Positions 1 to 64,000 of a stretch of 64,000 nucleotides of DNA are shown here, piece after piece. The DNA comes from an uncultured Chthonomonadaceae bacterium (lineage in GTDB: Bacteria > Armatimonadota > Chthonomonadetes > Chthonomonadales > Chthonomonadaceae). The notes under the pieces were generated by a model. It did no database searches and was not told the DNA's origin. It saw only the letters and a program-made list of their open reading frames with translations. The DNA is taken from contig CAWFQB010000001.1 in assembly GCA_963817895.1 (NCBI GenBank), positions 320,001 through 384,000 of the forward strand, written 5' to 3'. The translations under genes were made by a program, and so were the position numbers. Position 1 is the first letter of the stretch; each line of letters opens with the position of its first letter.

Positions 1-842
1 GTTCCACCGATGTCTTGAATTTCAACGATGCGGCTGTTTTGGGTATCCGCAATCAGAATGGAGGCGTTGCACGTCAGCGTGAACACGGATTTGAGGGTAG
101 ACTCGGTTTCCTGGATGGTGATATTCGTCGCGCCCAACGTGGTGTTCAAAGTAACGGTCGCCATGTTGCCTGCCTGCGCGATACTGGCAATGCCCTCCGG
201 TCCACTGGTGACAGTGAATTGGCTGGTAATAATGTTGTTGTTATTTATATCCAGAGCCTGAATGTTCAGGTTGAATATGTCTTTGCGTAATCTGGTAAGC
301 GATCCACGATCCGCAATCGCGCTGTCTCCTACCACCGTCACAATAAGCTTCGCGATTGTGGAATTCATCGTCAGGGGAATCTGCAAAGGCACATTGTCAA
401 CAATCGTCAGTAACACGCTGTTGGTAGACTGTAGCGCGTTACCCTGCATCGGATCAGCCGGAAGCCGAGGGTCGGCATGATAAGCCTGAGCGGTTGCATA
501 GAATTGACCGGTCGGCAGCTCTGTGAAAGTGGACGTCGTCACATAGGGCGCCATCGCCGGACGCTGCAAATACTGCGGCGCGCCGTACACTGTGCCGCCG
601 CCATTGATGGTATCCGAAATGGTAATCACGACCCAGTTGGCGGCTTTCGGAACAAGGCGCGCGCTTTTCTGGCGATCCGGCCATTTGAGCGTGAAGACCG
701 CCGCGCCTTTGCCGCGCTTTGCCGTCTGTTTTCCGGCCTGAGTGCCGCTGCCACAGCCGATAAACGACAGCAGCAGCGAGAAAATCAGGAATACGCAGGC
801 GATTGCGCGCGCCCCTGAATTGGAGAGGAGGTTTCCTCGCAT
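1..842 (-). CDS. Lipoprotein with Ig-like domains leading into a probable NHL/beta-propeller region (partial, runs off window start)
   Basis: Manual translation from ATG 842: MRGNLLSNSGARAIACVFLIFSLLLSFIG-C (lipobox), then GAAVFTLKW...ARLVP as in the upstream paralogs, ending ILIADTQNSRIVEI (NHL-like). Absent from the ORF track because there is no stop in the window. Confidence 0.75.
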   Translation of the reverse strand, partial: MRGNLLSNSGARAIACVFLIFSLLLSFIGCGSGTQAGKQTAKRGKGAAVFTLKWPDRQKSARLVPKAANWVVITISDTINGGGTVYGAPQYLQRPAMAPYVTTSTFTELPTGQFYATAQAYHADPRLPADPMQGNALQSTNSVLLTIVDNVPLQIPLTMNSTIAKLIVTVVGDSAIADRGSLTRLRKDIFNLNIQALDINNNNIITSQFTVTSGPEGIASIAQAGNMATVTLNTTLGATNITIQETESTLKSVFTLTCNASILIADTQNSRIVEIQDIGG

Positions 843-851
843 GTCTTTCTC

Positions 852-1997
852 CTAATTAACATTGACTTGGACAGACCCGGAGTAAATCGTTACGTTCGCG
901 TTGGCGAACTGACTGGGATTGTCCTTGCTGGTGGCGCGCACCAAGTAGACGCCCAGCCCCCGGTTCACGGGCGCGGTGTAGAAGCCGGTAGCGGTAATCG
1001 AGCCACCCGAACCATCCGTTACAGGGGTGCCATCAGTTTTCGTAATGCTCCAGGTCACCTGGCCGGAGCCGTCGCCGGGTACGGTCCCGCCGGGTACGGT
1101 TGCCGTGAATTGCTGCGTGTTAAGCAACGCGCCGCCCGGCGCGGTTGCGGGACGTGGCTGCACGACCAGCGTCATAAGGGGCGGCGAAATACTTACCTGA
1201 ACGTCAACCGACACCGTAGCATTATATTTTGTACCCATTGCCGGATCCGAGTCGATCACGAGGTCTGTTGACGGACTATCCCGGTGCAGGGTCACGATGG
1301 CTTTAAGCGCGGCGGTTCCATACTGTTGCGCCGTTGCAACTCCGGTAATCGCATCCACGCGGACGACACTCGTAGACGCGGTAACAGCGTAGGTAATTGC
1401 GCCGACAGGAACCGGCACAACCGCCTCCTGCGCGTCGTATGCTGTCCCCACAACGGTAACGGTGTCGTTGGTAAGCAGTTTGGGTTTAGCGGCGTTGGGG
1501 CCGCTCAAAACCGCTTTGATATGGGTAATGGCGCTATCCGGCGAGATACTCAAACCGGCGGCATGGGCGGCGTCACTATTGCCGGCTGTGACCGTAATCA
1601 TTCCATTTGCTTCGGCCAAAACCACCGAGGCGGGAGTGACATTGGCAGCGACATCGGCATACTCTTTCACGTTCACCGGGAAACTGCCCAGCGGCAGGGT
1701 AAAGGCCGCCGTGCTGATAGAGCTGGGATTTGAGCGCGTAAGCGTGAAGGTCTGCGACGGCGAACCGTCCGTGACGGTAACGATTATGGTGTTCGTATTC
1801 GCCGGAATCAGACGTGTTACGCCCGCGCCGACATGTTTGCCCGTCCCCGTGTCAGCAGAGGGGATATAGGCCGGCCAGTTCACCGTGATGCGCGCAAACC
1901 CGGCTTTCCTGCCGTTCTGGACAGAGGCGCCGCCGCCACAGCCGGCCAGCAGCAGGACCAGCAGGGAAAGCGCGGCGAACGCATAGATTCAATTCAT
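852..1997 (-). CDS. Ig-like domain lipoprotein (paralog 2); in-frame TGA at codon 3
   Basis: SD GGAGGTG then ATG 1997: MN*IYAFAALSLLVLLLAG-CGGG, in frame with ORF 852..1883. C-terminal Ig motif VTWS...G.YTAP...ATS. Confidence 0.75.
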
Positions 1998-2130
1998 GGT
2001 ATCTTCACCTCCAAACGCGCAAACGCGCGTTTGCCTGTATATCTGAGCTCCGGAGTCTGCGCAGGAGAGGCTCCTGCGGTCAAGAATTCCGCCGCGCCTG
2101 AGAATGTGAACACATCGGCGCGGCGCGCCA

Positions 2131-3351
2131 TTAATTGTTGGTTACGGTGATTTGTCCGTAGCCGCCCTGCACGATAATCTTCGCTTTGCCTGCCGGCTGG
2201 TTCGGATCTTCCTGTGAAACGGCCTGTAAATAGTAGGTGCCGGGAGTGCGCGGCGGCGTATAGCGTTCCTGACTGGGATTTACCCCATCATTGTTGACGA
2301 CGGAAAGCGAGCCGCCGCTTGAATCAGGAGTACCATCGCTGTGTATAATCGTCCAGTTCACCCGCTGGTTGGTGGAACCGACGACGTTGGCGGTGAATAC
2401 CTGTGGCGTGTACAGGCCGACAGTGGCAGTGTCGGGCGCGATGCTGACACTGCCCTGCACGGTCACCTGCAGTGTGCTGGAGACGCGGGAGCCTTGATCC
2501 GTGACCGTAACTTTCGTTACGCCGAAGCGCCTGGGCGTGAAGGTCGCAAATCCCGTAGTGGGATCATAGTCCACGGTCGGGTCAAGCACGCCCGGAGCTG
2601 TGGAGGCCCACGCCAGGGTGTTGGGAGCCAGCGGCACAACCGCGCCGCCGGTGTCATAAGCGGTCGCCTTGTACGAAATGGGCGTATTGACCAGAAGCAG
2701 GGCATTGATATCTGTGGCAGGGTTGGCCGGCGTGATCTTGATGTTTTGGATCGTGCTGGCGAGGGTGAAGGTGAAGGGGACGCGCTGATCGGCAAATATC
2801 ACCAGAGAGTCGGATGCCGTTGCCAGCTTCGTGCCTTGCCCCTGCTTCACGGCGGTGGAACTCACGTCAAAAGCGTCTACCTGCACATTCAGCGAAATGA
2901 CCGGCAGATAGTCAATATTCTCTGTGGTGGTCGGGGTTCGGCTCGCCTGCTGATTGGGATCGGCGGGGCTGGCAGCGGGCCGGTCCGAGTAGACAATGGC
3001 CCACGTTTGCGGCGTCGAGTTGCCGGGCGCAGTGCCGGTCAGCGTAATACGCACGGACTGCGCGTTGAGCGGAATGTAGCGCGAAAGCGCGTGGACTAAT
3101 TTGGAAGGGTCATTGGGCCACACGATCTTGACTGTCACCCCCCCGGTTTTCTTGCCGGTCTGCGAGGTGGAAACGGCTGTCCCGGCAGAACCAGCGCTGC
3201 CGCTCCCGCCCCCGCACCCCGCGAGAACAAACACGCATGCCAGCGCGAACAGGCAGGCGGACGCAAGGCGCGGCGCGGCAGGTTTGGATCGGCCCGGAGG
3301 ACGCCGGAATAAACATCGCTTTATGTCGGGCAGCGTGAACACTGATTTCAT
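2131..3351 (-). CDS. Ig-like (Big_2-type) domain lipoprotein (paralog 3)
   Basis: SD GGAG before MKSVF; lipobox VLAG-C; Thr/Val-rich beta-strand repeats (WASTAPGV, VNWT...YTPP). Confidence 0.8.
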   Translation of the reverse strand: MKSVFTLPDIKRCLFRRPPGRSKPAAPRLASACLFALACVFVLAGCGGGSGSAGSAGTAVSTSQTGKKTGGVTVKIVWPNDPSKLVHALSRYIPLNAQSVRITLTGTAPGNSTPQTWAIVYSDRPAASPADPNQQASRTPTTTENIDYLPVISLNVQVDAFDVSSTAVKQGQGTKLATASDSLVIFADQRVPFTFTLASTIQNIKITPANPATDINALLLVNTPISYKATAYDTGGAVVPLAPNTLAWASTAPGVLDPTVDYDPTTGFATFTPRRFGVTKVTVTDQGSRVSSTLQVTVQGSVSIAPDTATVGLYTPQVFTANVVGSTNQRVNWTIIHSDGTPDSSGGSLSVVNNDGVNPSQERYTPPRTPGTYYLQAVSQEDPNQPAGKAKIIVQGGYGQITVTNN

Positions 3352-3421
3352 GGTTATCTCCGTGAACGGGAATGGGGAACAGGCTCTGGTTCCCCATCCG
3401 CTCGATGGCAGGCGCATACGG

Positions 3422-4754
3422 TTACTGCACGGTGATGTCGGTGCTGCCGACCTGGACTTTGAACTTGGCGGTGGCCGCCTGATGCGGGTCCGCCACGCTT
3501 GTCGCGGTTATTTTGTACGGCTTAGACTGCCGGGGGTTGTTGGGGTCCGGGTTGGGTACGCGCTGATCCGGGGTAGGCGCAGGCGCGGTATAGAGTCCGC
3601 CCGCCGTGATGTTGCCTTCGAGTGGGCCAATCGCCGAGCCATCCTGGTTCGTCAGGCTCCACGTAATCAGGCCTGTATCCGCCGCGTCGCTTGAAATCGC
3701 CGTTGGCTGAAGCCCGGTGATGATCGCGACGAACGATCTTTTACTGCCCAGCGTAAACGCTCCGGAATAGGTACCCTCGTTTACGACTTTGTCGAGTGGC
3801 ACATCTTGAATGCCCACGTTGATGCGGGTATAAGCCGTAATGGAATTGGATATATTGAAGCCCAGTTCCGTAATGGTAATTGTCGCCGCCCCTACTTTGT
3901 CGCCTGTCTTCGGATGGAGTATCGGGGAAGCGCCAATGTAGCCTGGCGTAAGTTCGCCGGTAGCCGGGTTGACGTTCACAACTGTACTGTCTGAGGTTTT
4001 CCATTGCAGCTGGCTCGGGTCCACGAATACGTTGTTGCCTTTGGCGTCCACGGGATTGGCGGTGAGTTTGAGAGTCTTGCCGGATGTCAGTTCCGGCAGG
4101 CCATCCGTAGTCGGCTGAATGTTGAAATGGTCTATCGTGCTGTTGAGGCTGATGACAATGGTGGCTGTTTTGTTGCTGGTGGAAAGCGTGACCTGCTGCT
4201 CGAAAGCGGCGGTGGCAACATCTTTGTCGAACTGTGTGCCGTCGCCGCTGGTGAGCGGTTCAGCGTAGGTGCGTACCTGCACACGGAGTTTATCCAGAGG
4301 AATTTCGGGCAGGTTTACGTTGTACTGCCCGGTCGAATTGTAATTGCCGTTGGCGGTCGAACTGTTGACGAGGTTGTCAATTTTAACAGGCTGGAAAGGA
4401 TTGGTTTTATTGGTCTCATCGTAGGGGATGGCGACATCCCAGATAGGCAGGGGAAGCTCGTTCTGGCTCGCGTCCTGGGTCAACTGTGAAATAGTGATGC
4501 GAAAGGTATGTGTGCGGGTCGGCACGGCGCGGCGTCCGTCCGGCTTTTTTGCCCGCCTCGGCATCGTTCTTGAGAACAAAGATCAGTTTGCCGCTTTGTT
4601 GGATGGGAGCCGTGTTCTGGCTGCCGCCTGTGGCGGTTGTGGCGGCAGTGGAAGCCGTGCTTCGCGCCGTGCCGTTCCCGCCACACCCCGTGAGCAACAG
4701 GACGCCGACCGGCAGCAGAGCGGCTATCAACTTGCGTTGCGCATTATAAATCAT
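3422..4754 (-). CDS. Ig-like domain lipoprotein (paralog 4), frameshift near 4550
   Basis: Signal and lipobox LLTG-C in ORF 4416..4772 join the body in ORF 3422..4579; Big_2-like WKTSDSTVVNV motif. Confidence 0.75.
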
Positions 4755-4768
4755 GGATAATCTCCCTG

Positions 4769-5966
4769 TCACGGTTGAAACGAAATGTCCAGGCTGCCCA
4801 GCGAAACTTTCACTGTCGCCACAGCGCTGATGCCCTTATCGAAAACAGAAGTGGCAATCAAATGATAAACGCCGGATTTAGCCGGGGGGATGTATTGCGC
4901 CACATTGGGATTGTTTGCATCTACGACGATCCTCCCCTGGTTGCTTTCGCGGATGCTCCAGGTGACATCGAGATTGGAGTTGTGCGCGATGGCATTCAGA
5001 GTAGTATTGAGTGGACTGGCATCCGTCGGTGGCGTCACGGTTGCGGTGAATTTGTACGCGATGTTGCTGGTCACGTCACCATTTTGCCCGAGTTGCTGTG
5101 GATCAATGACAACGTGCGTGGAAGAGTAGACTGTGATGGGCGCCGGATCGCTGGTGGTTGTTCCGACCTGTACCCGAACACTCGCCGTCCCGGATTGCAG
5201 CCCCTGTAGACTGTCCTGTGGGCTGTTGACCGTTTGATCCCTCGGCACGACCTTCAGGTAACTCGCGCCGTCGGGAATGGAGATGTTGACGCTCAGGGGG
5301 TTGACGGCCACAACAGACTGATTAGTGCCGGTTCCCAGATAGGCGACGAATTGCAAGTGGGTCGGCATGTGATCTTGCGCCTGCGCAGCGGAATCGCCGC
5401 TCTTCGGATACAGGTCTTGATCCAGCTTGACCGGCACAGACTGACCGGGCGTAACCACAATGAGGTCGGGCTGCTGCGATGTCGTCAGGTTCAAAACGCC
5501 GCCGGCCTCCGTGACGGTGACAGTGGTATCTATTTCGGCCAGCGCGTTATTGGATTTGCCAAGAAAAACGGCTTTTACGTCGCGCTTGCCAACCTTGACG
5601 AAGGTGGGAGGATAGTAGGTCTGAGGTTCGGGCGCGTTCATTGAAGTGTCGCGGGTGGCGATAAGTATGATGTCGTTGCCGTTCTGGTCCGCTTTGGACA
5701 GAGTGATTTTCGCGGATTGCGCGTCCACAGCGGCAATAACCGGGGCGGTATCCCGGTTCAGACGGAGACCAGACAGCGTGGGGGACACGCTCGCCTTTCC
5801 CTGTGACGCGTTTTGGGCCGGGGCATTGTCCGCCCACTGAATTCTGAACGCCACGGCGCGGCGTCAGTTCGCCGCTGGGAGTTCCCAGGTTGCCGGTACA
5901 GGCAGTCAACAGGCTTCCCGGCAGGGCAAGCGCTATGGCGTAAAGCCATCGAAACGGTTTGCGCAT
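4769..5966 (-). CDS. Ig-like domain lipoprotein (paralog 5, first gene of operon), frameshift near 5855
   Basis: Lipobox LLTA-C in ORF 5547..5966 continues into ORF 4769..5854; same C-terminal Ig motif as the paralogs. Confidence 0.75.
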
Positions 5967-6260
5967 TCTCTACTCCTTAGGATATTTGCGAGATACGATT
6001 GGCTGAAACGGTGAGGAGAGGCGGCAGGGGCGGCAAGCGGCAGGACGGCGCAATGTGGTAGCTTCTGCATCTCTAATCAACGGTTAGCTAACAACTTTCA
6101 ACGATTGCGCGGCGCGGCGCAATGTAGTCGGAATATACAGGATCAATCAGGTTCAAACGGCTGGCGCGAACAGGGGCATATATGTAACAGGTATTCGACG
6201 TTTACGAACGATACTCCTGCTATAAACTAAATGGAACAAACTATTTTCAAAAAATTGTAA

Positions 6261-7698
6261 CTAATTTTTCGCGCTCCTGCTTTTTTCTCCGGGCGGCTTT
6301 ACCGCAGAGGCGTTTTCCGCGTTTTCTCTTGTTTTGCGCGCGGCTTCCCTGTTTTTGATTTCGTCGCGCTCTCTTTTTCTGTGAGCCTCCACCTCTTCCA
6401 GCACAGGCAGGGTATCCAGAACTTTCGTGGGTATGACATTGCCTTCAAAGCCGGTTTTCCACGTCCAAACCGTCTCATCGCCGAGACCGGGCACTTCAGC
6501 AACGATCTTCTTCGCATCGGGCTTCAGATCGAAAAAACAGTAGATGCCTTCGCTGTTGGTAGTGGTGCGGGAATCGCCGCAGCGGACGACGATGTTCGCG
6601 GCGGGCAGGGGGCCGCGTTCCGCAGTCCGCGTCTTCGTCCCCTGCGCCTCATCCTGCTCCTTTGCCCGTTGAAAATAAAGCCGTCCCGCAAGGGAAACCG
6701 TTGCCTCGCGCTCTTTTTCCTGCATCCCCCGGGCATTTCGCTGCTCTGCATCTCGTGTCGAAACGACCTGGGTAATGTCTTTGTCAGCAGGCGCAACGAA
6801 TTTCACTTCCATCGGTTTGAGCTGATTGGCCTGACCGGGCGGGGGCGCTGTAATCTCTTCTACATGCTCTTTGTAGCGCCAGTGTCGAACATGCGCCTGA
6901 TATTTCCCGGGCGGCAGGTTGAGCAGATAGAAAAATCCCCGATAATCCGAAGTGGCCGTTTCGTCTCGTCCGTCCAGCGTGAGAACCGCGCCCGATACGG
7001 GGCGGTCTGTCGCCTTGTCTATGGCGATGCCGGCCACGCTGACGCGGAGCGTCGAGCGGTCGAGCGGGTGCTGCGGCCCGTCGGGACCGGCTCCCTGTCC
7101 GATTCCCGTTATCGCCTCCAGGACAACCGGCGTCCACTTGCTGATATAAGGATTGAACATTACCGTGGCGACCAGACTTAACGCGGGACGGGGCGCGGCG
7201 CTGAGAGCTTGCCATAGCCTGCCGGGGTCTGCCATCAGGAGGTGATCGGGCTGGGCAACCGTCAACAGCATGGCATTGGTTTTGAAAAGCTGTAGATCGC
7301 CTACCAGATATTCCGTTTCCACGTAGGGGGCGCGCATCAGGACGCCCAGCACATTGCCGAGTAGTTCGTGTTCGGCTGTGCCATTCAACCCCGTTACGGT
7401 TATCAGATAAGACAGGTCGAATCGCGCCGGGGCGCAGCGTGATCTCGATGAGCCGCTCCGAAACCTGGCTTTTGCGCTGAAAAGATTCGGCGCGCAGCAT
7501 CACGTTTTCCTGCACATGGCATAGATAGAGATTGATGCGGGGCGTATTGTCGCTGTCGGTCGCGCCGTTGTCATTTTTGGCAAGTTCGGCGGGTGACAGA
7601 AAAGTAATCTGCTCGGACTTCTGAACAGGGCAGTCGTGAATATCGCTTAACTGCGCGGACAACAATTTTCGCAGTGTTTCATCAGCATCTTTTATCAT
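6261..7698 (-). CDS. DUF4255/Pvc16-like protein fused to carboxypeptidase-regulatory-like domains, frameshift near 7430
   Basis: MIKDADETLRKLL...INLYLCHVQEN and EHELLGNVL...LWQAL...RPALSLVAT are DUF4255-like; PVSGAVLTL...TSDYRGFFYLLNLPPGKY is CarboxypepD_reg-like. Confidence 0.7.
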
Positions 7699-7973
7699 AA
7701 GCAGGTTCCATAAGGCTTGAAAGATCGCGCTATAAAAGGTATAGCACATTAACCGCCATTTTTATACATTAAATTCCACTTTTGTGACAATAATCAAATA
7801 TTTTTTTCAACGTATCCCACTTGCGACATTAAGATGGAGGTGTTGTATTGTTGTGATTACGCGCCGGGGCTATTCACAGACCCGCTCGTCAGGTAATTGT
7901 GTCCCTTATCCTGCTCGATACGATCATTTCTGTTCCTCTACCCGCTATTTTGCGCCCCGTTGTCCTCGAACGC

Positions 7974-8002
7974 TTGACAGGGGCAAGCGAGTCTAATATA
8001 AT
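7974..8002 (+). promoter_or_regulatory. Consensus sigma70 promoter
   Basis: TTGACA-17bp-TATAAT upstream of the gene at 8232. Confidence 0.65.
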
Positions 8003-8231
8003 TGTAGAGAAGGAATCACTCTCCGCGTCGGAGAATAACGTTTTTAGTTTCCAAAGTATTCCGTCCTTCCTCGCGGCTTTCCTGATGAAACGCGCGACTC
8101 GTAACTTGTTTCGCCGTTTCATCGTCAGATAGTCGCTTGTCGCAAGGCTACGCGCTCTTGCCGTAATTTCACATCAATAAGAACTTCGGGATTTCTCCAG
8201 GCTTGCTACCCTGATAGGAGACGACCAGATT

Positions 8232-9928
8232 ATGTTGCACTCTCGCTTGCGGACATCGTTCCGCATGTCCTCTTCCCGCGCCGCGAATCGGCGGACTGCT
8301 CGGCGCGTGGGCGCGGCTGTTTTGCTGCTGGCCCTGCTCGGCCCGTCCTCCCGCTTTGTTCTGCGCGCCGCGCGCGCACAGGATGCCGACCCGGTTCTCG
8401 CCAAACTCGCGCAGGGGAAACTCGACGCGCCCATGGCGGTGGAATGGAAGTTTACGGGCAATGCGTTTCCCAACAACGGCGCCGCTCCCGTTGTTTCTGA
8501 AAACACGGCATTCTTCGCGTCCGGCAGCATCGTGTACGCGGTTGACCTTGCCAGTGGCGCGCAAAAGTGGCGCTATCCCTCCGTTGGCACACTGGCCCGC
8601 GCCATTCTGTTCACGCCCGCGTACAGCGAAGGAACGCTGTTCTTGAGTACGGGCGATGGCCTGACCGCCCTGGATGCCGAAACGGGCAAACTGCGCTATC
8701 CCGGCTTTGTCGTGCCGAACGGCGCGACCACATCGCCCGTCGTTATCGGGGACGCGGTGTATTTCGGCGGCGGTAATGGGCGCATTTTCGGACTTCACGC
8801 CCAACCGGCGATCCTGTCAGCGCTGTTTATCGAAACGGCCTGTCGCTGTCAACTGACATTACGGGCAACATGACGGCGCAGAACGGCCTGCTGTATGTGA
8901 TTACCGCCAACCAGGTGCTTCACGCCGTAGACGCCCTGACGGGCAACCAGCGCTGGCAGCAGCGCGTGGAGGGCGAAACGCGCGGCGCAACGCCCATGCC
9001 CGCCGGGGACACCCTCTTTGTGTCCGCCGGCTCGGCGCTGAATGCGTACCGCAGCGGAACGGGCCAGATGCGGTGGCAGCAGCCACGCCGCGCAACATCG
9101 CCGCGCCTCCCGTCGTGGACAGTGAGGGCAGAGCCTACTATTGTCACGTCCGAACGCGCCGTATACGCGGTGGAGAGTCTGGGGAACCGTTCCCGCTACG
9201 CTTGGAAGAGTTGTGCCGCAGGTGGACAGCAATGTTATCGCGCAGCCGCTGGTGACGGAAGACCTCGTGATTGTCGCCACGCAGGGCGGCGGCGTGTGGG
9301 CGTTCGACCGGGCGACGGGCGCGACGCGCTGGAACTACCTGCTGCATCCGAGCGGCACGGAAATCATTCCGGCTCCCTCGCGAACGGGCGTGGACGCGCA
9401 CCCGGTTGCCGTCGGCGACACGCTGTACACCCTTTCGGACGACGGCACGCTGACCGCGTTCCGACACGATGCCAGCGACCAATCTCCCCCTGTTGTAACT
9501 CCCGATGACGCCGCTTCAGGGCGATTACGTCAACGGTCAGCCGCCATTTTCCATCAAGGCGCATCTGCTGGACGAAGGCTCCGGCCTGAACGTGGATACC
9601 CTGTCCATGAAGATTGACGACAACCAAATTCCACTGCAGAAACAGTTGGGTATCGGGGTCAACGGGTTCTACTATGAGAACGCCACCGGCCAGTTGCAGT
9701 ACACCATCTATCCGAACACGGCGGCGGGACGCACGACCGCTCTTGGCGACGGCCACCATACCGTGACTATCAGCGGTCAAAGACTGGATGGGCAACACCA
9801 CCATCAAAACGTGGGGCTTCACCGTTGACGATACCATTGTGCGCCGACGCCCGCCGGTACGGGTCCGGGCGGTGAGGCCGGCGGTAAAGGCGGCGGAACT
9901 CGGACCGGGTGGGCCGGGGGGCCAGTAA
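8232..9928 (+). CDS. Secreted PQQ-like beta-propeller repeat protein (BamB-like repeats) with C-terminal Ig-like domain; several frameshifts, end approximate
   Basis: Repeated YAVDLASGAQKW / ALDAETGKLR / AFDRATGATRW motifs across ORFs 8232, 8870, 9141 and 9505; signal peptide. Confidence 0.75.
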
Positions 9929-10066
9929 TGGACTAGTTGCCAAATGGCCCTCCTAACCCCTGACCCCTTCTCCCAACAGGTATTTCGGAGAAGGCGGAAC
10001 TACGAATGTCGGGGATAGGGTTACCGTTGGGAAGATTCGCTGCCCTGTTTTCGGTAACTGGCCGCT

Positions 10067-11363
10067 ATGCCTGATACCTCGACCACGTTCACATCCCCAT
10101 CCGCTTCGCGCGCCCGGTGTCCACACCGGGCGCGCTTCCGATCCTGCCTGACGCCGAACTGCTGCGCGCGTGGCTGCATCTGGCGAATGTGCAGCTCAGT
10201 CCCGCGTGTTGCAGCCCTGCTGCTGGCCTATTTCGACAACGACCCCCGCGCCATTCTCGCCGCCTCGGAGAGGAACTGGAACAGGCGGGCTGCCCGCCGC
10301 CGCCCCTCGCCCGCCTGCGCGACCCGCTGTATCAGCCGACGCCGGAACAGGAACGCTGGCTGGAACGCCCCGACATTCGCCTGCTGTGGCAGTCGCACCC
10401 GGAGTATCCCCGCGCTCTGCAAGATATTCCTACGCCGCCGCCCATTCTGTTTGTTCGGGGCGAACTGCGCGAAACGGATAGGTTGGGCGTGGGCATCGTA
10501 GGTTCGCGCCGCGCCACGCCTTATGGCCGGACGATAGCGCACAAACTGGCGCGTGAACTGGTGGGGCATGGGCTGACGATTATCAGCGGGGGCGCGGTGG
10601 GCATTGACGCCGCCGCGCATCAGGGGGCATTGGACGGGGGCGGGCGTACCATTGCCATCGTCGGGTGCGGGTTGGACGTGGATTATCCGCAGGCTAATCG
10701 CGCCATGTTCGACAAAATCGCGTCACAGGGCGCAATTATTATCTGAATATCCGTTCGGTTCTCAGCCGGAGGCGTGGCGTTTCCCGCAACGCAATCGGGT
10801 GATCAGCGGCATGGCGCAGGGCGTCCTCGTGGTGGAAGCGCCTGAATCCAGCGGCGCGTTGAACACGGTTCGCCACGCGCTGGAACAGGGGCGTCCCGTT
10901 CTGTCCGTGCCGGGCAACATTGACCGTCCGGCATCCGTCGGCACGAACAATCTGATAAAAGAGGGCGCGACGCCGATCACGGAAACCGGGGATATTTTGC
11001 GCGCCCTGAACATGGTCGTGGTTCCCGCCCGCGCGGAACATCAGCGCATGTTCGATCTCGCCCCCTCCTCGTCCGACTCGCCGGAAATCGCAACAGCGAA
11101 CAATACCATTTCTGACAGGCAAACGCGCGTCCTCTGCTTCCGGCGCTTCGATTGCGCAATCGTCTGCCGCATCCGCGCCGCCGCACTTATCAGCCCCGCA
11201 ACGCGCCCTGCTGACGTGCCTGTCGCTCACGCCCCGCCACATTGACGCCGTAGCGCAGGAAGCGGGCCTTCCCACCGTGCAGGCGGGCGTGGAAATGACC
11301 CTGATGGAACTCAACGGCCTCGTCCGCCGCCTCCCCGGCAACACCTACATACGCGCTCTCTAA
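10067..11363 (+). CDS. dprA: DNA-processing protein DprA, frameshifted
   Basis: YPRALQDIPTPPPILFVRG, IVGSRRATPYG, ISGGAVGID, FPQRNRVISG, VVEAPESSGAL, VPGNID; C-terminal winged helix (LMELNGLVRRLPG). Confidence 0.9.
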
Positions 11364-11433
11364 CTCTTTTCTATTAAATCAGGTGAAGTTGCTGAACATT
11401 CATCGTTGCGCCTGCATACAATAACGCATGCAA

Positions 11434-11679
11434 TCAGGTGATGTCGACAAGTCGTTGCGCTTCTAAATCCGCCCGCATCGGCGGCATGTCGCGATCCGCA
11501 TGAGCGAAGGCGCGGGCGGCTTCCAGATTGGCGCGAATCTCGCGTAATGGCCCCGCCGCCAGTGTCGGAAACACGCCGCCGTTCTGCTCGGCTTCGTGAC
11601 AGTGCGTCCCCTCCAGCGTATCGGCCCACTTCGTGATGTAATCCAGTGTTACGGCTAGTTGCGCGTCGTTCTCTATCAT
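11434..11679 (-). CDS. Small hypothetical protein (81 aa)
   Basis: Strong SD GGAGG before ATG; helical, protein-like composition. Confidence 0.55.
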   Translation of the reverse strand: MIENDAQLAVTLDYITKWADTLEGTHCHEAEQNGGVFPTLAAGPLREIRANLEAARAFAHADRDMPPMRADLEAQRLVDIT

Positions 11680-11727
11680 AGTTCTACCTCCAGAACCCCT
11701 TTTTTCACATTCGTAAATTTGATGTGG

Positions 11728-11920
11728 TCAAACTATCCATCGGGAAGAATTGTGGATACGCTGTGACCATGCGTTCGGGAAAGGCTTATCTTCTGTCTCA
11801 ACGGAGAAGCAGACATACCATTTAGCATCCTGACGCCTGACGGCACACCTATTGATAGCGCCCTCAACAGGCTGGCGCAAGACGACTTTAATGTGTCCTT
11901 TCCACATTCGCAAAATAGTT
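11728..11920 (-). pseudogene. tnpB: IS200/IS605 TnpB fragment
   Basis: GHIKVVLRQPVEGAINRCAVRRQDAKWYVCFSVE matches the TnpB wedge region; no RuvC domain or flanking transposase. Confidence 0.65.
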
Positions 11921-12460
11921 TGTAGTTCTCCACTATAACGCTATCCTCAACTCTCAAAACAGGCTCTACTAAATATAGAGTGATTGCAAGCCTCAACGTT
12001 ACGACAAAATTCCCTGAAGAGACAACGCCCTGCCTGTGATAATCAACACATGCAAAGGGCAGCTCTCTTTCCTGTTGAAGTTTCTCACAAATGATAAATG
12101 CTACTTGCGGCAGGCGGGGGAAGTATCAATATTGAGAAAACGGAAATTTTACCTGCGCTTATTTTCATCTTAATCTCCCTGTAATAATAGATGCGCGGCG
12201 GGGCGAGAAAGCATTCAGAAAAAAGTTTATCCATTTTTGAGAATAATTTATCCATTTTTGTGAAACGTATCCACGCCATCTTCGTCTGATGTGGTGAAGA
12301 TAACTTCCTGAGCAGCAGATAATTACGAGCAGGCTGTTATACAAACCCGGTTCTGTTTACGATATGGTCTTGCCGCGTGATTAGCGGTGTTGTCAAAATC
12401 GCGGAAAATTTTATCCATTGTCGTTTTGGAAGTCAGTTGGAAGTTCAAAGGAGTTCTCCC

Positions 12461-13102
12461 ATGCAAACGCATCCCTTTCGCCGCAAGGCGCGCAATTTGG
12501 CTTTCTGCGCGGCCATCGTCGGCCTGACCGTTTATGCCAGTCGGCATCCTCAGACAGTGGTACACGACACTTCCCAAACGGCAATCAACCATATCATTGA
12601 TGCGGCGGAACCGCTTTGCCGAACGCTTTTACCCGATAAGAACGTGCTGCATTTCGCGGCGCATTCATCTCCCACGTTCAGCAGAAACGGACTGGCCCGT
12701 AATTTGTGGACTGTGGAGTGTTTCGATAATGACGGCAGGGAGATTGTTCACGTTCTCTGGGATGAAGACAACAGGCGCTGCGTCAACATCAGCCAGCCGC
12801 AAAACGATTTCCCGCGCGCTTCCCCGGTCAGATTGAACCGCGAATCCGCGCTTGTCGCCGCCCGCAGTTGGATAACGCGGCTGAACATCGCCGGGGCTGC
12901 GCAGGTCGCCAACGCGCCGGGTGAACTGCGGAGTCTGGAAGACAGCTATCGCGTGTTCCTGCGGCTGCCGGACGGCCTGGCAACCGTGTGGATAGACGCC
13001 CATTCCGGCGAGGTGTTCAATGTGATGGTACGCAGCTATCCCGACACATCCACCATGCAGGCGGCGGCCCCGCCGAAACAGGAAGAGGTTCCGCATAGCT
13101 GA
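12461..13102 (+). CDS. Hypothetical exported or membrane-anchored protein
   Basis: SD AAGGAG; N-terminal hydrophobic segment; 213 aa. Confidence 0.6.
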   Translation: MQTHPFRRKARNLAFCAAIVGLTVYASRHPQTVVHDTSQTAINHIIDAAEPLCRTLLPDKNVLHFAAHSSPTFSRNGLARNLWTVECFDNDGREIVHVLWDEDNRRCVNISQPQNDFPRASPVRLNRESALVAARSWITRLNIAGAAQVANAPGELRSLEDSYRVFLRLPDGLATVWIDAHSGEVFNVMVRSYPDTSTMQAAAPPKQEEVPHS

Positions 13103-13129
13103 CACGCGGTTCAAGGCGGCGCAACATAT

Positions 13130-13177
13130 AAACCAATCGCCCGCGAACGCAGTGTTGCGTTCGCGGGCGATTGGTTT
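13130..13177. terminator. Bidirectional rho-independent terminator
   Basis: 22-bp perfect inverted repeat between convergent genes. Confidence 0.8.
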
Positions 13178-13195
13178 TGGATAACATTGACGCTG

Positions 13196-14806
13196 TTACA
13201 GGGTGACGAGTTGGGCGGCTTCCATGCCGGAAATGCCGCGTATCTGCTGCATCAGTTCGGGCGAAATCGGCTCGTCGAGCAGGAGCGCCATGATCGCCCG
13301 CCCGCCAACCGACTCGCGCCCGACGTTCATGCCCGCGATGTTGATGTGGTTGCTGCCGAGCAGGGTTCCCACTTTGCCGACGATGCCGGGCGCGTCCGTG
13401 TGCTGCGTGACAATCATCGCGCCGCGCGGCACAATGTCCACGTGGTAGCCGTCAATATGCACGATGTGCGCTTCGCCGTTGTAGACCGTGCCGCAAATCG
13501 TCCGGTCGCCGCCCGGCAGATGGGCGCGGACGGACAGCAGGCAGGCATGGTCGGGCGTGGCCGGACGCTTCGACTCGACAACTTTGATGCCCTTCGCTTC
13601 GGCAAGAGTAGGCGCGTTCACCATGTTGACCCCCTCCGGGTTGCCGGGTGTCATCAGGCCGCGCAGAACGGCGCGGGTAATCGGGCTGGTGGGCACGCCG
13701 CTCCACTCGCCATTGAAAACCACTTCCACTTCGTTGATAGGCCGGCCTTCGTTCGCCGCGTCGCGGGCAAGCTGCATGTGCAGGCTGCCGATTTTTTCCG
13801 CAAGCGTCAGGTACGGCGCGACCGCCTGCATCTCCGTTTCCGAAAGCGCGGGCAGGTTGACGGCGGTACGGGCGGGACGGCCCTGTAACACGTCTATGAT
13901 CTGCTCGCACACGTCTACGGCCACCTTGATTTGCGCCTCCTCGCTGGACGCGCCCAGATGCGGCGTCAACACATTGCTGGCGGCAACATCGGCGGCAAGC
14001 AGGGGATTGTCGGGTTCCGGCGGCTCTTTGGTGAACACATCAACGGCGTACCCGCCGATTTTGCCGCTCCGTACCGCGTCGGCAAGCGCGGCCTCGTCAA
14101 TGATGCCGCCCCGCGCCACATTGATGATGCGAACGCCTTCTTTCATCTGCGCGAACTGCGCGGTTCCGATGAGATTGCGCGTGTCGTTGTTGAGCGGCGT
14201 ATGCACCGTGATATAATCGCTGCGCGTTACCAGATCGTCGAGGGACACGGGTTCCACGCCCAGCCGCCGCGTCTCCTCTTCGGAAACGAACGGGTTGTAG
14301 GCGATCAGTTCCACTTCAAAGCCCCGCAATCGCTGCGCCACCGCGTACCCGATTTTGCCCAGTCCGATAATGCCGACCGTTTTGCCGTACAATTCGTTGC
14401 CGACAAACTTTTTGCGGTCCCACTTGCCCGCCTTCATGGTGGCGTCGCCCTGCGCGATTTTGCGGGCAAGCGCCAGCATCAGGCCGACCGTCAGTTCCGC
14501 AGCCGCAAGCGTGTTGCCATCCGGCGAATTGACGACAACGACGCCCTTTTGCGTGGCCGCGCTCACGTCAATGTTGTCCACGCCCACGCCCGCGCGCCCG
14601 ATAATTTGCAGTTTATGCGCCTCGCCCAGAATATCGGCAGTGACTTTGGTTTCGCTGCGCACGGCAAGCGCGTCGTACTCCCCGATAATGGCTTTCAGTT
14701 CTTCGGGTTTCAGCCCGGTTTTGACATCAACGGTGATGTCGGCAATGGCGCGCAGTTTGGCGATGCCCGCTTCGGCAAGGGGGTCGCTGACCAGCACTTT
14801 CGGCAT
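13196..14806 (-). CDS. serA: D-3-phosphoglycerate dehydrogenase (type I, ASB and ACT domains)
   Basis: MPKVLVSDPL, GRAGVGVDNID, GLGKIG, NVARGG, TPHLGAS; C-terminal DAPGIVGKVG...INIAGM ACT domain. Confidence 0.95.
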   Translation of the reverse strand: MPKVLVSDPLAEAGIAKLRAIADITVDVKTGLKPEELKAIIGEYDALAVRSETKVTADILGEAHKLQIIGRAGVGVDNIDVSAATQKGVVVVNSPDGNTLAAAELTVGLMLALARKIAQGDATMKAGKWDRKKFVGNELYGKTVGIIGLGKIGYAVAQRLRGFEVELIAYNPFVSEEETRRLGVEPVSLDDLVTRSDYITVHTPLNNDTRNLIGTAQFAQMKEGVRIINVARGGIIDEAALADAVRSGKIGGYAVDVFTKEPPEPDNPLLAADVAASNVLTPHLGASSEEAQIKVAVDVCEQIIDVLQGRPARTAVNLPALSETEMQAVAPYLTLAEKIGSLHMQLARDAANEGRPINEVEVVFNGEWSGVPTSPITRAVLRGLMTPGNPEGVNMVNAPTLAEAKGIKVVESKRPATPDHACLLSVRAHLPGGDRTICGTVYNGEAHIVHIDGYHVDIVPRGAMIVTQHTDAPGIVGKVGTLLGSNHINIAGMNVGRESVGGRAIMALLLDEPISPELMQQIRGISGMEAAQLVTL

Positions 14807-15219
14807 GTTGTTCTCCTCAAAAGTTATGTGCCGCGCAGAACGCGGATTGAAACCGCGAACCACGCGAAAAGACGCGAAAAGAAGGGGCGAGAAAAACCGA
14901 GTTGGAAATTTCTCGCCCGACAAGCATACCGGAAAGCGGGGGAGAGAGTCAACGCGCGCAGGCAAAGATTACTCCCCGGCAGCGCGCCTTCCTGCTTGCG
15001 ATCAAGCGCGTTGCTCGGCTCGTTCGGTACTTTTACGCGCTTCTTAATACGGTTAATCCGAAAGATGGGGTATGCTGTAACCGAATAAAATAGCAACGAG
15101 CTGAAATATTTTCAGGGAAGAGGGATGTCTGAGGGCGCGTCTTCCATTTTGGATACGCCCCGCTTTGAAGGCGCTCGGATGCGCCGGATTGTTACTTGCC
15201 GGACTGGAAAGATAAAGAA

Positions 15220-15960
15220 ATGGAACCGCCCCCTACCCCAACCCGCGCTTCTGCGCCGTGTCCCCGCCTGATCCCCTCCCCGCGCCAGTTCTTTATGTGC
15301 GGCGCGGATGTCGCCTTCTGGCTGCGCAGCGCGCGCGCCGATGCGCGGCTGGCGCGGCTGCAAGAGCAATATCCAACGCTGGAAGCGTTTGACCGATTGT
15401 ATACCGAAACTCCCGATCCCTGGGGCTTTCTGGTTCCGGCCTTTCGCTACCAGCGCCTCAAGTATATGAAACTGTTGGCGATGCTGCCCGCCCGCCCGTA
15501 TGCCCGCGCCCTGGATGTGGGTTGTGGCCTGGGCCAGTTCACGCGAATGCTCGCTCCCTATGTGGACGAGATGGTCGGACTCGAACTCTCTCAGGTAGCC
15601 GTAGAGCAGGCGACCCGCCTCTCCGCGAACATGCCGCATGTGCATTTTGCGCAGGGCAGTCTACAGGACGTGGGCGAACGCAGTCTGGGCTTATTCGACC
15701 TGGTGGTTCTGACCGATGTGATATACTATGTGTCGCCCCTCTCAGACGAAACGCTGGCCGGACTCGTAACCGACATTGCAAATTTGGTACGGCCGGGTGG
15801 GCTGATACTGCTGGCAAACCATTTCTTTTTCGATCTTGATCCGCAATCGCGGCACGTTCGCCATATTCATGCCGGGTTCGGGCAGAATAGCGAATTGCGG
15901 CTTGTGGAGGAGCAGCGCCATCCTTTTTTTCTGGCAACTCTGCTGGAAAAACAAATCTAA
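15220..15960 (+). CDS. Class I SAM-dependent methyltransferase (NodS-like)
   Basis: LY...PDPWGF, ALDVGCGLG, FDLVVLTDVIYY. Confidence 0.8.
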   Translation: MEPPPTPTRASAPCPRLIPSPRQFFMCGADVAFWLRSARADARLARLQEQYPTLEAFDRLYTETPDPWGFLVPAFRYQRLKYMKLLAMLPARPYARALDVGCGLGQFTRMLAPYVDEMVGLELSQVAVEQATRLSANMPHVHFAQGSLQDVGERSLGLFDLVVLTDVIYYVSPLSDETLAGLVTDIANLVRPGGLILLANHFFFDLDPQSRHVRHIHAGFGQNSELRLVEEQRHPFFLATLLEKQI

Positions 15961-15985
15961 CATCTCAGACAAGAGGATTTTAACC

Positions 15986-16870
15986 ATGCGCGTCCGCGCC
16001 CTTCGCTACAGTCGTATACTCGCCGCGTGTACTATAGCGCTTCTCTGGGCCGCGCGTTTGTCGGCGCAACACTATACCGTAGACGATTTTCAGGCGGGAA
16101 CATACACGGACGCTGCCAACAACTCCCTTCCGTACCGTTTGTTTGTCCCGGCCAATTATGATCCGGCCCGTAAATACCCGCTCGCGCTGTTTTTGCATGG
16201 CGTGGGAGAGAGCGGCACGGACAACCAGAACCAGCTTGTCGGGCAACAGGGCGAACTGGCGTATGTGAATCAGTCGCTGGAGCCTGTGTTCATGCTCGCG
16301 CCCCAGACGCCGGTAGGAAAGCAGTGGGTGGATACGCCGTTTTCGCAGGGTTCCTATTCCCTTGCGTCCACGCCCGTGTCAGCCTCGCTTTCCACGGTTT
16401 TCAGCCTGCAAAATTCTCTGGAGCAGCAGTACAGCATTGATACCAATCGTTTGTATCTGACCGGACTTTCCACGGGCGGCTATGGCGCCTGGGATTTGAG
16501 CCTGCGTCATCCGGGCGTATATGCCGCCGTCATTCCAATGAGCGGGGCGGGGGACCCTTCGCTTGCGGCAAGTTTGGTAAACACGCCTGTCTGGGATTTT
16601 CATGGCGCGCTTGATGGGGTTGTTCCCGTCAGCGGCTCCCGCGATATGATTAACGCGATTCGAGCCTCCGGTGGTTCGCCCCTGTACACCGAATACCCCA
16701 ATGCCGACCACGGTATATGGGATGTGGCCTACAACACGCCGGGACTTGTCGCATGGACGTTCGCGCAGCATCTCACCCCTGCCGCCGTTCCTGAGCCTTC
16801 CGGTCTTGCTCTACTCGCTGGATTAGGCGTTTCCGGTATGGGCTTTTGCCGCTGCCGCAAACGCGCCTGA
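15986..16870 (+). CDS. Secreted alpha/beta-hydrolase (esterase or peptidase) with PEP-CTERM
   Basis: LPYRLFVP, FLHGVGE, GLSTGG nucleophile elbow, FHGALD, C-terminal VPEPS-TM-RKR. Confidence 0.85.
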   Translation: MRVRALRYSRILAACTIALLWAARLSAQHYTVDDFQAGTYTDAANNSLPYRLFVPANYDPARKYPLALFLHGVGESGTDNQNQLVGQQGELAYVNQSLEPVFMLAPQTPVGKQWVDTPFSQGSYSLASTPVSASLSTVFSLQNSLEQQYSIDTNRLYLTGLSTGGYGAWDLSLRHPGVYAAVIPMSGAGDPSLAASLVNTPVWDFHGALDGVVPVSGSRDMINAIRASGGSPLYTEYPNADHGIWDVAYNTPGLVAWTFAQHLTPAAVPEPSGLALLAGLGVSGMGFCRCRKRA

Positions 16871-16885
16871 AGAGGAATCCGGGCT

Positions 16886-17269
16886 ATGGGCGACATTAAA
16901 AACCCAAAACTGATTATCTTCAAGGGGCTGCTGTTTTTGTTTACGGGCCTGTTCGCGGCAGGAATTCTGCTGGTGGAATACCCGACCTTACAGGTTGCGT
17001 TTCTGCTTGCAGTTGCAATATGGGCGTTTGCCCGCTTCTACTACTTCGCCTTTTACGTCCTTGAACACTATGTAGACCCCGGCTTCCGGTTTGCCGGATT
17101 GGGCGCGTTCGCGCTGTACCTGCTTCATCGGCGCCGCCAACCGCCAACCGCCTCCGATGCTTCCCCTCCTCCGCCACCAAAAGCAGAATCCAGACGCCTG
17201 ATCTCAACACGCGACATTCTACAAAGAAGACAGAAGACAGAAGCCCAACGCCGAACACCGAATACTTGA
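16886..17269 (+). CDS. Small membrane protein
   Basis: Three hydrophobic segments; RFYYFAFYVLEHYVDP. Confidence 0.65.
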   Translation: MGDIKNPKLIIFKGLLFLFTGLFAAGILLVEYPTLQVAFLLAVAIWAFARFYYFAFYVLEHYVDPGFRFAGLGAFALYLLHRRRQPPTASDASPPPPPKAESRRLISTRDILQRRQKTEAQRRTPNT

Positions 17270-17423
17270 ACTTTGTCACGCGCCTGTCGTCCAACTGTGC
17301 AGGAATGTTTGCTTGTTTACAACAGTCAGGACGCGGTTCGGGCCAATTGGAGGAACCTGACCCCGTTCTGACATGTCTCTATACAGAGAATAATGTACGC
17401 TTTACGGGAAAGATCAGGAAACC

Positions 17424-19229
17424 ATGAACTGCCACACTTCAGCACGTTCACATAAACACACTTGCGACTCTGACTGCCGAAACTTTAAGAACAGGATTCA
17501 GGAGCGGCGCGGCAACAGGAGCGGGCTTCAATCCGCTATTCTTACGGCAGTTTTGCCCCTGTTGCTGTTGGGAAGCGGGGCACGAGTTCGCGCGCAGGCT
17601 ATCAGCGTGACCGTCAACGGACAGCCGGTACAATTTCTGGATATTGGCCCGCAGCAGATTGCGGGCCGCACCCTCGTGCCCGTGCGCGGCGTCCTGGAAA
17701 AGCTCGGCGCGACCGTCGCTTACGTGCCGCAAACGCAAACCGTTGTCGCAAGCACGGCGAAAATGGATATTCAACTGAAAATCGGCTCCAATATCGCGGT
17801 TGTCAACGGCAAGAACGTCACTCTCGATGTGGCCGCGCAGGAGATACGCGACCATACGTTCGTGCCGCTACGCTTTTTAGGCGAAGCGCTGGGTGCGGAT
17901 GTGGGATGGGATGGGGCAACGCGGACGGTACGCATTATCACCAAAGACGCTCTGAACGCGGGCAATGGACAACCCGTTCGCCCTGCCGTCCGTCCTGACC
18001 GTCCCGCCCGTCGCCCCGATGCGGACACCGGCCCCGCGCCGGTCATCAACGGGTTTGCGCAGGACGCGCCGGGCTGGCTGCGGGGCGGCGCGACGCTGCA
18101 TGTCACGCTGGACGGCACACCGGGCGCGCAGGCCGATTTCCGCGTTCCCGGCCTTGTCGAAGACGTTCCCATGCGCGAAACGTCGCGCGGGCATTATGTC
18201 GGCGCGTGGCAGGTTCCTGTCGACAGGCCGTTACAACTGCGTTCGGCAGCCGTGATTGGCAGCCTGAAAGTGGGCGGCAGGCCGGCGACAATGATACAGG
18301 CGGGACAGGCGCTGACCGTAGATGCCGTGCCGCCGACCATTCGGGATACGACGCCTGAAGAAGCCGCCCGCGTCAACGATCCGCGTCCGGGCATTTCGGC
18401 TGTTTTCGAGGACGAGGGCAGCGGCATTGACCGCAAATCCGCGCGCCTGCTGCTCAACGGGCAGGATGTCACCGCGCAGGCCACCATCACGCGCGATTTC
18501 ATCTCGTACCGCCCCGCTTCCGCCCTGTCTGCCGGCCCGCAAACGGTGGAACTGCGCATTATGGACATAGCGGGCAACCGCGCTTCGGCCCGATGGACGT
18601 TTACCGAACAGGCGCGGGAAGCGGGCGGCATCCGATCCGTCAGCGACAACGCCACGCACCCGCTTCAGTCGGGGGATTCGCTGCTTGTGGAACTGAACGG
18701 CTCACCCGGCAGTCGGGCAACATTCAGCGCGGGCAATATCCAGAACGTTCCCCTGCGCGAAGACCGGCCCGGTCACTACACCTGCAATTACACCGTTCGA
18801 CGGGGCGATGACGTGGCCGATAAGCCGATTCTCTTCCGCCTGCAAACGCCGGACGGCCAGAAGTTTCAGCAGTCGTCAAACAATATGCTGCGCATCAACG
18901 CGGGCAAACCCACGCCTCCGCTGATTACGTCGCCCGGTCCGAACGAGGCTCCCGGCAACCCGCTTGTGATACGCGGAACCGCCGCGCCCCACAGCAGAGT
19001 GCATATCCGGGTGAACTATAGCAACAAAGCGCTGGGTTTAGTCACCTTGCAAGGAACGGCGGCGGATACGACCGTTCGCGCCAACGGCAACGGCGACTGG
19101 CAGACCGCGCCCATCAACATCGGCAGCATTCTGGGCAATCGGGGCGTGGATTACACGATTGCGGCGACAGCGGCCAACGATGCGGGTGAGCAGTCCGCAC
19201 CCTCGACAGCGCGTTTTCGTATTCGGTAG
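17424..19229 (+). CDS. Copper amine oxidase N-terminal (stalk) domain protein with Ig-like domains
   Basis: GRTLVPVRGVLEKLGA and TFVPLRFLGEALGADVGWD repeats. Confidence 0.85.
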   Translation: MNCHTSARSHKHTCDSDCRNFKNRIQERRGNRSGLQSAILTAVLPLLLLGSGARVRAQAISVTVNGQPVQFLDIGPQQIAGRTLVPVRGVLEKLGATVAYVPQTQTVVASTAKMDIQLKIGSNIAVVNGKNVTLDVAAQEIRDHTFVPLRFLGEALGADVGWDGATRTVRIITKDALNAGNGQPVRPAVRPDRPARRPDADTGPAPVINGFAQDAPGWLRGGATLHVTLDGTPGAQADFRVPGLVEDVPMRETSRGHYVGAWQVPVDRPLQLRSAAVIGSLKVGGRPATMIQAGQALTVDAVPPTIRDTTPEEAARVNDPRPGISAVFEDEGSGIDRKSARLLLNGQDVTAQATITRDFISYRPASALSAGPQTVELRIMDIAGNRASARWTFTEQAREAGGIRSVSDNATHPLQSGDSLLVELNGSPGSRATFSAGNIQNVPLREDRPGHYTCNYTVRRGDDVADKPILFRLQTPDGQKFQQSSNNMLRINAGKPTPPLITSPGPNEAPGNPLVIRGTAAPHSRVHIRVNYSNKALGLVTLQGTAADTTVRANGNGDWQTAPINIGSILGNRGVDYTIAATAANDAGEQSAPSTARFRIR

Positions 19230-19329
19230 ATAGGTTCGTATCTGGTAGACAGCAGGGCGGAGCAGAAATGTGGTTTCACCATTGCGGGTGAAACCACATT
19301 CGCCTGCCTGACGCGAAAAGGAGAGTTTT

Positions 19330-19734
19330 ATGAGCGTGGTCAAGGATTTTCAAACGTTTATCCTGCGTGGCAATGTGGTTGATCTGGCGGTCGGCGTAGT
19401 TATCGGCGCGGCGTTTACGGGCGTGGTAACGGCGTTTACCAAAGATATTATCACGCCCATCATCGGTATTCCCGGCAAACTCAGTCTGGGCGAATATGCG
19501 TTCAGCATCAACGGTAGCAGGTTCCTGATCGGCGATTTTCTCAATACGCTCATCAGCTTTCTGCTGACCGCGCTCGTCGTCTTTTTCCTTGTCGTTCGCC
19601 CCGTCAACTGGCTGGTGGCGCGGCGCAAAACCGACACGCCCGCCGAAGAAACCACCCGCGAATGTCCCCAATGCCTGAGCAAAATTCCCATCAAAGCCAC
19701 GCGCTGCGCGTTCTGCACTTCAGAAGTCAGTTAA
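19330..19734 (+). CDS. mscL: Large-conductance mechanosensitive channel with C-terminal zinc ribbon
   Basis: FILRGNVVDLAVGVVIGAAF; CPQC...CAFC tail. Confidence 0.95.
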   Translation: MSVVKDFQTFILRGNVVDLAVGVVIGAAFTGVVTAFTKDIITPIIGIPGKLSLGEYAFSINGSRFLIGDFLNTLISFLLTALVVFFLVVRPVNWLVARRKTDTPAEETTRECPQCLSKIPIKATRCAFCTSEVS

Positions 19735-19921
19735 TTTCATTCAGAGGCGCGTCAAAGTCGTCCGCCATGTAGAGAATATCCTCTTTTGCGCTGCCGAATA
19801 CCGGTTGAGGAAGTTCCTCTGCGTTTTGCGTGAGACGAACGGCGATTCTTTGTTTCTGTTCCTTCGGCAGTTGTTCCAGCAGGGCGAATACCTGCGCATC
19901 TGTCAGTTCCAAAGTTGCCAT
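19727..19921 (-). CDS. DUF2281-like putative antitoxin (orphan)
   Basis: C-terminal FGSAK...MADDFDAPL motif typical of this antitoxin class. Confidence 0.6.
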   Translation of the reverse strand: MATLELTDAQVFALLEQLPKEQKQRIAVRLTQNAEELPQPVFGSAKEDILYMADDFDAPLNEIN

Positions 19922-19999
19922 AACTTCTTTCTCCCTGTAATCTGCAAGGCCTGCTGCATTATAGCGTGTTGCTCACAAATTTGCCACAGGCGAAAATCT

Positions 20000-21772
20000 C
20001 TACGATGTTTTGGGGCGTGGGGAGGCGAGACCGAACAGTTGGAAGAGTTCGTCGGCGGTCAGGGCGTTGGCGATGTCGAGGGTTACATCGTCTACCAGAT
20101 CGGCGAACAGTTTGCGCTTGGATTTCAGGGTTTCGTCAATGCGCTCCTCAATGGTGTTGGCGCAGATGTAGCGGTAGACGGTGACGGGAAACGGCTGGCC
20201 CATGCGGTGGGCGCGGCTGTCGGCCTGCTCCTCAATCGCCGGGTTCCACCAGCGATCCAGATGAAACACGTAGGACGCGGCCTGCAAATTCAGGCCAACG
20301 CCGCCCGCCCGCAGGGACAGCAGCAGGGCTTTATGAACGGTGTCTGTCATAAAGCGGTTGACCACTTCGGCGCGGCGGGCGGGTGACAGGCTGCCCGTAA
20401 ACTCTAAAGGGCGATAGGTTTTGAGAACCTGCGCCAATCGCGCCACGCCAAACGTCGCGTCCGTAAACTGCGAAAAGATCAGGGCGCGGTGTCCCTCCTG
20501 CGTGAGCGTTTCCATGCGCTGCGCAATGTCGCGGAATTTGGCGGACTCGCCGCTTGCCGGGTCCACGTTGCAAATCTGCTTCAAGCGCGTAATCAGTTCC
20601 AGAACGTGTGTAATCGTCAAATCCGCGCCGTACTGCGCCAGCCGTAGAACGCCCTCTTTTTCCGCCCGGTCATACGCCATGCGCTGAAGTGGGGGGAGTT
20701 CCAGCGCGAGTTCGTTGATGCGTTTAGGCGGCAGGTCGCGCAGCACATCCTCTTTTTTGCGTCGCAGTTGCACGGCCCGCAACTGCGTGACAATTTCGGC
20801 GGGCGCGGAGGGCAGGGCAAACGGCTGTCCCGCCTCGCCATGCAGAAATTCCAGCAGCGATACAATGTCGTCCAGACTGTTTTCCAGCGGCGTACCCGTT
20901 AAAGCCCAACGACGAACACGCCGCAAACGCTTGCAGGCGATGGCGTTGCCCGACTCGCGGTTCTTGATGCGCGAAGCCTCATCCAGCACAACCACATCCC
21001 ACGTTTCGCGCGCTACGGGACTGTCAGCGATTTCTACAACGTCCATGCGCAATGTTTCGTAACTGACCAGCCGAACATGCGCGGGAACCCGCCACAACTG
21101 ACTGCGCTCCGCAGGCGAACCGCTGATGGTGACAACCTGCAAATCGGGTGCCCACCGCGTCAACTCCCGCCGCCACTGCGCCAAAAGCGAAGCCGGAACA
21201 ACCACAAGCGCGGACGCGATCCGCTGCTGAAAAAACAGGATGCGCAGAGCAGCAACGGCTTGAATCCCTTTTCCCAAACCCATATCGTCCGCAAGCAACA
21301 GTTCGCGGCGGGACAGCAGGGCGGCGATCCCGTCCTGTTGATAGGGCAGCAAAGGGGCAGGCCATTCCAGAACGCCGTTCGGCGCGGTGAGATGAGAAAG
21401 CGGGGGCTGAAGGCGGGCGGCAAGGCGGCGCAAAAACTCGTCTTCGGGAGAAAGCGGTCGGGAGGGGGCGGAAGTGGATTCACCCTCATTTTCGGCATCG
21501 GGAAACGCGGGAATCTCGTCCCAGATATTTTGCAGATCGAACCAGCCGATGGGGTAGGCGCGGGCGGCGGCCATTTCCAGACCTGCGCTGTCACCAATCG
21601 CCGGGATACCGGGCAAAGGCTGTTCCGCCTGCCGAATCCGGGCGCGTCCGACGCGGAAAGTTTCCACCTCAACAGAAACAGGCGCGGGAATAGCGGGCGA
21701 CCACTCGCGCCCCAAACCCGGCACACGCCCGGACACGGTTGGCTTCCCCACCCTGCGCGTAAAGGAGATCAC
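20000..21772 (-). CDS. SNF2-family helicase/ATPase
   Basis: LLADDMGLGK, LDEASRIKN, LTGTPLEN, AGGVGLNL, WWNPAIEEQA, RAHRMGQ. Confidence 0.9.
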   Translation of the reverse strand: MISFTRRVGKPTVSGRVPGLGREWSPAIPAPVSVEVETFRVGRARIRQAEQPLPGIPAIGDSAGLEMAAARAYPIGWFDLQNIWDEIPAFPDAENEGESTSAPSRPLSPEDEFLRRLAARLQPPLSHLTAPNGVLEWPAPLLPYQQDGIAALLSRRELLLADDMGLGKGIQAVAALRILFFQQRIASALVVVPASLLAQWRRELTRWAPDLQVVTISGSPAERSQLWRVPAHVRLVSYETLRMDVVEIADSPVARETWDVVVLDEASRIKNRESGNAIACKRLRRVRRWALTGTPLENSLDDIVSLLEFLHGEAGQPFALPSAPAEIVTQLRAVQLRRKKEDVLRDLPPKRINELALELPPLQRMAYDRAEKEGVLRLAQYGADLTITHVLELITRLKQICNVDPASGESAKFRDIAQRMETLTQEGHRALIFSQFTDATFGVARLAQVLKTYRPLEFTGSLSPARRAEVVNRFMTDTVHKALLLSLRAGGVGLNLQAASYVFHLDRWWNPAIEEQADSRAHRMGQPFPVTVYRYICANTIEERIDETLKSKRKLFADLVDDVTLDIANALTADELFQLFGLASPRPKTS

Positions 21773-22386
21773 GAGTTGCGCTCTCCTGTCGGAATACGCC
21801 GACCGGTTGCGGAAGGATTGGAAGAATGGGAAGAATGGGAAGGGTTTGCCGATGTGCTGCCGCCGCGCGCCGGGGCTTGAAACGCTTCCGGGTAGGCGAT
21901 ACGCAGGCCGTCGCGCAAACGGGCAAACGGCTCTTCGACAAAACCACGCTTCGCCAGATGCTCATACAGCGCATGCGCCCTCATTCCCGATGCGGGTGGG
22001 TCATTGATCCAGCTCCATGCAAGGGGCGCGTCGTCTTCTCCCTCCGCGACCTGCGCGAACGGAATGGACGGGGCCAGTTCCTCGCGGCAAAAATCTACAG
22101 AGCCGAGCGTATCCCGGCACACGAGCAAATCCGGTTCGCGCTGGCAGGCATCAAAAAGCGAATGTGCCAGCACAACCGTTCCCACCGCCCGCACTTTCTC
22201 TTCCGGCCACAAAAACCCGCCCGGCGCGTCCACGACATTGTGAACGAATTCCAGCGGCTGCCCCCGCCCATCAATCAGCAGCAATGCGCCCACCAGTTGC
22301 CGCGCCGTTCGTGACCGCTGCACCTCCACAAACGCGGCAATCCCCTCCTGCGCGGCGCGCGGCAATTTTCGATACGGTACGGGCAT
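21769..22386 (-). CDS. Hypothetical protein (operon member)
   Basis: Overlaps both neighbouring genes (translational coupling); 205 aa. Confidence 0.7.
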   Translation of the reverse strand: MPVPYRKLPRAAQEGIAAFVEVQRSRTARQLVGALLLIDGRGQPLEFVHNVVDAPGGFLWPEEKVRAVGTVVLAHSLFDACQREPDLLVCRDTLGSVDFCREELAPSIPFAQVAEGEDDAPLAWSWINDPPASGMRAHALYEHLAKRGFVEEPFARLRDGLRIAYPEAFQAPARGGSTSANPSHSSHSSNPSATGRRIPTGERNS

Positions 22387-23624
22387 TACTCACTCGTTTC
22401 TTCGGCGGCTTCGGCTTCGGCGAGGGTTTGGTCGGAGATATCGGAGGTGTCGAACTGCACGTCGCCGCTTTCCACATCCGCCGTATAGTCCGGGTAGTAG
22501 CGGTGCAGGTCCCAGAGCGTGATCCAGCGGCGGATTTCGGAACGGATGGTGGTTCGCGCGTGGCCCCTGACGCGGGGCAAAAATGGCACACTGGTATTGT
22601 ACGCCTGCTCGTACAGGTTTTTGACGCGGTACTTGACCTGTTCCTCCTGTTCCGGCGTGGGCGATTCCAGATAAAACGGCTTTTTCAGCAGAGTAATGCC
22701 GCGCAGGGCGCGTAAGTCTCGCTCATCGGCGGTTCCGCTGCTGTTGACGTTGGCAAGAAACCGCTGCTCATCGCGCGTGCCGCCTGTAACCGTATCGGTT
22801 ATAAATCCCTGCGTCATGGTGAAGACCGGCAAAATCGCGCTGCCCTCCTGCTGCGCTATGTCGCTCCACCAGCCCAATTCCTGATACGCGCTTAAACGCT
22901 GCTTGACTGAGAACCTGGCAATACGATCCAACTCATCGAACAGCACAACTAAGCCTTTGCCGCCGCCCGCGCGGTACAAACGCGCCAACAAACGGATACG
23001 GTCATGCGCGACAAGGGCATTGCGCGGGCCGCTCAGATCGTAACTGACGAGCGCGCCGAGTTCCTTGAGTTTTTGTTTTACAACCGCTTTGGGCAGGAAC
23101 TTGCCCTCGAAATCTTCCAGAACCTGCGCCCGCAACTCCTCATCCGCCCGGAATTCCTGATAAATGTGCAGCAGGGCGCGAAAGCGGTCGTCCAATCCCG
23201 CCTCCCGCGTCCACGCTTTGAGATCGTTGAAGGCCGTGCTGCTCGTGTTCAGATTGGCGGCAAGCGCGCGCAAAGCCGTATCCGCGTTGCCGGGAGCCTG
23301 CGCCGCTTCCGCAAGGGTTCGCAGGACAATCGGCACACTCCCCAATGGCATTTCCGGGCTGACCACGACAAAACTGGTAACAAACCCCTGCTGCGCCGCC
23401 AACGCCTGCAAATAGTTGAGCAGGTGCGATTTGCCCGCGCCGAAATTAGCGGAAACCATAATCGGCGTTACGCCCCGGCCCTCCGCCAATCCTGCCAGAC
23501 CGTCATCGAATTGCGCCTTCACTTCCGTCTGCGTGGTTCCCAGTTGCGTGACCGCGTGACAACTCGGCACTCCCGACCGCAGCGACTCAATCGCGCTCCG
23601 CGCCGCCACCGCTTCTGCATCCAT
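22386..23624 (-). CDS. DUF2791/BrxD-like P-loop ATPase
   Basis: IESLRSGVP N-terminus, Walker A ANFGAGKS, Walker B LVVLFDE. Confidence 0.8.
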   Translation of the reverse strand: MDAEAVAARSAIESLRSGVPSCHAVTQLGTTQTEVKAQFDDGLAGLAEGRGVTPIMVSANFGAGKSHLLNYLQALAAQQGFVTSFVVVSPEMPLGSVPIVLRTLAEAAQAPGNADTALRALAANLNTSSTAFNDLKAWTREAGLDDRFRALLHIYQEFRADEELRAQVLEDFEGKFLPKAVVKQKLKELGALVSYDLSGPRNALVAHDRIRLLARLYRAGGGKGLVVLFDELDRIARFSVKQRLSAYQELGWWSDIAQQEGSAILPVFTMTQGFITDTVTGGTRDEQRFLANVNSSGTADERDLRALRGITLLKKPFYLESPTPEQEEQVKYRVKNLYEQAYNTSVPFLPRVRGHARTTIRSEIRRWITLWDLHRYYPDYTADVESGDVQFDTSDISDQTLAEAEAAEETSE

Positions 23625-23643
23625 TTTCTAACCTCCATTTTGC

Positions 23644-23765
23644 AAAGGATGAAGGATGAAGGATGAAGGATGAAAACAATGCCTGTTGCTTCCAAGATTT
23701 ACCTTTGCGGCAAAACTATCAAACAACGGTACAATTCATCCTTCATCCTTCATCCTTCATCCTTT
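23644..23765. repeat. Inverted heptamer array (AAGGATG)4 ... (CATCCTT)4
   Basis: 31-bp perfect inverted repeat at 23644-23674 and 23735-23765. Confidence 0.9.
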
Positions 23766-24869
23766 GTTTTCTCCTACATGTACTAAAGCAGCGGCGGGAT
23801 TGGCAAGGCGCGTGTCGCGCACTTCCAGGCCGATGCGGGTTTGCAGGGCGTTGTAGTTGTTGTAGTTACGGCGGGAAGCGGGGTCGTAAAAGGCAGGGCG
23901 AGTGAGGACAACAAGCAGGAATCGTTCGAAGCCGTCAATCTCGTCAATGAAGCGGCGCAACAGTGCCAGCATCTGCATATAGGCCGCGTCGCTATAGGTC
24001 ACGGTAGGTTCCTGCCCGACTTCCGCCCGAAGCGCGGTCAGTTCCTGCGCGGTGGCTCCCCGCGCCAATGCCTCGTCTATGCGCCGCAGTTGTTCGGCAA
24101 GCCGCTGCGTGGTGGGGATTTTCTTGTGTTCGTAGGGGCGGAAATCGAGGGTAACGACAAGACCGTTGTGTCCCGTTCGCGGCAGCCAGCGGCAGAAGGA
24201 GACCAGCATGGAACGCGCGCTTGCCAGACTGATGCGCTCATAAATCTGCACTCGCTTCAGCGCGTTGGCTGCGCCGGGCATGGTCTTGCCCGCAAACCAT
24301 TTGAGTAGCACCTCTTCGGTCGTGGGAGAAACCGCGTCCGGCACAAGCTGCGCCCGTCCCAAAGCGGTCACAGCGGCGCGAAATTCCAGCGACAGGGCGT
24401 TGTCGCGCAGTTGCGTTGTGGCGAATTCGCGCTGATACTGGTTGAGCAAGTCCTGCGAGTTGCGGTCATTGTCCTGCGCGATACCGTCCAGATCATCTAA
24501 TTGCCGATGGGCGGCCACGTATATGCCGCGCTCTTCCAGATACCGCCGCGCCTGTTCCCGCGCCCAGGCTTTCCAATCCACGCTCGATGTGGCCTCGAAA
24601 AAGAAGCGGTCAATGCGGTGCAGGTCTTTGCGTTTGCCGCCCGCTTCCAGTTTCGCCGGGTCCAGAACAACGTGGTAATAGCCCTCTTCGCGCGTCCGTT
24701 CCCGAAGCCGCTCCTGCACATAGCTGAGATGCGCGTCGCTGCCGCTGACCACTTTCACGGACGAGCCGCCGGATTTAATGTAATCCAACAGGCACTCCTG
24801 ATCCAGCGCCCGCAACAGTTCATCCGGCGCAACCAGCAATCGCGCGTTCAGAGCCTCTGTTGTCAGCAT
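23757..24869 (-). CDS. Degenerate DUF2791/BrxD-like ATPase paralog
   Basis: LLDYIKSGGSSVKVVSG, LHRIDRFF, GLVVTLD, LRRFIDEID, YNALQTRI; the P-loop lysine is absent. Confidence 0.65.
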   Translation of the reverse strand: MLTTEALNARLLVAPDELLRALDQECLLDYIKSGGSSVKVVSGSDAHLSYVQERLRERTREEGYYHVVLDPAKLEAGGKRKDLHRIDRFFFEATSSVDWKAWAREQARRYLEERGIYVAAHRQLDDLDGIAQDNDRNSQDLLNQYQREFATTQLRDNALSLEFRAAVTALGRAQLVPDAVSPTTEEVLLKWFAGKTMPGAANALKRVQIYERISLASARSMLVSFCRWLPRTGHNGLVVTLDFRPYEHKKIPTTQRLAEQLRRIDEALARGATAQELTALRAEVGQEPTVTYSDAAYMQMLALLRRFIDEIDGFERFLLVVLTRPAFYDPASRRNYNNYNALQTRIGLEVRDTRLANPAAALVHVGENKG

Positions 24870-24883
24870 GGTAGTCTCCTCAA

Positions 24884-25645
24884 CTATAAAAACCTGATTC
24901 CATAATACAGAATCGGGCGGCCATCTTCGGAAATCACGCTGAAAATGTCTCGCTCTTTGACGTTACCGGCAGGATAAATCATCTCGAACTTGCGCCCGGA
25001 GCGGGTGACGCGCAGTTCGGAGCGATGCATGGCATAGATAGCCTGTCCAAAAGCGGCGGGCGGATTCTCTTTTTTCCAGCCGGGGGTTATGCTGAACATG
25101 TCGTAAACATTGCGGAATGTGGCGAACGAATGTTGCTCTGTATCCAATCGCTGCGCGGCGGACAGCAGGCTGTCGAGAAATTCCTGCGAGTTGGCGGATT
25201 GCGCCCGGTCGCGCAGGCGCTTGAGTTCCGCTGCGACAATCTGCGGACGGATAGCGGGCCAGTTCACCTTGCCGATTTGCAGAACGCCCCTTGCCCCGGA
25301 CGCGCGTATTACAACGGGCGAGGATACCAGCGTTTCGCCCTCTTCCAGAACGCGCAGGCTGAACTTTTCCGCCGCCGCCGTTTGCAATTCGCGCCGCCAC
25401 TCTTCGCTTTCCAGATACGCCCGCGCGTCGAACGTCCAGTTTTGCGCGGCCTCCTGTGTGGGCGCAGTCAGGGCGGGAGCGAGTTCACCGGCCTGCGTCA
25501 TAGCCTTTTGCATGTTGCCGATATGTCCTATCTGGCAGGCTTTTTTCCACGTTTTCAGCGTCCCCACATACCGGTTGGCGGCTTTGAGCAGATCGTCCAC
25601 CTGTGTTTCCTGCGCCCGCAACTCTTCTTCCAGCGTCACTCTCAT
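24884..25645 (-). CDS. Hypothetical protein, first gene of ATPase/SNF2 operon
   Basis: SD GAGGAG; N-terminal coiled coil; 253 aa. Confidence 0.75.
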   Translation of the reverse strand: MRVTLEEELRAQETQVDDLLKAANRYVGTLKTWKKACQIGHIGNMQKAMTQAGELAPALTAPTQEAAQNWTFDARAYLESEEWRRELQTAAAEKFSLRVLEEGETLVSSPVVIRASGARGVLQIGKVNWPAIRPQIVAAELKRLRDRAQSANSQEFLDSLLSAAQRLDTEQHSFATFRNVYDMFSITPGWKKENPPAAFGQAIYAMHRSELRVTRSGRKFEMIYPAGNVKERDIFSVISEDGRPILYYGIRFL

Positions 25646-25954
25646 TCTCCTCTCAAATCCTAATCGCGATAACTCGCGTATTGTTGCGTGATATTCACCT
25701 TTTCGTCATTGGTTTCCTGCCGATGAAAACAAAAGATGAATCTGTGTCAATTAAAAACATCTGCCCTGTGACACAATGTTCACTGCCACTTCCACGAGTT
25801 GTTATGAAAATCATTTGTTAGATTTTCTATCACAAGGTTTCTACTGATTGGTTTTTAGAAGGTCGTGTGTTATAATGTTCAGAAGATCAACAGTGAGCGC
25901 GAACCTGTCCAGCCACAAATTATAGTTAGATTGTACCCTCACAGGGAGAGTAGA

Positions 25955-26371
25955 ATGAGCGACATTAACAATCGGGAAGAGTATCTCGTTTCCTCCGAGC
26001 AGGAGCAGGAGGCATTGGGACTGCGTCTTAAAGAGGCGCGCGAGTATTTGGGAATGTCTCAGGAGTTTGTGGCGGAACAGCTTGGAGTGCCGCGCGCCTC
26101 GATTTCCACAATGGAAACCAGCAAGCGTAAGGTCAGCAGTCTGGAATTGAAACAACTGGCTCGCCTGTACAAGCAGACAATCCAATACTTTTTGGGCGAG
26201 GAAGAAGCGATGCCGCAGGGACAGCCCAAAGATGAAGCTTTGTCCGCGCTTTTCCGTACCACAAAAGATTTAAGCAGCGAAGATAAGCAACAGGTTCTTC
26301 GCTTCGCGCAGTTTCTGCGCGCGTCCGGTCCGGCTCCAAAGCCTGCGGAAGATCAGGCAACACCCGGCTAA
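25955..26371 (+). CDS. XRE-family HTH transcriptional regulator
   Basis: LKEAREYLGMSQEFVAEQLGVPRASISTME. Confidence 0.9.
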   Translation: MSDINNREEYLVSSEQEQEALGLRLKEAREYLGMSQEFVAEQLGVPRASISTMETSKRKVSSLELKQLARLYKQTIQYFLGEEEAMPQGQPKDEALSALFRTTKDLSSEDKQQVLRFAQFLRASGPAPKPAEDQATPG

Positions 26372-26419
26372 CAGGACGTTGCTAAAGCCACTTGAGCGTT
26401 TGTAGGATAGAGGGCCGAT

Positions 26420-27524
26420 ATGAGTTCATCTTCAACGCGAGATAAAGCCCGAGCGGATGCGCGTATGGAAGCAACCCGCGCATTGCTTCAATTGGGAATA
26501 GACCAAAGCCAGCCTGTAGACATCTTTAAGATCATTCAGGATGAGGGTATTTGGCTGATGTTTCAGCCGCTGAAAAACCTGTACGGCGCTTACATGCCGC
26601 AGGAAGAAGCGGCGGGAATCATTGTCCATTCCAAACATCCTCTCAGCCTGCAACGATTTACGGCAGCCCATGAGTTCGGTCACTACATTCTGAAACATCC
26701 TCTTACGTTAGATGATGAAGGCATGATAAAGCGGGGCGGTGACAGTTCGGATTTGCGTGAGGTTCAGGCAGACGCTTTCGCCGCGCACTTTTTGATGCCG
26801 TTAGAACTCGTGAACAAAACACTGGTTCGTATGGGATTGCCGATCAATCCCGGTCAACTAACCGCGCTAAGGTATATCGAATGTCACTTGATATGGGTGT
26901 GAGCTACGCCGCAGCAGTAAATCAATTGGTAGCGCTAAAGAAGATCAGCCGAGAACTCGCGGAGGATTTGCCCAAACAGCCCAAAAGCATCAAAACGCTT
27001 ATTGCGGGTGTGCCAATAGAGAATTCCTGGGCGGATATATGGGCGCTGGACAAGAGTAACTCCGGCAAGCGCATCAACATGCGCGTATATGACGAACTGC
27101 GTATCAACCTGTCGGAAACGCCTTCTACAGGATACATCTGGACAGTTGAAGATTCCTCGATTGCCGACATGACGCGCCAAACTGCAAATGACAATCTTTC
27201 TTCAACGCAAGGTTCACAACATTCCCTTTTGGGGATTCAGATGCAGCCGTAACACCCGACACGCTTGCTTCACTTGCGCTGGTGAGCAGCGAGTTCGACG
27301 TGAACAATGTCGTGGAGGGGCAAACGCGAATTGGAAGTGGCGGCAACCGATACATGACGTTTCGCGTTCTGCGACCGGGGCAGCCTACGTTACGCCTGCT
27401 CAAACGCCGCCCCTGGCAAATGACAGCGCCGCCTGTAGAAGTGTTCGAGGTTTTTTTGAAGGTCACGCCCGCAATAGTGGGAATGAGTCTTCAACAGCAG
27501 AAAATGCTTGCCATCGCTGCTTAA
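26420..27524 (+). CDS. ImmA/IrrE (M78) metallopeptidase fused to a chagasin/I42 inhibitor-like domain; two frameshifts
   Basis: RFTAAHEFGH and EVQADAFAAHFLMP; then DELRINLSETPSTGYIW and GSGG...RRPWQ (I42-like) in ORFs 26881 and 27282. Confidence 0.75.
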
Positions 27525-27548
27525 TTGTCAGGGGAACAAACAGGGTTT

Positions 27549-27863
27549 ATGAAAACAGTGGATTTGCGCCCTTTGTTTCCGCCTGTTCGCGATCAGGGAA
27601 TACGCGGCACATGCGTCGCCTTTGCCGTAACAGCCGCGCACGAACTTGCGCGTCAGAGCAGCATTGGAAACTACGAAGATTTATCTGACGAAGCGCTCTA
27701 CTGGAACTGCAAGCAGATTGATGGCGATCTACAAGAGGGTACTTCTTTTGACTCCGCTGCGGAGGCATTGGAACAGGCCGGTTGGGGCGAGAATGGATAT
27801 GGCTATCTTCCCTACGCCTATCTGTTTCAATATGGCGGGCAGGCATGGGTTATGCAACCCTGA
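27549..27863 (+). pseudogene. Papain-like C1 cysteine peptidase, internally deleted
   Basis: VDLR...VRDQGIRGTCVAFA fused directly to WGENGYGYLPY; the catalytic His and NSW segments are missing. Confidence 0.75.
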
Positions 27864-27884
27864 ACAACGAAATCTGAAACGGCC

Positions 27885-29165
27885 TTACCCTCTTTTTGCC
27901 CCCGTCATATAAACCACCAGCGACAAGGCAAGCAATCCTAATCCAACCGCGCAGACCCCCTGCCAGCCTGCATAATGCCAGCCCTGCGCGCCCAATGACG
28001 TACCCACTACGCCGCCGATGAAATACGACACCATGTAGACCGTGTTCAGGCGGCTGCGGGCTTCCGGTATCAGGGCGTAGATGCGGGTCTGGTTGGATAC
28101 GTGCGCCGATTGTACGCCGAAGTCCATCAGAATTACGCCCACAATCAATCCCCATAATTGAAAGCCGAACCGCCAGAAGATGCCGTAACTTGCCAGCGTC
28201 AGCCACAGGGCAATGCCCAGCGTCAGGCGCGGGCTGCGGCGATCCGCGAAGCGGCCCATCAGGGGCGCGGCTGCCGCGCCAACCACGCCCACCAGTCCGA
28301 ACAATCCCGCCGCCTCGCCCGCGTGGGCATAATGGTAGGGCGCGCGTTCCAGCAGAAAGACGAGCGAGTTCCAGAACGCGCTGAACGCCCCGAAGGTCAA
28401 CGCGCCGATAAGAGCCGCTTCGCGCAAAACAGGCTGTTCGCGTATCAGAACCAGCATCGAAGCCAGCATTTGCGGGTACGTCAACTTCGCCGAGGCGATG
28501 GAACGGGGCAGCATGCGCCATAACAGCAGCGCGAGGGCGATCATCAGCCCGCTTGCCAGCCCGTACATGGTTCGCCAGCCGAATACGTCTCCGATATGCC
28601 CGCTGATAGTTCGCGCCAGCAGAATTCCAATCAGCAGCCCGCCCAACACGCTTCCTACGGCTCGCCCCCGGTCTTCGGGACGCGCAAGCTGCGCGGCAAA
28701 CGGCAAAATCAGATGCGGAACCACGTTCGCCAGCCCAATGACCAGACTCGCCGCTACCATCCATCCCAATCCGGGCGCGAGACACGCCCCGGCAAGCGCG
28801 ACCGTCGCCACCATCAGCAGGCGCAAGATCAACTTTTTCCGTTCCCATATATCGCCAAGCGGCACGAACAACAGCATGCCCAGTGCGCAGCCCGCCTGCG
28901 TGATAATGGGAATATTGGAAACCTGCGGCGTTGTCACGCGAAAATCATGCTGCATCTGCGCGAGGAGCGGCTGACAATAGTACATATTCGCCACGCTCAT
29001 GCCGCACGTCAATGCCATCAGACGGAGCAGGCCGTTGGTGAGCGGCGCGTGTGTGGCTGTTGGTTCCTCGTCGGACAGGGGCGTGGCAGGGGATGTTTGT
29101 TCCAATCGCGACTCTGATTGCGATTCTGATTGTGGTTCCGATGTTTGTATGGCTTTGTTCCTCAT
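27885..29165 (-). CDS. MFS transporter
   Basis: ANMYYCQPLL, FVPLGDIWERK, ARSRLNTVYM; about 12 TM segments. Confidence 0.9.
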   Translation of the reverse strand: MRNKAIQTSEPQSESQSESRLEQTSPATPLSDEEPTATHAPLTNGLLRLMALTCGMSVANMYYCQPLLAQMQHDFRVTTPQVSNIPIITQAGCALGMLLFVPLGDIWERKKLILRLLMVATVALAGACLAPGLGWMVAASLVIGLANVVPHLILPFAAQLARPEDRGRAVGSVLGGLLIGILLARTISGHIGDVFGWRTMYGLASGLMIALALLLWRMLPRSIASAKLTYPQMLASMLVLIREQPVLREAALIGALTFGAFSAFWNSLVFLLERAPYHYAHAGEAAGLFGLVGVVGAAAAPLMGRFADRRSPRLTLGIALWLTLASYGIFWRFGFQLWGLIVGVILMDFGVQSAHVSNQTRIYALIPEARSRLNTVYMVSYFIGGVVGTSLGAQGWHYAGWQGVCAVGLGLLALSLVVYMTGAKRG

Positions 29166-29325
29166 TGCGCGTTCTGGATACGGGCCAACCCTTTTGCGCC
29201 TGTCAACGTACAGATTGTTATACGACGCAGAAGCGGAAAATGCGGATGATTTCAAAATCGGGCGATAATTGGAATTTAAGAAATAATTTTGCGCAGTCGG
29301 CAACTTTGCCTTCTGTCCTGTCGTT

Positions 29326-29346
29326 ATGTAACCATAACAGTTACAT
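29326..29346. promoter_or_regulatory. Rrf2 operator 1 (ATGTAAC-N7-GTTACAT)
   Basis: Palindrome just upstream of the Rrf2 gene, repeated at 29845. Confidence 0.7.
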
Positions 29347-29361
29347 TCGGGAAGCAGGAAC

Positions 29362-29820
29362 ATGAGCGTCAACAGTCGTTTCGCGGTTGGGATTCACATT
29401 CTGACCCTGCTCGCGTATCAGCAGCCGGAATTGCTGACATCGGGCTTTATCGCCTGTAGCGTCACCACCAATCCGGTCGTGATTCGCCGCGTCCTGGGCG
29501 ATTTGCGCCGCGCCGGACTGGTGACATCGCAGGCGGGGGGGGGCGGCGGCTGGAAGCTGCGGCGGGAAGCGGATCAGATTACCCTGCTTGATGCTTACCG
29601 GGCGATCAAAGACAGTCCGCTTTTTGCCATGCACGCGCAGCGTCCCAACCCGCGTTGTGACATTGGGCGCACCATTCAGAACACGCTGGCGGGCTTTTTC
29701 ACCGGAGCCGAGGCCGCTCTGGAAACGCAACTGGCGCAGAACACCATCGCGGATGTTCTCGAACGCATGAGGGCGCAGGACTGTTCCTCTTCGCCAAACA
29801 ATGGGCAGCCAAACGCTTGA
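29362..29820 (+). CDS. Rrf2-family regulator (YwnA/HypR-like)
   Basis: SRFAVGIHIL, SVTTNPVVIRR, PNPRCDIG. Confidence 0.9.
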   Translation: MSVNSRFAVGIHILTLLAYQQPELLTSGFIACSVTTNPVVIRRVLGDLRRAGLVTSQAGGGGGWKLRREADQITLLDAYRAIKDSPLFAMHAQRPNPRCDIGRTIQNTLAGFFTGAEAALETQLAQNTIADVLERMRAQDCSSSPNNGQPNA

Positions 29821-29844
29821 ATTCGCGGCTTCTATTTGTCCCTG

Positions 29845-29867
29845 AATGTAACTGGAACAGTTACATT
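29845..29867. promoter_or_regulatory. Rrf2 operator 2 (AATGTAAC-N7-GTTACATT)
   Basis: Second copy of the palindrome, upstream of the SDR gene. Confidence 0.7.
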
Positions 29868-29981
29868 CGTGCAGGCGTGGAAATGCCATGCCGAACCCAT
29901 AGGGCTGTTCCGCCAACTCGGACAGTAACAACAAAGCCGGACACCAACAACGTAACACTGCAACGAACTTGACAAGGAGCT

Positions 29982-30705
29982 ATGACAATGGCACACACAG
30001 CAAACACAGTGGCCCTGATTACGGGCGCGAACAAGGGAATCGGGCTGGAAATCGCCCGGCAGTTGGGCAAGCAGGGCATCACAGTCGTCATCGGGGCGCG
30101 TGATCCGCAAAAGGGCGAGGAAGCCGTCGCCACCCTGAAAGCCGAAGGCATTGACGCGCGTACCGTGAAACTGGAAGTGTCCAATCACGACGACATTGCC
30201 GCCCTGCCCGCGTGGTTCGAGCAGAACACGGGCCGAATGGATATTCTGGTCAACAACGCGGGCGTCTTTCCCGATTTGCAGGGCGTCACCGCGCAGGGCT
30301 TCCGGGACGGCTACGAAACCAACGTGATCGCCCCCTACTTCCTGACGCAAACGCTGCTGCCACTCCTGAAAGCGTCGCCCGCAGGCCGCATTGTCAACCA
30401 TAGCAGCATTCTCGGTTCACTCGCCCTCAACGGTTCCGGCCAGCTTCCCAACGAATGGCTGGCTCCCGATTTATAATTCCAGCAAAGCCGCGCTGAACAT
30501 GCTGACCGTGATACAGGCCGCGCTGTTGAAAGATACGCCCGTAAAAGTGAACGCCGCGCATCCCGGCTCCGTACTGACCGACATGAACGCGCAGGGCAAC
30601 CTGACCGTAGAAGAGGGCGCGAAAACCGCCGTCCGGCTCGCCACGCTGCCCGAAGACGGCCCGACTGGCGGCTTCTTCCACTTCAACGATACTCTGGCGT
30701 GGTAA
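29982..30705 (+). CDS. SDR family oxidoreductase (carbonyl reductase-like), frameshift near 30465
   Basis: TGANKGIG, NNAG, YNSSK, HPGSVLTDM. Confidence 0.9.
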
Positions 30706-30716
30706 AAACAATACTT

Positions 30717-30841
30717 CACCACAGAGACACAGAGACACAGAGGGGTCACAGAGGTAAGAAAAGAAAGAAGAGATGAGGAGGAACGGTTCTGTCCTCTTAT
30801 TAACCTCTGTGAAACCTCTGTGTCTCTGTGTCTCTGTGGTG
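30717..30841. repeat. Inverted octamer array (CACAGAGA)n ... (TCTCTGTG)n
   Basis: Tandem repeats forming an inverted pair in the intergenic region. Confidence 0.85.
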
Positions 30842-30856
30842 CAAAAGGAGTCTCTA

Positions 30857-31813
30857 ATGAGCGTAATCAAAGCCGTTGTGGTAGAGCCGAATGCGGCAGG
30901 CAAACTGGTGTTGCGGGACGTGGATGCGCCTGTCCCGGCGGCGAACGAGGCGGTTGTGCAGGTAGAAGCCGTGTCGCTGAACCGGGGCGAAGTTCGCATG
31001 TCCATGAACGCGCCTGCGGGCCGACGTCCGGGCTGGGATATGGCGGGAACCGTGCTGCAAGCGGCGGCTGACGGAAGCGGGCCGAAAGCGGGAACGCGGG
31101 TTGTCGGACTGCTTCGTTCGGGCGCATGGGCGCGGCAAGTAGCGGTTCCCGCCAATCAGGCTGCGCCGATTCCCGATAATGTGACGTTCGCGCAGGCGGC
31201 GACGATTCCAGTTGCGGGCCTGACCGCGCTGCACGGATTATGGAAGGGCGGCTTTCTGCTGGAACGCCCTGTGCTGATTACGGGCGCGACGGGGGGCGTG
31301 GGCGATTACGCGATTCAACTGGCGAAACTGGCCGGAGCGAAAGTGGTGGCGCACGTTCGGCGCGACGATCAGGTGGAGGCTGTAAAGCAGATCGGCGCGG
31401 ATGCCGTGCTTGTGGGCGACGCGCTGAAGGGCGAGGACGCGAAACCGTTCGGGGATTACGCCCTGATGCTGGATGGGGTGGGCGGCGATACATTAGGCGC
31501 ATTACTCGGACTGGTGGAAGAGGGTACGAAAATCGTCACCTTCGGCACATCAGCGGGAAATGACGTGATGTTCAACGCGCAAACGTTTTACAACAAGGGC
31601 ATGACGACGCTGTACGGCATGATCCTGTTTGACGAACTCAAAACCGTCGAGGCCGCCGACAAGGGGCTGGCGCGTATCTCGAAACTGATTGGCGAGGGCA
31701 AACTGAAGCCGCAAATCAGCATCGAGGCCGACTGGAAAGAGATTGCCGATGTCGCGCAGCAGTTGCTCAACCGCAGCTACGCGGGCAAAGCCGTGCTGCG
31801 CGTCACAGAGTAG
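30857..31813 (+). CDS. Zinc-binding dehydrogenase / quinone oxidoreductase (MDR family)
   Basis: SLNRGE, AATIPVAGLTA, ITGATGGVG. Confidence 0.9.
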   Translation: MSVIKAVVVEPNAAGKLVLRDVDAPVPAANEAVVQVEAVSLNRGEVRMSMNAPAGRRPGWDMAGTVLQAAADGSGPKAGTRVVGLLRSGAWARQVAVPANQAAPIPDNVTFAQAATIPVAGLTALHGLWKGGFLLERPVLITGATGGVGDYAIQLAKLAGAKVVAHVRRDDQVEAVKQIGADAVLVGDALKGEDAKPFGDYALMLDGVGGDTLGALLGLVEEGTKIVTFGTSAGNDVMFNAQTFYNKGMTTLYGMILFDELKTVEAADKGLARISKLIGEGKLKPQISIEADWKEIADVAQQLLNRSYAGKAVLRVTE

Positions 31814-31837
31814 TACTCCATCAAAATAGAATACAAG

Positions 31838-31918
31838 GGTAGGGGCGCTGCTTGCTGCGCCTTGCTTTGTACACGGTTGCGCCTTGTATCAGGAGGGTTC
31901 AGCAAGCAGACCCCTACG
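31838..31918. repeat. GTAG-type REP-like pair
   Basis: GTAGGGGCGCTGCTTGCTG ... CAGCAAGCAGACCCCTAC inverted pair. Confidence 0.55.
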
Positions 31919-31997
31919 ATTTAACCCTGCGTTCACCCTTAGCAGAGTAGTATTTGATTGACGTGAAGAAAAGAAAAAATATTGGAGTAAAGAAAGA

Positions 31998-33130
31998 ATG
32001 GCGAACGAAGAACTATTTCAGCCGCTGCAACTCGGAGCCTTGACGCTGCCGAACCGGATTATTCTGGCCCCGCTGACGCGCTGCCGCTCATCGGAGGGCC
32101 GCGTCCCGAACGATCTCATGCGCGAATATTACGTGCAGCGGGCGTCCGCCGGATTGATCGTCAGCGAAGCGACAAGCGTGACGGCAATGGGCGTCGGCTA
32201 TGTGGATACTCCCGGCGTGTGGTCGGATGAACAGACGAACGGCTGGCGCAAAATCACGGACGCGGTACACGCGGCAGGCGGGCGCATGTTTCTGCAATTG
32301 TGGCATGTAGGGCGGCTGTCGCACCCGGATTTTCTGGACGGAGCCACGCCGGTTGCCCCGTCCGCCATTGCCTGTCCCGGCGACATTCGGCTGCCGGGTA
32401 ACGGCCACGCGCCGTATCCTGTTCCCCGCGCCCTCGAAGCCGACGAGATACCCGGCATTATTGAGGAGTACAGAAGGGGCGCGGCAAACGCCAAACGCGC
32501 CGGGTTCGATGGCGTGGAGATTCACGGCGCGAACGGCTATCTGCCGGATCAATTTTTGCGCGACGGAACCAATCGGCGCACGGATGAATGGGGCGGCTCA
32601 CCAGAAAACCGGGCCAGATTCCTGCTGGCGGTCACGGACGCGGCCATAGAGGTTTGGGGCGCGGATCGTGTGGGCGTTCACCTGTCGCCGCGCAACATGG
32701 AGCATCACGGCATCGCGGACTCGATCCCGCAGCAACGTTCGGCTATGTGGCTCGCGAACTCGGCAAACGCGGCATCGCGTTTCTATTTTCCCGTGAGTCG
32801 GTCGAGGGCGGGCCGCGCTATACGCCGCCCCTGAAACCGATTTTTGGCGGAGCAGTAATTTCCAACGAGGAGTTTACGCCCGGTCAAGCCGTACAGGTGT
32901 TGAACCGGGGCGAAGCGGACGCGATCTCCTGGGGCAAGCTGTTCCTTGCTAATCCCGATTTGCCCGCCCGTCTGAAGCAGGATGGGCCGTACAATACGCC
33001 CAATCCGGCCACCTTCTACGCGCCGGGAGCAACCGGCTACACCGATTACCCATTCCTGAGCGACAGCGAAGAAGCCGATGAACCGCATTTGTCCCCAATG
33101 GCAGAGCGCGAAACGGCGGGAGTACGCTGA
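31998..33130 (+). CDS. Old yellow enzyme alkene reductase (NemA-like), frameshift near 32720
   Basis: APLTRCRS, QLWHVGR, EIHGANGYL, ANPDLP, GYTDYP. Confidence 0.9.
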
Positions 33131-33203
33131 CAATTGGGCAGAATTACGCGCGGGCAGTAGATGGCAAAGATCTGCTACCCTGCGCAACGATAGAAGGGAA
33201 ACC

Positions 33204-34214
33204 ATGATGAAGACCAGTTTGCAGGCGTTGAATATGCAAAAGTTAAATCGGCGCGAAATGATTGTCGCCGGGGTTGGACTGACTGTAGGGCTGGCATTAG
33301 AAAGCGGTTCGGGCATGGTGTCCGGCGCTTTACCTGCCTTGCCCGCGCCGCCGGACTTCGACCACGATGCCATTCAGACGCTGAAATTGTCCGACACGCT
33401 TTCCGTGCTGATGGGCATGGGCGGCAACATCGCCGTTTTGACGGGCGAGGATGGCGCGCTTCAGATTGATTCGGGCGTTCCTTCCCGCGCCGCCGACATT
33501 GCGCAGGCCATTGCCGCCCTTTCGCCCAAACCCGTTGCCACGCTGATTAACACGCACTGGCATTATGACCATACCGGTGGCAATGAAGCGGTTGGTAAAG
33601 CGGGCGCGCGGATCGTGGCGCAGGACAATACGCGAACACGGCTGGCGACAGCGCAACGGATTGACTTCATGAAAATGGATGTTCCTCCTCTGTCCAAACC
33701 CGGTCTGCCAACCCTGACTTTCGCCGATAGCGCGACAGAATACGCCAATGGCGAGAAACTGGTTCTCGCGCATGTCGCGCCCGCCCATACAGACACGGAC
33801 ATTTTCATTTACTTTCAGCAGGCCAATGTGATTCACGCGGGCGACCTGCTGTTCAACGGCTTTTACCCGTTTATTGACTATTCGAGCGGCGGCTGGATTG
33901 GCGGCATGGTTGCGGCTGCCGACCATCTTCTTGCGGCGGGCAATGCGCAAACGCGCTACATTCCGGGGCATGGCCCGATGGCAAGCCGCGCCGACGTGCA
34001 GAGTTTTCGTTCCATGCTGGCAACCGTACAAAGCCGTATCGCGCCTCTGCGGAAAGCGGGCCAAAGCGAGGCGCAGGCCGTTGCCGCAAAGCCAACGAAA
34101 GACCTTGACGCGAAATGGGGACAGGGCTTTCTCAACGGCGATGCGTTCACCGGTCTGGTATATCGCGGGCTTGCGCAGCACAGCCAAACCAAAGCGCGCC
34201 TGAGCGGAACCTGA
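33204..34214 (+). CDS. MBL-fold metallo-hydrolase with Tat-like signal
   Basis: NRRE signal, THWHYDHTGGN, AHTDTD, IPGHG. Confidence 0.9.
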   Translation: MMKTSLQALNMQKLNRREMIVAGVGLTVGLALESGSGMVSGALPALPAPPDFDHDAIQTLKLSDTLSVLMGMGGNIAVLTGEDGALQIDSGVPSRAADIAQAIAALSPKPVATLINTHWHYDHTGGNEAVGKAGARIVAQDNTRTRLATAQRIDFMKMDVPPLSKPGLPTLTFADSATEYANGEKLVLAHVAPAHTDTDIFIYFQQANVIHAGDLLFNGFYPFIDYSSGGWIGGMVAAADHLLAAGNAQTRYIPGHGPMASRADVQSFRSMLATVQSRIAPLRKAGQSEAQAVAAKPTKDLDAKWGQGFLNGDAFTGLVYRGLAQHSQTKARLSGT

Positions 34215-34234
34215 GCGCCTATTCTAATAAATTT

Positions 34235-34329
34235 CCCTTCTCCCAAAGGTTGGAAGAAGGGGCAGGAGTTGAGGGCCGATAAGTTCCCCTTCTCCCAACT
34301 TTAGGAGAAGGGGTTAGGGGTTGAGGGCC
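34235..34329. repeat. Two REP-like palindromes CCCTTCTCCCAA...GAGAAGGGG (a related copy lies near 9965)
   Basis: Tandem imperfect hairpins sharing a TTGAGGGC tail. Confidence 0.6.
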
Positions 34330-34345
34330 AATAGGAGAACATACT

Positions 34346-35363
34346 ATGAAAGCATACGCGATACAGGATCAATTCGGGCTGGACGCGCTGAAACCGATTA
34401 CGCTGCCCGATCCCGAAGTCGGGCCGGGACAGGTGTTGATACGGGTTCGCGCCGTGTCGCTGAATTACCGAGACTGGATGATGGTATCCGGGCAGTATAA
34501 TCCGAAGCAACCCCTCCCCCTCGTTCCGCTTTCGGATGGGGCGGGCGAGGTGGCGGCGGTTGGCGCGGGCGTTACCAGAGTCAAGGGTGGGCGACCGGGT
34601 TGCGGGCATCTTTACGCAGGCGTGGCTGGACGGCGCGTACAAGCCGGAATACTGGCGAACGTCCACGCTGGGCGGGCCGCTACCGGGGATGCTTGCGGAG
34701 TACGCGCTGCTGTCGGAACAGGGCGTCGTCCCTCTGCCGGAATATCTCTCGTATGAGGAGGGCGCCACGCTGCCCTGCGCGGCTGTTACGGCGTGGAACG
34801 GCCTGTTTGTGGCAGGAAATTTACAGCCGGGGCAAACGGTTCTGGTACAGGGTACGGGGGGCGTGTCGCTGTTCGCGTTGCAGATGGCGAAAATGGCGGG
34901 CGCGGAGGTGTTCGTCACGTCCAGCAGCGACGCCAAACTGGAAAAGGCGAAAGCGTTGGGCGCGGCCGGAACGGTCAACTACAACACCATGCCGGAATGG
35001 GGCGAAGCCGTGAAAGCGTTGACGAACGGCGTGGGCGTGGATTACATTATCGAAGTGGGCGGCGCGGGAACCCTGCCCCAATCGTTCAGGGCGGTTCGCG
35101 ACGGCGGGCATATCGCGGTCATCGGCGTTCTGGCGGCGGGCGCGGGCGACATCAACCCGGTTCCCATTCTGCTCAGAGCTTTGCGCCTGACCGGGATTCT
35201 GGTGGGCAGCCGCAAGATGTTCGAGGATATGAACCGCGCCCTGACTCTCAACAACCTGAAACCCGTAATAGACCGCGTGTTCGCTTTTGACGAAGTCGGG
35301 CAAGCATTGGCGTATCTGAAAAGCGGCTCACACTTCGGCAAAATCGTTATTCGCCTTGATTAA
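34346..35363 (+). CDS. NAD(P)-dependent alcohol dehydrogenase (MDR family), frameshift near 34585
   Basis: SLNYRD, SDGAGEV, TLPCAAVTAW, GTGGVS, HFGKIV. Confidence 0.9.
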
Positions 35364-35398
35364 GAAGCCCACCGGCCACCGACCGGCAAGACCTGTAC

Positions 35399-36385
35399 TC
35401 ATCTGACGGCACAGGGTTCTGTTTCGCTGTGGGCAACGGCTTGCGACGCGGCGGCTTGCCCCTGATAGACAAGATACTGCTTGTCTACGGGACACTTCCA
35501 GCCGTCGCGCATCCCGCGCAAAAAGTAGATGACGCGGTTTAGTCCGAACGGACGGCGCAGAGCCATAGCCGACCAGAGCGTAGGCGCAACGGCATACGCG
35601 CCGAGTTCCCACAACAGCAGGACAAGGGCCGCCGGGTGTCCGCGTTTGAGGGGCTTGATATGGGCCGCGCCAATGCCATAAAACGCATTGCAGGCCAGCG
35701 CGCGTCCCTCGGTCCAGTTGCGGAAGCCGTAGTGGTACACTCTGCTGTCACGCGATTCGTAGACATGGAACCCGGCAAGAACGCACCGAATGGTCATGTC
35801 CCGATCCACGCAGGCTTTGAACGAGCCGCCGGGGCAGAGTTCGGGGTCGAACCCGCCCAACCCGAGAATATGCCGCCGATTCACAACGGTATTGGCCCCG
35901 ATGCCGCGCGCCGACAGCTTTTGCCAGATGTTGGTGACGAGCCGATCCTGATTGACGTAGTAGGTGGGGATAAATCCTTGCAGCGGGTCGTGGTCTACGG
36001 GCAGCACATTGCCGTAGGTGATCGCCAGTTTCTCATCGCGGGCAAACGCCTGCACCTGCTGAATGGGCCAGTCGGCAAGAACTTCACAATCATCATCCGT
36101 AATGGCAACGAGGTCGTGTTTTGCCAGGCGCAAGCCCTCGTTCAGCGCCAGCCCTTTGCCCTGCGTGTCGGTGTGAATATAGCGCAGGCGCGGATCATCG
36201 CGAAAGGCTCTGAGCGCGTCTTCTGTGTTCGAATCGGAGGATTGGTCTACAATCAGCAATTCCTCGCAGCGCGTGTCGGCGGCAAGGATGCTGCGCACAG
36301 TGGGTATCAGGGAGCCGCCACGATTCCGGGTGCAAATCAGCACGGAAAAAGGGTCGCAGGTTGTAGCCGATTGCTGTAGTAGCAT
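35399..36385 (-). CDS. Family 2 glycosyltransferase
   Basis: SVLICTRNR, VDQS, TDDDC, GGFD. Confidence 0.9.
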   Translation of the reverse strand: MLLQQSATTCDPFSVLICTRNRGGSLIPTVRSILAADTRCEELLIVDQSSDSNTEDALRAFRDDPRLRYIHTDTQGKGLALNEGLRLAKHDLVAITDDDCEVLADWPIQQVQAFARDEKLAITYGNVLPVDHDPLQGFIPTYYVNQDRLVTNIWQKLSARGIGANTVVNRRHILGLGGFDPELCPGGSFKACVDRDMTIRCVLAGFHVYESRDSRVYHYGFRNWTEGRALACNAFYGIGAAHIKPLKRGHPAALVLLLWELGAYAVAPTLWSAMALRRPFGLNRVIYFLRGMRDGWKCPVDKQYLVYQGQAAASQAVAHSETEPCAVR

Positions 36386-36641
36386 GTCTCTCTTTTGATT
36401 ATATTTTACATGTCCCGTTCGCGCAGGGCGAACACTCCTCGGACGTTTCCAACGCCTATTTTCGGCGCGTTACGCGGCTCGCTGTAACCTCTTCCCCGAC
36501 ACGATGCGAACTTGTAAGGCAAACGTTCGGCTGCTTCCGGCGGCACTCCTGTGATTTTGACGAATAACCCGGTATATAAGTTCATATTACCAGAAAACGG
36601 GGAAATCGGTACGGTGAATCTACATTTTTCAGGGCTAACGC

Positions 36642-37061
36642 CTCTAAACGGAAAAAGAAAAGAGTATGTAGAGACAGCGTCGAAATATTGGCAATGCAGC
36701 GCTTTCAGCCCAGTGTCTCGTTGTGTCAAGTTTTTATGTCGAGGCGTCGTGACCTCCGTAGGGTTAAGGAGAACGAGTATATACAGGCATCATCCAGCAC
36801 CTCCCTTCCAGGTTAGATTGTTGTGAGCGCAGAGGAACTCCGCGCTTTCAACGGCCCGCCACCTGGCTATTTAGTAGACGCATGTTTAGACGAGGCGAAT
36901 ACAGAAGGGGGTTCGTTTATTTTGCTGTTTAACCAGAAACTTTTCTACCTTTTTTACGCGTTCCTGCTGGCTTTGGCAACAGGAAAAAGGAGCAGGCACA
37001 GCATGGGGGCGAATGTGCCACGACGAGATAGGTGTTGAGCATTTTAGATGCGCCGATCCTG
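36642..37061 (-). repeat. Copy A of a ~420-bp dispersed element (candidate sRNA or micro-ORF transcript)
   Basis: Homologous along its length to 59136-59566 in inverted orientation. Confidence 0.85.
36764..36790 (-). CDS. Candidate micro-ORF MPVYTRSP (copy A)
   Basis: SD GGAGGTG; ATG CCT GTA TAT ACT CGT TCT CCT TAA. Confidence 0.55.
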   Translation of the reverse strand: MPVYTRSP

Positions 37062-37953
37062 CACCCTTTTAGCTATGCGCTTACCGCGCTCCGCTTTTGC
37101 ATCCATTCTGCCGCCTGCTGCGTGGTCAATTTTTTGGTGATGTTGCCTTCGCGGGTGTAGATGTCGCCGTTCAGGTAAACGGGCGTGGCGGAGGGCGCGA
37201 CTTGCACAAGGCAAATCGAACCGCCGGGCAGGGGTTCGACGCGCGGCTGAACCAGGCCATGCGGAAGCGGCTGTAGGCGTTCCGTGACCATCTGGTTGAT
37301 CTTTTCGATCAGGCCGTTTTCATTTTTGTGGTTGCAATGGGGCAGGTCGCGCCCGATGCCTTTGATTTCGCCCTTATCGGATACGCCAATGAGCAGTTCG
37401 CCGCCCCCGGTGTTCAGAAACGCGGCGATCTCCTTCAGGCTCTGCCCCTTTTCGGCGTCTTTGGGATCGCCGGTGTAGGTGTCTACGGCAAGGGTTTCCT
37501 TGAACTCGATGCGCGCGCCTTCGCCTTCAGCGATGCGCCGCAGCAGGGGATGCGAAGTCCAGTAGCCGGGGGGCTGCGCCAGAACGTATTCGCACCGCGC
37601 CAGATGATCGGCGTATTCCGCTTTCACCTGCTCCATTACCTTTTGCGAAATCGCTAGTGTGTCGTAGCGGCGACAGAACCACAGTTCGATCTCGCGTATA
37701 TCTTCGGGTTCTAAGCCATACAGGGCGTAGGCAATTCGGTCAATTTCCTGTTGCTCGTGAAGATGATATGGGTAGCGTGGCTCTACCTTCTGCTTCTCAA
37801 TAATTTGTTCAACAAGAGTGGGAATGTTGGTACGAATAATTTCTTCAACAGAAGGAATTACAAGTTGCTTCATAACTTCTTCCGGAATGTGTCAAGGATT
37901 TTGAGACAAAAAGCGAAAGTATTTTTATGTAGCGAGCAGTCATTCCTCGCCAC

Positions 37954-39037
37954 TCAACCGGCAACCGGTGCTGTGCCTTCGCCAACGGGCAACGCAGGCG
38001 CATTGATCCAGACAACGTTGGGTAACTGCCCCGCCTGCGGACGCTCTCGAAAGCGTTGCGGATGCGCGGCATAGGCGTTATCTAACGTGACTTGCCGCTG
38101 CGCCAATACCTGCGTTGCTTCGCCGAAATGCACCTGTTCGGGCGTAAGCAACACCAAGCCGGTATGGTGGTGGCACGTATTGTACCCGACAAAGTAGTCC
38201 TGGCAGAACGTCTGCGCGTCTTCCTGGCTGCTAAAGCGCTCCGGGAAGTAGGCGCTGTACTTCATCGTTTTGAACCCGGCTTCCGAGTACGGGTTGTCGT
38301 TGCTGACACGCGGGCGGCTGTGCGAACGGGTCACCTGCAACGAAAGTAAGAGCTGCGCTACCGACTGGCTTTTCATCGGCCCGCCGCGATCCGCATGGAG
38401 GGTGAGTTGGTTAGGCGCGATGTTGTATTTACGACAGGTTTCTTGCAGCAGCTTGTGCGCCAGGTATTGACACTCCCGGTCTGCGAGCATCCAGCCGACC
38501 ACATAACGACTGTAGATGTCCATAACCACATATAAGTAATAGAAGCGACCCCGAATGGGCGTCTTCAAGTAGGTGATGTCCCATGTCCACACCTGATTAG
38601 GGCCGGTTGCCTTAAGTTCAGGTTTGCTATACGCCGGATGCCTGCGAACCCGCCGACGCTCACAGATGGCTTGGTGTTCGTGCAGCAGGCGATACATCGT
38701 GCGATAGGAAGCGTGATACACGCCTTCTTGCAGCAATTGCGCATACACCTGCCGGGGCGAAGCGTCTACAAAGCGTTCCGACAAGAGTAGATTGAGCAAC
38801 AGGGCGCGTTCCTCTTCCGACAAGCGGCGAGGAGAACCCCGTTGTGCTTTGGGAACAAGGACGCCTTCTTGGATTGTGCCCGTACCAGCGTGTTGCTCCC
38901 GGTAGAAGCGGGCGCGGCTCAGTTGCACCGCATCACAGGCGCGGCCAATCCCGGTCGTTGCGCCCGCTTCGGCAACCAGGCTTATTCGGGCGGCGTTTCT
39001 TCCAGTGTCAGGTCGAGCAAGGCCGCTACTTTTTTTT
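37954..39037 (-). CDS. IS3 OrfB DDE transposase (-1 frame to OrfA)
   Basis: WTWDITY, DIYSRYVVGW, HADRG, SNDNPYSE; frame open back to the A8 tract at 39030-39037. Confidence 0.85.
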
Positions 39038-39428
39038 GGAGTTCCAGCAGAACGCGCAGTTTCTGGTTCTCGGTTTCCAGAGCGGCCATCCTGCGGGCAT
39101 CGCGTTGGCGGGCGGCTTCTTTGTCTTTGCGCTGCTTCTGCGCCTGGGCAGAGTTCTTCTCGCCCAACTGACCCGCCTCGCGCAGTTTGCGGAAGTTGGC
39201 AAGCGTGGAGGAGTACAGCCCTTCGCGGCGAAGCAGCGCCCCCAACTCTCCCGGCTTGACGCAGGCGTCGGCTTCTTTAAGGATGCGCAGCTTGTACGCA
39301 GCGGTAAAGCGGCGGCGCGTGGGGCGCGTTTGCACCTGCGCCTCCGGGCGCAGCGCGGGGGAGGGCGCGCTGTGGTGTCCATTGTTGGTGAGGCGAGTGG
39401 TTGGGCTGTCTGTCAACGGCGTATTCAT
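38982..39428 (-). CDS. IS3 OrfA (HTH)
   Basis: RRRFTAAYKLRIL...GALLRREGLYSS plus leucine zipper. Confidence 0.85.
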   Translation of the reverse strand: MNTPLTDSPTTRLTNNGHHSAPSPALRPEAQVQTRPTRRRFTAAYKLRILKEADACVKPGELGALLRREGLYSSTLANFRKLREAGQLGEKNSAQAQKQRKDKEAARQRDARRMAALETENQKLRVLLELQKKVAALLDLTLEETPPE

Positions 39429-42400
39429 CTGAGAAATCCATTCTCCGCCCTGGCGATCTACACTATTTCGTGTACGGGATTTTGTCTCAACCTATTGTGG
39501 CACACAGGGTTCTGCGGTTTCGACACCATGAGAAATGTAGCACTTCAATAAGTAGCGCACTGCCTTTGAAGTTAATATGCCAAGTAGCGGGTAGGCATGG
39601 TTATCATCAAAGAACATTCCTGACCCTTTATTTCCATTGATTCCACCACAACCTATCCGAAACGTAGGACTGTATTTGCCCGTTGTTGAGAAAGTCAAAC
39701 CTTTGAGAAATCTAAACTCTGCGTTCGCTAAATCAGAGTGAGAACTCACTCTTCATATCCTGAACAGCATCATAAGACCAGTTGAGAACATATTCAGTAG
39801 GAACGAAGTAGTTGGGTAGCCAACCCTTCTTTGCCTCAGAAGGCCCTCCTTTATCAAATGGAACAAAAGATTTGTTGGCTGTCTTGATGCCTTCCCGCTT
39901 TTCTTCTTCTGTCAACCGAGCTATTTCTTCTTCAGACAAAACTTTATCAGGCTCGACAACAGGCAAATTGCTTCCGCGTACAGAATGATTGGCCTTTCGT
40001 ATATACTTTTCGTTGCTTCCCGTTTTGATGCCTGCGACAATCTTACAAAGACCATCATTGTTCCACTGTTTTCCACTTCGCACTCTACGATAGGTTTTAC
40101 CCAACCTAACGAACTCAGGAACGTCCAAACACCTGAAGGATACGCGGGGATCCTATAAAGAACGAGAGATTGTTGTGGGAAGCAATAAGGTTTTGCAAGT
40201 AGGTATAACGGGCGTATGTTGTCGCCTGTACATCTACTCCATGGGTAGCGACTGTACGCAGATTTTTGTCGAGTGTAGCCCAGTCTTCATCATCTACACT
40301 TCGCAAGTCACCTGCAATTAATGTGTGCTTAATCGTTGGCTTGGATTTTGTCAGAGTAAGAATACAAGTATTGACAGTCGCGCCAAAAATCCAATCTGGC
40401 AAGTCAAGGAGATGCGTTACTGTTGTTTGCTCAAGCAGACGCTTTCGTAAAGGGCGCTGTGTTTTTATAGTGCGCCACGTATCTGATACGATGAAACTGA
40501 ACTGCCCGCCCGTCCGCAGCATCTGCAAGGCCCGCGCCATGAACAGGCCATAGGTTTCTGTTGATTGCGCTCCGTCCGTGTGCCGGGTGAAATAGATGTC
40601 GCGCACCTTTTCTTCCACGCTCGCGCCGTATGGCGGATTGGCGATCACGATGTCGAAACCCGGCAGCGTTTTCTCCACCAATGCCTGCCCCATGTTCATC
40701 GCGCCGCCAACCGTGGTTTCGGACTCCTGCTCGGCAAACACTTCGGCAAACGTGACGCGCCAATCCAGCGAACCGGGCTGTGACGAGCCGACGAGATCGC
40801 GGATTTTGGCCTGTTCCCGCTGAATGTCCGCTTCCACAATGGCTTTGGGCCGGTCGGATACAAAGCGGCGGGGGCGGTAATACTCGTCGTGCAGTTTTTT
40901 CAGTTGCCGGGCGTGTTCGCTGTATCTTTCGCTTTGCATTCCCAGATTGGACGGGTCGGGGGCCGTAAGCGAGTCGCCCTGCTGAATTTTGAATTTCAGG
41001 TTGGGCAGGCTGACGTTCGGCTCGCCCTTCGACCAGTCCAGCGGGTCGGTTTTGTTTTCCACCATGAGCGACAGCCACAGACGCAGCATGGCGATGCTCA
41101 CGGCAAACGGGTCCCTGTCCGCGCCGTACAGATTGCGCTGAATGATGCCGAGTTTGCGGTCGTATCGGTCGGCTTCGGAAACGGGGTTCAGGCGGATTTC
41201 CAGCCGGTCAATCAGGGCGTCCAGTTCGTGTAACATGCCGAGCAGGTACGCTCCCGAACCGCAGGCCGGGTCGCAGACCTGCGCTTCGCCCACCATGCGC
41301 AGCAGGGCGAGGGCTTCCGGGTGCTGCAACTGTTCGGTTTCTTCGCCATCCACCAGCCGGGAGATTTTGGCGGGCGTGACGCTGTGGGGAACGCTGCCCA
41401 ATTCCACGCCGCTTGCCAGATAGCCTTTGAGGGCTTCGCGGCACATGAACGAAACGACGAGCCGGGGCGTGTAGTACGCGCCGCTCTCCTTGCGCTGTTC
41501 ATTCCGCGTCACCACCTTTTCAAACACCTGCCCCAGCATTTCCGGGTCTACCGCCACTTCCACATCGAGGGGCGTACTCTCCACAACCGTAAAATTGTAC
41601 CGCTCGAACAGGTTGAATACCGGGTCGAAAGCCTTGTTGCGAACGGTGATTTTGTCGGGCGGAACCGGGTCGTTGTTCTTGTCGAACAGGCCACCGTTCA
41701 AAAAGGGAATGTCGCCTAATTTGCTTTCCAGTTCCACCCAGTTGTCATACGCGGGGCGTTCGGATGTGGGCGTGTTCAATGCCTGAAAGAAAAGCGGCTG
41801 CAGGTACTCGTCGTAGAAGTTATGGCGCGCGTCTTCCGCGCCCTTGCCCGGTTCGGATTGGGCAAAATTCCACTGCCAGCGCAGATAGTCCTCGCGGCGG
41901 TACAGCCATTTCTTCTTTTGCAGAAACCAGCAGAACATCAGGCGGTTGAACAGAATTTGCGCGAACAGATGCCGCTCGTCCTCGTCCGGCAGGGCCGTGA
42001 GTTCCTGTTTGAAGGCGGTGAACGTGTCGGAATAATCCCTGTAAAAAGCGTCCGTGACCTTCTGTACATCAAAGGCTTGCGCCCACGCGCGCAGCCACGC
42101 CGCGCCGTCATTCGTATCCGTCGGCCATTTCAGATATTCGAGATTCAGCTTGCACAGCGTATGCAGATGCGTGTCGTTCCGCTTCCAATCGAAGCGGGCA
42201 ATACGCGCCTTGTGCCATTTGTCGCCCCGAAACTGCGCGAATGTAAAGCGTTCAAATGTGGAGGTGGCGCATACGAACAGTATATTCTCATGGGGAAACG
42301 AGGGGAGATTGGCGGCTTTATCCTTTTTGGGAACAAGGCCGTTCAGGACGCGGCGCAGGGGCTGATTGAAAATCTCCTCGTCGGTAAACTCGACAAAGAA

Positions 42401-42610
42401 AATGGCCCAGGGCTGCGCATCTGTGTAGGGCGCAATTTGCAAAACGCGGGCAATATGCGGTTCATCCTGCGCGTCCAATCCCAATTCATCCGGGAAGTAT
42501 TCATACGTATGCAGCGGCTCGCCCTGATTCCAACCCAACTCCTGCCGCAAAAACGCCCATAGCGTGTCTTCGCTTTGTATCTTCCTGACCGCCTGAATAT
42601 CTACCGCCAT

Positions 42611-45595
42611 TCAGCAAACCTCCATCCAGCATATCAGGGTCGCTTTGGCCCCGGTCAGCGCCTGCATGTCGCGCAACGCGCGGTTTACTTTTTGCCGCTC
42701 CACGTCCTGCCGCGCCGTTTTCAAAGCCTCCGCGTTCGCCTGCGTGACGCGGGGCGTATTGCTTGCGCAACGGATGATTTCGGCAATGGCCTCCACGCCC
42801 TCGGCAATCGCGCCGCTTTCTATGTCGCGGAAATACCAGCGCAGGTCGCCGGGGGTATCCTCGGACAGGGCGGGGAAGCGATACGCGCAGAACAGGCCGC
42901 GCGGACTGTCGCCTTCCGCCTTTTTGCCGCTGAACAGGCGCAGGGGCAAGGTGGGCAGACTTGCGTACAGTTCCGGGTGTTCCTGCGCGATCTGCTGTAA
43001 TTCCAGTTCCAGCGTTTCCGTCACGTTTTCCTGCTGCTCGTACTGCGCGTTGAACAGCTTCATGGCGGCTTCCGGGTCGTCCGGGCGCAGAATAGGCGCT
43101 TCGATGCCCAATGTTCGATTGATGCGCAGAATTTTGCCCGACACGCGCTTGAGCAGGTGCAGCAAATCCTCCAACTCCTGCGGCGGCAGGAAATTCACGA
43201 TGTACGCTTTGTCGTGGTGGACCGGCTTGTTCGGGTCCTGCCGCCGATCCACGCGCCCCATACGCTGCATCAGGCGAACCGGGTTCCAATGCACGTCGTA
43301 GTTGAGTAGGGTATTGGCGTCCTGCAAGTTCAGGCCCTCGGAAAGCACATCCGTGCTGATGAGCAGGTCAATGGGGTCGGCGAGATAGCGGGGCAGTTCT
43401 TCGGGCGAACAGTTGTAGTAGGGGGCGAAACGCTTGATGACTTTTTCGCGGTCAATCTTGCGCGTGCTGTCCAATTCCTCAATATTGCGCTCCGGCAGCC
43501 GCTGTTTGAGTTCGCGGAACAGATAGCGGGCGGTATCGCGGAACTCGGTAAAAATAATCAATTTGCGGTCGGCATACTCCGGCGCACAGAGCAGGTTCAG
43601 CAACTGCATCAGCTTGTCATCTGTTGCCGGTTTCAAGCGGTCATGCACTTTGGTTAAAATCGTGACCAGCAGGGACATGTCATCCAGCGTGAGCGTGAGC
43701 AGGCGGGGCAGGTTGTACTTTTGCGCGTCGAGGGCAGGCTTCAATTCAGGAGTATCGTTCTCCTCCTCATCGTCGCTATCGTTTTCCTGCCCCTCCTGCG
43801 CCCGCTGCAACTGATTGATGATAAGCTCATTCCACAAATTGACGTGCTTGGTTTTCCACGTATCCCACATTTCGGGCGCGTTGACCTGCACGAAATCCGC
43901 CATTTTGTGCAGCAGGTCTTCCATGCTCGCCTCAAACGCCTTGTAACTGCTTTCCAATCGCTTGAGCAGCAGGGTGCGAATCAGGCCGAGAACGTTGTTC
44001 TGGTATTCCAGCGTGGATTTATCTTTGTCGGCCTCATTGCGCTTGAAGGCTTCCGTGTTGTATACGGCGAGGGACAGGAGGGGGCTGTCGCGGTCAAAGG
44101 CCAGCTTGATATCCTCGTACAATCCCGCATATACTTTGTTCAGCGAGTAACTGACCACAACAGGCAGTTGCCGTTCGGGGAAGCAGGGGCGGTGTTCGGC
44201 AAGGTTCTCGCTGTCCATCACATAGCGGCGGCTGCGCTGAATAAGAACGGCTTTGAGGAGGGTATCGGTACGCAGAAAGTCGGCGGACTGCGCCTGCGTC
44301 GCCACATCACTGCCCGCGTTTTCCGTCTCCTCCTGCAACCGCTTTTCAGCCTGCGTGAAATGCCCGCGCAGGTTCTGGATTCCCAGACGGGAAAAATGGC
44401 GCAAGTTGCCCTGCGCAAAGAAATTGATGAGGTTGTACAGGTCTACGAGACTGTTGTTAATGGGCGTGGCCGTCAGCAGATAGACCTGCTTGCCCTCGCA
44501 AATCTGCATCAGTTTTTTGGCGCGCGTTCGATGGTGATGCCGAAAATGGTGCGCCTCGTCCACAATCACCACATCGAACAGTTCGCAATAATCGCGCATA
44601 TCCTCGTCTGATACGGTTCCGTCGCGTCCAAAGTCGGTATGATTGCGGATTTCCACCTGATCGCGATAGGCGCGGCGGTAGCGCGGACGGATATACTGGT
44701 CGAGATTGCGCTCCCACACGCTTTTGCGCGCGGATTTCGGCACGATCAGCAGCACCTTTTTGCGCTGATAGAGGGCATGTTCCAGCAGCATCAGGCCGAT
44801 AAACGTTTTGCCCAACCCCACACCGTCACATATCAACGCGCCGTTCCAATCATCGGCGATTTGCAGGGCGCGATGATAGCCGTCCTGCTGGTATTTGGAC
44901 AGCAGGGGGTACATTACCGAGTTGCAGCGCTCCCAATCCGTCTGCGTTTTTTCGCGGCCCACAAAATATTCGTACAACGCTCTGGCATAGACATCGAACG
45001 GCGCATACTCGCGTAAATGCCGCTCCACAACCGTCAGCAGTTCGGGCGCAATGTCTTCGGCTTCTTTCCAAACCTGTTCGTACCATTGCCTTAGCGCGTT
45101 GATCTGATGCTGTTCGGTTGTCAGCACGTTTAATTCAATGTTTTGAGTCAGGCCGGGATAGGTGAAGTTGCTGGAACCAACAATGGCGTAATCCACCAGA
45201 CTGTTGCCGCCGCCCTCCATCAGATAACCCTTGGCATGGAACTTGGCTTTGGTGTAAACGCGCGCCTGAATGTGACTGTTCTGCAAAGACTGCCGCACCG
45301 CCGCGAGTCCGGTCAGCGCGTCATCCTTTTCTTTTGCGGCCTCAATGCTGTCCTCGCTTTGAACGCGCAGGCTTTGCGCCAATTCCGCTCGTGTGCGCCG
45401 CGTAACCTCATCCCCCAACACTACGCGCAGACTTTCCAGCCCTTGCCAGGAACCGTCTAGAGCCAGCAACGCGCCGATCTCAAAGTAGCCGGTAGCGACA
45501 TCCCACTGACGACAGTGCGGCAGCAGGCGCTGGAACGCTTCCAGAACGGAATTGCCATTACGATTATCTAAAAGCGTGGGAAGTTTGGCGGACAT
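42611..45595 (-). CDS. PLD-nuclease domain plus SNF2-like helicase
   Basis: FHAKGY...GSSNFT (PLD), DGVGLGKT, DEAHHFR, TATPINN, SEGLNLQ, QRMGRVDR. Confidence 0.9.
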   Translation of the reverse strand: MSAKLPTLLDNRNGNSVLEAFQRLLPHCRQWDVATGYFEIGALLALDGSWQGLESLRVVLGDEVTRRTRAELAQSLRVQSEDSIEAAKEKDDALTGLAAVRQSLQNSHIQARVYTKAKFHAKGYLMEGGGNSLVDYAIVGSSNFTYPGLTQNIELNVLTTEQHQINALRQWYEQVWKEAEDIAPELLTVVERHLREYAPFDVYARALYEYFVGREKTQTDWERCNSVMYPLLSKYQQDGYHRALQIADDWNGALICDGVGLGKTFIGLMLLEHALYQRKKVLLIVPKSARKSVWERNLDQYIRPRYRRAYRDQVEIRNHTDFGRDGTVSDEDMRDYCELFDVVIVDEAHHFRHHHRTRAKKLMQICEGKQVYLLTATPINNSLVDLYNLINFFAQGNLRHFSRLGIQNLRGHFTQAEKRLQEETENAGSDVATQAQSADFLRTDTLLKAVLIQRSRRYVMDSENLAEHRPCFPERQLPVVVSYSLNKVYAGLYEDIKLAFDRDSPLLSLAVYNTEAFKRNEADKDKSTLEYQNNVLGLIRTLLLKRLESSYKAFEASMEDLLHKMADFVQVNAPEMWDTWKTKHVNLWNELIINQLQRAQEGQENDSDDEEENDTPELKPALDAQKYNLPRLLTLTLDDMSLLVTILTKVHDRLKPATDDKLMQLLNLLCAPEYADRKLIIFTEFRDTARYLFRELKQRLPERNIEELDSTRKIDREKVIKRFAPYYNCSPEELPRYLADPIDLLISTDVLSEGLNLQDANTLLNYDVHWNPVRLMQRMGRVDRRQDPNKPVHHDKAYIVNFLPPQELEDLLHLLKRVSGKILRINRTLGIEAPILRPDDPEAAMKLFNAQYEQQENVTETLELELQQIAQEHPELYASLPTLPLRLFSGKKAEGDSPRGLFCAYRFPALSEDTPGDLRWYFRDIESGAIAEGVEAIAEIIRCASNTPRVTQANAEALKTARQDVERQKVNRALRDMQALTGAKATLICWMEVC

Positions 45596-45753
45596 AGGCG
45601 GGAACTCGCAAACAGTCAGAGCGAAGCGCGTTGTTCAGGCGGAATTAACGCTGCCTGTGCGGAAAAGCGATACTGCGCAATGCGAGGTGTCAAACAAAAT
45701 CAGAGACTTAAAAAGCGGCTGCTTTCCAGTCTCTGTACTCAATCAATAGCCGA

Positions 45754-45826
45754 TACGCCTGGTTGGATTCGAACCAACGGCTTCTTGCTCCGGAGGCAAG
45801 CACTCTATCCACTGAGCTACAGGCGC
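45754..45826 (-). tRNA. tRNA-Arg(CCG)
   Basis: Cloverleaf GCGCCTG...; anticodon arm CTTGC-CTCCGGA-GCAAG; GGTTCGAATCC T-loop. Confidence 0.95.
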
Positions 45827-45838
45827 GTAGACAGGCAT

Positions 45839-45925
45839 ACTATACCGCAGGCACGGAGAAAAGTCAAGCAAGGGAAAGAATTGTCGCAATCTCGCCTTGA
45901 CAAACGGTTTGGTTGCGTGTATATT
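45839..45925. promoter_or_regulatory. Divergent sigma70 promoters for the two tRNAs
   Basis: TTGACT-17-TATAGT on - (45867-45839); TTGACA-17-TATATT on + (45897-45925). Confidence 0.65.
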
Positions 45926-45973
45926 GTTATGTGCCGAATGTCCTGCGGCGTTTTGGGCCGGTTCGGAGATTTT

Positions 45974-46045
45974 GCCTGAGTGGCGCAATGGTAGCGCAAC
46001 GGTTTTGTAAACCGTCGGTTGCGGGTTCGATTCCTGTCTCAGGCC
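45974..46045 (+). tRNA. tRNA-Thr(TGT)
   Basis: Acceptor GCCTGAG/CTCAGGC; anticodon arm ACGGT-TTTGTAA-ACCGT; GGTTCGATTCC T-loop. Confidence 0.95.
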
Positions 46046-46193
46046 TGAAAGCGGCGCGAATATCTGCAAAGATATTCGCGTCGCTTGATTTAGAGCCTAT
46101 CCCTGTAGGCCGGGTACAGAGAACGTACCCGTCTGCGTAGCCTGCGCGTTAACGTCCTTCGGACGTAAATGCTTTTCCTGTTGGGATAGGCTC

Positions 46194-49145
46194 TTATGCG
46201 TCCTCTTTTTTGTTTTCTTCCTGTTTATCTTCCTCATCTTCCGCTGACCAGTGGACATACGCGGGCGCAAAGCCCGGTACGCGCAACAGCCCCGAACTTT
46301 GTGTTTTAGGAATACGGTACACAAGGGCGCAACCGAACGCCAACTGCCCGGTTTCCGCGTCCGGGTGTTGCGTGACGCGCAGATGTTCGCCCTCAATCAA
46401 CACTTTGCCGCCGAGTACGTCCAGGGCAACGCCGATGGGATTGAGACTTGAGAGGGATGGCGAGTTGGACACAACATGTTGTGTCCCTACACTTTCTCCT
46501 TCTTCCAGCCGAATCGTCATCAGCGGCAACAACAACGGCGGGACGTGTTCGCGGGTGTCTTTGTTGCTGATGGTGAAGACGATTTCCAGCAGGCGCGTGG
46601 GGTTAGGCGCGTCGGGTTCTGGTTTTGGCTGGCCGACGAATGTGGCGAGGTCACACCGGCTTACGCGCAGTTCCAACAGGCCGTTTTCACCGGGGATTTT
46701 CTCGCCGATTCGGTATGTGGCCGGGTTCTGCCCTCCATTGCGAACGTGCTTGTCCATCCAGGCGAGGCTGCGGCGCATCTCATCCATCTTGTGGTTGGGT
46801 TCGCGCAGTCCGTGTCCCTCGCGTGGATAATGGACGAATTGCGCGGTCACGCCCCGATGCCGCAAGGCTTGATACAGCTCCTTCGAGTTGCTGATGAACG
46901 TGTTGCTGTCCTCGTCGCCATGAATAATCAGGGTCGGGGTTTGAATGGCATCCAAATACGTGCCAGGGGACATGCGGCGATAGATTTCCGGGTCTTCCCA
47001 GTAGTACGCGCCCGCGTATTCGTTTTCCCACCGCGACAATTCCGAGTTGCTGTAATCGGTTTGCAGATGAAAGATGCCGAACATGGAAACAGCGGCCTTG
47101 AAGCGATCCGTGTGTCCAATCGCCCAGTTGGTCATGTAGCCGCCATACGAGCCGCCCATCACGCCCAGTTTTTCCGGGTCGGCAATCCCCTGCGCGATGC
47201 ACCAGTCCACGCCCGCCATGATGTCGGCAAAATCACCGCCGCCCAGGTCGCGCCTGTTGGCGACGGCAAAGTCGTTGCCGTACCCCTCGCTGCCCCGGAA
47301 GTTGGGGCGCAGCACGGCATACCCCTCCGCCGCCCAGACGGGGGCCATACTGTAGTTTTGCAGCGTGTTGGTCGCCCGTCCCTTCGGCCCGCCATGAATT
47401 TGAACAATCAAGGGGTAAGGAGTTGATGGTTGAGAGTTGAGAGTTGACAGGGATTCTTCTCCTTCTCGTATCTCGTATCTCGTATCTCGTATCTTCTCCT
47501 CTTCTCCTTTTCTCCTTTTCTCCTTTTCTTCCCCTGTTTCCGGCAGCGTCAACACGCCCTCAATGACAAGGCCGTCGGGACTGGTCCACGACACCACTTG
47601 CTGACGCGGCAGCAGGTAGTTTTGGGCAACGTCGGCGTTGAGGCGGGTCAGTTGATGCGTTTGTCCGTTTTCGTCGCGCAGAAAGATTTCCGGCAGGGCG
47701 TCCGCGCTCTCCTGCACAAAGGCGAGGCTACGCCCGCCCGGATCGCAGGCGAGGTCGTCCAGAGTGGGTGTTAGGTATTCGGTATTCGGTATTCGGTGTT
47801 CGGTCTGTGAGAGATTAAGAGTAGTGGCGAGATTGGGTTGGTTGGGTTCGCCGGGGGTGATCTGGATAATTTCCGAGCCGGTGCGGACAGCGGCAAGAAC
47901 GTAACCCAACACAGCCGGAGGCGCGTCAGGAGAAGGTTCGGTTACTTCGGCTCCTCCGGTTACTTCCTCTTCTTCGGTTTCCGTTTCGATGGGACGCGCC
48001 CATTCAAACGCGCTCAGGTCGGTATCCAGATCGGTCAGCAGGCGGCACTCCGTCAGGCCGGGCGCGTTCTGCCCGTATTCCGTTGGGGCGTGTTCGGGCA
48101 GTTCTGTGGGCGCGTCTGCCACAAACACGCACTCGCGGGAATAGGACAATTGCGGATCGAGCCACGACAGAAACGCCAGTTGTGTTCCATCCGGCGACCA
48201 GCGCAAGTGGTACTTGCCTCCCCCTCGCGCGATCAGTTTCACGGTTTTGCCCGCGTTCAAATAGCGGATGTACAAATCGGCAAGGTGGTAATCGTTGCCC
48301 TCGCCGCTGTAATTGGTGATGAAGGCCAGCCGGTCGCCATCGGGCGAAAGGGCAAATTCCGAAACGCCGTAATCGCCCATAAATAGCAATTTGGGTTTTT
48401 CTGCTTCTACATCCACGCGCCACACCTGCCGCCGCAATCGGTCATCCTGCTCGACAATCGGGTCTACCTTGCGGCGATGCCGCTCCTCTTTGCGCAGGGA
48501 TTCCAGCGGGCGAGGGCGCGGTTCGGAAGCGAGATAAACGATGCTGTTGGTGTCCGCCGCCCACTCATAGTCCAGTACGCCCTCGCGGGCCGACGTGACT
48601 TTACGCGCTTCGCCCCCGTCAATGGGCAAAATCCAGACCTGCTCCGTCGCGTCGTCCTCATCATCAGAAATGGCTTCGGTTTCATCCAGACGGGAAGACA
48701 GGAAAGCAAGATAGCGTCCATCCGGCGACCAGCGCGGCTGTATCTCCCCATCCCGCGAAAACGTCAACTGCCGCGTGAGATCATCGGCATTGTCGGTTGA
48801 CGATTGACGATTGACGATTGACGATTCCGCCTCCTCTTCTGTCTCCTTTTCTCCTTTTCCCCTTTTCTCCTTTTCTAATTCCTCTTCCTCTTCCTCCGCC
48901 GGCGCAAACTCCGTGAGCCAGAGGTGGCTGATCCAGTGGCTTTCATCGAAATCGGCTTCGGACGCGACAAAGGCGACGCGCTGGCCGTCAGGATGGATTT
49001 GCGGGTCGCTCAGGCGTTTGGTTTCGAGCAGGGCGCGGGCGGTGATACGCTGCTTCACACGCTGCGCGGGCGTGTCAACGGTCCTGGGTGTCGGGCAATT
49101 ATTCGTAATGTTGTCAATGCCGGTGGCAGGTAAATTGTCAGTCAT
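46194..49145 (-). CDS. S9 family peptidase (acylaminoacyl/dipeptidyl peptidase with PD40 propeller)
   Basis: WSPDG repeats, IHGGP, GGSYGG, HGDED, EGHG. Confidence 0.92.
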   Translation of the reverse strand: MTDNLPATGIDNITNNCPTPRTVDTPAQRVKQRITARALLETKRLSDPQIHPDGQRVAFVASEADFDESHWISHLWLTEFAPAEEEEEELEKEKRGKGEKETEEEAESSIVNRQSSTDNADDLTRQLTFSRDGEIQPRWSPDGRYLAFLSSRLDETEAISDDEDDATEQVWILPIDGGEARKVTSAREGVLDYEWAADTNSIVYLASEPRPRPLESLRKEERHRRKVDPIVEQDDRLRRQVWRVDVEAEKPKLLFMGDYGVSEFALSPDGDRLAFITNYSGEGNDYHLADLYIRYLNAGKTVKLIARGGGKYHLRWSPDGTQLAFLSWLDPQLSYSRECVFVADAPTELPEHAPTEYGQNAPGLTECRLLTDLDTDLSAFEWARPIETETEEEEVTGGAEVTEPSPDAPPAVLGYVLAAVRTGSEIIQITPGEPNQPNLATTLNLSQTEHRIPNTEYLTPTLDDLACDPGGRSLAFVQESADALPEIFLRDENGQTHQLTRLNADVAQNYLLPRQQVVSWTSPDGLVIEGVLTLPETGEEKEKRRKGEEEKIRDTRYEIREGEESLSTLNSQPSTPYPLIVQIHGGPKGRATNTLQNYSMAPVWAAEGYAVLRPNFRGSEGYGNDFAVANRRDLGGGDFADIMAGVDWCIAQGIADPEKLGVMGGSYGGYMTNWAIGHTDRFKAAVSMFGIFHLQTDYSNSELSRWENEYAGAYYWEDPEIYRRMSPGTYLDAIQTPTLIIHGDEDSNTFISNSKELYQALRHRGVTAQFVHYPREGHGLREPNHKMDEMRRSLAWMDKHVRNGGQNPATYRIGEKIPGENGLLELRVSRCDLATFVGQPKPEPDAPNPTRLLEIVFTISNKDTREHVPPLLLPLMTIRLEEGESVGTQHVVSNSPSLSSLNPIGVALDVLGGKVLIEGEHLRVTQHPDAETGQLAFGCALVYRIPKTQSSGLLRVPGFAPAYVHWSAEDEEDKQEENKKEDA

Positions 49146-49161
49146 GCGGGTATTATAGACG

Positions 49162-49198
49162 AAAACAGCGCAGGGAGGCAATTGCCCTGCGCTGTTTT
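49162..49198 (-). terminator. Rho-independent terminator
   Basis: AAAACAGCGCAGGG...CCCTGCGCTGTTTT hairpin. Confidence 0.65.
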
Positions 49199-49244
49199 AA
49201 TTCGTTTTCTGTAGACTGCATTCTGGCTGGCGTTCAAATCACGC

Positions 49245-49979
49245 TTATGGCAGTGTGCCAGGCATCACTTCGTCAACGGCCAGAGGGGAGAGGCCGGTGT
49301 AGTACAGGGCAATGTCGGGCGAATTGAGTTTCGTATGGCGATGTATCAGAAAATACGCGCGTGGATCGTGGCCCAGCATCTGCGTGAACCGCAGTAACAC
49401 CGTAGTTCGCCCCTGCATCGTGATCGGTTCGGTGTAAATCGGCGCATTGATGTTGCCTGTCACGAAGGTGGGGGCGTACAAATGCGCAAACTCCGGCACA
49501 TTCGCTTGCAGCCACTCGACATACCTGTCTTTGGCCTGTAAACGAGGTATACCCGCAAAATCAGGGCCGGTAATATCGGTATTCCAGCGCGGTTCACGAG
49601 GCAGCAGAATGGGACGGTTGTTCACAATGCGGAACTCATACGCGGGCTGCTGCGCCAAAATTTGCGCAACCACATCGCGGGCGGTTCCTTTCTGCACCTG
49701 AATGGAAACGGGCGTTGTATCGGCAGTTTCGATCAGAGACAGAGGAACGTGGTAGCGCTGCGTCAACGTCGTCACCACCTCCTCAACCGGCGCATTTGAC
49801 GTTACAAGCGAGGCAATGGGAGTTTGCAGCAGGGATTTGTTTTTGCCCAGAGCAACAAGTTGCCGCTCCGCATTGTTCAGTTCGCCCGCCTTATACCCGT
49901 TTTGTATCCATAACGCGTTTACGTCGGCGCGGTACGCGCGCAACAGGCGCAGCAGCATACGCGCTTCTTCGGGCCACAA
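49245..49979 (-). CDS. Hypothetical protein (true start may be near 50050 with a frameshift)
   Basis: 244-aa ORF with protein-like composition. Confidence 0.55.
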   Translation of the reverse strand: MWPEEARMLLRLLRAYRADVNALWIQNGYKAGELNNAERQLVALGKNKSLLQTPIASLVTSNAPVEEVVTTLTQRYHVPLSLIETADTTPVSIQVQKGTARDVVAQILAQQPAYEFRIVNNRPILLPREPRWNTDITGPDFAGIPRLQAKDRYVEWLQANVPEFAHLYAPTFVTGNINAPIYTEPITMQGRTTVLLRFTQMLGHDPRAYFLIHRHTKLNSPDIALYYTGLSPLAVDEVMPGTLP

Positions 49980-50051
49980 GGTTGCGCCCGCAGGCTGAAC
50001 TCGATACCCCGCATGATGTTGAGGGCTACCAGGTAAAAATAGATAGGCATA

Positions 50052-50894
50052 TCAGTTTTTCCAGAATTGCCAGGGCTTGCGGGTCAATTTATTTTCACAG
50101 GATTTGCACAGGAAGACTACCTTGCCGTCTATCAGGTCAATTTTGCCCTCTTGATTGGTTTTGCCGCAGGACGCGCAGACCGTGCTGCTTTGCCCGCCGG
50201 TTTTGACCGTTTCGGAGGGTGCGATTGCGCCGCCGCCGCGCAGATGCGCGATATACCCGAGTTCGCCAAGCGCCACCTCGCTTGTCGGGTCCAGCTCCAG
50301 CGAGTTCAGAAAACAGGCTTCCGCCTCGTCAAGACGGTTTAGTTCAATTAGCTGAAATCCCTGCCCGCGCAGGGCAGCGGCGCGATCCAGCGGGGAAATG
50401 GCGTCGCCCATTGCCAGCGTTTCGCTGTACAGGGCCAGTGCGCCCTGAAAATCCCCAAGCGAACTCAGCGCTTTGCCCTTTTCCAGTCGGAAATGCGGCT
50501 GCTGCGGCTCCAGTTTCTGTCCGGCGTCCATCCATTGCAGGGCTTGCTCCGGGCGTCCGCGCTCCACTTCGAGAAAGCCCATGTAATAGTGGGCGCGCGG
50601 ATACGCATTCTCCCGCCAGATGACGTCCCGCTCCTGACCGCGCTCCTTTTGCCGCAGGACGTGGTAGATGAACTCCTCCTGATCCCAGAACTTCACGACC
50701 AGCGCGCCGTCCTGTTCAAAGGCGTTCACGTAATCGGGCGGCGTGTTGGCGACCACTTCCCGCAGCAAACGCTCTGCCGTTTGCAAATCGCCCTGCCGCA
50801 GTGTGGCAATGGCCTGATCTACTTTTCTGGCATCTGCCGCTTCCTGACTGTTTTCCTGATTGCTTTTCCCAAAGGATTCTGATTGTGATGACAT
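50052..50894 (-). CDS. TPR-repeat protein with C-terminal zinc finger
   Basis: TPR helices; CASC...CKSC; KPWQFWK tail. Confidence 0.8.
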   Translation of the reverse strand: MSSQSESFGKSNQENSQEAADARKVDQAIATLRQGDLQTAERLLREVVANTPPDYVNAFEQDGALVVKFWDQEEFIYHVLRQKERGQERDVIWRENAYPRAHYYMGFLEVERGRPEQALQWMDAGQKLEPQQPHFRLEKGKALSSLGDFQGALALYSETLAMGDAISPLDRAAALRGQGFQLIELNRLDEAEACFLNSLELDPTSEVALGELGYIAHLRGGGAIAPSETVKTGGQSSTVCASCGKTNQEGKIDLIDGKVVFLCKSCENKLTRKPWQFWKN

Positions 50895-51080
50895 ATTCGC
50901 CAGCCTCCATAATTCTGCTCTGTCTCGCCGCTATGGTATAGTTCGCTGTTGTTGTGTCGCTTCCTGCATTGAAAATAGAAATTTGTCGGCAATCGCGCGC
51001 GTTTTGAAGCAGGAAAAGCGACGAAGCGCGACCAAACTAGCGGCAATCAATCCACTCTCATTGGTGAAGGAAACTATATC

Positions 51081-52184
51081 ATGGAGCCTGTCAATATCGG
51101 CATTGTCGGATGCGGCAACATCAGCGGCATCTATCTCACAAATTTAGGAAAGTTTCGCAATACGCGGGTTGTGGCCTGCGCCGACCTGATTGTGGAACGT
51201 TCGCGCGCCAAAGCCGAAGAACACAACATTCCGAAAGTGTGTACCACTGCCGAACTGATGGCCGACCCGGACATTCAAATCGTCGTGAACCTGACCACGC
51301 CCGACGCGCACTATGACGTATGCCTGCAAGCGCTGAAGGCGGGCAAGCACGTTTATGTGGAAAAGCCGCTGTCCATCACCCGCGAACAGGGTACGGAACT
51401 GCTGGATATGACGCGCGCCACCCATCTGCGCGTGGGCGGCGCGCCCGACACGTTTTTGGGCGGTGGCCTGCAAACCTGCCGCAAGCTGATTGACGACGGC
51501 TGGATTGGCGAACCCATCGGCGCGGTCGCCTTCATGCTGTGTCACGGTCACGAGTCGTGGCATCCTGACCCGGAGTTCTATTATAAAGTGGGCGGCGGGC
51601 CGATGTTCGATATGGGGCCGTACTACCTGACCGCGCTGACCGCGCTGCTCGGCCCGATGAAGCGGCTGTCCGGTTCGGCGCGGGCAACGTTCCCCGAACG
51701 CACGATTACCAGCAAGCCCAAGTACGGCACGAAAGTCACGGTGGATACTCCTACCCATATCGCGGGCGTGATGGACTTTGCAAGCGGCGCGGTCGGCACA
51801 ATTTTAACCACGTTCGACGTGTGGGCCTCCAATCTGCCGCGTATCGAAATCTACGGCACGGAGGGATCGCTGGATGTGCCTGACCCCAACACATTCGGCG
51901 GGCCGGTGCGGGTTCGACGCATGGATGCGAAGGAGTGGAGCGAAGTGCCGCTCACGCATGGTTACGCCGAAAACAGCCGGGGACTTGGCGTGGCGGATAT
52001 GGCGGCTGCTATCCAATCGGGCAGGCCGCACCGCGCCAACGGCAATCTGGCGTATCACGTCCTTGAAGCCATGCACGGCTTCCACGACGCTTCCAACGAG
52101 GGCCGCTACTACGAGATGCAGAGTACGTGCGAACGTCCCGCCGCCCTTCCGCTCGGCCTGCCCAACAACGAGGTGGACGAGTAG
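51081..52184 (+). CDS. Gfo/Idh/MocA oxidoreductase
   Basis: [29 protein letters not shown]. Confidence 0.92.
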
Positions 52185-52194
52185 CCTTAGAAGT

Positions 52195-52512
52195 ATGAAC
52201 ACTACGCGAACTCAATTCCTAACATTCTCTCAGGCGGTGCTGATGCGCCCCGGAATGTACACGCTTAATGGAACGCTGCCCGAAGTTATCGCCTTTCTGG
52301 AAGGCTACTACAGCGGAATGGCAAAAGGCAAATTGGATGCGCCACCGGTTCTTGAATGGGTAGCGTTTCGCCAGTGGGTAGCTGCTCAACTGGACGTGGA
52401 TGCTGCGGAGGCATTCGCCGCGTTCGCGCGACGGTATCAGGATAATCAGGCCGCGCTTACAACATTGCGTCAATGGCTTGCGCGATTTCTGGAATCGCAA
52501 GGTAATTCATAG
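52195..52512 (+). CDS. Hypothetical protein
   Basis: RPGMY...AFLEGY...FRQWV; lies in line with the operon. Confidence 0.55.
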   Translation: MNTTRTQFLTFSQAVLMRPGMYTLNGTLPEVIAFLEGYYSGMAKGKLDAPPVLEWVAFRQWVAAQLDVDAAEAFAAFARRYQDNQAALTTLRQWLARFLESQGNS

Positions 52513-52529
52513 CAGGAAGTGATGCCTTC

Positions 52530-52739
52530 ATGGAGAAATCTGAAACCCCGACACGTACACAGGTGCAAGCCTTGATGCGTTCAGCGCGTACCCCGGAGCA
52601 GATTGCTGCCGCCTGGGACGCCCGCGCTGATTGGCTGAATGACCATCCTGATGATGTAGGTATCGAAGATGAGGGCGAAGCGTTGTTTATGCGAGAAGAA
52701 GCTCTGAAACGTTTGGCAGGCGGGAGGAGTTATGCCTGA
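52530..52739 (+). CDS. Small hypothetical protein
   Basis: 69-aa ORF overlapping the next start. Confidence 0.5.
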   Translation: MEKSETPTRTQVQALMRSARTPEQIAAAWDARADWLNDHPDDVGIEDEGEALFMREEALKRLAGGRSYA

Positions 52740-53667
52740 ATTTAGCGTCACACGTCGTGAACTACTGCTTGGTGGCTTTGCATTGGGCGGAAGCGTGATG
52801 GTGGGAGAAACGCCTGCTTTTGCCGCGCCTGCGGTTGCGGATTTTACTTTTGTTCATATCACGGATATGCACATTCAGCCGGAGTTGGGGGCGGAAAAGG
52901 GCGTTCGCAAGGCGTTTGCGGCGGTCAAAGCGTTGCCGCGCAAGCCCGCGTTCGCGCTTGTCGGAGGCGATCTGGTGATGGATGCCGCGCTTGTGCCGCG
53001 TTCCCGCGCTGATTTAGTCTATGGAATGTGGCGCGACGCGGCGCGGGAACTCGCCTTGCCGCTGCATTACTCCATCGGCAACCACGATTTGTACGGCTTG
53101 AAGGAGGCGGATGTGGCTCGCGCCGCCGATCCCGATTACGGCAAGGGATTGTGGAAAAAGCGGCTTGGCCTGGAACGTGGTTATGATACATTCGATCATC
53201 AGGGCTGGCGGTTTGTCACGCTCAACTCTGCCGGAATCACGCCCGAAGGCAGTTGGGAGGGCGTATTGCATGACGAGGAGATCGCGTGGCTGGACAGCCT
53301 GCTACGTAAAACGCCCCGCGCCATGCCGATGGTCTTCCTGACGCACTTTCCCATTTTCACCATTTTCAATCAGTACGTAGAAGGCACGACAACCGCTCTG
53401 CCGCCCGGTATGGTCGTCAAGAACGGCAAAACGTTCAAGGAGATGATCCAAAACCACAACGTCAAAGCGGTTTTTCAGGGACATACGCACGTTGTCGAGG
53501 AGGTTACGTATCTCGGTACGCGCTATATCACAGGCGGGGCGGTATGCGGCGACTGGTGGAAAGGCAAGCGGCTGGGCGTTCACCCGGAGGGCTTTGTAGT
53601 CGCGTCCGTAAAAGGTGAAAACCTGACGTGGAAATACATGCCCTATGGGTGGACGGCACAGAAGTAG
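52732..53667 (+). CDS. Metallophosphoesterase (Tat signal)
   Basis: TRRE, DMH, GGD, GNHD, GHTH. Confidence 0.9.
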   Translation: MPEFSVTRRELLLGGFALGGSVMVGETPAFAAPAVADFTFVHITDMHIQPELGAEKGVRKAFAAVKALPRKPAFALVGGDLVMDAALVPRSRADLVYGMWRDAARELALPLHYSIGNHDLYGLKEADVARAADPDYGKGLWKKRLGLERGYDTFDHQGWRFVTLNSAGITPEGSWEGVLHDEEIAWLDSLLRKTPRAMPMVFLTHFPIFTIFNQYVEGTTTALPPGMVVKNGKTFKEMIQNHNVKAVFQGHTHVVEEVTYLGTRYITGGAVCGDWWKGKRLGVHPEGFVVASVKGENLTWKYMPYGWTAQK

Positions 53668-53793
53668 CAACGCAGACGGAAACGCTCGGAATGCCCGCCA
53701 GCCTGCGTGTTGCTTGACAGCGGCAAGGTAAACTCGTTATACTTACGGAGAGTACAGGCACTTCTTTCACGCTTCACAGGAGCCGCGCCCATT

Positions 53794-54621
53794 ATGGCAG
53801 AAGACACAAGAACACTTTCCGAAGTTCGCGAACAGGAGACCGCCAACGGCCTGAAATGGATCGGCATTGGCGCGGGCATCATCGTGTTCGCGCTGATTAT
53901 GATCTGGATTTTGAAGGTCGCCCTGCGGGGCAATCCCAACCTGACGCACACCATGCAGATCGGCATGTATCTGGGGATTGCCGCCGGGTTTGCCGTGATC
54001 GCGGGCGCGGCGTACCGCATGAGTCAGGTAAAAAACATCCAGACGGTCGCGTTTACCTGCCCCTATTGCGACGCGACGAATCAGTTGATGTCGGAACCGA
54101 CAACGAATTTTGAATGCGAAAACTGCAACCAGACCGTGCGTTTCGAGAATGGCGTCCTCGTTCCCATTCGCGTGGTCAGCTGCGGCTCATGCGGAACCGA
54201 CAACCGCGTGTCCGTCAAATCCAACCGTTTTATCTGTCAGAAGTGCAACGCCACGATTCAGGTGCAGGCTGAACAGCCGGCGTTTGGCGCGGCCCCGGCT
54301 CAGGTGGCAACCCCGGCTTACAATACCGCTGTAGTGGGCACAATGCCGACTGCCGCGCCCCCGCCACAACCCGTCCGCCTGCTGACCGAACACAACATGG
54401 ACGCGCTGATTTACTCTTATGACCATACCCGCGAAGCGCATCTGCTTGCCAATCTGCAAACCCTGCTAGGCGTGGACGCCGAGCAGATAAAGCGGCTGAC
54501 GGGAACCATTTCCGACCGTTCGCCCCTCGTGGTAGGCGTGGACATGCCCCAGGCGGAAGCGGAAGCCCTGCGCGTCCAATTGTCGCAATTAGGGGCGAAT
54601 GTGCATTTGAGGCCGAGTTAG
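53794..54621 (+). CDS. Two-TM protein with four CxxC motifs and an L7/L12-CTD-like C-terminus
   Basis: CPYC, CENC, CGSC, CQKC; PLVV...AEAEALRVQLSQLGANV. Confidence 0.65.
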   Translation: MAEDTRTLSEVREQETANGLKWIGIGAGIIVFALIMIWILKVALRGNPNLTHTMQIGMYLGIAAGFAVIAGAAYRMSQVKNIQTVAFTCPYCDATNQLMSEPTTNFECENCNQTVRFENGVLVPIRVVSCGSCGTDNRVSVKSNRFICQKCNATIQVQAEQPAFGAAPAQVATPAYNTAVVGTMPTAAPPPQPVRLLTEHNMDALIYSYDHTREAHLLANLQTLLGVDAEQIKRLTGTISDRSPLVVGVDMPQAEAEALRVQLSQLGANVHLRPS

Positions 54622-54691
54622 GAGTGAGAGTGAGAGTGAAGAGTGAGAGAAAGGAACTTGTCTTTTCTCTCACTCTTCGCTCTCACTCTCC
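54622..54691. repeat. Inverted (GAGAGT)n ... (ACTCTC)n array
   Basis: Intergenic tandem and inverted short repeats. Confidence 0.75.
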
Positions 54692-54696
54692 ACTTT

Positions 54697-54969
54697 ATGG
54701 AGACTGCCGTGCCCGTAATCGTGTACATGACGAGTTGGTGTCCCGACTGTACCCGCTCCCGGCGCGTGTTGCAGCGTTCCGATGTGGCGTTTGTCGAGAT
54801 TGATATTGACAAGATCGAGAGCGCGGAGGACGCCATGCGCGCGCAAAACGGCGGTTCCGGCAAAGTGCCTACCATTTTGATGGACACGCCGAACGGTCGC
54901 ATTGTCCTGATTGAGCCGAGCGATAAGGAACTGTCGGACGCGCTGGCAAGGTTGCCTGCAACCGTTTGA
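54697..54969 (+). CDS. Glutaredoxin/NrdH-like redoxin
   Basis: WCPDC, VPTI. Confidence 0.85.
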   Translation: METAVPVIVYMTSWCPDCTRSRRVLQRSDVAFVEIDIDKIESAEDAMRAQNGGSGKVPTILMDTPNGRIVLIEPSDKELSDALARLPATV

Positions 54970-55076
54970 AGGCGAACACAAAGATAGCCGGACAGACAAT
55001 ACAAGATTGTCTGTCCGGCTATTATGTCGCTCACCTGAACCCTCTTCCAGTTACGGGCAAGGGGTTAAAATCGTAG

Positions 55077-55352
55077 TTACTTCTTGAGGTGCTGGCGCGA
55101 TTTCTTGGTCAGTTCTTTCGGCAGCGGCTTGACGCCGGTGAGATAGTCCTGAAAGTTGCGGCTGCTCATCACGCTGGTCGTGACTTTCAGGCGCACTTTA
55201 CCTTCGGGCGTGTTGACCGTCACGGTCTGCAAATTCGGCAGGAACGTGTGATTGGTTTTGGGGGCGCGCAGGTTCCACGCGCCGGAGTGCGGGTGGCGTC
55301 GCCGATGCCCTTTGAGGGGGCCGGCCCCGGACACCTGACAAACTCGGGACAT
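55077..55352 (-). CDS. rpmB: 50S ribosomal protein L28
   Basis: MSRVCQVSG...KTNHTFLPNLQ...VRLKV; SD AAGGAG; TTGACA/TATATT promoter at 55451-55480. Confidence 0.85.
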   Translation of the reverse strand: MSRVCQVSGAGPLKGHRRRHPHSGAWNLRAPKTNHTFLPNLQTVTVNTPEGKVRLKVTTSVMSSRNFQDYLTGVKPLPKELTKKSRQHLKK

Positions 55353-55521
55353 AATAGTTCTCCTTAAAAATTGGGTATCGGCCTGATAAAACACAAGGGC
55401 AAGTGGAACACCTTTTGTATGCGCAATGGCGCAGGCGCGACAGACTTCCCAATATACCGCACTTTCCCGCCGCCTGTCAAGAATTTTGGCGACAAGTGTG
55501 GTGACTTCCTATTTTCAGGGA

Positions 55522-56334
55522 TTACACTACGCCCATCTGAAGCAGATGCCTCCGTACTCCCTCCTCCACATCGTTTGGGTATTCCACGCCATTTTGTTCG
55601 CATGCAGCCCGCGCGTCCCGCGCAAAGACGTCCATTTCCTCCCGTATGGCGAGGGCGATAGCCTGCGCTTCCGGGGCGGGGAAATAGATTTTGAGTTCCT
55701 GCTGATGGTTCTCGGAAAGCCGGTGCAGGCTGCTCACCCACCAGCCGTCGGGAGCGAGGCCGTTCCCCGTAAGCGCAACTTTCAGATGAGTCTGGAAGAG
55801 AGTTTGCTGCACATACAACATTTTATAAATATCGCTGCGACTGTGATACTTGCCGTTAAGGTACATGTAAATCCAATAGGTGGTGATGTCGCGGCTAAGT
55901 CCGTTCGCATGGGAAGCGGGAGTGGCGGGCAGCGAAGGGAGGGCAGCGAAGAGGCCATTGCGGTCGAAGACCACCTGCTTTGGAGCCGCGCCGGGTCCCT
56001 TATGCGCTTCCCCAACGGAACTGATGTAAAAGTCATAAAGCAGTACCGCATCGTCGCAGGCAAACAAAAAGGCAAAGTTACACGATTGGGGCCGCTCACC
56101 CTCCGGCAGCCACGCGAGAATCGGGCCACACAGCCGCTCGCAAAGCGAACGCAGTTCGGATTTGACGGCCTCATATTCCAGATCGTCAACGACGATGGCA
56201 AGGTCAACATCAGAATACGCATCTGCCGTCTCGTTGCCGAGCGAGCCCCACAGGTACATCGCGGCGCAACGGCGGTCAGCCTGAAAATGCGCCTCGATTC
56301 TGGCAAGCGAAGCGCGAAGACCGGGATGGATCAC
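55522..56334 (-). CDS. Nucleotidyltransferase (pol-beta superfamily)
   Basis: GSLG...DAYSDVDL motif. Confidence 0.75.
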   Translation of the reverse strand: MIHPGLRASLARIEAHFQADRRCAAMYLWGSLGNETADAYSDVDLAIVVDDLEYEAVKSELRSLCERLCGPILAWLPEGERPQSCNFAFLFACDDAVLLYDFYISSVGEAHKGPGAAPKQVVFDRNGLFAALPSLPATPASHANGLSRDITTYWIYMYLNGKYHSRSDIYKMLYVQQTLFQTHLKVALTGNGLAPDGWWVSSLHRLSENHQQELKIYFPAPEAQAIALAIREEMDVFARDARAACEQNGVEYPNDVEEGVRRHLLQMGVV

Positions 56335-56460
56335 AGGAACTCTCCTTACGGGCCGCCGTCCGTGTTAAACAGTCCGCGCGGTTCTGCGCCGGGACGCAGG
56401 CGCAGTTTGAACGTGCAGCGCGTGTTACTACAAACAGGTGACGGATAGTTTTCGTAAAAC

Positions 56461-56505
56461 AAATCCATTTCTCACCCTGCCTTCAGGCGGGTGAGAAATG
56501 GATTT
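56461..56505 (-). terminator. Terminator hairpin
   Basis: AAATCCATTTCTCACCC...GGGTGAGAAATGGATTT. Confidence 0.7.
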
Positions 56506-56524
56506 CCTGTTGAAAAAGCGTTCT

Positions 56525-56992
56525 CTAAGGAGCGTCAAAAAGCGACAATTCCTCGTCTGTTGGCGCTTGAAAAACCTCGGCGCACTGCGCAAATTGGTCG
56601 CGTGTTATCGGGGGATTTTCCATGCCGCGACGTTGAACCCGCTCGAAGAGAACCTCAATCGGAGCCGTGAGGTAGTGCAATTCAACCGCAGCGCCCAGCG
56701 CTCTCGCTCCTATCCGTAAGGCATCCCGTTCCGACCTCCCCCATGTCCCCCACTCGATAATCACCGTCAGCCCCAGCGCAAGAAGTTCCCTGCTAAAGTT
56801 CCACTGCAACGCCTCGATTCTGGCTCTCCTGTCTTCATCGTATAAATCCAGATTAAGAGCCTCCATCCACTCATCGGGACAGAAACGAATGGCGTGGAGA
56901 CGATCCGCAAGCAACTTCGCGCGCGTGGTCTTTCCCGCCCCGGGCAAGCCGCAAACAATAATCAATCTTGAGCCAGCGCCAGACGTTTGCAT
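56525..56992 (-). CDS. AAA_33-like P-loop kinase
   Basis: CGLPGAGKTT. Confidence 0.8.
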   Translation of the reverse strand: MQTSGAGSRLIIVCGLPGAGKTTRAKLLADRLHAIRFCPDEWMEALNLDLYDEDRRARIEALQWNFSRELLALGLTVIIEWGTWGRSERDALRIGARALGAAVELHYLTAPIEVLFERVQRRGMENPPITRDQFAQCAEVFQAPTDEELSLFDAP

Positions 56993-57037
56993 AGGGGGTT
57001 TTCTCTTCTCTTTCCGCTATCTCCGCCAGTAAGATGC

Positions 57038-57295
57038 TTACTGGCGATAGCCGCCTTTTGGGACTCGTTCCCGATCAAAAGGAAAGCCTGCGGCGTAGAA
57101 GGGTTTGCGCAATTTTGCGGTGTTGCCGTATGCCAGTTTTTTCAAGGCCGCGAACAGAAGCTCGGAGGTCTGTAACCATGGAAGGTTGAGGGCTTCGGCG
57201 ATTTCGGCAATGGTTGCGCCGTTCTCAAAGAACGTGATAATGTCTGATTCCTGTTGAGTAAGCATGATGATGTCCTTTATGCCAGAATAGTCCAT
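57038..57295 (-). CDS. Small HTH (LuxR/sigma-4-like) protein
   Basis: LTQQESDII...GATIAEIAEALNL. Confidence 0.5.
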   Translation of the reverse strand: MDYSGIKDIIMLTQQESDIITFFENGATIAEIAEALNLPWLQTSELLFAALKKLAYGNTAKLRKPFYAAGFPFDRERVPKGGYRQ

Positions 57296-57408
57296 GTTCA
57301 TCCTGGCACATCTGAGCCTACGCATCAACTTTTGAGTTCTGCTCGTAAGGGTTTTCTGAATTTTGCTTTTTATGCCTGGTAGCATTCGTCAGGAATCGCG
57401 AAGGCCAA

Positions 57409-58443
57409 TCAGACCGATTCATCTAGGCCGATTTCCGCCCAGACAAAAGGTGCTTCACGTTTCAACTGCTCCACTCCTTCAGGAGAAACAAACAAATATG
57501 CTTCCATTAGTGTCCCATGAAAACAATAAGAGTATTTTAAGAGGGAGGTAGCGCTGATAAGACTTCCCAGTTCATGGCGTACGTGAAAATTTACCTTATC
57601 ATATAAATCCAATTGTTCTTCAAAGGTGGCGTTTGGTGCTCCCATTGTCTCATAGTGCATCTCTCGAAATTCAGTAAGTTTTCTTGCCTCATAAGAGTTT
57701 TTAGCACGAAACCACAGTAGTAAAACAGCCTGCCATGGGAATGGCTTACCAGCGAAGCGAGCGCGCAAGATTTCTTTGTTTTTCAAAGCGTGCGCCATGT
57801 AGTAGGCGGCTTCATAAGTAAGTCGTGGCTTTTCTTGCTTAGGCTCTACAAGTTTGCTAGGGACTTCACAGTTTAGACCCTCATGGTCTTCTTGGATGAA
57901 TTGGTAGACTGACATTTCCAGTCCATGCTTGACGTTTGCTGGATAGTAACGAAAAGCAGATACATATCTTCTCCAATAACGCAGAGTTTCATAAACGCGC
58001 ACTCCTACAAGAATCTGATTACCGTCAGCCACACTCATGACTCTCTGTGCCAGATTGATGCCTGCTCCTGCAACGTTTGGATTTCCATTAATGTCGGTTA
58101 TGCGATTGTCCAGATTCTCATTCAAACCAATCCGAACTTTGAACCTTTGCGTATAGTGTTCAGCGTGTTCGTTGTGTTTGTGTACGCCTTTAAGAATGCT
58201 TAAGGCAAGTTGTAAATGAACATCATAAGGTTCTAAGAGGTCAAGTAGCCCTATGCAAATCCCGTCTCCTGTAGGCGAGAGTATATGAGATGACGCAACA
58301 AGCTCATTCGCTTTGAGAGCCTCAATTACAATCTTGTTGAGTGCATCAATAATCTCAGATTGATCCTCCACACACCTATCTAGGGTAAAGCCCACAATAT
58401 CCAAAAAAACGTATTTGGCCTGAGTCGTTTTAGTTTCAGTCAT
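57409..58443 (-). CDS. Class III nucleotide cyclase domain protein with unknown C-terminal domain
   Basis: FLDIVGFT, TGDG, VRIGL, GAGINLAQRVM; AT-rich relative to flanks. Confidence 0.8.
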   Translation of the reverse strand: MTETKTTQAKYVFLDIVGFTLDRCVEDQSEIIDALNKIVIEALKANELVASSHILSPTGDGICIGLLDLLEPYDVHLQLALSILKGVHKHNEHAEHYTQRFKVRIGLNENLDNRITDINGNPNVAGAGINLAQRVMSVADGNQILVGVRVYETLRYWRRYVSAFRYYPANVKHGLEMSVYQFIQEDHEGLNCEVPSKLVEPKQEKPRLTYEAAYYMAHALKNKEILRARFAGKPFPWQAVLLLWFRAKNSYEARKLTEFREMHYETMGAPNATFEEQLDLYDKVNFHVRHELGSLISATSLLKYSYCFHGTLMEAYLFVSPEGVEQLKREAPFVWAEIGLDESV

Positions 58444-58653
58444 TGAAAATGCCTCATAAGGTGAGTTCCCCCACAAGTGCAAACACAAAATGTCGCCGTA
58501 CTGCTGGACGCGGTATAGATCGTTCCCTGTAGTTACCCTTCACAGCGAACTCAATCCTTGTTCAACTTTTGAGAGGTCCATGTTCCTACGCGATACACGA
58601 ATGTCAGACGCAACTGGCCCGGTTCGTTTTCTGTCAGTTCGGCTTGTTCTGCC

Positions 58654-58809
58654 TCATCCTGATACCGAAACATTCGTTCTGCGGTGGAGCGCCATACGTA
58701 GGCACAGCCAGCCGTCAAGCCCACGTTTGTTAAGCATGGCCTTGATCTTATCCAATTCGTTCAAACCGAACTCCGGTGTGTCAATCTCATATTCAAGTGC
58801 TTCTTGCAT
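58654..58809 (-). CDS. Small DUF4177-like protein (51 aa)
   Basis: SD AAGGAGG; MQEALEYEI...LNKRGLDGW. Confidence 0.4.
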   Translation of the reverse strand: MQEALEYEIDTPEFGLNELDKIKAMLNKRGLDGWLCLRMALHRRTNVSVSG

Positions 58810-59135
58810 AGTAGTTACCCCTCCCTTCTCAAACGACTTCCCGCAGTCGGGTCTTTTGCGAGACGCGACTGTGTATTTTTGTCTGGCTGATTCTACCGTA
58901 TTTTTACATGTTTTGCAACTTACATATTAGCAATTTGGCGCAACACGGCACTATGCTTACTTTCTAGCGTTGCCCGACTTTCACGCGCAGATCGCGCAGC
59001 AGGGGGACCGGCAGGCCGTAGATAGCATGAGCCTGCGAGATCGTGATCAGGGCGTCTTCGGGCGCGGGCAGGGCGTGGAGGGCATTGCTGTGGCGGAAGT
59101 TGACTATGACACAAACACACGCTATCCTCTCATAT

Positions 59136-59566
59136 CAGGGCCGACGCATCCAAGATGATCAACACCTGTGCTGTCGTGGCACATTCGCCACTATGTTGCG
59201 CCTGTCCTCTCTCCCCGTCGCCAAATTCAGCAAGAACACGCAAAAACGTAGAAAAATATCTGCGTAAATGGCAGAAACAAACGAACCTTCTCCATGTATG
59301 CCTCGTCTTAATCCTTACGCATGTCTACTAAACAAAGACTGCTAACAAGCCGGGCGGCGGGACGTTGAGAGTCTAAAATTCCTTTCAACAATCTAACCTG
59401 GAAGGGAGGTGCAAGAGGATGCCTGTATATACTCGGTCGCCGTAACACTTTCGAGGTCACGACGCCTCTACATACAATTTGACATAACGAGACACTGGGC
59501 TGGAAGCGCTGCATTGCCACTATTTCGACGCTGTCTCTACATACCTTTTTCTTTTCTCATTTAGAG
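59136..59566 (+). repeat. Copy B of the ~420-bp dispersed element
   Basis: Homologous to 36642-37061. Confidence 0.85.
59419..59445 (+). CDS. Candidate micro-ORF MPVYTRSP (copy B)
   Basis: SD GGAGGTG; ATG CCT GTA TAT ACT CGG TCG CCG TAA. Confidence 0.55.
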   Translation: MPVYTRSP

Positions 59567-59602
59567 CGGATGCTGTGGGCCAACCGCAGAGCAGCTTGCA
59601 AC

Positions 59603-59658
59603 CTTAACGTAACCTTAATCAAAACTTAACGTTCTCTTAATACTCCGGTGGTTATAAT
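59603..59658 (+). promoter_or_regulatory. Four CTTAA direct repeats at 11-bp period plus TATAAT (Pho-box-like)
   Basis: CTTAA at 59603, 59614, 59625 and 59636; -10 at 59653-59658. Confidence 0.6.
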
Positions 59659-59751
59659 AAGTATGTCGCTGAATCACGATGTCGCGACTATCCTGCAAGC
59701 CCGCTGCATAGCTGCATTTGGGCTGCCGCCTTGAGTTTGAGGAGATAACCA

Positions 59752-60603
59752 TTGAAACGCAAAGCGTTTACCCTGATTGAGCTACTCGTCGTTATTGCCA
59801 TTATCGCTATTCTGGCGGCTATTCTGTTCCCCGTGTTTGCGCAGGCGCGGGAAAAGGCCCGACAGACAAGCTGCCTTTCCAACAACAAACAGCTAGGGCT
59901 TGCATTGAGCATGTACGCTCAAGATTATGATGGCACGCTGATGCAGACTTCGTGGGAACTTGGCAGTTTCAAGGCCAAAGTGCATTGGTCGTACCTGGTG
60001 CAGCCTTACGTCAAGAATCAACAGATTTTCGTGTGTCCCTCCGACCCTACGCCCGTAAAGCCCCTGAACCGATTGTGCGGCCCCGGCGACACCGTTGGCG
60101 TAACCCTGTGCGACGCGCAGGCTCCCCTGTTCTCGTACATCAACAGCTACAACGTGATGCCCGCCCACGACTGGCTGCCGCCGTCAGAAGCCGCCATTGA
60201 CAAGGCCGCCAATACCATTGTTTTAGGGGAACGCCGCAACAATATGAACGACCCCGCCATGACGCTTATCGGGCAATGGAAGGGAACATCGGCCTTTGTC
60301 GCCACGAGCGGCGGACATGGAACCGGCAGCGGCAGCGGCCAGATTTGCCCCGGCGACACCTTTCGCTTTGTGACGCTTGCCGATGTCAATGCGGGACTTG
60401 CGCCCACCAACAGCAACGACAACCCGGAAATCGTGCGCGTGAAATTCGACCGGCACACGGGCGGTTCCAACTACGCCTTTTTCGACGGTCATGCCAAGTG
60501 GTTCCGATTGGAACAGACGTTCGATCCCGGCAACTGGCAGTGGGGCGACAAGTGGTATCCCACGCCGAACCCGGACCCGCGCGCCGCTTCCAAATGTAAA
60601 TAA
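59752..60603 (+). CDS. Prepilin-type N-terminal methylation / DUF1559 / H-X9-DG protein
   Basis: [50 protein letters not shown]. Confidence 0.92.
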
Positions 60604-60629
60604 CGCTCACATCGCTTGAAGCGATAAAG

Positions 60630-60661
60630 AAAGCCCCGTGCAGGAGACTGCGCGGGGCTTT
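60630..60661 (+). terminator. Rho-independent terminator
   Basis: AAAGCCCCG...CGGGGCTTT hairpin. Confidence 0.7.
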
Positions 60662-60838
60662 GGCGTGTATAAGGCCATGTTTATGCAAGGCTTGCAGAAT
60701 GATTGCAAGCCTTGTCTCTCTTTGCCACTATTTTCTGAATGACAGCAAAATCTCCTCACCAGTGCCGATAACAGGGTATGATAATGTAGTATCCCAAAAT
60801 TTGCCGCGCGTTCGTCCTACGCAGGAGTTGATGAACCC

Positions 60839-63226
60839 ATGATTGACACGCCTCCGCCTTATGAGAGGGTTCGGGAACAGGAGCCTTCGCCCCTTGCGCC
60901 CGCCCCGATTTAAAAAGCTTCCTTAAACCGCTCGATACGCAAACTGCTGTTCGGCAACCCCATTTCCAGCGAACACGCGGAACACACGCTGTTATCCAAA
61001 ATCATCGCGCTCCCCGTGTTCGCGTCCGATGCGATCTCTTCCACCGCGTATGCCACGCAGGAGATCATACTGGCATTGGGCGCGGCGGGATTGTGGATGC
61101 AATCGCAGCAGGGCGCGTACTCGAACTATACGATGCTGATTGCCAGCCTGATTGTCGGCCTGCTCGTGATTGTCGTCACTTCGTACTGGCAGACCATTCA
61201 CGCTTATCCAAGCGGCGGCGGCTCTTATATTGTTTCCAAAGAGAATCTGGGCGCGAATTACGGCCTGATCGCGGCGGGCGCGTTGCTAATAGACTACGTG
61301 CTGACGGTATCGGTATCCATTGCCGCCGGCGTACAGAACCTTGCAAGCGTCCCCTTTGTGGAACACTATCTGATGCCGGACAGGCATCTTGTGTTGTACT
61401 GCCTGCTGTTTATCGCTCTGTTGACCCTGGCGAACTTTCGCGGCCTGAAGGAGTCCGGGTCGCTGTTCGCCATCCCCACCTACATATTTGTGCTGATGTG
61501 CTATATCATGATCGGCGTGGGAGCCTGTCAGGTATTCGGCTGGTTCGGAATGCACGCGCATACGGAAGAAATACGGCAAATCGCCGCCAATCACCCGCAG
61601 GGGGCGGAAGCCGCCGCCAAAGCCGTTTCCACGTTCGGCTGGCTGATTCTGCTGAAAGCGTTCGCCAACGGCTGCGCCGCCATGACGGGAACCGAGGCCG
61701 TCAGCAACGGCATTCCCGCCTTTCAGGAACCCAAATCGCGCAACGCGCAGCTTACCCTTCTGGCAATGGGCGTGATTCTCGGCAGCCTGTTTATCGGCAT
61801 CTCGTGGCTGGCGACACAATTGCACATCGTTTACTACACCACTGGCCCCAATCCTTCGCCTGCGGTCATTGACCAGATTTCCGGCGCGATATTCGGCAAA
61901 ACGGGCGGCGGCAGCATCTTTTATCTGACGACGCAGTTCTTTACCGCCGCTATTCTGGTCCTTGCCGCCAATACCAGTTATGCCGACTTTCCGCGCCTCG
62001 CGTCCATTCTGGCCCGTGACCGCTATATGCCCAAGCAGTTCTCCAATCTGGGTGACAAACTGGTGTTCAACAACGGTATCATGCTGCTCGGCGTATTTGC
62101 CGCTGTATTGATTGTGGTGAAAAAGGGCGAAGTGGACGCGCTGATTCCGCTGTACGCGACGGGCGTTTTCACCGCGTTTACGCTGTCACAGGCGGGCATG
62201 GTCAAGCACTGGTTTGATCTGCGCGAACGTGGCTGGCAGATGAAAGCGGTTATCAACGGTGTCGGCGCGGTTGCCACTACCATTGTGCTTGTCACCATCG
62301 TTTATGAAAAATTCACCGAAGGCGCGTGGATCATTGTATTTCTGATTGCCCTGCTGTTTATCATGTTCAAGAAAATTCACGGACACTATCTGGACGTGGC
62401 GCAGCAGCTCAAACTCGCCAACTATGAATCCCCGGTCACGCCCCTGAAAAATACGGTTCTGGTGCTGGTTCCCGCCCTGCATCGTGGCGTGATGCCCGCG
62501 CTGGACTACGCGCGTTCGCTGTCTTCGGATTGCCGCGCTGTCCACATCTGCACCGACCCGGAACGGACGCCGCAACTGCGCGAACGTTGGGAACAGTGGG
62601 GGCATGACGTTCCCCTTGTCATTCTGAATTCGCCGTACCGTTCCCTGCTCGGCCCCATTATGCGGTATCTGGACGCCGTTCAGCACGAGCGGCGCAACCA
62701 TACGGTTACGGTTGTCGTGCCGGAATTTGTGCCGACCAAGAAGTGGCATGCCCTGCTGCACGGACAATCCGGCTTCCGGCTGAAACTGGCGCTGCTCAGT
62801 CGGCGCGACGTGGTTGTGGCGAACGTGCGCTACTATCTGGCGCACTCGGAATCGCCGCCGCCCTCGGACGCGCTTGCCGAAGAGGACGCGGGTTTGCATG
62901 ACGCGAACGGACATCACGGACACCAGCCGCCTGTTGACCTTGCCGAAAGCATAGCGCAGCAGGCGATGGAAACCCCGAATATCGGCAGCGCGCAGGACTT
63001 AGCCCTTGCCGGGGATACGGGTTATAATGCGCCCGACGCCCAAAACAGCGCGCAGGCATCGGAGGCAAACGGGCAGGCGGTTTCCCCGACAGGCACACTG
63101 GAAGAGCAGCGGGCGTATGAGACGGGGCTGAACAATCCCCCCGTCGCGCGCCGAAACGATAGCGCGTGGGGTACGGGAACAAACGGCAATGATTCCAATG
63201 ATCCGGCAGCGGGGGGACGCGCATGA
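60839..63226 (+). CDS. APC-superfamily KimA-like K+ transporter (N-terminal frameshift near 60900)
   Basis: LLFGNP...LPVFASDAISSTAYAT, AYPSGGGSY, TGTEAVSNG, SPYRSL, VVVPEF. Confidence 0.85.
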
Positions 63227-64000
63227 TTATCGAAACACGCGCGGATGTGGTGAAATTGTCCGGGTCGCTGCACAAAAACCAGTGGATGTCCATTCGCGCT
63301 GCGGTAAACCTGCTGCTGCACGATTTCCCGCAGGGCATCATTGTAGATTGCAGCGGGCTGGAGGAGATTTCCGGGGACGGCGCGAAGACATTTCTGGAAG
63401 CCATTCGCGATATCGAGTCCGCCCGCGCCCGCATCATCGTCGTGAGCCTGCCGGAAAAGGTTCTCAGCTTTATCAAGACCGTGCCGGGTGTGCGTTCGCA
63501 ATTGCCGATTGCCCCGACTATCGAGGCCGCGCGCTCGTCCCTGCAAATGCACAAACGCGCGGCGGCAACTCCCGCTTCTTCGGATGGATCGAAGAGCGGG
63601 CAGATCATCGTTGTTCCCCTGATGGCGGACGTGGATTTGAGTTACGGGGCCGATCTTGCCGCCCGTATCGCCCGCGTTCAGCGCGGGGAAGTGCGGCTGG
63701 TGTATCTGCTGGAAGTGACCCGTACCCTGCCCCTCAACGCGCCCCTGCTGGAACAGGAACAGGCGGCGGAAACCGCCCTTGCAACAGCGGCGCAGCTCGC
63801 GCAGCGCAATGGCGCGTCCCCACAAGAGCATGTGGAGCGCGTCCGCGACTCCGTAGACGGCGCACTGGCGGCTATCAAAACATACGGCGCGACCATGATC
63901 GTCATCGGCGCATCCAAACACGCGATGGATCACGGCGACCATGACCGCTTCGATCAGCTTGTCGAAACCCTCCTGCACCGCGCCCCGTGCGAGGTGATTG
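63223..64000 (+). CDS. STAS-like plus universal stress protein (USP) domain protein (partial)
   Basis: Manual translation from ATG 63223: VVKLSGSL...IIVDCSGLEEIS (STAS-like), IVVPL...LLHRAPCEVI (USP). Confidence 0.75.
   Translation, partial: MIIETRADVVKLSGSLHKNQWMSIRAAVNLLLHDFPQGIIVDCSGLEEISGDGAKTFLEAIRDIESARARIIVVSLPEKVLSFIKTVPGVRSQLPIAPTIEAARSSLQMHKRAAATPASSDGSKSGQIIVVPLMADVDLSYGADLAARIARVQRGEVRLVYLLEVTRTLPLNAPLLEQEQAAETALATAAQLAQRNGASPQEHVERVRDSVDGALAAIKTYGATMIVIGASKHAMDHGDHDRFDQLVETLLHRAPCEVI

Follow-up and report, generated by a model that had tools for sequence, protein, structure and literature searches.

Tandem lipoproteins of Armatimonadota with features that suggest assembly by protease-triggered donor-strand exchange

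The window analysed here, a stretch of 64,000 nucleotides from an uncultured Chthonomonadaceae bacterium, carries on its minus strand, from 5966 to beyond position 1, five co-oriented paralogous lipoprotein genes (G1-G5; ORF and sequence analysis). We think it rather probable that donor-strand exchange, triggered by a protease, joins their products into a short stalk that is anchored in the membrane, follows the order of the genes and ends in an NHL propeller. An Arg-specific protease would cut the loop that follows the first strand, the lipidated first strand would leave the subunit, and the groove thus freed would take up the tail (7-8 residues) of the protein encoded by the gene upstream. 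G1 would stay uncut and hold the chain. The resulting order would be G1>G2>G3>G4>G5, with about 14 beta-sandwich domains plus the propeller and a length of some tens of nm. A surface location and a role in adhesion are suggested by the propeller and by analogy. The features are as follows.

4769..5966, minus strand: G1, likely anchor; lipoprotein with a divergent first domain lacking Arg-h-h-Pro, Big_2-like and Ig domains and a donor tail; one-base frameshift near 5860
4772..4798, minus strand: putative donor tail of G1 (from sequence; top 2.2% of control ORF ends)
3422..4754, minus strand: G2, putative shaft subunit; lipobox, first strand, Arg site, two Ig-type domains and donor tail; one-base frameshift at 4531
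3425..3448, minus strand: putative donor tail of G2 (from sequence; top 1.7% of control ORF ends)
2131..3351, minus strand: G3, putative shaft subunit, intact; recovered as P0010 in the family search
3070..3084, minus strand: predicted cleavage site of G3, Ser-Arg-Tyr-Ile-Pro (sequence and family conservation)
2134..2163, minus strand: putative donor tail of G3, a near-copy of the G4 first strand
852..1998, minus strand: G4, putative shaft subunit; codon 3 is an in-frame stop (1990-1992); both the precursor and the mature form were modelled
1878..1904, minus strand: first strand (placeholder) of G4, residues 13-21 after the lipidated Cys (AlphaFold strand E13-21)
1812..1814, minus strand: Arg43 of G4, predicted P1 residue, directly after the disordered stretch 34-42 (AlphaFold)
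855..878, minus strand: putative donor tail of G4, coil in both models
842 to beyond the window start (1..842 within the window), minus strand: G5, putative tip subunit; first strand, Arg site, Big_2-like domain and NHL propeller, no donor tail
648-662, minus strand: Arg site of G5 (from sequence)

The five paralogues described in the sequence-only reading were thus found on the minus strand, with lipoboxes and first strands where it had placed them. All five genes encode a lipobox, which in G1 and G2 requires reading through a frameshift, and G4 has its stop at codon 3. An Arg-h-h-Pro site follows the first strand in G2-G5, and a tail of 7-10 residues resembling the first strand ends G1-G4 and is absent from G5, the NHL tip. 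That the last gene runs into NHL-like sequence is borne out by Pfam (PF01436, E 1.8e-15); the propeller continues past the window to about C1:319150 of the genome.

As assembled, G3 is the only intact gene, and four of the five are broken: G1 and G2 by one-base frameshifts in an identical 14-base context, G4 by the early stop, and G5 by a broken tail. The extra base of G2 is absent from a contig of run X2, and this frameshift is therefore probably an assembly error. Among the matches listed for runs X1 and X2, none extended across the break in G1 or the start of G4, and no RNA data set was listed as containing the sequence. When G2 is read through, its Arg is preceded by the consensus residue Thr and not by another Arg, and the first strand of G1, read through, agrees with the ortholog from the same genus. 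The motifs 'RRAVP' (G2) and 'RGVAFRIQW' (G1) in the earlier reading are thus partly frameshift artefacts; the Arg sites before h-P that it saw in four of the five genes and its five first strands do exist. The G1 subfamily is homologous to the canonical first domain (HHalign 97%, E 9.5e-11). The G1 loop contains Arg residues, the same-genus ortholog has no Arg there, and in other subfamily members the first strand is followed by an Arg. The status of G1 as an anchor without a site is therefore less certain than the general pattern of anchor, shaft and tip.

In the AlphaFold model of G4, the first domain has seven strands, and its first strand is followed by a disordered loop (pLDDT under 50) that ends in Arg. 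Comparison of precursor and mature models shows that strands 4 and 7 lose their strand assignment when strand 1 is removed. The first strand is thus predicted to lie in the middle of a sheet of three strands, a topology read from the lost assignments and not from coordinates. The tail, only 8 residues after the last Ig strand, is a free coil in both models. In the mature monomer it is not inserted into the groove, which is uninformative on tail binding, because a rigid three-domain rod can hardly insert its own tail. Monomer models had been suggested as a check of the original proposal, and they place the tail outside its own Ig domain. The objection that the C-terminal strand might be integral to that domain is answered by the coil in both models and by the presence of the tail on domainless proteins. 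Four fold searches yielded no pilin among the matches listed, which covered only domains 2-3. The best matches of these domains were Big_2, Ig and cadherin domains (a Big_2: VIA Z 10.5, rmsd 2.1, 83 aligned; LigA: Z 8.9).

Tails were scored with a matrix derived solely from the first strands of other proteins. With this matrix, the tails of G1-G4 lie in the top 0.4-4.2% of 3088 control ORF ends, which upholds the terminal strands reported to mimic the first strand in four genes; at the level of sequence, the resemblance exceeds chance. Tails scored in this way occur on 17 of 34 non-final array genes vs 4 of 43 final ones (Fisher 9e-5). An upstream tail precedes 48 of 97 genes with an Arg site and 0 of 22 without (background 93/3088); for the other 49 of the 97, a strict upstream tail is absent. 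An Ig+tail profile search, which minimal anchors would escape, revealed no donor in 5 of 10 genomes. Anchors without a first domain recur, and two of them consist only of a lipobox, a Pro/Thr linker and the tail; the same tail is found after unrelated passenger domains. A survey of homologous arrays, as had been proposed, showed that the anchor/shaft/tip grammar recurs across Armatimonadota. Many loci comprise just anchor and tip. The genome of G1-G5 holds three further arrays with the same grammar, and a genome of the same genus has two operons, one anchor+shaft and one shaft+tip, that are divergently oriented from a single point.

In 47 adjacent pairs, tail residue 3 and the next gene's first strand gave a score of 58, against 7.6 after shuffling and 17.8 after shuffling within genomes (0/4000). 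Position 3 was the only one of six tail positions to pass globally. With one pair per genome the signal is weaker (median 17/23, median p 0.035), and the genomes are related. The G3 tail scores BLOSUM 23 against the G4 strand and -2 to 8 against the other three; the tail of G4 (Val) mismatches the G5 strand (Ala). A search for a pocket residue compensating tail residue 3 gave no interpretable signal. The size of tail residue 3 is likely, from these sequence patterns, to be a key that chooses the next subunit.

These data also bear on the alternative that the same chemistry builds a long FimA/Mfa1-like pilus from many copies of one or more shafts, terminated by G1 and tipped by G5. Shafts own both socket and tail, and in 14 of 21 the tail matches the class of their own strand as well, so that self-polymerisation is possible; the G4 tail scores best against the G3 strand and the G3 tail against the G4 strand, which would allow a G3-G4 repeat. 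Against this, 6 of 7 tails agree with the next gene where own and next strand differ, many loci have no shaft between anchor and tip, and in all three shafts of the window tail residue 3 differs from the corresponding residue of the own first strand. We thus regard a long pilus as unlikely. The protease-activated donor-strand fibre first proposed is supported by the free tail, the disordered, conserved Arg loop and the recurring grammar, but a short chain whose subunits follow gene position accounts for the evidence better than a long homopolymeric fibre does.

Cleavage itself could be doubted: the subunits might stay lipid-anchored, with the tail as an extra edge strand or a C-terminal sorting signal and the Arg in a structural role. 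No conserved protease gene lies beside the arrays. The site residue is Arg in 182 and Lys in 6 of 202 parsed non-redundant domains, a conservation that is partly circular because the search profile includes the motif. Yet Arg is kept regardless of a loop length of 2-46 residues, and the loop, which the first reading allowed might be buried or unconserved, is disordered in the model and its Arg conserved. Homologous domains without the site exist in anchors and in clostripain fusions (several genomes encode the module as a fusion with clostripain), so the fold does not need Arg, and it is these that have no upstream tail (0/22). A sorting signal would be neither absent from tips nor co-variant with the neighbour's first strand. 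We therefore consider an uncleaved array improbable. Least probable are independent Ig-like surface adhesins from tandem duplication, in which an Arg cut merely sheds the protein and the tail is a relic: about half of the site-bearing genes lack an adjacent donor and domains 2-3 resemble Big_2, LigA and S-layer Ig domains, but position-dependent tails, tail-only anchors and neighbour-specific co-variation are left unexplained, and loss of a middle strand without replacement would, judging from the models, destabilise the domain.

As for the protease of the proposed cleavage, clostripain (C11) is the best lead: it occurs in 56 of 60 family-bearing vs 39 of 91 other genomes (4/60 lack it), and in most C11 lipoproteins examined Ser replaces the catalytic Cys. 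Gingipain (C25) was rejected: it was not found in this 81% complete genome nor in 8 of 8 family members, and it occurs in 9 of the 60 family-bearing genomes. Adjacent caspase-like genes were discarded as a general maturase, since of 67 loci only 3, from a single genus, have a C14 motif near the array. An adjacent beta-barrel as translocon was discarded too, having been seen only in that genus.

The lipoprotein family is present in 60 of 151 Armatimonadota genomes and comprises 1619 clusters at 50% identity, for which Pfam and NCBIfam hold no model. Named relatives are Armatimonadota, and a related-loci search gave 2 loci. No description of a plug-and-socket lipoprotein system was found in the literature within reach, that is, outside subscription papers and preprint supplements. 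With somewhat less than even confidence, we suggest a phylum-wide, protease-gated plug-and-socket display, in which an 8-residue keyed tail would programme chains and carry interchangeable tips (propellers, other binding domains, even clostripain) on shared anchors, and in which the socket and the type V pilin N-domain would be distantly homologous. If the latter is true, the assembly principle would predate and exceed Bacteroidia. The surface biology of Armatimonadota has hardly been studied, and the proposal would assign a role to a large family that is without annotation. A socket of 100 residues and a tail of 8 residues, keyed by a single residue, are its minimal parts and could be used to connect proteins under the control of a protease.

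Among known systems, chaperone-usher pili, archaeal cannulae and Tat-fimbriae use donor-strand complementation but are not known to have a lipoprotein precursor released by an Arg cut, and chaperone-usher donor strands are N-terminal; no usher or chaperone was among the conserved neighbours of the arrays. Domains 2 and 3 of G4 are like those of Big_2/Ig-repeat adhesins and S-layer proteins (LigA, Sap, invasin), which have neither a placeholder strand nor an Arg site nor a donor tail. Pilin families gave no match for G1-G5 in Pfam or NCBIfam and none for 78 first domains among the matches listed (25 of 31 families); PF13149 found nothing over cut-off in the genome, and no pilin was among 26 PDB matches. 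Weak Pfam matches of the 78 first domains, all below cut-offs, were to DUF4493 (PF14900; 6/78, best E 1.5e-5), CarboxypepD_reg (2) and SpaA (2). DUF4493 had an Atlas score of 0.80, no match in this genome, and no paper found under that term, so that DUF4493 or prealbumin-like kinship is a lead only; otherwise Atlas gave low-score leads, two Myxococcota-rich clusters at 0.88-0.89, and a further Atlas search gave none.

The closest parallel is with type V pili, which a 2026 paper calls unique to Bacteroidia (PMC13655056) and which have a FimA/Mfa1 stalk, a FimB/Mfa2 anchor and Mfa3-5 accessory and tip pilins (PMC13655056, PMC12632263). Both systems have lipoprotein precursors, an Arg site in the beta1-beta2 loop and a C-terminal donor; both have an anchor without a site, shafts with both elements, and a tip with a ligand-binding domain and no donor. 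The first strand of Mfa1 lies in a beta1/beta4/beta7 sheet (PMC13655056), as the models suggest for the G1-G5 family. In contrast to type V pili as described there, the putative donor of the arrays consists of a single free strand (7-8 residues) and not of two self-complementing ones, and Big_2/Ig spacers (0-5 or more) appear to stand in for the second transthyretin-like domain. Further differences are that anchors in Armatimonadota can be a bare linker, that the arrays show evidence of gene-ordered specificity, and that the host is not a member of Bacteroidia and no gingipain was found in its genome. Of the type V-like signature outside Bacteroidota first proposed, the mechanism appears, from sequence, to hold and family membership does not: lacking a pilin-family match, and with a single short donor and Ig spacers, G1-G5 would be type V-like in mechanism and not members of the type V families. 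A second lineage with the cut-and-swap principle in a different architecture would bear on the origin of the type V mechanism.

The lipoprotein array at the start of the window, with its C-terminal tails and Arg sites, is a real feature of the host genome (7.5 Mb, 81% complete; the window is G000:C1:320001-384000).

5966 to past the window start, minus strand: lipoprotein genes G1-G5, from sequence

The five co-oriented paralogs described in the sequence-only reading were recovered, as were the strand-like C-terminal ends of four of them and the run of the last into NHL-like sequence. In G1-G4 a shared first domain is followed by a Big_2-like and then a second Ig domain, and the protein ends in a G-x-h-x-h-x-h tail. 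G5 begins with the first domain and the Big_2-like one, continues into NHL repeats and bears no tail. Pfam and NCBIfam searches gave no model for the first domain. The named database relatives of these proteins are Armatimonadota, apart from one labelled Chloroflexota from a 5 kb contig.

As assembled, only G3 is intact. The frameshifts of G1 and G2 lie in the same 14-base context, unrelated neighbouring genes are likewise fragmented, and the extra base in G2 is absent from a 181-base contig of another run (X2, depth 3) that is identical elsewhere. We regard the gene breaks as probable assembly errors, with second-run support for G2 alone. A contig of run X1 (depth 3) has a one-base gap within G4, at window 1037. 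At window 8232-11245, PQQ/BamB-like and DprA-like genes (named by sequence look) are in frameshifted pieces, which fits assembly indel errors.

A profile built from eight paralogs had 13 matches in the host genome and matched 60 of 151 Armatimonadota genomes and 1619 clusters at 50% identity (the best 150 of 1619 were listed). The survey of homologous arrays proposed earlier also yielded three more in the host: shaft and NHL tip; anchor, shaft and NHL tip; and shaft with a PQQ-type propeller tip. The G1 sequence by itself had no significant match, yet its divergent subfamily is homologous to the canonical first domain (HHalign 97%); orthologs of G1 suggest that it is an uncut anchor. A divergent subfamily of the first domain, mostly lacking Arg sites and tails, forms tandem arrays next to genes of the FecR-domain and sensor-like kinds (L051, L105, G000:C2:528000-529800). 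At L048, L063 and L074, a G1-type subunit and a tip precede a secreted protein of 1100-1340 aa with weak Sortilin-Vps10 matches.

Arg occupies the predicted cut position (P1) in 182 of the 202 domains that could be parsed, out of 205 that were non-redundant at 70%, a count inflated by a search profile that itself holds the motif; the distance from the first-strand Trp to P1 ranges from 2 to 46 residues. In the AlphaFold model of the G4 precursor (pLDDT 85), the first domain is seven-stranded with strand 1 ordered, and residues 34-42, directly before Arg43, fall below pLDDT 50. The Arg loop, which might have been buried or unconserved, is disordered in the model, and its Arg is conserved. When residues 1-43 were removed, as the sequence-only reading had proposed, strands 4 and 7 lost their strand assignment and the rest kept theirs (pLDDT 86). 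From these assignments, rather than from coordinates, we infer that strand 1 sits between strands 4 and 7; the Mfa1 anchor strand is described in PMC13655056 as sharing a sheet with strands beta4 and beta7. The tail of the upstream gene's product would enter the groove freed by the predicted release of the first strand.

The tail might instead be integral to its own Ig domain. The evidence came out against this: it is coil in the models of G4, including the precursor, and two tail-bearing proteins consist solely of lipobox, Pro/Thr linker and tail, so that here it cannot belong to a domain. Tail-bearing lipoproteins without a first domain adjoin many arrays. Related loci were fetched (40, later 20 more and 20 around clostripains), and tails were scored with a matrix derived solely from database proteins, using 138 of their first strands; to pass, a tail had to score above 95% of 3088 control ORF ends. 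Leaving out four frameshifted ORFs and those cut by a locus end, 17/34 non-final array genes passed versus 4/43 final ones, and most exceptions were tips that had been duplicated or divergent members lacking the Arg site. Among genes with enough upstream sequence, a strict tail preceded 48/97 genes with a [RK]-h-h-[PA] site versus 0/22 site-less genes, six of the latter being orthologous clostripain fusions from one genus (background 93/3088). This comparison indicates that site and donor are lost together, and the site-less homologues that Arg is dispensable for the fold. Half of the site-bearing genes have no adjacent donor, and a search elsewhere in 10 genomes found none that was clear in 5.

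Across 23 genomes, 47 adjacent donor-acceptor pairs were compared: residue 3 of the tail matched the residue at the same position in the first strand of the next gene's product with a score of 58, reached in 0/4000 shuffles (7.6 global, 17.8 within-genome). Ala acceptors had Gly, Ala, Thr or Ser donors in 20/26 cases and Leu/Ile/Met/Phe acceptors large ones in 15/17; with one pair per genome, 17/23 matched (median p 0.035). Of the pairs in the window, two agree with this pattern, G1>G2 (Leu/Leu) and G3>G4 (Gly/Ala); G2>G3 (Thr/Val) comes close, and G4>G5 (Val/Ala) does not agree, although the same-genus G4 ortholog has Ala. The matching favours an ordered chain, assumed to be exposed at the cell surface; less probably, subunits repeat. 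The same-genus locus L103:6200-14200 has divergent operons, anchor and shaft on one side, shaft and two near-duplicate tips on the other, which suggests mix-and-match assembly.

Gingipains do not track the family and were rejected as maturase; caspase-like neighbours, which occur in a single genus, were rejected as a general maturase. Clostripain (C11) is a lead candidate by co-occurrence: it is present in 56/60 family-bearing genomes (28/32 for strong hits) versus 39/91 others, although these genomes are related and some family hits are clostripain fusions themselves. According to a review, Bacteroidales pilins are cut by a surface clostripain (PMC12632263). Several genomes fuse clostripain to the same module of first domain and Big_2; most of these fusions lack the Arg site, and one has it. 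At L082:4386-6803 a clostripain domain takes the 'tip' position in a subunit whose Arg site is canonical. Counting against clostripain, Ser replaces the catalytic Cys in most of these C11 lipoproteins, including the broken copy in the host, which also encodes a Cys-type, apparently secreted C11. The Ser-type protein, a conserved Armatimonadota lipoprotein that keeps the His-Gly motif (most of the 20 loci L080-L099; G000:C1:75000-76800), may be a pseudo-protease or a Ser-nucleophile variant.

G1-G5 have a Pvc16-like gene on one side and, on the other, a cluster for a contractile injection system (CIS_tube, baseplate OB domain, gp25, baseplate J, Tail_P2_I), at window 6261-7749 (minus) and L149:6182-14551 (plus); this neighbourhood is probably incidental, as it was not seen at the other arrays. 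Downstream of arrays in the host's genus (L001:297-6921, minus; L003:7666-11513; L103:14191-18602) are a small beta-barrel-like ORF ending in Phe and a WD40 + caspase-like protein; L001 additionally encodes another C14 protein and one that is TPR-like.

The literature listings searched, and the portions consulted of PMC13655056, PMC12632263 and PMC9046445, showed no description of such a system. G1-G5 differ from type V pili in sequence families, donor architecture and host, and are not assigned to them, but their predicted working principle is alike.

Follow-up and report, generated by a model that had tools for sequence, protein, structure and literature searches.

Two stretches of DNA of approximately 420 bp, similar to one another and each with an ORF for the same 8-residue peptide, raise the question of whether they are a simple duplication, mobile elements or genes, and, if they are genes, what so short a product might be for. 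The original prediction was of an ECF-driven small transcript encoding a micropeptide, which was suggested to be a leader or arrest peptide, a RiPP-like precursor or one part of a dual-function small RNA. Here, the window is the whole stretch of DNA that was analysed (64,000 nt), and the genome that contains it (G000; 7.48 Mb in 14 contigs, 81 % complete) is referred to as the window genome. The two other genomes of the same genus used for comparison, G001 and G002, are referred to as the congeners.

The two window copies and their family

Both copies were located again in the window, in inverted relative orientation and approximately 22 kb apart. Copy 1 is at 36630-37061 (reverse strand) and copy 2 at 59136-59580 (forward strand); the positions given originally were 36642-37061 and 59136-59566. 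The copies share 76 % identity across 420 nt (BLAST), and the mean column identity is 81 % when they are aligned together with their flanks (MAFFT). The ORF is MPVYTRSP* in both (ATGCCTGTATATACTCGTTCTCCTTAA and ATGCCTGTATATACTCGGTCGCCGTAA), and the three differences between the two ORFs are all synonymous changes at third positions (CGT/CGG, TCT/TCG and CCT/CCG). The other parts that had been predicted, namely spaced GAACC and CGTCT boxes, a strong Shine-Dalgarno sequence (SD), a GAGG...CCTC hairpin (H1), a GAGACA...TGTCTC pairing and a pyrimidine tail, were also found in both copies. The features are as follows.

36630..37061, reverse strand: copy 1, whole MITE-type unit, 432 bp, bounded by both inverted ends
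37040..37061, reverse strand: copy 1, 5' terminal inverted repeat CAGGATCGGCGCATCTAAAATG, 2 of 22 positions substituted relative to the IS-end consensus
36888..36914, reverse strand: copy 1, ECF-type promoter boxes GAACC-N17-CGTCT, preceded by an A-rich stretch
36826..36868, reverse strand: copy 1, 5' UTR with a conserved box AGCCAGGTGGCGGGCCGTTGA and a variable hairpin
36798..36809, reverse strand: copy 1, SD GGAAGGGAGGTG
36764..36790, reverse strand: copy 1, micro-ORF MPVYTRSP*, stop codon TAA
36741..36756, reverse strand: copy 1, hairpin H1 GAGGTCACGACGCCTC, 7 nt past the stop codon
36665..36722, reverse strand: copy 1, near-invariant 3' RNA domain AACGAGACA...TGTCTCTACATA
36630..36664, reverse strand: copy 1, pyrimidine-rich tail and 3' terminal inverted repeat TTTAGAGGCGTTAGCCCTG
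36630-36648, reverse strand: copy 1, 3' inverted end
59136..59580, forward strand: copy 2, whole unit
59136-59157, forward strand: copy 2, 5' inverted end, retained, 3 of 22 bases differing from the IS-end consensus
59283..59308, forward strand: copy 2, ECF-type promoter boxes GAACC-N16-CGTCT
59400..59411, forward strand: copy 2, SD (also GGAAGGGAGGTG)
59419..59445, forward strand: copy 2, micro-ORF MPVYTRSP*, stop codon TAA
59453..59468, forward strand: copy 2, hairpin H1
59486..59543, forward strand: copy 2, near-invariant 3' RNA domain
59560-59580, forward strand: copy 2, 3' end, degenerate

The description of these stretches as a duplicated pair did not hold. Both are members of a family of tiny, partly mobile genes, present in 6 to 161 copies per genome in three genomes of the genus. 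In the window genome, BLAST and two rounds of nhmmer recovered 46 full cores, together with fragments. The range of the family was examined by searching 401 genomes of the phylum for a 31-nt motif taken from the invariant part, with up to three mismatches allowed. There were 47 matches in the window genome, 161 in G002 and 6 in G001, and none in the remaining 398 phylum genomes sampled; the same motif read backwards, which served as a control, gave no matches. A BLAST search with 191 nt against 41 genomes, including the window genome, found matches only in the two same-genus genomes besides its own. Among the 401 phylum genomes searched, the family is found in one genus only. A pattern search of public genome contigs matched at least two records among the matches listed, and these add copies to the family, not range.

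When the window was compared with Rfam at gathering thresholds, two tRNAs were the only matches and there was nothing at the element. With E-values up to 10 accepted, the element gave a single chance match, to an lncRNA (E 0.43). Nothing comparable was found in a limited search of the literature on Armatimonadota sRNAs or on MITEs that carry a small gene. These units escape gene callers as well as Rfam, and occupy, as a rough estimate, 1 in 100 intergenic regions. The large size of the family and the inverted ends on the 430-bp unit had been overlooked in the original prediction.

The micro-ORF and the RNA domain

The conserved core is approximately 165 nt long. It comprises, from 5' to 3', a CA-rich leader, the SD (GGGAGGTG), a gap of 6-8 nt, the ORF, a 7-nt spacer, H1 (GAGGTCACGACGCCTC), an A/C-rich linker, a 58-nt domain (AACGAGACA..GCTGRAAGCGCTGYATTGCCANNATTTCGACGCTGTCTCTACATA) and a pyrimidine-rich tail. 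The ORF is 8-9 codons long, or 15-16 codons in G001. The mean pairwise identities of the segments across 46 copies are listed below.

5' UTR: 0.39
SD: 0.83
ORF: 0.69
Spacer: 0.42
H1: 0.94
Linker: 0.67
3' domain: 0.90, with 36 of 59 alignment columns invariant
Tail: 0.41

As the identities of H1 and the 3' domain are high relative to those of the other segments, the part that is read at the level of RNA is the most constrained. The 3' domain is nearly identical in both congeners, and in the more distant of these, G001, where the ORF is twice as long and cannot be aligned, H1 and the 3' domain are nearly unchanged. None of the 19 pairs predicted in the core covary, though covariation is unable to test the fold because the sequence hardly varies. 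Folding energies were ordinary (z-scores of -0.29 and +1.36). In the variable hairpin of the 5' UTR, the outer stem (GUUGA/UCAAC) has compensatory changes in 2 of 7 pairs, which is a weak signal. Candidate ORFs on the reverse strand and in a forward frame of the 3' domain were ruled out by eye, on the basis of 1-2-nt indels between copies.

The ORF was surveyed in 149 distinct copies, of which the window genome contributed 46, the second species 97 and the third 6. The counts that follow are of copies related by descent, hence not of independent events. Copies with a broken ORF or without the SD had been named in advance as evidence against a coding function. Frameshifts or a nonsense change break the ORF in only 5 of the 149, and the SD is retained; the SD and an in-frame start codon are intact in the other 144 (ATG in 138). 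These ORFs specify 75 distinct peptides of 8-16 residues, with variable N-terminal and middle residues, and the differences in length are whole codons that keep the frame. At the C-terminal end, Arg is found at position -3 in 135 of the 144 (CGT 98, CGC 20, CGA 9 and CGG 8) and Pro at position -1 in 142 (CCC 99, CCT 23, CCG 14 and CCA 6), with Ser (100), Pro (34), Ala (7) or Gln (3) at position -2. Hence, the amino-acid-level constraint originally proposed from two copies extends to the family, with Arg(-3) and Pro(-1) kept across all four CGN and all four CCN codons.

The stop codon is also restricted. It is UAA or UGA in 148 of the 149 copies, the exception being a single TAG, against a background in the window genome where TAG ends 25.8 % of 2,644 long ORFs; an RxP-stop end was found in only 19 of these 2,644. 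All 149 stop codons are located 6-8 nt ahead of H1, and the distance is exactly 7 nt in 145, so that the spacer is fixed in length and only 0.42 identical in sequence. The first two codon positions being fixed and the third free, the exchange of TAA and TGA without TAG, and the fixed length of the spacer together indicate that this RNA is read as codons. What the pattern says is that the selected trait would be Arg-x-Pro and an RF2-readable stop codon at a set distance from H1.

Upstream of the core, the predicted ECF-like boxes are conserved, with a variable spacer between them, in 25 of the 27 best-scoring copies examined in the window genome. The motif, which consists of an A-rich stretch, GAA(A)CC, 16-17 variable bases and [CT]GTCT, was also found in 69 of 79 further copies. 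As a regular expression it has 48 matches in the window genome, 29 of them at elements, and one of the matches elsewhere is 124 nt upstream of a gene for an ECF-type sigma factor (C7:160581-161306; TIGR02937, 109 bits relative to a cut-off of 42.9; the best equivalog-type matches, SigE and SigW, are both below their cut-offs). This gene is a candidate for an autoregulated, cognate sigma factor of the family. A further 13 copies have a different promoter, with a TTTTCGCGAAAA palindrome and ATACTTCTAAAA...TGTTAATAT of the extended -10 type, and the presence of different promoters on one core suggests a regulated gene family. A scan around copy 1 found no consensus sigma-70 promoter at the element, and a sigma-54 promoter was ruled out by eye from the spacing of the boxes.

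The end of the ORF corresponds to the RxP part of the published RxPP arrest signature, with the stop codon in place of the second Pro. In the excerpted text of the source, RxPP in which Gly, Ala, Ser or Pro stands for x is present in arrest-inducing sequences, and RSPP and RDPP are described as partly permissive and under-represented in proteomes (PMC12992588). Excerpts from three further reports state that a minimal RxPP motif is sufficient (PMC10951233), that Pro-stop stalls termination, with Glu-Pro-stop (EP*) used as a stalling context (10.1101/2021.08.16.456513), and that arrest by PepNL involves RF2 at UGA (PMC11890864). Assignment as a putative termination-arrest micro-ORF is well supported by the conserved end, and stalling at termination here may, by extrapolation, reasonably be inferred. 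When the stop codon is in the A site, the distance from the first base of the P-site codon to the start of H1 is 13 nt, which puts H1 at what we take to be the mRNA entrance of the ribosome footprint. The arrest half of the suggestion of an arrest or leader peptide is supported by the likeness of the ORF end to the RxPP signature as excerpted; the leader half, in the sense of a leader of the downstream gene, does not, as described in the next section.

We tentatively favour the reading, which seems to us quite possible if still short of probable, that each unit is a free-standing translated small RNA gene in which the RxP-stop micro-ORF parks a ribosome by H1 and thereby governs the invariant effector domain. 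Each copy would be transcribed from its own promoter, which is of the ECF-sigma type in most copies and of another type in one subfamily, to give an RNA of approximately 200 nt. The 5' part of this RNA, with its CA-rich leader and strong SD, would be translated very efficiently to a peptide of 8-16 residues with Arg-x-Pro before UAA or UGA. RF2 would release the RxP-ended peptidyl-tRNA(Pro) slowly, and the ribosome would remain at the stop codon, its leading edge abutting H1, which begins 7 nt on. The parked ribosome may then control the fate of the invariant 3' domain, that is, its folding, stability or completion, and this domain would be the effector that binds a putative partner. The family would have spread within the genus by duplication, one subfamily, to which both window copies belong, probably doing so as cargo of an ISAs1-type MITE. 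The ECF-driven transcript with an arrest-type micropeptide that was originally proposed is in this respect largely borne out by the comparative evidence.

The ISAs1-type shell and the neighbouring genes

A match to a known MITE or IS end had been expected to count against a small gene. Such a match was found, but it applies to the outer 430-bp shell only, the ends of which are inverted repeats of an ISAs1-family IS. The long form of the unit, which includes both window copies, begins CAGG(G/A)(C/T)CG(G/A)CGCATC(T/C)AA(A/G)ATG, and well-kept copies end with the inverse of this sequence. In the window genome, the same ends bound a 1.27-kb element (C4:225500-226770), another element at C9:136907-138149 and a deletion derivative on C8. 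The 388-residue ORF in the first of these encodes an ISAs1-family transposase (PF13808, PF01609 and NF033564), the match to NF033564 having an E-value of 1.6e-120 and a score of 402 bits (cut-off 70). The 5' inverted repeat of copy 1 can also be aligned with the ISAs1 ends of loci L086 and L087. To judge from these ends, both window copies are enclosed in a 430-bp shell that is a MITE of an ISAs1-family IS.

Clean target duplications of 10-11 bp were found at three copies bounded by TIRs (L003, L005 and L035); there is no clean duplication at either window copy. One locus that is filled in G002 (L056) is empty in the window genome, where the sequence is continuous (C5:675051-675054). The units resemble IS-derived MITEs in their inverted ends of the type of a resident IS, their duplications (here of 10-11 bp), the lack of a transposase, their length (here 420-480 bp), and filled and empty sites. 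The family differs from such MITEs in that what is carried is an entire small gene with a constraint of its own, and in that most members are without MITE ends. The left arm of the MITE, which is similar to the transposase-proximal end of the IS, contains a possible second, divergent mini-ORF (window ~37003-37035); this was rejected, as other long copies do not keep it. Retro-mobility via a reverse transcriptase was also rejected. Each genome has one or two RVT_1 genes, and that of the window genome adjoins a SWIM/BRCT gene and a solo IS end and has no link to the family.

In the window genome, the 5' end is present in 8 of the 46 copies and the 3' end in 11. The corresponding numbers are 6 and 5 of 34 copies in G002, and neither end was found in the 6 copies in G001. 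As most copies are without IS-type ends, the core is older than the MITE. A rough tree places most of the TIR-bearing copies together and sets the G001 copies apart as a group. In our reading, the small gene came first, and two IS ends then appear to have enclosed one of its lineages. The species share the 3' half of the unit at one orthologous locus, where the promoter and first ORF codons come from different subfamilies. The flanks of two G002 copies have seemingly been exchanged. Together, these cases indicate that the copies recombine with each other.

The same data may be taken to mean that the units are mobile DNA throughout, with an ORF end and a 3' domain that serve their own spread or persistence, or that simply reflect a few master copies, and with no role for the host. 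Terminal inverted repeats equal to the ends of the 1.27-kb ISAs1-family IS in the same genome, the target duplications, the site filled in one species and empty in another, and the absence of the element at the orthologous loci of copy 2 all agree with this. Copy numbers of 6, 47 and 161 in the three congeneric genomes and the MITE shell fit selfish amplification, as do the two copies with apparently swapped flanks and a near-identical subfamily, MFHPSRSP, which dominates G002. We nevertheless consider it unlikely that the family is no more than a selfish repeat. Few copies have the ends, as counted above, and a search of G001 and G002 gave no ISAs1 transposase. What a DDE transposase requires is the ends of the element, not an internal translated ORF or a 58-nt internal sequence, yet it is the ends that are less conserved. 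The subfamilies also carry different promoters, as a regulated gene family would.

The orientation of the copies relative to other genes bears on whether they are leaders. Neighbours were called using a codon-usage score trained on the window genome, and the next downstream gene is co-oriented with the element for 26 of the 46 copies and convergent for 20. The genes downstream of the window copies are outside the element and are as follows.

35399..36385, reverse strand: gene for a family 2 glycosyltransferase (Pfam PF00535), 286 nt downstream of copy 1
59752..60603, forward strand: DUF1559/prepilin-type gene (Pfam PF07596 and PF07963), 215 nt downstream of copy 2

The element could in principle be a portable cis-regulator that combines a promoter inducible by stress with an attenuator coupled to translation, in which stalling at the RxP-stop decides read-through into the downstream gene in the manner of TnaC. 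Both window copies and the other co-oriented copies are placed appropriately for this, the scan around copy 1 found no canonical intrinsic terminator, and the linker that follows H1 is rich in C and A and poor in G, as Rho loading sites are. However, 20 copies face a convergent gene, and seven strong convergent genes end within 223 nt of copies. In G001, a convergent gene lies beyond 3 of the 6 copies, and in these a short hairpin and a U run come after the 3' domain. Moreover, the DUF1559 gene beyond copy 2 has its own promoter region, which is conserved in the three species, and its orthologues in both congeners have no element upstream. Neither congener has orthologues of the genes that flank copy 1, one for the GT2 glycosyltransferase and one for an SLFN/AlbA_2 protein. 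The invariance of the 58-nt domain would also be left unexplained, and we regard a portable cis-regulator as distinctly unlikely. As copies are found in either orientation to their neighbours, the units are not leaders but free-standing small genes.

A plain base-pairing or protein-sponging sRNA, with the 3' domain as the whole function and an ORF that stabilizes the RNA or is incidental and causes no programmed arrest, appears improbable. The 3' domain and H1 are indeed the best conserved parts, and a high copy number would suit a titrating RNA. ECF regulons include sRNAs, examples being the sigma-E sRNAs MicA, RybB and MicL in E. coli. But nothing would then explain why Arg-x-Pro-stop is strictly retained when codons change synonymously, why TAG is avoided and why the distance is fixed at 7 nt, and a search for antisense targets of the invariant loop found no enriched complement, the best (14 nt) being at chance level. 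That the peptide itself is the product, as a secreted signal, a RiPP core or a peptide that binds the ribosome tunnel, is very improbable: both of its ends are conserved (M-P/F ... R-x-P) and the variants PVYI and PIYI presumably recall the start of the apidaecin core, but the middle residues vary freely among the 75 peptides, an unmodified 8-residue peptide would be short-lived in the cytoplasm, the RNA domain would be unexplained, and the RiPP role suggested originally finds no support in the neighbours, which vary from copy to copy (GT2, SLFN/AlbA_2, DUF1559 and others) and include no adjacent modifying enzyme, transporter or exporter.

Relationship to known stalling systems and significance

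If the family consists of free-standing translated small RNA genes with an arrest-type ORF, as we favour, its closest relatives in mechanism would be found among several groups of known systems. The RxPP/RAPP arrest peptides (ApdA, ApdP and, with RAGP, SecM) likewise place Arg, a small residue and Pro at the peptidyl-transferase centre. The known cases differ from the family in that elongation is stalled with Pro-tRNA in the A site, where the family has a stop codon after RxP, and in that most of them need a nascent chain longer than 8 residues. They are long, exported monitoring substrates upstream of genes of the Sec/YidC pathways, whereas the members of this family have 8-16 residues and are free-standing and multicopy, with varied neighbours in either orientation. 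The residues found at x in the family, Ser, Pro and Ala, are among those described as permissive in the excerpted reports (PMC12992588 and PMC10951233).

In TnaC and PepNL, the ribosome is arrested at the end of a short ORF, on a stop codon that RF2 reads, and the family resembles them in its short ORF, with Pro(-1) in 142 of 144 copies and UAA or UGA in 148 of 149. TnaC ends in Pro-stop. However, TnaC and PepNL are single-copy leaders that control the next gene, and 20 of the 46 copies here have no co-oriented gene downstream. The dual-function sRNAs SgrS/SgrT, RNAIII/hld and SR1/SR1P combine, in one short transcript, a small ORF and a separate conserved RNA module. Each of them is a single gene, its peptide has 26-43 residues and its base-pairing targets have been mapped; the family differs from them in having 6-161 paralogues and an arrest-type ORF, with complements found only at chance level. 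The bar minigenes of phage lambda also consist of a very short ORF behind a strong SD, a likeness that the family shares, and their expression ties up the translation apparatus. They have two codons and act by peptidyl-tRNA drop-off; to our knowledge, they are not followed by a conserved RNA domain and are not a host gene family.

Transcription of the units, stalling of ribosomes on them and any action of the RNA are predicted here from comparison of sequences. A further step, which is speculative and in our estimation doubtful, would be the simultaneous induction, by a stress sigma factor, of dozens to more than 100 ribosome-parking RNAs, each holding a ribosome, RF2 and tRNA(Pro) at an RxP-stop against a hairpin. 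The whole would form a genome-wide brake on, or sensor of, termination, partly carried by MITEs, with the 3' domain as the handle for a common partner. If this were true, toxic minigenes would have in this family a counterpart that is inducible and encoded by the host.

Known arrest peptides are single-copy leaders, each a reporter of one pathway, and here the arrest-type ORF, with its RF2-read stop codon and a hairpin at a set distance, belongs to a free-standing gene with an ECF-type promoter, in 6-161 copies per genome. If the stalling is real, these ORFs would provide a minimal natural substrate, of 8 residues, for the study of termination arrest. They would also be an example of an arrest cassette joined to a trans-acting RNA, and of a MITE that spreads a complete regulatory gene, beyond a mere promoter or hairpin.

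ISAs1-family insertion sequences and a solo end

The window's own genome (G000) carries several copies of an ISAs1-family IS of 1.24-1.27 kb, and an internal deletion derivative of ~600 bp. One solo ISAs1-type end lies directly past the stop codon of a stand-alone reverse transcriptase gene on contig C6, which adjoins a SWIM/BRCT-domain gene. These features are as follows.

C4:225500-226770 (locus L086), ISAs1-family IS copy
C9:136907-138149 (locus L087), ISAs1-family IS copy
C3:746423 to the contig end, ISAs1-family IS copy
C8:16906-17508 (locus L088), internal deletion derivative, ~600 bp
C6:132735-134165 (L186:2235-3665), - strand, stand-alone reverse transcriptase gene (RVT_1 only)
C6:134278-136257, SWIM/BRCT-domain gene

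The transposase gene of the C4 copy contains an in-frame tandem duplication, and the peptide AMSCQTETV is present twice. A search of the two congeners, G001 and G002, found no ISAs1-family transposase of this type. Similar reverse transcriptase genes are present there, one or two per congener, and the G000 enzyme may be a defence-type reverse transcriptase.

Repeats and genes beside the elements

In the G000 second-promoter subfamily, the perfect palindrome TTTTCGCGAAAA is found immediately 5' of the second-type promoter. A second dispersed repeat, a palindromic unit of type CCTTCTCCCTGCAAGGGAGAAGG adjoining CCGGATGAGGGTAG, also lies upstream of these copies (examples are C14:~609900-610060, C5:~311250-311400 and C2:~732800-732950). 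In G002, similar sequences of ~25-30 nt (CCCGCYGG...GAAG..ATAGATT) are present on either side of several copies of the expanded MFHPSRSP subfamily, namely those at loci L067, L070, L072, L074 and L076. The paired flanks suggest that these copies inserted at a repeated sequence favoured as a target, or else that they spread by an unrecognised second route.

Two protein-coding genes are direct neighbours of the two window copies.

37073-37873, - strand, Schlafen AlbA_2-domain protein
57409-58488, - strand, adenylate/guanylate cyclase domain protein

The element at locus L036, one of six in G001, is followed ~140 nt downstream by a co-oriented gene whose product, judged by eye from the N-terminus only, looks like an Orn/DAP/Arg decarboxylase.

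A candidate sigma factor and a conserved promoter region

At G000 C7:160457-161306 (L090:157-1006), an ECF-type sigma gene is preceded by GAAACC-N17-CGTCTA, a motif also found ahead of the elements. Its product is a candidate regulator of the element family; no obvious anti-sigma gene was found 3' of it.

The DUF1559/prepilin-type gene downstream of the second window copy has a promoter region, at window positions 59590-59745 and the orthologous loci L093, L094 and L095, that is conserved in three species. Within this region AACCTTAA/CTTAAC words recur, and there is a TATAAT box. The region may be a control site common to the large paralogous gene family to which this gene belongs.
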